This document shows, piece after piece, positions 1 to 64,000 of a DNA stretch of 64,000 nt. The notes beneath the pieces were generated by a model. The model made no database searches. It saw only the letters and a program-made list of their open reading frames with translations, and was not told the origin of the DNA. A program made the position numbers and the translations under genes. How positions within the stretch are numbered: the stretch's first letter is position 1; every line of letters begins with the position of its first letter. The stretch spans positions 250,980,055 through 251,044,054 of the forward strand of contig NC_133622.1 of assembly GCF_048593235.1 (NCBI RefSeq). Direction: 5' to 3'. Source of the DNA: Sminthopsis crassicaudata. Lineage: Eukaryota.

Positions 1-7178
<7,178 letters not shown>

Positions 7179-7449
7179 TCATCGCGTCGGAGGGGAAACC
7201 GAGGCCCGGGGGCCCCGCATGGCGGCTGGGGCCCCGGCCCGGTCAGGGGCGGGGCGGCCGGGGGCGCCGCCGGGGGAGCATGGGGGCCTCGCCGGACCTG
7301 GCTCTCCTTCCGCCTGCTCCTGGGCGCCCCGGCGCTCGCTCCGCTCCCTCGGAGCTCTCTTTGTACTTTGGCCCCGGGCGGGAGGCGGCGGCGGCGGGGG
7401 AGGAGTTTCGCTTTTTTCCGCTCTTCTCCCTCCTGCAGGAAACAGCATC

Positions 7450-24121
<16,672 letters not shown>

Positions 24122-25099
24122 CCAGGCCTGACCCTGATGGGACTGACCGAGTGCTCAGGGGGCCCAGAGGCCGGCCTCCACCTCGACCTCGCCAAACTGA
24201 TGGGCTGGTCCCGTTCAGAGAGCTCCGGAGCCAGGGGGCGGTGCCCTCGCTGCAGGGGGCCGGGACACGGGACTCAGGGGCCTGGCACCGGGGCTGGAGC
24301 CGGGCCGGGCCAGGGAGGGAGAGATGCTAGCCCTCCACCGCGGCCTCCCAGGGCCCTGGAGCTTGGGCCGAAGCTCGCAAAAATTGGGGGGGGGGGGAAT
24401 CTTTTTTTTTCCTTTTTTTTTTCTGCTTCTGAGACACCAGAATTAATAACACTATTTTTGATTTTGGTTGGAGTTTTCTTTGGTCATTTTGTGGGGTGAG
24501 GCAGAGGGCCGGGAGCGGGTGCCCACCGGGCTATTGGGCAGCGGGCAGCTGGAGCCGGGCTCGGTGATTCTCCCAGGCTCTGGCCGGCGCCGGTGCCTTA
24601 TTGACAGAGAATGCGGCCTGTCTGAAGAACTTCGCCCCCTCGTCCCCCCCTTCCTCGGAATCATTTCGAAGGTTCCAGGGTGCCCCCTCCCCCTCCTTCT
24701 GGATGCAGGAGGCTCTTGTGGCAATTTATGCTTCATGTAAACAGTCATTAAGTGCCTGTTGTGTGCCAGTCCCCTTTGGTGCCCAACAGGCCTGGGAGCA
24801 GCCAGGTTCAAGTAAGGGCGGGAATGGCCCCGAGGGCCGGCCCAGAGGGCGCAGCGAGGACGGAAGGGTCCCAGGCAGGGGCGCCGGGCCTGGGTCACCT
24901 GCACTGAGGGCCGCCGCCCGGCCCTGGCCAAGTGTCCACAGACTGAACCACTGGGGGGGGGCACTGGGGACCCCCCCAAGAAGGAATGCCCACCACGAGG
25001 GCAACGGGGCTGCAGCGCGTATATGCCCTTCCCAGTAGGCCACACTGCCCGGAGTCCGGCCCGGGGACCCCCCTGCAGCTCCCCCCACTCTGAGCTGCC

Positions 25100-25460
25100 C
25101 CCTGCCTCTGGCCTTGGCCTTGGGCAGGAATGGCCGGCGCCGCCCCCTCCGGCCGCTCGGCTCCTCCCTCCCTCCCAGGGCGGGAGATGGGGGAGGAGGC
25201 GGCCGGGCCCCGCCCCGGGGCGGAGCCAAAGGCGCCGGGCTGGGAGCGGCGCGCGGGCAGCTCGGCCGGCACTCAGTGGCGGGGCGCAAGGGGACCCCGA
25301 GGAGGTACAGCGGGGGCGCCCCGGGCCGTGGGGGCGGGAGAAGGCGGCGGCGGCCGAGGCGTCGGGGGGCCCGGCCCCGCGCGGACGGCCTGTCCGGGGG
25401 CACACGGGGTGAGGAGCCCCAGGACGCGGTAGGCGCGGACCGGGATGTGCAGCGGGGGAG
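25100..25460 (+). promoter_or_regulatory. SIPA1 CpG-island promoter and probable non-coding exon 1 (donor after 25408)
   Basis: CpG-dense GC-box region (ccccgccccggggcggag), donor GGG|GTGAGG at 25408/25409. The first coding exon has an acceptor with a pyrimidine tract at 27342/27343. Confidence 0.6.
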
Positions 25461-25564
25461 GGGGAGGGCTTCCTTACCGCCCCCCGGCACGTGCCCTTCC
25501 TGAAGGCCCCCGGGCGCCACTTTTCGCCTGTTACCCGGCGCGTGCTGCCCCCGCCCCCGCTTGT

Positions 25565-25720
25565 CCCGGCCCCTCTGCTGCCCCGGTGCTGCTGCTGCCC
25601 CTCAGCGCCCGCCCCCCTGCCCCTGCTGCCCTGCTCTCCCTCTGCTGCCCCCTGCTGTTCTCCCCCTGCTGCTGCCTCTGCCGCCCCCTCCCCCGCCGCC
25701 CCCGCTGCTCCTTCCCCAGT
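25565..25720 (+). repeat. Low-complexity (CCCCTGCTG)n-like tract in SIPA1 intron 1
   Basis: Repeated ctgctgcccc / cccctgc units. Confidence 0.75.
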
Positions 25721-27584
25721 CTCTGCAGAGCCCACAGCGTCCCTCACGTTGGGGTTCCCCTGGGGGGGGGCCGTGGCTGCTCCAGGCCTGTCCCCGCTCC
25801 GGCCCTTTGCTCTCCCCGTTTCCTCCTCTGTCCTCTCTGGCCCAGCCCCCACAGGGCCCGCCTAGCCCAGCTTGGGGAGGAAACATCTGTCCAACCCCAC
25901 TGGCAGCTGGAGCCGGGGTCATGACCTCCAGCTGTGGAGCTGAGAAGGGTCCAGCTCCTTCTCCAGGGGCCGAGGCTGGCAGGACTTCCAGGGGGGGGGG
26001 GCGGGGAGCGTTGGGGGTGCTCAGAGGCTCCTTGGCTTGGCCAGGGTTGGGGGCCAGCGGCTGGTGCCCTGGGCCCGGCCTCCGTCGCCCCCCCTCGGTG
26101 ACACAGGCCACATGGAATGTCCCCTGGCCTCAATGGCCCCTTGTGGGGCAGGGGGCTGGGACAGACGGGCCCATTGAGCTTGGACAGCGTGCACTGGCCA
26201 TGGGGGGGGCTGGGACAGTCGGGGGCCCTGCCCACAGGGAGATGTGGGGGCTCCCCATCGTCCCGGCCTCCCGGCTCCTGGGGACCAAATGGGCCCCGAG
26301 TCCCCAGCAAGCTCACACCCTGTGAGGGAGGAGGGGCGGCTCCCCCCGGCCCCCCAGCCTCACATCTGGGGCCGCCCCCATTCTCAGGCCGTGACAGCGG
26401 TGGGGGGGACACGGTGGCCGGCGCCCCGCGCCTGTGGTTCGGTGACCCTAGTGCCTTCCTGAGGATGTGGCGGGGGGCAGGAGGAGCGGGGACCTGGAGC
26501 CAGGGGCCACTTCCTGTCTCACAGGAAGGCTGTGCTTGCGGCCGGCCGGGCCCGCCGTGCTGGGGACCCCGGCCCCTCCTGTCCCAGGTAGCGGGCTCCC
26601 CGGCTGGGGGGGGGAAGAAGGCCCCGCCAGGGCAGGGCCCCACATCCCGAAGGCCTGGGAGCAGTCGTTCACCCTTGGGCCGGTCCCCAGCCTTGGGGGT
26701 CCCGTCCTGCCCTAGATTCCAGCCCTGCTGGAAGAGGCTGAAGAGGAAAAGGGAGGGGCCCAGAGGAAAGGCCCCGGGGGACAGGACGTCCTCCCTTTGT
26801 CAGGGCCCGGGGTGGGAGCCAGGCCTCCAGGCTCTCCTCGGCCTGCGCCCCACAGTCGCCAGGCCCAGGTCCCACATCCCGAGCTCAGGGCCGTCCCCGG
26901 GGGCTCCTCCTGGGGATTCGGCCCTGGCCACTGGCTTCCAGCGTCCCAGGCTTAGGGCTAGAGAAGTCTGAGCCCTCCTTTGTAGAGGAGAAACTGAGGT
27001 TCCTGGGAGGCTAAGCCAACTGCCTGAAACGGCGCAGGTGGTGGGTGGGCTGGAGCCTGAAAGGACTGGGGTCCCTGCAGACCCCAGACCCCATCCCCCA
27101 CGAGGTTAAGCAGGAGCCCCCAGACAGACCAGGACCCCCCCTCCCCCAGGGAGGAAATGCGGGGAAAGAGGAAGTGGCTTTGATGAGCCTGGGGCCCTGG
27201 GGGAGGGGGACCGGAAGCAGACCCTGTCATGGGGGAGGGGAGCCGGGCTGAGACTCTATTTGGGGGAAGTGAGGGATGGGTTCCTGTTTTCTCACGGTGC
27301 TGCCCTGGCTCCCCCCACTCACTGGCTGTCCCCTCTCCTCAGACACACGAGCCTCCCCCCCCCCCAGGGGCCCGGACCCTCGCAGACGGAAGAACCGGCG
27401 TCCCGCCAGTGCGCCCTGCCCTTGTCCACGGGCTCCCCAAGGAAAAGCAGCAAGTCTGGGCCCCCATGCGAGGTGTCCCGAGGCCGCTCCGTGGGACGTG
27501 CCCGGGACCAGCGAGCGGTGGCCGGTAGAAGGGGCAGGCGGGTCGCCGGGCCGGAGCCCTGCCCCAGGCCAATGAGGCCGGCAC

Positions 27585-30500
27585 ATGTGGGCAGGCAGAC
27601 CCGAGAGCCCCCGGAGGGGCGCCCCCCCCGCCATGCAGTCCGACGACCTCTTCGTCCGCAGGCTTCGCCAGCCCGCCAGGCCGGCCCTGACCCCTCACAC
27701 CTTTGAGCCCAGGGCATCCCCTGGGCCCGGGGCTCCCCTGCTGCGGAGTGGCAGCGATGCGGGGGAAGCGCGGCCCCCCCCCACGGCGAGCCCCCGGGCC
27801 CGAGCCCACAGCAACGAGGAGGGGGGGCGCGGGGCCACCCCCGCCCGGCTCTTCGCCGACCCTCTGGCCTTGCTGGGGCTGCCGCCCGAGGGAGAGCCGC
27901 CCCCCGAATTCCCGGCAGTCCCAGAGCCCCGCTGGTTCGCGCACTATGATGTCCAGAGTCTCCTTTTTGACTGGGGAGCCGGGGCCAGGGAGCCTCCCGA
28001 CACCCCTCCCACCCCCAGCCCCGCTCCAGCCTCGGGCTCGGACCTGCTCCTGGGGGCTCCGGGCTTCCTGAGCGAGGTGGGGGGGGAAGGTGAGCTGGGC
28101 CTGGGCGGCTTGTCGCCCCCCGCGCTGCCCCCCACGCTGCCCAACGCGGCCATCTCCATTCTGGAGGAGCCCCAGACCCGTTCTGAGCCGCACAGCTTGG
28201 AACACACGGACTCAGGGGCCGGATATTACCGCAAGTACTTCTATGGCAAAGGTGAGGGGCCGGAGGGAAGTGGAGGCAGGGAGGACTTAGGGACCAGTTC
28301 TTGTCTGATGTCTGAGTGAGGAGGCCCCAGAGAAGGAGGCTGAGAGGGGGAGGGGGCCGAGACGGGGGGTGGGGGGGGCGTCAGAGCGGGGAACCCAATG
28401 TTAGAATGTCGGATGTTGGAGCTGGGAGGCCTGAGACCTTGGACTGTCACAGCTGGGACGGACTCTAGAACACAAAATGTAGAAGGTGGAACGTCAGGGG
28501 AAGGGGCCTTAGAACAGGGAATGTCAGACTAGGAAGAACTTAGAACCTGCCCCCCCACTTCCTAATTTGACAAGTGGGAAAACCGAGGCTCCCAGAGAAG
28601 GCGGCGGCTGGCCAGGTGAGTTCACAGTAGGGCTAAGAGACTAGAACTCGGGACTCTGGGCTCTTTTTCCACTGCTTCCCAGAATCGGGGAAGAGGGAAG
28701 GCAGTCTTGAGGGGAGGGGCCATGAGGAATGAGCCTGTGGCCGGTGGCTGTGTGAAAAATCACCCCCCACCCCCCACCCCCACCCCCGGTCTCCAGAGCA
28801 CCAGAACTTCTTTGGGATCGATGAGAACCTGGGCCCGGTAGCGGTGAGCATCCGGAGGGAGGAGAAGGAGGGCGGCGGCTCAGCCAGCCCCCAGCACAGC
28901 TACCGCCTCATCGTCAGGACCACTCAGGTGGGGGCCGGGAGATGGAGGCTGGGGGGCCCTGGCCACGTGGCCGCCGGCCCTAAGGGATTGTCCCCGTCCT
29001 CAGCTGCGGACCCTCCGAGGCTCCATCTCCGAAGAGGTCCTGCCCCCTGGCCCTCCCCGAGGCCTGTCCCCCAAAAAGCTCCTGGAGCACGTGGCCCCCC
29101 GGCTGAGCCCCGCCTGCCTGCGCCTGGGCTCGGCCTCCCCCAAGGTGCCTCGAACCCTCCTCACCCTGGATGAGCAGGAGGTGAGTAGGGGCCCACCTTG
29201 TCCCTCTGGCGGGCTCCGAGGGCCTCCCCGGGCCCTTGCCCCCGTCTTGGCGCCTGCGGGCAGTGGGCAGCGGTCCCGGGCATCACCGGCTTCGCCACTT
29301 CCACCTGGGCCAGGCCAGACAGACAGGGGGCTCCCATGACGCTGTCCTCCCCTTCCCCAGCTAAGCCTCCAGCGCAAGGTGGGCATCCTCTACTGCCGGG
29401 CGGGCCAGGCCTCCGAGGAGGAAATGTACAACAACGAGGAGGCCGGGCCGGCCTTCACGCAGTTCCTGCAGCTCCTGGGAGAGGTGGTGAGGCTCAAAGG
29501 CTTCGAGCATTACCGAGCCCAGCTGGACATCAAGAGTGAGTGTGTGTGTGTGTGGGGGGGGACAGGTCCAGAGAGGCCTGGCTGAGGGATTAGAACTCAG
29601 GCCCCCTCGGGGCATGGGCAGGAGCCCGCCCGCCTGGACCTCGGGCTCAGAGTACAGAAAGTTCTCTGGACTGTGGAGCAAATAGTGACAATTGTATGTA
29701 ATTGAGAGGAAGGGAACAGGCACTTATGGAGCACCTGCTGTGTGCCAGGCCCTGCCTGCCAAGCCCTCTTGATCCTCACAAGATCCCAGAGCGGGAAGCA
29801 CAGTGATTATCCCACTTTAGAGGGAGGAAAGCGGAGGCCCCGGGGCTCACAGAGCGGCCCAGACCCCCACAAGCCCAGATCCTCCGGGCCAAGACTATCA
29901 GGGAGCTGGGGGAGCGGAGGAGGGGCCCGGGGAGAAGGGGCCGGGGGAAAGAGGGTCTGGCGGGCTTCAGCAGGGCTGGAGGGGGCGCCCAGAGGTGCCG
30001 GGGGCTGAGCAGAGCGCTGCAGGAGGGCCCCAACATGCGAGATGCAAAGGCCTAGCAAGGGTGCGATGGGGACAGGGAGGCAGGAAGGGAGGGAGGCCAG
30101 GTTGTCTTGGGATGAGAGAGACCTAGGTGGGCTTGTGGGTGGCAGAAAAGAAAAACAGACATAAGAGAGAGGAGAGAGGGAGGGAGGGAGGGAGGGTACC
30201 AGAGGAAGGAGGGGAAGAAAGCTAGAAGGACCAAGAGAGGGCGGGAGGGAGGCGGCCTGCCTTCCCCTCCCCCGCTCCCTGGCGGGCTCTCGAGGCCGGT
30301 TCTGGGGCCACATCTGAAGGTCACTGGGAGCTGGCCGGAGGCCAGGAGCTGAGGACAGAAGGCTGGGACCCAAGAGGCAGTGCCCAGTGAGAGTTGGCGG
30401 GAGGGGCCGAGGGGTCAGGGGCCGTGGGAGCATCTTCCAGCTGGGGAGGAGGGCCCCCAGGACGGCGCGGGGAGCAGGAGGGGGGCCTCTGGCTGCCCTA

Positions 30501-33500
30501 GCCCCCCCCTCCCCGCTGGCCACTTGCTGGGGTCTCGGAGCCACAGGGAGGCCAGAGGCCGTGGGCACTTTTGGGGCACGTGGGAAGTCCCCCACGTCTG
30601 ACCCCACAAGGGGCGCCTGCCGTTTCTCCTTCAGAGCCCCCCCCTTAGAGCCTTGACTGGGGGGTCAGGGCCCCACTCTGGCACTTCCAAGCTTGCTGTG
30701 TCTTCTCTGGGCCTCAGTTTCCCCCTTTGTAAAATGAGACTAGCTAGCCCCTCCCAGCTGGGTGGTCGTTGCCCATCTTTCATGTCTCCAGGTTATTTGT
30801 CATTGCACCTCCTTCCTCAGCCCCCTTTCCCCCCTCCTTCCGGTTTCTGCCCTCCCCTGGCTGCTTCCTCTCTCCTTCCCTTGACTTGGGAGACTCCCCT
30901 CCTGGGAATAGGGAGGGGCTCTTGGCAGGGAAAAGGCCAGGGCAGTCTGAAGGCTGGCCAGCAGTGACCTCTGACCCCTAGGGCCGCCCCAGGCCCAGGT
31001 CAAGGCCCACAGGGTTGAGAACAGCAGCCTCCGAGGGGAACCAGGGCTGGACAGCTCCCTCCTGTGGGGCTCTTTTCGCCCTCAGACCCCGGGTTTCCCC
31101 CCCTTCCTTCCCTTGGCCACAGCGGACTCCACGGGGACACACTCTGTCTACACCACCTACCAAGACCACGAGATCATGTTCCACGTCTCCACCATGTTGC
31201 CTTACACCCCCAACAACCAGCAGCAGGTGGGGGGCGCACAGGCCGCAATCGGGGCGGGCAGCCCGGCTGCGCCATCCTGCAGACTGGGCTTGGAGACGGG
31301 CTGAGGGCCTGGGTTAGGTCCCCGGTTTGGGCCTGGGAGGGCCCAGCTTCAGCTGGGTAGGACTGTGGCCCGCAGGCCTCAGTTTCCCCGTCTGGCTTGC
31401 CACAAAGGTCCCTCCAGCTCCCACTGTGAGGCTCCTTTGCTGGGGGTTTTGGGGGGAGCTCTTGGGGCTTCCCTGCCACCTGAGCCCCCCGCCCTGGTCC
31501 TGTTCCCCAGCTCCTTCGGAAGAGGCACATTGGCAACGACATTGTGACCATCGTCTTCCAGGAGCCCGGGGCCCGCCCCTTCTGCCCCAGCACCATCCGC
31601 TCCCACTTCCAGCACGTCTTCCTGGTGGTCCGGGCCCACGCCCCCTGCACCCCCCACACCTCCTACAGGTCCGTAGCCGGGGGAGGGTTCCAGGTGGCCC
31701 CCGTCCCAGAGCCAGCTGGGAAGCCGGCCCCTCTCTTGCTGACACCCGCCTCCTTTCCTTCCGGGCAGCGTGGCTGTGAGTCGGACCCAGGACACCCCGG
31801 CCTTCGGCCCTGCCCTCCCCCCCGGCGGGGGGCCTTTCCCGGCCTCCCCGGCCTTCCGGGCCCTGCTGCTGGCCAAAGCTCTCAACGGCGAGCAGGCTGC
31901 CAGCCGCGCGCGCAAGTTCCACGCCATGGCCACGCGCACGCGGCGGGACTACCTGCTGGAGCTGGCCACCAACGAGGTGACCACAACTTCGCTGGACTCC
32001 GCCTCCCGCTTCGGCCTGCCCTCCTTAGGGGGTCGCCGGCGCGAGAGGCCCCGGGGCTCGGGTGGGGAGCTGCAGGCGCAGGGCGCCCTGGTGTGGGGGG
32101 TGCGGGCCGCCCCAGGAGGCGAGGACGGGGCGGCCGAAGTCCCCTGCCTGCTGGGCGTCTCGGCCGAGACCCTAGTGCTGGTGGCCCCCCGGGACGGCCG
32201 GGTCGTCTTCAACTGCGCCTGCCGTGACATACTGGCCTGGACCTTCTCCGACCACCAGCTGGACCTGTACCACGGCCGGGGGGAGGTGCTGACCCTGCGG
32301 GTGGGCGGCGCCCCCGGTGAGGCCGTGGGCGAAATCGTGGCCAGGCTGCAGGTGCGTCTGGGGGCTGGGAGGGAGCAAGGAGATGGGGCCGGGCGAAGCT
32401 CCGTGAGCCGCCCCCCAGGCTGGCCGGTGCCTGAGAGCCGTGTCCCCCGCAGCTGGTGAGCCGAGGCTGTGAGACGCGCGAGCTGGCGCTCCCCCGGGAC
32501 GGCCAGGGCCGCCTGGGCTTCGAGGCAGACGAGGGGGGCTTCGTGAGCCACGTGGAGCGATTCACTTTCGCGGAGACCGCCGGGCTGAGGCCTGGGGCTC
32601 GGCTCCTAAGGGTCTGTGGCCGCCCCCTCCCCCGGCTGGGACCCGGGGCTGCCGCCGCCCTCTTGCGCTCGGCCCCCAAGGTCTGCGTCACCGTCCTGCT
32701 TCCTGATGAGAGCGGCCGGCCCCGAAGGTCAGAGCGCGCCCCGGCCCGTGGGCCTGGCTCAGACCAGCCACATCTTTGTCCACGGGAGACTTTTTGGAGC
32801 CTGCGGGGTCTCCCTGGGGTGGGCAGGGGCCCCTGGAGCCCCTGCCCCTAGAGGAACCCCCCAGTGCCTGGGCCATGAGGGAGGGGGTCAGGGGCTGACA
32901 TCACCTCTGACCCGAGCGGACTCGGACACAAGGCACCGCAGGAGGCCCCTGGCCTCACTTTCCCTAACGGGGCCCTTCCTCCTGGGAAGCTCCATTCTCC
33001 TTTCTCCCCACAGGAGTTTTTCCGAGCTCTATGAGATGTCGCTGCAGGAGCCGGGCCGGCGGGGGATCCAGGGCCCCGGGCCTGAGGGGGGGCCGTGTCT
33101 GCGTCCGGCCATGGTCCAGATGCTGCGCGGGCTGAGCCTGCAGGACGGCTCCCCGGCCCCCGGCCCCCCTCCAGGCCTCCCCGAGGAGAGGACCGAGTTC
33201 TTGCACAGTCAGAGCGAGCCCTCCCCCCAAAGGTCAGTTCTGCTCCTTCCTGAGCCCCCCCAGCCTCCCCTCATCTCATCCCTGCCTGTCTGCCCCCCTC
33301 ACCTCTCCCTCGCTGCCCCCCAGCTCCCCGGCCAATGGGGTCCCCGTCCTGCCAGACGCCACCCCGGACCTCCTCTTGGTCGCTACCCATAAGGCCGCCC
33401 ACCCTGGTCAGGCGGGGGCCGGGCCTCCAGAGCAGGTAAGAACCAGCGGTGGCCCAGGGTGACCTCGGGGCCATCCGGGGGAAGAGGGGTGGTTGGGGGT

Positions 33501-34576
33501 GGGGGAGCTGGGCCTCCGTGTCCTCAGTGTGCCCCCTGACCCAGGTCCTCCCTGGCACTTCCATTGGACAAGAGGCTCTGGAACACCCCGGCCCGCTGCC
33601 CAGAGAGCTGAGCGACTCTTTCCTGCCTCGGACCCTCTCCCTGAGGAATTCCATCAGCAAGAGTAAGTCTCCTGGGGTGGGGTGGGGGGCCTTCCCCTCC
33701 CTTCCCCCTCTCCCCTCACTCCCGATCTCCCCCCCAGTCCTGTCTGAGGCTGGAAGCGAACCCCTGGACGAGGAGTGGAAATCCATCTCGGAGATCGCGG
33801 CCACCTGTAACAGCATCCTGGAGGCGCTGTCCCGGGAGGGTGAGCCGGCCTGGGGCCCTGAGGGGCAGGAAAGCCGGCCTGCGGGGGGGGGGGGGGGGGA
33901 CTCTAGGGCCTTGGGCCCCCTCTGTGCCCTCCCCCTTTCCTTGCTCATCCGGGGGGCGGGGGTTGGAAGGGTAAGACTCCTCCAGGAGGGAGCACTGAGG
34001 GCTGTTGTCACTACAGGCCAGCAGCTGCCGGAGGCCCAAGATGCCAGGGAAGCCTCCAAAGCCGAGACCGAGTAAGTGCAATGGGGCCTGGGCTGAGGCC
34101 CCTGGGGCGGGGGGACGGAGCCCACTGCCCTCTCCGGTTTGGCCCCCCTCCCGGGTTCGGGGCCGCCTGGAGGGCCTGGGCCCGCAGGTGCCAGACTCCT
34201 CAGGAAGCCCTGCTTGCCCACAGCCCGGCCTCTGGAAGCTTGTCGGAGAAGGTCTCCCATCTGGAGACCATGCTGAAGAAGCTTCAGGATGACCTGCAGA
34301 AGGTGAGGAGGGGGGGGAGGGGGCCCTGGGGGGGCGGAGGGGGAAAGGTGGTCCTGGCTTCCAGGATGGGGGGAAGGCAGCCTGAAGGGGGCGCTCCAAG
34401 ATCCAGCTCCTCCTCTCCATCCCTCCCATCCCCTCCAGGAGAAGGCAGACAAGGCTGCCCTGCAGGAGGAGGTTCGGAGCCTCAGACACAACAACCGCCG
34501 GCTTCAGGCAGAGTCCCAGAGTGCGGCTGCCCGCCTGCTCAGGGCCTCCCAGCAGCTAGGGAGCCCAGGCCCCTGA
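27585..34576 (+). CDS. SIPA1: Signal-induced proliferation-associated protein 1 (Rap GAP with PDZ and coiled coil), ~1030 aa
   Basis: Coding exons: 27585-28251, 28797-28927, 29004-29180, 29361-29535, 31123-31226, 31511-31668, 31769-32351, 32453-32727, 33014-33232, 33324-33435, 33545-33662, 33738-33839, 34017-34071, 34224-34302, 34439-34576 (sum 3093 nt, in frame). RapGAP motif [16 protein letters not shown] (Asn thumb), PDZ ([12 protein letters not shown]), C-terminal coiled coil ([23 protein letters not shown]). Confidence 0.96.
29715..30745. mobile_element. L2 tail and MIR fragments in SIPA1 intron
   Basis: gcacttatggagcacctgctgtgtgccaggc (29720), gatcctcaca...ttatcccactttagag (29770), ctctgggcctcagtttccccctttgtaaaatgag (30705). 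Confidence 0.6.
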
Positions 34577-34832
34577 TGCCCACCTGCACCCAGGGACCCT
34601 TTTGCTGGGGCAGAAGTTGACGGCTCTGCCCCGCCCCCACCTCTCTGCATCAGGCAGCAGGCTCCCCCGTGACCTTCCCAGCAGCCCAGGGGGCTCTGGA
34701 GTGGGGAGCCCCCTGTGTACTGTGTAAAAGTGACCCCCTGCCGCCCCCTGGCCTTTCCCAGTAGGCTCCTGGGCTCACCTCCTCCAAGCCCATCTGTAAA
34801 TATCACTGGGAAGAGCTGCCCTCGTTATGGAA

Positions 34833-34838
34833 AGTAAA
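34833..34838 (+). terminator. Candidate SIPA1 variant poly(A) signal AGTAAA
   Basis: Only PAS-like hexamer I found within ~300 nt of the SIPA1 stop. Confidence 0.45.
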
Positions 34839-37069
34839 GAGCCAGCAGGCACCGTGCAAGCCGCAGTGGCAGTGGATGAATGACGAGGGAGGGTCTGCCC
34901 TGGGGAGGGGCCCCCGGGGCCCCCAGGCCAGCCACCCACTTCCCAGAGGCCCGGGCTCTCTGGGGCAGGATGGGCCAGAGGCTCCTGGGGCGGAGAAAGC
35001 CAGGGGCCTGGAGGGATGGTGGGAGCATCTGTCTGGAGCCAGGAGGGCCTGTGGGCTGACCTCGTTTGTGGGGGGAGATGAGGGCCCAGAGATAGCGGAG
35101 GCCGGTCCAGCCTCTTTTAAGGGTCCAAGCCAGGATTCGTCCCCTGGTGAGCTGCCTGACTCATGGGTGGGGAGCTCAGCGGGTGGGGCTGGTGGGGGGC
35201 CCACCCAGCCCTGTGAGGGAGAGATTGGGCGGCCACTGGCTCCTCTCAGGGCTCCCAGAGGGCTCCAGGCCCTCATCCCAGAGATCCGAGGGGCCCAGGC
35301 TCCCTTCCTGCCCGCCACCTTCCGCTTCCCCGCTGGTATCAGCCTTAGTCCCCCTCCAGTCTGGTGGTCCGGATGTGCTGTGGACCCTCACCCCATACTC
35401 TGGACCTGCAGGACAGGATACTGCCTTCCCCCACCCCACCCCTGTCCCCGGGATCAGCCCCAAAGCAGAGCGGCCGCAGCTGCTGCACACTAGAGGCTTC
35501 TGGGACTTGCCCCCTCCCCTCCCCCTCTCTGATTGACTGAGAGGCCTTTTGTCAGTGCACTGAGGCCCCCAAGGGAAATAAGGCTCTTCTCCCCTTCATC
35601 TTGGGGCTGTCCCGTCCAATCCTGCCCCCCCCCCCGGCCAGTGGCCTGGAACAAACGGCTGCATTTACTGGGGTTCAGTCACATGGGAGAGAAAATGTCT
35701 CCTGAGGGGGAGAGGGTGGATCCGCTCCCTTGGATTGTCATCCCAGAAAGCACAGGGGGAAGTAGCCGGGGCCTGGAGAGCCCTTGAGGGAGAGGGCGGC
35801 TGGGACTCCCCCATATTCAGTGGAGGCTCCAGAGCCAGCCCGCATTAGAGTGTACTGGGAAGGTATCCTAGGCTCCCCCTTTTCTAGCCACTTGGGGCAT
35901 CTCCCTGTTGACTGCGCACTCCAGAGCCTGCCTTGACCTGATTGAGCTAGCAGGGAGTACTGAGGCTCCCCCTTCTCCCACATTTAAGGGTCCCCTCATC
36001 ATTCACACATGGGAAGAACTTGACCTCGAAGGAATGGTGGGGATAGCAAAGCTGACCCCTGTTGGTCCGGGGCAGACTATGGCAAAGACGGGGGTCCCTA
36101 AGACCTAAGGGTTGGACTTGTCCCTGACGGAGACTCCCCTCACGAGATCCCAAGTAGCGCTGACCGCCCCGGCTTGGAAAGGGTGCGCGCCCCCCCCCCC
36201 CCAGTAGTGGGGCGAGCTGAATGGCCAGGAAGTCATTCTTTGCCAGCCTCAGTTTCCCGCTTCGTGGCGCTCCCCAGGTCAATCCGCAGTCAGGCCATCG
36301 CAACAAGGAAACCTCCATCCCTTTCAACCTAAGCAAGGCCGGGGCTCGGAGCGCTTCCCGTCCAGAGCTGAGGAGGCCGGGGCCGGCCTCTAGAGATGAG
36401 GAAACTAAGGATGGGAATGGGCAAGGGGGAGGCTCCATGAAATAGCTTCCCTGGGGGCGGGGCCGGCTGGGACACGCCCTTAAACTAGAAGACCCGCCCA
36501 CCTATAGCCTGAGCCCACTGAACGTCCTCGACTTTGGACTGCGCATGTCCAACTTGGCAGAAAAAGGAGAGGAAATTGATCCCCCACGCCCTTAGTGCGC
36601 ACGCTCGGTTGCTGGGCAGGCTTTAGGGTCGCGTCCCGACACTCCCCCGCCCCATCTCCTCCCGGACACTTCCCGGTGAAGCGCTCCCCCCACCCCGAAG
36701 CCGCCCGGGTCCGTGGAAGAAGTTGCACTGGGAATTCATCACGTATCCCTGAAGGGCTTTAAGGCAGCTTCTTTCCCTACCCCCACAGTACCAAAACCTT
36801 ACGCCTGTGACGCGCACATGCAAGCCCAGAAACCAGTTCTACGCATGCGCCTCCTGGGGCGCGGCTGACTTTTTAAACAAACTTTGGGTAGACAGGCCTG
36901 CGTGTGCCCGCCACTGCGCCTGCGCCGAGCTGTCTCTCTGGGCTCCAGCATCCCAAAGCGTAGGGGGGTACCCCGGACAAATCCCTCTGCAAACCACCCC
37001 GCTGGGGGCCGCCCCCGCCCTGGGGCCTGTGATTCCACGGAACCAGCACACGCGAGGGCTTGGACAGGG

Positions 37070-37075
37070 TTTATT
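37070..37075 (-). terminator. RELA polyadenylation signal AATAAA
   Basis: TTTATT on + strand, ~540 nt after the RELA stop. Confidence 0.8.
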
Positions 37076-37610
37076 AGTCAAGGGTAAAAAGAACACGGCG
37101 TCAACAGCCCCCCTCCCCCAGGCCCACACCTCTTAAGGCACTTGATCGGGGGCCCCTGCTCAGGCTGCCCCCGGAAGCCTTCCCCGTGGGAAGGATGCTG
37201 GTGTCAGGTGCACAGAGAAAGCAAGGAGGCAGAACCTGGCCCACAGTTTAACCCAAGGCCCGGGCTGGGGCGCCACGTCGAAGCCTGCTCCCCCAGTGGG
37301 GGGAGAGGACAGGCGCAGCCCCCCTGTCCGCCAGCCCTCCACCCCCAGGTCCAAGGAGCCACCAGCGGGGGGAGCTGCAGGCAGAGATGGAGAAGGCAGA
37401 GACAGCTCCCCAGCCCCCCACACCCCTTCTTCAGGAGTTAATGCTTTTACTTAAGCACCTCCAAAACAGAGACTGCGGATAAAATACTTAAACAGGGTTC
37501 ACTGCTCCCACTCCAGCGAGACAGCACCCCCAGAGAAGCTCAAGGGGGTGGGAGCAGCATCGGGGGTGCTCCCGGGGTAGAGCGTGTCCCCCGCAGGCCC
37601 CCAGCCCCTC

Positions 37611-45157
<7,547 letters not shown>

Positions 45158-45159
45158 GG

Positions 45160-45620
45160 CCAGGGTCCTGGGGGCGGGGCCGGGGTCGCAGCTGGAGCCC
45201 CTGGGGCGCGGCGCGCGCCCTACGCCCGAGCCATTCGCCAGAGGCGGAAATGCGCCGCGCGCACTCGCGGCGTCACTGCTCGGAATGCAGACCCGCGCCT
45301 GCGCACCAGAGCCTCTCGGGCCGCGCGCGCGCTGCGCGCACCCGCCTGCGGAGGCGGGGCGGACTGAGTGCGCAGGCGCGGGGAAGTCACCGCCGAGCAG
45401 AGCAAGGCCTCGGTGGGGCAAGGAGGCTTCGAACCCCGGCCGGCTTCACGGGGCTTTAGTTTAAATCTTTTCCTTCGGCTCTTCTAATCGCTTCTGCGAG
45501 ACGTCAAGGACCTAGTTCCCACCCAAGGCGGGTTGGGCGGGGCGGGTAGGCCGCGCCCTGATTGGCGGAGAGCGCGACGCAGGTACGTGTTTGCGTCATG
45601 CGTCTGCGAGAAGCACGTGG
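45160..45620 (-). promoter_or_regulatory. RELA promoter CpG island
   Basis: CpG-dense sequence upstream of ATG 45157, with GC boxes (ggggcgggg 45174-45183, gaggcggggcgg ~45351), NRF1-like TGCGCAGGCGC ~45369 and CCAAT (ATTGG ~45561). Confidence 0.8.
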
Positions 45621-45914
45621 CCCCTGGACACTCCAGGAGGGGCTAGAGGACTCCCCAGAGCAGGTGGGTAAAGAAGGCCGGCTTTATAAAACTTTGATAA
45701 AACACCTACTGTGCGCACAACCCTGCTCCCGCCGGAACGGGGGAGAAGACGTCCAAGGACGAGCCCCCGGGATGCTTGGGGTCACGAGCAGAGCAGGGGT
45801 CGACCCGGGGGGCAGGAGCGGTATCGGTCTCGTATGTTGAGCCCGCTGGACGCCGCTGAGCGTCCTTGGAGTTCGGGAAGAAATTCCCTCCGGTGTAGCC
45901 CTGGCCCCGGCCTC

Positions 45915-48210
45915 AGACTTAGAAACCTTCGCTTTATATTGCAAAGCCAGGTCCCTTTATTCTTTGTACCATCCTCCTGGAAAAAGCCATCTACACTAGG
46001 TGCCTCTACTGTCCCTCCTGGAAAAAGCATCTACACTAGGTGTCTCTACTGTCCCTCCTGGAAAAAGCATCTACACTAGGTGCCTTCTACTATCCCTCCT
46101 GGAAAAAGCGTCTACACTAGGTGTCTCTACTGTCCCTCCTGGAAAAAGCGTCTACACTAGGTGCCTCTACTGTCCCTCCTGGAAAAAGCATCTACACTAG
46201 GTGCCTTCTACTGTCCCTCCTGGAAAAAGCGTCTACACTAGGTGCCTCTACTGTCCCTCCTGGAAAAAGCATCTACACTAGGTGTCTCTACTGTCCCTCC
46301 TGGAAAAAGCATCTACACTAGGTGCCTCTACTGTCCCTCCTGGAAAAAGCATCTACACTAGGTGCCTTCTACTGTCCCTCCTGGAAAAAGCGTCTACACT
46401 AGGTGTCTCTATTGTCCCTCCTGGAAAAAGCATCTACACTAGGTGCCTCTACTGTCCCTCCTGGAAAAAGCATCTACACTAGGTGTCTCTATTGTCCCTC
46501 CTGGAAAAAGCATCTACACTAGGTGCCTCTACTGTCCCTCCTGGAAAAAGCATCTACACTAGGTGCCTCTACTGTCCCTCCTGGAAAAAGCATCTACACT
46601 AGGTGCCTTCTACTGTCCCTCCTGGAAAAAGCATCTACACTAGGTGTCTCTACTGTCCCTCCTGAAAAAAGCATCTACACTAGGTGCCTCTACTGTCCCT
46701 CCTGGAAAAAGCATCTACACTAGGTGCCTTCTACTATCCCTCCTGGAAAAAGCGTCTACACTAGGTGCCTCTACTGTCCCTCCTGGAAAAAGCATCTACA
46801 CTAGGTGTCTCTACTGTCCCTCCTGAAAAAAGCATCTACACTAGGTGTCTCTACTGTCCCTCCTGGAAAAAGCGTATACACTAGGTGCCTTCTACTGTCC
46901 CTCCTGGAAAAAGCATCTACACTAGGTGTCTCTACTGTCCCTCCTGAAAAAAGCATCTACACTAGGTGTCTCTACTGTCCCTCCTGAAAAAAGCGTCTAC
47001 ACTAGGTGCCTCTACTGTCCCTCCTGGAAAAAGCATCTACACTAGGTGCCTCTACTGTCCCTCCTGGAAAAAGCATCTACACTAGGTGCCTTCTACTATC
47101 CCTCCTGGAAAAAGCGTCTACACTAGGTGCCTCTACTGTCCCTCCTGGAAAAAGCATCTACACTAGGTGTCTCTACTGTCCCTCCTGAAAAAAGCATCTA
47201 CACTAGGTGTCTCTACTGTCCCTCCTGGAAAAAGCGTATACACTAGGTGCCTTCTACTGTCCCTCCTGGAAAAAGCATCTACACTAGGTGTCTCTACTGT
47301 CCCTCCTGAAAAAAGCATCTACACTAGGTGTCTCTACTGTCCCTCCTGAAAAAAGCGTCTACACTAGGTGCCTCTACTGTCCCTCCTGGAAAAAGCGTCT
47401 ACACTAGGTGCCTCTACTGTCCCTCCTGGAAAAAGCATCTACACTAGGTGTCTCTACTGTCCCTCCTGGAAAAAAGCGTCTACACTAGGTGTCTCTACTG
47501 TCCCTCCTGGAAAAGAACGGCTGCTCTAGGCAGTTCCACTGACTCCTTTCACTTTCTTCTTTTCCTCTTACAATGGAAACTGCTCTTCCATTAGTTACTA
47601 ATGACCTCTTGTGGCCTTTGCCCTCTCCTCATTCTCCTTGACTTCTGCAAGCATGGATGCTGTTGGTCACTCTCCCTTTGAAACTATTCTCCATAGTTGG
47701 GGGGATCACCCCCCCTTCTCCTCCCTGATATCTTGTTCTGTCTGTGGTTAGATCCTCTTCCAGATGACAGCTTCCAACCTTAGGCTCCCAGTGGGCTTAA
47801 AGTTAATGGGAGCCCATCTTTCCTCCCCCCATCCCACCTTCCCTCCCCCTAGCCTCTCAGGCTTAAAATCCAAGAGGGATTCTGAATATCCCCCCCCCAC
47901 ATTCATATCCAACATGGTGCTGATTTTACTTTTGTACCGTCTCTCCAATACACCCCCATTTCTAAGAGGGCCCCACCCTGGGGCAGACCCCATCACCTCA
48001 TACCTGGACTATTGCAATGGCTGGTCCCCCCCCCCTTAATTCTGATGCCTTCCTCTTCCGTGTATATTTTCTCTATATATAGCTTGTTTGCTTATTGTCT
48101 CCCCTATTAAATGTGAGCTCCTCGAGATCAGGAAGCGTCTTTCAGCCCTTTGCTTAGCCACCCCACTGGCACATAATGAGCACTTAATAATTGTTTATTT
48201 GCTGACTGAC
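45915..48210 (+). mobile_element. Degraded L2 LINE (RT-region fragment to 3' tail) interrupted by the minisatellite
   Basis: 47515-48030 carries L2-like tracts (gaaactgctctt..ttactaatgacctc, cttgac..tgatgctgttggtcactc, tacctggactattgcaat). 48070-48210 is a typical L2 3' end (tgtctcccctattaaatgtgagctcctcgag...gcacttaataattgtttatttgctgactgact). Assigned from recalled consensus. Confidence 0.75.
45973..47514 (+). repeat. 40/41-bp minisatellite, ~38 copies, consensus GCATCTACACTAGGTGCCTCTACTGTCCCTCCTGGAAAAA
   Basis: Directly visible head-to-tail array with no spacers. Variable positions: gca/gcg, gcctc/gtctc/gccttc, actg/acta/attg, ctgg/ctga. Confidence 0.98.
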
Positions 48211-49749
48211 TTCACATGAAACCGTTTATGGGATGGCCACATAAGCCACAGCAGCTGCCTGGGTTTCTAGTGTCTTTACAAGGGTGATGAATTCCTGAAA
48301 GGAGGAACACAGTTTCTTTCCACAGGTCTCCAGGGTCCGGTAATTGCAGGCTTGGGAGACAACACCTATAGTGGTGAAGTTCCCCGAGTGACTTTGTAGC
48401 CCTTAGCAGAATTAGAGGATCATGCTTGTTACAAAGAGCAGCCGAGTAACGGCAGCCCCTGGAGGGGCAGAGATTAGGAAAAGCAGGACCGGGTCCATGA
48501 GGCTCAGGGCCTTTGCAGGGCACTGTGTCAAGTCTGCAGTCTTGGTTCTCCCAGTGGCCATCCCTCCCAGGAATTACGAGGCCTGGCCAGGATAGGACCG
48601 TGGACTACTCTGGTATTTATATAGCTCACTTGAGGACCAGGACAAAAGCCTTGACCAGATCAAGGATTATCTTCAGAACCTCATCCGTCAAGACCCTGAA
48701 AAGTTTATGATCTCAGACTCTTCACGGAAAGGAAGAAGAAATAACATCTCCAAGGACTTCATCTACTGGATTAGCTTGATGCCAAGAATATTCTGGGTTC
48801 ACAAGGAGTAGAAACTCCAACTTGGAATCCTAAGTGACGTATCTGGCACTGAGATGTTTTAGTGATTTCTCAGGGTTGGGCCAGGACTTAGCGACACTAA
48901 GCCTGGTTCACTCCTCAGAAAACCCCAGTGGCTCCTTGTAGCCCTGACGTCAAGTGTCTGTTCCCCTGTTTAGCATTTCAAGCACTTCCCAAGCTGACCC
49001 CATCCAACCTCTCTAGTTTCTCTGCAAAGGACTTCTCTCCTGGCACTGGAAGCCAACATCTGAGTCTTCTTAATCCTCCTCACGGAGGATGCTCACATCA
49101 TTGCTGAACCCCATGCTCTTCTGCCTCATTTTTGACTTTTAAAATTCTGAATTTATTGTGTGTGAGAGAGAAATGGAGAGAGAAAATTTCTGTATACAGA
49201 GTAGGACAGAAAAAAGTTGTATATGGATTCATGACCATGGTTTACAAATTGAAAACTCCGTAATTTTACCGGAATGTCCTGCTCCTCCAAGTTTCATTCT
49301 ATTCCCTTCTGTGCATTTTCCACATTACTTTAGTGATCTTCTTTACTTTCTGTTCTTTTGGGGGTAGTAGCTGCCCCAAATAAAACAAGACAAAAACAAC
49401 ACAATCTTTGGAACGATTAACCATGGCAGAACCCAAATCCAACCATTTGGATTTCCAGCTCTCAAATTGCTCTGCACCATGGGAAAGTTATCACTTCTGA
49501 CAGGTGATGGAGAGCCCATTTTCTCCTTGGCCCACTGGACTTGTGACGGTTTCTCGAGTTGATCAGAATCCTTAATCCTTCAATGGAGGTTTTCTCTATA
49601 GTCAAACCCTGGATTTTCTTGGAGGCTTAACTTCAACACCCAGGGCTTTTCCTGGTCCCCCAGCAGGAAGCTAAGGCCTTTCCTCAAGATTAACTTGTAT
49701 GTGTTTTGTTTGTGTGTTGTTTTCCTCATGTTGGAATACAATCTCTTTG

Positions 49750-50115
49750 GAAGCTCAGGATGATGTGGTCACCAAAAAGTCAATGCTTTCCTTGGCTGCA
49801 TGAAGAGGGGTCAGACTCTCAGGAGTACAGAGGTGGTCATCTCTGTTTTCTGCTCTGGTCACCTAGAGGATTGTCCTCAGTTCAGGCATTACACTATCAG
49901 AAGCGTATTTATAAGCTGGAGAGCACACAGTTAAGGACAGTCAAAGGCCTGCAGGGATGCTATGGTGGAATCAGTTGAAGGAACTGGGGGTATTTAGACT
50001 GCAGAAGAGAAGTCTGGGGGATGTGGTTGCTATGTTCAGGGAAAACTAGAAGGGAGGTAAAGTGAGAAGAAACAGTTTCAAAGAGGCAGATTTAGGCTGG
50101 TTGTCAGGAAAAAAC
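49750..50115 (+). mobile_element. CR1/L3-type LINE fragment
   Basis: ccttggctgcatgaagagggg...ctgctctggtcac...aagctggagagc...ctgcagaagagaagtctgggggatgtg...tttaggctggttgtcaggaaaaaacttc resembles the CR1/L3 3' region. Confidence 0.65.
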
Positions 50116-50129
50116 TTCTGGACAATCAG

Positions 50130-50690
50130 AGGCATCTTAGAGGTCTGTCTGCCTCTAGTCTCTCCCTACTCCTGTCCATTCTCCTCTATTCAGTGACTAA
50201 AGGGATTTTCCTAGAAAGCAGATCCTCACCATGTCATTCCCTACTCAGTAAATCCAGTGGCTCTCCATTGCCTGCAAGATCAAAAGCAGATTCCGGTTTG
50301 ATGTTCCAAGCTCCCTTCTAGTACTCTTTGATCTGGTGACACTGGCCTTTTTGGTGCTCTGAACAAGCCCGTTCAACTCTGGGTTGCAGGCATTTCCTTC
50401 TGGCTGCTTCCCATACCTGGAACATTGTTCCTCCTCATTTCTGTGAAATTCCTATATGTCTCTTAACTAAAAGCCCATTTTTACAGGAAGCCTTTCTCTT
50501 TCTTAATTCTAGTGCTTTTCTTCTATTTAATTACTTCCTCTTTTTCCTGCTTATATAGCTTGTTTGCATATAGCTGTTTGCCTGTTGAGGAAACCCCATT
50601 AGATTGTGAGTTTCTTGAAGGCCCTTTTGGTTTCTTTGTATCCCCAGCATTTAGCACATAGCAGGTGCTTAATAAATGCTTATTGACTGA
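50130..50690 (+). mobile_element. L2 3' fragment
   Basis: aaatccagtggctctccattgcc...attagattgtgagtttcttgaagg...ttagcacatagcaggtgcttaataaatgcttattgactga. Confidence 0.8.
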
Positions 50691-50948
50691 AAACTGAGAA
50701 GGAACTTAGAACAAAGAGTATCAGAGCTAGAAATGACCTAAGAGGATAGGACCTGAATTGTCAAATGTCTGAATTCGACATTAGCACACAGAACACAGAA
50801 TCTGTTCATCAGGTGAGATGATTCTGAGAACATGGAATGTCGGAAACTGTCAGGATTCTCACAAGGTGCTAAGTCACTGGAACGATAAGAGACAATAATT
50901 ATCTAATTTAGCATGGATCAGTATGATTGATCTGACCCTACAAGGAGA

Positions 50949-51496
50949 TGTTATGGGCCAGAACTTGAAACAAAGTATTCAGTGGAATTAGGAGACAATG
51001 GTTAAGTCTTATTTAGCATTGATTTAATTCTACAACAAATAATGGCTTCCTAGTGCTGAAATGATTGGTGTATACTCAATGGGCAGCATATAAGCAGGAA
51101 GCTCTCAGGGCAAGAGGGGACTTTGGGAGGTTCACAACTAGCATTGACTTCAGGGAGATTCACAAGCCCAGGGAAACCCACAATCCTACTCTCAGGGGCG
51201 GAGTCAGTCATTCCCACTGCCACTGGATGGAGACATTGGGAAGATGAGAGGTTGAAGCTGGCAGAGACAAAGGACTAGCAACAAGAGCTCTAGGGGAATC
51301 AAGGAGAGAGATAGGCCTCTAAGAAAGCCAACTGGGCCCAAGGAAGGAGACAAGACTTGAAGGAGAAAATAAAAGACTTTAACTTCTGGCTGCATTTGGG
51401 ATTATTGAACTGAACTGAAACTAAGGCTGCTCCCAGAAGCTCCCCAAGAGATGTGCTCCCAGAGATCCATTATAATTTAGAGAAGAGAACGTTACA
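50949..51496 (+). mobile_element. Solo ERV LTR (~550 bp)
   Basis: TG...CA termini (TGTTATGGG...GTTACA), near-identical flanks GGAGA/GGAAA as a likely 5-bp TSD, ATTGG 51064, TATA-like CATATAAG 51087, AATAAA 51368. Confidence 0.75.
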
Positions 51497-51799
51497 GGAA
51501 ACTGAAGGGAACTTGTCTCAAGTGTGGATGGGTATTAGAACCTAGACTAGACATAGTATGTGATGGGAGGGATCTGAGAACAAAGTCAGAAGGTACCTTG
51601 GAATAAAGGACATTTGAAGAAAGAATGTTATAGCTTAGAGAGACCCTAGAGCACAGCATGTCATTAGAGCATAGAACTACCAAAGTGGATGGAACATTAG
51701 AGCATCCAACAGAAAAGAGTGGCAAAGCTAGCAAGGACCCAAACCAGGGAATGTAAATGCTGTTAGCTGGCTGACACTGAGGGTGTTGTTACACAGCTG

Positions 51800-51990
51800 A
51801 GGGTGACCTTGGGGCAGCTTGCTATAGTGGAAGAAGCATCAGTTGGGAACTTCAAGGACATAGATTTAAATTCTGCCTCAGACCTGAGACTTAACCTCCC
51901 TAGGCCTCAATTTCCCCCTTAATAAAATAGCAGGGGGAGGAGATGTTAGGCTACCTGATTCCTGAGGCCCCTTTTCGGCTCCAGGTCTAT
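51800..51990. mobile_element. MIR-family SINE fragment
   Basis: atagatttaaattctgcctcagac...cctccctaggcctcaatttccccc..aaaatag...tgaggccccttttcggctc. Confidence 0.65.
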
Positions 51991-52199
51991 GATCCCAGAA
52001 AGATACAGAATGTCTGACTTGGGAGAGGTCAAGGATCATATGAGGCTTGGAACATCACGCAGTATCGAAGAGCAGCCCTGGGAGGAAACAGAACACAGCT
52101 TGTCAGATGTGGAATCGAACCTTAGAACACAGAGGACAAAGATGTCATGTCAGTCAGGGTCTTTAAAAGACAGGCTACAGAATGTGATTACTGGGAGTC

Positions 52200-52620
52200 T
52201 GTCAAGCATTTACTAATCTGCAATTGTCAGACATTGTGGTAAGTGCTGGGAGTACAAAGAAAGTCCCTGTGCTCGAGGAACTCCCAGTCTGATTGCAGAG
52301 ACAAAATATAAACAGCTTTGTACAAATAGCAGACTGTAAATAATGGAAGGTATCCCACAGATGGCAGGCACTGGATTTAAAGGACCCAGGAAACGATTCT
52401 TGCCGAAGGTGAGGTTTTGGTTGAGACTTGAAGGTTGCCAGAAATAGCAGAAGGATGGGGATGAAAGGGGAGAGCATGATCACTTCCTCTGGGCTTGGCA
52501 AATCTTGCTGGACAGCAGAAAACCGAATAGAGAATGTTAAAATTTGGAGAGGCCTGAAAACATAAAACCCGGCATCAAGAATTGGGCGCAGAACAGAGAT
52601 GGAGGGCATCTCCAAGTCAG
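52200..52620 (-). mobile_element. L2 3' fragment, reverse orientation
   Basis: gtcaagcatttactaatctg...cagacattgtggtaagtgctggg...aagtccctgtgctcgaggaactc is the reverse complement of an L2 tail. Confidence 0.7.
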
Positions 52621-52997
52621 TCAATCAGCTCTGCTCCTGGCATCTTGGGGGCATTGGAGATGAAAGACAAACAACATAAATTCTTTGTCTTCGGGGATCT
52701 GATGTTCCATCGAGGGAAGGACCCACGTGGGTGAGTATGACGTCTCCACTGTGGTGGATGCCTGGTTGAGAACGTAAGAACGGTGAGGGTTCTAAGAGCA
52801 TTGAACACAGCATTTCGGTATGGAAGGGGGAGAGATGTCAGGACTGAGAGCTAGTTTAGAATACAGAATGTCAGAGACTGGGAGAGGTCAGAAAATGGCC
52901 TGAGAACTCCCTCAAAAAGCCGAGACCCCAGATGGGATGGGAATTGGCTCTGGTCTCATGGAAGCTCTGAGTCTCTGCAGGATTTATTTCTCACATC

Positions 52998-53770
52998 TGA
53001 AGAGGGCCAGAACTCAGAAGTATACTGGAAACAAGGTGTTAACTCGGTGGAACTGATGAGATGATGGTTCTCTAGTTCACAGACATACTTAGTATGGCCA
53101 TGCAATGGTTCTCTAAGTTCACACAAAATCGGTATGCCTTAACGATGTAATTGAGGAGGGGACCCCGAAACTCTAAAAATCCTAAAAGGAGAAAATCTCC
53201 TTCAGCTGTGTCTCAGTGAGGGACCCCGCCCTGAGGGACAAACAGTTCCATCTTTGTTATCTGGGTGGGGTTGGCTCAGTCCTGAAACTCGTTGAATTCA
53301 ATTCAAATTCCAGCTCAAGCTGAAACCCATCCAGGAGCCAACTTGGGACTCCACCCATGAGTTCCCTTCAGCTACAGCTCCCATTATAAAAGAGCCAAAC
53401 TAAAGCCCTCTCTTTGCAGGGGCTCCAAACAAGCCATGCTCTGCCAAGCAAACCTGCCCGCTGGAATGATATTCTTTTCCAGTGTTATCCTCGCTTTACC
53501 CTCATCTATTCCCCCTCTCTGTCAGGATTTCTAGCCTTACTTCCAATCCCCATAATAAACCCTTTTATCACTCTAGGTTTTCGGGTCTGTAGATTCTTTT
53601 ACAGAGAACCTCTGTTCCACCAGAAGGGGTTTCCCCCAAAATTCCCTACCCTTGTGCTGAATCCCAAGGGGTTGCAGGGAAGCCACACTTCTCCATTTGC
53701 TTCTGTGAACCCCAAATCTGTCACTAGACCTTATTTAACTCCCTGACCATCAGAAACCCTAATCTCATGT
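52998..53770 (+). mobile_element. Second solo LTR-like element, related 5' end
   Basis: Starts TGAAGAGGGCCAGAACTC and shares the GGGCCAGAACT..GAAACAA.GT..GTGGAA block with the 50949 LTR. TTATAAAAG ~53385, AATAAA 53554. The 3' boundary is approximate and no TSD was identified. Confidence 0.65.
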
Positions 53771-54429
53771 TGGTTCCCTAAATCTAAACCTTATCCTAAT
53801 TAATAGCATAATGAGCAAGGTATATAAGGGCTAAGAAGGCCGGAAGACAGACATTCTATCTTGGAGCAGCCTCGGGCTGGCTCTCCCGCCTGCTGCACTG
53901 AGGAGGGCTCTGGGTCTGACAGACAGAAAGCTAGCCCGAACCTTCCACACGCACCAGAACCCTCCCAAAAGCATCTGCTGAGACACTTCCTGCTCCTAAG
54001 GGACTCCCGATCCATTTCCTTGTTTTGTTTCAAATGTCAAATTGATAACTGGGGCCTTGAACATTCACTGGGACGTTTGCTGGGTGGAAACGCTTGTGTT
54101 TACCTTGCAGGACTTCCAGGGTGGAGCTCCTGCCATAGATAAACCGGCCGTTCATTCTTGGTGGTGGCCATGGGCATCCTGCATGGATCGGTCTCTGCCA
54201 CTATCAGTTTTGGAAAACTAAAATCAATCCAATAACCAGCGCCGTTTGCCGGGGAAAACACGGCCGTGGGACGCCGGGCAGAGAGTGGGGGCTGGGGGGG
54301 GGGATGGTGGGCACGCCAAGCGCCCTGCCGAGGGGCCATAGGAGCCCAGTGTAGGCCGCGGCCCCAGGCCACGCCTGGAACTTGCCAAGCACTGCACGAG
54401 CCCTTCTCGACATCCGTTGCTGGGGGGCC

Positions 54430-54690
54430 CCATTTCCAAGCCCCGTTTTACACAAAGGGCAGGAGGCAGTCACAGGTGGAGGGATTTGCCCAGAGCCACA
54501 CAGGCAGCATTCGAACTCGACTCTTCCCAAGTCCTCTGCCTGCAGAGGCGGCAGTGGGCCTCCGCGGCACCCGTACCGATCCATCCCCCACGTTTTACAG
54601 GTAGGGAAACTGAAGCCCAGGCTGGCGAGCGACTTGTCCAAGGCCACAAAACCTGCACTCCTCAGAGGCAGGATTTGAGCATGGAGCACA
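54430..54690 (+). mobile_element. MIR-family SINE fragments upstream of KAT5
   Basis: ccccacgttttacaggtagggaaactgaagcccagg...gacttgtccaaggccaca...gaggcaggatttgagc. Confidence 0.75.
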
Positions 54691-54699
54691 ATTGATAGA

Positions 54700-55128
54700 A
54701 CAGGGGCGGCGCTCTGTAGGGCGGGGCTCCGAGTTTCGAGCAGGGAATCTCCAGGCCCCTTCTGAACAACAACAACCGCATCACGTGGTCGCTAGAAGCC
54801 ACGTGATCCCGACGCGCTCGAACGACGTCACTTGAAGGACCCCGCTCTCTTCCAACCAGAGGGCGAGGCTCGAGGTCTCGCCCCGCCCCGGAAACGGCCT
54901 GGGGCCCCGAGCTTGTCCCTACGCTGCCTGACCTCCTGGAGGCCGAGCGCTCCTGGAAGTGAGCCGGCCTCGCCGCCCGTGCCGCGTCCTTGGTCGCGGA
55001 CTCCTTCCCCTCCGCCCGGAGGCCTCTTCACTCCTACACTCCTAGAGCTGGCACCGGGGAGGTGCCGGTACGCCGGACGTGACGTCACCCCACGGGGCCG
55101 GAAGCGGCTCCTGAGGGAGGGAGGGAAG

Positions 55129-55130
<2 letters not shown>
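54700..55130 (+). promoter_or_regulatory. KAT5 promoter
   Basis: E-boxes CACGTG 54782-54787 and 54800-54805, CRE TGACGTCA 55080-55087, ETS CCGGAAG 55098-55104, YY1-type AAGATGGCG overlapping the ATG. CpG-rich. Confidence 0.85.
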
Positions 55131-61339
<6,209 letters not shown>

Positions 61340-61568
61340 CCTCGGCCTTGCCCTTGCCAGGCCTGCCCGTTGGGCCTCTTGGACCTCTTGGCCGGGAAGG
61401 GCCTTGACAGGCCCGGGCCAGAGAGCCGTGGCTGCGCCTGTGCTGCCTCAGGCGGGCCCGTGTACAGAGAGTGGCAGCTGTGTATAGTGTCGGGGGGGAG
61501 GGGGGCTGGGCATGTACAGTGGTTTTGTAAGGTGGGGGTGGGAGGGACCCCTGTCCTGCTTCATGGGC

Positions 61569-61574
61569 AATAAA
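61569..61574 (+). terminator. KAT5 polyadenylation signal AATAAA
   Basis: AATAAA 230 nt after the stop codon. Confidence 0.8.
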
Positions 61575-61665
61575 GTGTTTCTACAGATCCTGGGCCCCTC
61601 CTGCTTGGGGCCAGGAAGGGGGACTCAGAACCTGGGGCTTCACTCCCACACAATTTCCAGACTTT

Positions 61666-61671
61666 TTTATT
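61666..61671 (-). terminator. RNASEH2C polyadenylation signal AATAAA
   Basis: TTTATT on + strand, 45 nt after the RNASEH2C stop. Confidence 0.75.
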
Positions 61672-61716
61672 GTGCAGTGGGGATGATGGCACAGTTTGGG
61701 GTTCAGAACTGCCGCC

Positions 61717-63203
61717 TCAGCCGTCGTCCTCAGCCACGGGTGCATGGATCTGGAGGGGACAGACAGGAGTTGCAGGCTGGGGCCTGATGCTGTGACCCCC
61801 CCCCCCAATGGATTGCCCCGGGGCCTGCCCTGAAACTTGTGGCACCCCAGCATTTCCCCTTCAGTGGTTTTCCTGCAGGGGGTGGGAACTGGACTGAGAC
61901 ATTTACACCCCCCCTAGGTGCAGACAGGGCTAGCTAGGAGGGGCATTGGGACTGGGGGTCCCCAGGCATGACACTCACAGCAGTGGCCAGGCTGGGCCAG
62001 CTCAGGGCTCCATGTATCCGGGAATCTGGCCCTGGGGGGGTCTCTAGGCCCCAAAGGGTGAAGCTGCCAAAGGTGCCGATGGCCTGGACGGTCCGGTCCT
62101 GAGGAATGAGCAGTTGTGCTACACGGGCCAGACCCTGCCTCCCAGCCCCCAGGTGCCCCGCACCCACTCTGGGCACCTCCTCCCAAGCGCCCACTCACCT
62201 CTGACCCCTGGGCCTTGTCCTCTTCCCGAAGCACCAGCCCCACATAGCCAGCCGGCAGGGTCACCTCTTCTCCTTGCAGGCTGCGGCCTCTGAAGGACAC
62301 CGTGGGCCCTGGGACAAGGGGACACTGAGGGTCAGGGCCGGCCCTGGTACTGACCCCAAGCTTGAGGTGTCCCCTCCTCCTGGGGAAGCAAGCCCACTCA
62401 GTGACTCAGACTTTCTGTGAAATGGACCACCGAGCCCTCCCTCCTGTGGGTGCCCAGACTCCTCCTCTGAAGGGCTGCCCCATGATGGGGACAAAGACCC
62501 GAGGTTAAGTGGAGGCAGCAGTGGGCTGTGGGAAGGGTAAGGTCAAAGGCAAAGGGCTGGATGCAAATCCCAGCTGTCCTTAGCCCAGGCCCTGGACAGT
62601 TGGGGGAGGACGCAGTTTCTCCATGTGTAAGATGAGAGGGAGAGGATTGGTGGCCTGAGGTCCCCTAGGACCCCTAGACCAGTTAGTTCCGTGAGGGCTC
62701 TGCACACAGCAGGTGCTTAATAAGTGCACATTTGACTAAATGGGCAACCAAGTAGTCATCTTTCCACTCCTCCCCCTTGGTGGGAGGGGCCCGGGCTCAG
62801 TTACTCCTCTGTCCCTACCGCCACCTTCGGCAGAAAACAGCAAATTGGGGTACACCCCCCTCCAAGTCTGGCTTCATTTCTGGACGGGCCTCGCGGCGTG
62901 TGTGCACAGGGAGAACAATGACATTTTCTAAGAGCCTTTCACGCTCATCCCCCCGCCCCCCGTCCCCGGGACCCCAGGCTTGACGGGAATTGTAGTCCAT
63001 TCCCACCCGGCTCCAGCGCGCATGCTCCTGGCACCTGAAGGCCCCGGCCGAACGGCCGGGCTGAAGAAGCGACTGACGGCGGCGGGTCCGTTGTGCTGGA
63101 TCTCGCAGGGGAGAAGGTGCAGCGCGGTTGGCGTCGCGGAGCGCACGGAGTTCGGCTGCAGCCGAATGAGGCCCGGGAGCGCGGGGGCTGCGCCGTCCGG
63201 CAT
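61717..63203 (-). CDS. RNASEH2C: Ribonuclease H2 subunit C, 4 exons, 143 aa
   Basis: Coding exons (minus): 63035-63203, 62199-62308, 61979-62098, 61717-61749. Motifs [51 protein letters not shown]. Position is syntenic, tail-to-tail with KAT5. Confidence 0.93.
62555..62740. mobile_element. MIR and L2-tail fragments in RNASEH2C intron 1
   Basis: gcagtttctccatgtgtaagatgag...tgaggtcccct and gcacacagcaggtgcttaataagtgc. Confidence 0.6.
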
Positions 63204-63450
63204 CGCTTCGAAGAGCCTGTGCGCGTGCGCTGGCGTAGGGGATGCGCTTGGAACTCGCGCCGAACGCCAAGCGCTTGCGCTCTGCACGCCACCTCATGGG
63301 AGCCGTAGTTCATTGTGGCCGTGCGTGCTGACGTCACAGGCATCACGTACCGACATGTGCTAGGAACACAGAGCTACCCCCTAGTGTATTATGGGTTCAA
63401 ATCTTGCAATTTCCGGAGTGCGGAGCTGTCCCTTGACCCTGGTTCGGCAG
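63204..63450 (-). promoter_or_regulatory. RNASEH2C promoter
   Basis: CpG-rich sequence upstream of ATG 63203, CRE TGACGTCA 63329-63336, ETS TTCCGG ~63411. Confidence 0.7.
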
Positions 63451-64000
63451 CTCTCCCCCGGCCTTGCGGCCCCAGCATTCCCGGAGGAAGGACAGGAGCG
63501 GGAGCTCCCCAGGAACCGGCTTTTCTTTCAAATGCCCAATTGTATTTTCCGTTGCGAGTTCCTTCCCTCCCACCGAGAAAACAAAACCACATCCGGGCTT
63601 ATTCTGGAGGCCTCCCCAAGGCACAGGCCGCTCATTGCCTGGTTCTGCTCCCTTCTGCGCACCCAGAGCCTCTGAGAGCAGCCCTGGGGGCTCGTTTCTG
63701 GGGGAAGGGGCCAAAGAGCTGCTTCCTCCGGAAACCTGGGGGGGGGGGGCAGTCAGTTCCTGTCTGCATGTACCCTCAGGCCCCAGGGCGCTCCTTGAGC
63801 AGCCCTGGAACGCCACTGGGAGGGAGGCCTATGGAGCCCAGCTGGTCCTCCTGGCACTCCGGTCTCAGGGGGCTTCCGGCAATGGTGAGGACGGGCCCCC
63901 TTTCAGCGCCAGGTCCCTGAGCCCCGATTACACAGGAGAGGCCGCTTGGCCTCTGGCAAACTGCTGCTCTCAACCTTCAAGCAGACACCCATTTCCCAAA

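Follow-up and report, generated by a model that had tools for sequence, protein, structure and literature searches.

How does a large, homogeneous minisatellite come to stand beside the RELA promoter region of a marsupial, and does its position there carry any function? We examined 64,000 nucleotides of Sminthopsis crassicaudata DNA (NCBI RefSeq assembly GCF_048593235.1, contig NC_133622.1, positions 250,980,055 to 251,044,054 of the forward strand), hereafter the window, in which a sequence-only reading had noticed the array and proposed that it was born from the reverse-transcriptase coding region of an ancient L2 (LINE-2) element. We favor, and hold to be probable as a whole, an explanation in which local growth within a 5′-truncated, decayed L2 produced an ordinary and most likely neutral minisatellite.

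The array comprises 38 units and a terminal fragment

Tandem Repeats Finder called an array at 45973-47514 with a period of 40, 38.3 copies, 94% matches, 1% indels and a score of 2700, together with higher-order periods of 121 and 161. No other tandem array in the window comes near its size. A 29-base core of the unit gave 36 matches at three or fewer mismatches across the 64 kb, all of them within the array and all on the + strand, where 100 shuffles gave an expectation of 0. The window holds no other copy of the unit outside the array, and a metagenome scan with the unit returned 0 matches. The unit is C-rich on the + strand. With many head-to-tail copies of a unit of 10-100 bp, the array has the structure of a minisatellite/VNTR.

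We delimited the units by splitting at CCTCCTG. This yielded 38 full units at 45973-47502 (28 are 40 bp long, the other 10 are 41 bp) that fall into 14 sequence variants, and 38 is the copy number as given in assembly GCF_048593235.1. The units vary at G/A in CTGGAAA, A/G in GCATC and C/T in GTGCC, by an extra T in CCTTCT, and as ACTGTC/ATTGTC/ACTATC. Lettered by variant from 5′ to 3′, the array reads I A E J B F B A C F K C L C C F A M E B A D G A D H C E B A D G A D H B A N.

The first unit stands apart. It is 41 bp long (45973-46013, +), reads LLEKAIYTRCLYC, translates to LLEKAIYTRCLY in the frame from 45974, and is the only unit with GCCATC. The 37 further units, delimited by Tandem Repeats Finder, core matching and unit splitting (46014-47502, +; 40 or 41 bp, 13 variants), carry GCATC, GCGTC or GCGTA in its place. 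The first unit is likely to preserve the ancestral state of the repeat. The sequence-only reading had counted about 38 near-identical units of 40 or 41 bp, had given GCCATC and this translation to the first unit alone, and had concluded that later units lost a C; unit splitting and frame translation bear out each of these points.

After the last full unit comes a 13-bp partial unit, CCTCCTGGAAAAG (47503-47515, +), that directly repeats the unit start. Of the 26 bases beyond it, 8 agree with the remainder of the unit, a score that 32% of the 26-mers in the window equal. Since the bases past the partial unit are unlike the unit, the array has the layout X-(R-u)38-R-Y, with R = CCTCCTGGAAAA(A)G. 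We also considered the last block as a diverged unit and ruled this out, as past the shared 13 bp its resemblance to the unit does not exceed that of random sequence from the window.

Unit and flanks read as a putative L2 remnant

ORF2 of the L2 clade follows the order ..KPGK..RPISLL..LSK-LLEK-xVYNRL..YL-x-x-NNLL..QSGFR..HSTETAL.., continuing from HSTETAL through ..VTNDLL..LLDLSAAFDTVDH..GVPQGSVL..SRLDYCN.. to a 3′ UTR with a MIR-like end. Frame translation of the sequence around the array gave a similar succession. Upstream, the left flank (45915-45972, +, its 5′ boundary approximate) reads ..YIAKPGPFILCTI and runs in frame into the first unit as ..YIAKPGPFILCTI-LLEKAIYTRCLYC. Its KPG presumably belongs to the L2 reverse-transcriptase block, and the flank would mark the 5′-truncated start of a decayed, putative L2 fragment. 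Downstream, the right flank (47516-48215, +) reads as a decayed putative L2 with LLEKNGCS..TMETALPLVTNDLL, LLILLDFCK / MDAVGHS, ITSYLDYCNG and a tail ..TGACTGAC. Right after the array one frame reads LLEKNGCSRQFH*LLSLSSFPLTMETALPLVTNDLL; shifted frames further on give LLILLDFCK, MDAVGHSPFETIL and later ITSYLDYCNG; and a MIR/L2-type 3′ tail (..CACATAATGAGCACTTAATAATTGTTTATTTGCTGACTGAC) ends near 48215. At least one internal deletion appears to lie past ITSYLDYCNG, before the 3′ tail. RPISLL is absent from this L2-like copy.

When all six frames of the 64 kb are translated, LEKxxY (45974), TETAL (47570), VTNDL (47594) and LDYCN (48004) turn up at one place apiece, a uniqueness that makes a biased test because the patterns were drawn up after the translations had been seen. 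All four lie on the + strand in the order expected of L2 ORF2.

We take the R of the first unit to be the LLEK of reverse-transcriptase block 2. The terminal R (LLEKN..) presumably sits where L2 ORF2 has a second L-E/S-x-N motif, and this R lies 21 codons upstream of TMETAL, in the same frame. One 41-bp unit lies between the Rs and 63 bp separate the second R from the codon before ETAL, compared with the roughly 36 and 57 bp that we assume for L2. Hence, with LLEKN.. in frame with TMETAL and 21 codons ahead of it, the spacing fits one unit plus flank. When the tail R was taken as the only LLEK, the sequence fell 30 bp short of L2 spacing.

The 3′ end of the element offered an independent check within the window itself. 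Positions 48035-48151 are colinear with 50502-50627, part of a second L2-type 3′ end, and their alignment, which took in sequence up to 50650, scores 28.5. Shuffled controls scored 15.5 ± 2.0 (maximum 22) and the reverse complement 13, placing the match about 6.5 standard deviations above the shuffles. We take the family that shares this 3′ end to be L2.

Two further observations concern LINE-like sequence elsewhere in the window. The second L2-type 3′ end, with its MIR-like tail, occupies 50140-50690 (+). An RPISLL string at 51304-51318 (-) was set aside as chance or another LINE (RTE?), as the residues after it are unlike the L2 context.

Searches of protein resources returned blanks. Pfam found no family, and no RVT_1, at E-values up to 10 in six stop-free flank pieces of 28-95 aa that are broken by frameshifts. 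A PDB sequence search with two pieces had no match, and the ESM Atlas gave no usable match for two pieces. A word-indexed protein search, which needs exact words and a length window, found no match for the open reading frame spanning the left flank and first units, nor for the 95-aa right-flank piece under the same requirements. A full-text literature search on L2 peptide strings brought up irrelevant papers only. For therians, the L2 family is reported to have lost its mobility over 100 Ma ago (PMC4408412). For a family inactive that long, these blanks weigh little, given pieces of 28-95 aa that are full of frameshifts.

Two claims of the sequence-only reading are thereby upheld in part. A reverse-transcriptase origin in L2 agrees with the colinear motifs and the aligned 3′ tail, and found no echo in the Pfam, PDB, Atlas and word searches. 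The L2-like right flank with a 3′ tail at about 48200 likewise gains from the alignment of that tail to 50502-50627, while Pfam and word searches of its pieces were blank. Weighing both sides, L2 identity is likely for unit and flanks, and we rate their putative origin from an L2 coding remnant as likely on motif order, frame and spacing.

Might the unit instead be foreign to L2, with the LLEKAIYTRCLY reading a coincidence and an unrelated sequence having arisen in, or entered, an L2 fragment? The unit is just 40 bp, the left flank holds about 58 bp of putative L2, and a reverse-transcriptase origin comes without a profile or database match for any piece, all of which leave room for such an insert. 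Set against this, both flanks read as L2 ORF2, properly ordered and on one strand; the left flank shares its frame with the first unit, and TMETAL of the right flank shares its frame with the terminal partial unit; and the expected gap is filled by one unit. An unrelated insert should not start and stop inside matching L2 codons. We therefore consider a coincidental reading unlikely and retain the L2 remnant as the source of the repeat.

Short direct repeats may have seeded the expansion

The layout of the array suggests how an L2 remnant could have become a minisatellite. The host would be a 5′-truncated, heavily decayed L2 fragment on the + strand of the RELA-KAT5 intergenic region, and the repeated 41-bp segment would be its former ORF2 reverse-transcriptase block 2 (..LLEKAIYTRCLY..). 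In the probable single-copy ancestor, a second L2 stretch resembling its start (LLEKN..) would have come after this segment, with the two similar stretches 41 bp apart. Such a stretch would have left a 12-13-bp direct repeat, CCTCCTGGAAAA(A)G, on both sides of the segment. The first duplication could then have arisen between these two short repeats, by slippage or unequal exchange. One copy would have lost a C, and the resulting 40-bp form would have spread through further unequal exchange and conversion, with the latest exchange event copying 9 units.

A signature of initiation is present in the assembled sequence: at 47503-47515 the array repeats the unit start and then gives way to non-unit sequence. 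In their human survey, Ahmed and Liang 2012 attribute an incomplete terminal unit to slipped-strand mispairing, and explain direct repeats of 5-20 bp in the flanks by exchange under the Haber-Louis model (PMC3389668). Hairpin-driven slippage was considered as another route and found no support, as three units fold as DNA like their shuffles do (z -0.20). The structure of the array lends good support to a recent in-place expansion via exchange between such short repeats.

An exact nine-unit duplicate points to recent turnover

The longest exact run in the array is a 369-bp stretch at 46666-47034 (+) that recurs without a single difference at 47028-47396, 362 bp (9 units) downstream. The same event is visible in the order of variants, where the block EBADGADH is found twice. 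Units elsewhere in the array differ by about 5%. An exact nine-unit duplicate amid such divergence points to a very recent unequal exchange, or else to an assembly error. The recent amplification and homogeneity that had been proposed for the array are borne out by this duplicate and by the 94% matches.

How far could assembly account for what we see? An array that is genuine, with a wrong assembled length or internal order through collapsed or over-expanded repeats, is improbable in our estimate. The 369-bp exact internal duplicate is the type of feature that assemblers can generate. Across seven studies, however, read runs of organism A contain 40-87% of the words sampled from this stretch, and the many unit variants stand in a non-periodic order, which makes long-read assembly easier. 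A very recent exchange of nine units remains our preferred account of the duplicate. The length of the array is probably variable.

The array belongs to a known kind with an unusual putative donor

Minisatellites tied to retroelements have a familiar counterpart in the VNTR of SVA, the composite retrotransposons of hominids, with a 30-50-bp unit, variable copy number and, sometimes, a place near promoters. In SVA, the VNTR belongs to a mobile element, with which it has been copied to many loci. The dunnart array resembles it in having a 40-bp unit tied to retroelement sequence near a promoter. It differs in that it appears to be confined to a single locus inside a dead element, with no other copy in the window.

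The closer comparison is with minisatellites that expanded locally from transposable elements (TEs). Ahmed and Liang 2012 put the TE-derived share of human minisatellites and satellites at 23%, found younger elements more prone to tandem repeats, and described cases that are mostly two-unit (PMC3389668). The dunnart array shares with the cases covered there a unit that is a putative TE piece, local expansion, an incomplete terminal unit and short direct repeats. It differs from that survey, which concerns human sequence, in its putative L2 donor, and with 38 copies it is much larger than the cases described there. The kind is therefore known, and the dunnart array represents it clearly and at large size, with a putative donor element of unusual age.

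Its interest lies in the tidiness of the case. In textbook fashion, the coding remnant of a dead L2, carrying a short direct repeat in its interior, would have seeded a 1.5-kb minisatellite, and the first and last units still reveal how the array began. The locus would gain importance if this L2 segment proved to be a recurrent hotspot of tandem duplication across L2 copies. It would also gain importance if array length varied among dunnarts and tracked RELA or KAT5 expression, and such a link would matter the more as the dunnart is coming into use as a laboratory marsupial.

The array lies between RELA and KAT5

The window is GC-rich and gene-dense. A stop-free stretch at 44338-44973 (-) matches Pfam RHD_DNA_bind at 6e-39. 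We established the identity of the gene by comparing the genomic open reading frame of exons 6-7 with a representative protein library and then the best full-length p65 match with the word index. Among the proteins returned, transcription factor p65 [Sminthopsis crassicaudata] (P0228) fits the window best, better than the p65 of Antechinus or Sarcophilus; two exons are 100% identical to dunnart p65 and the last exon 97%. The neighboring gene is thus RELA, as the sequence-only reading had named it.

The N-terminus of p65 (P0228) maps to three small exons on the minus strand. Exon 1 begins with ATGGAGG at 45157-45151 (ATG at 45157-45155), followed by the donor GTGAGC, and together with the CpG-island promoter it spans 45151-45600 (-). 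The rest of the gene extends over 37614-44988 (-), with exon 2 of 27 nt (44988-44962), exon 3 (44855-44704) and later exons to the stop at 37614. The core of the CpG island lies at 45201-45600 with an observed/expected ratio above 1, and a CCAAT box at 45565-45561 stands next to GC boxes in the RELA promoter region.

The array starts at 45973, 816 bp upstream of the RELA ATG and beyond the island; inside it the CpG observed/expected ratio is 0-0.27. From the positions of the island, CCAAT box and ATG, the array lies about 0.4-0.7 kb upstream of the likely, predicted start region. Judged by the ATG and the CpG island of the putative promoter, it falls in the first kilobase or so ahead of the RELA start. 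The distance of about 0.5 kb from the RELA promoter given by the sequence-only reading agrees with this placement.

On the other side, KAT5 is arranged head to head with RELA (55129-61030, +; Pfam MOZ_SAS, 1e-08). It opens with MAEV at 55129, 61030 belongs to the last exon located, and the gene has its own CpG island at about 54750-55500. The KAT5 start is 7.6 kb from the array, on the side away from RELA. The array fills 1.5 kb of the 10-kb divergent RELA-KAT5 intergenic region.

Motif content and read content were examined as possible signs of function. On both strands, the array holds no NF-kB, STAT, CTCF-core, E-box (CAGGTG) or SP1 consensus. It does contain 32 copies of the NFAT-type WGGAAAA on the + strand. 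Read runs of 60-850 million letters (X6, X8-X20) contain 40-79% of the sampled words of 45300-48400, and one run labelled another species (organism B) contains 43% of them. These runs are far smaller than the genome of about 3 Gb, so word content this high is beyond chance and implies that the locus is enriched in those libraries. The array accounts for 369 of about 1,870 distinct 31-mers in 45300-48400 (~20%), and its flanks must therefore also be contained in the runs. The enrichment suggests promoter-associated chromatin or a transcript diverging from RELA.

These observations bear on a more ambitious explanation, in which the array is a regulatory module, either as 32 tandem NFAT-type sites or as part of a promoter-divergent transcript, whose copy number tunes RELA or KAT5. 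Its proximity to the RELA ATG, its place adjoining the CpG-island shore, the run of WGGAAAA on the + strand and the ChIP/ATAC enrichment or transcription suggested by the small runs all speak for such a role. Yet the consensus sites listed above are missing, GGAAAA is a weak, generic motif, and the array is CpG-poor, unlike the island; the neighboring promoter alone could explain the enrichment, and the library type of the runs is a guess. We find a regulatory module quite improbable, somewhat more so than either a coincidental L2 reading or a misassembled array. The letters of the array carry no sign of a regulatory role, which would at present count as unsupported, and so would the change in RELA expression between individuals that the sequence-only reading raised. 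The strongest form of the idea, a copy-number-variable module of the divergent RELA/KAT5 promoter region whose array lengths set NF-kB p65 dosage among dunnarts, is the least credible of all and very unlikely. We assume, as most likely, that the minisatellite is neutral.

Mapping of RELA also yielded several observations on the gene itself. Its start codon exon is split off by an intron, and the 27-nt mini-exon that follows encodes DLLPMIFAS. The isoform X2 p65 of Antechinus (P0239) lacks exactly those nine mini-exon residues, and the RELA mini-exon may be skipped in some transcripts. A library protein of 170 aa (P0002) aligns without a break from RELA exon 6 through the intron into exon 7 and so appears to be an open reading frame called on genomic DNA of another species, showing that read-through ORFs exist in protein libraries. 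Finally, a RELA intron carries a separate small repeat at 41955-42047, with 2.3 copies of a 41-bp unit at 98% identity, which looks like a very young small duplication.
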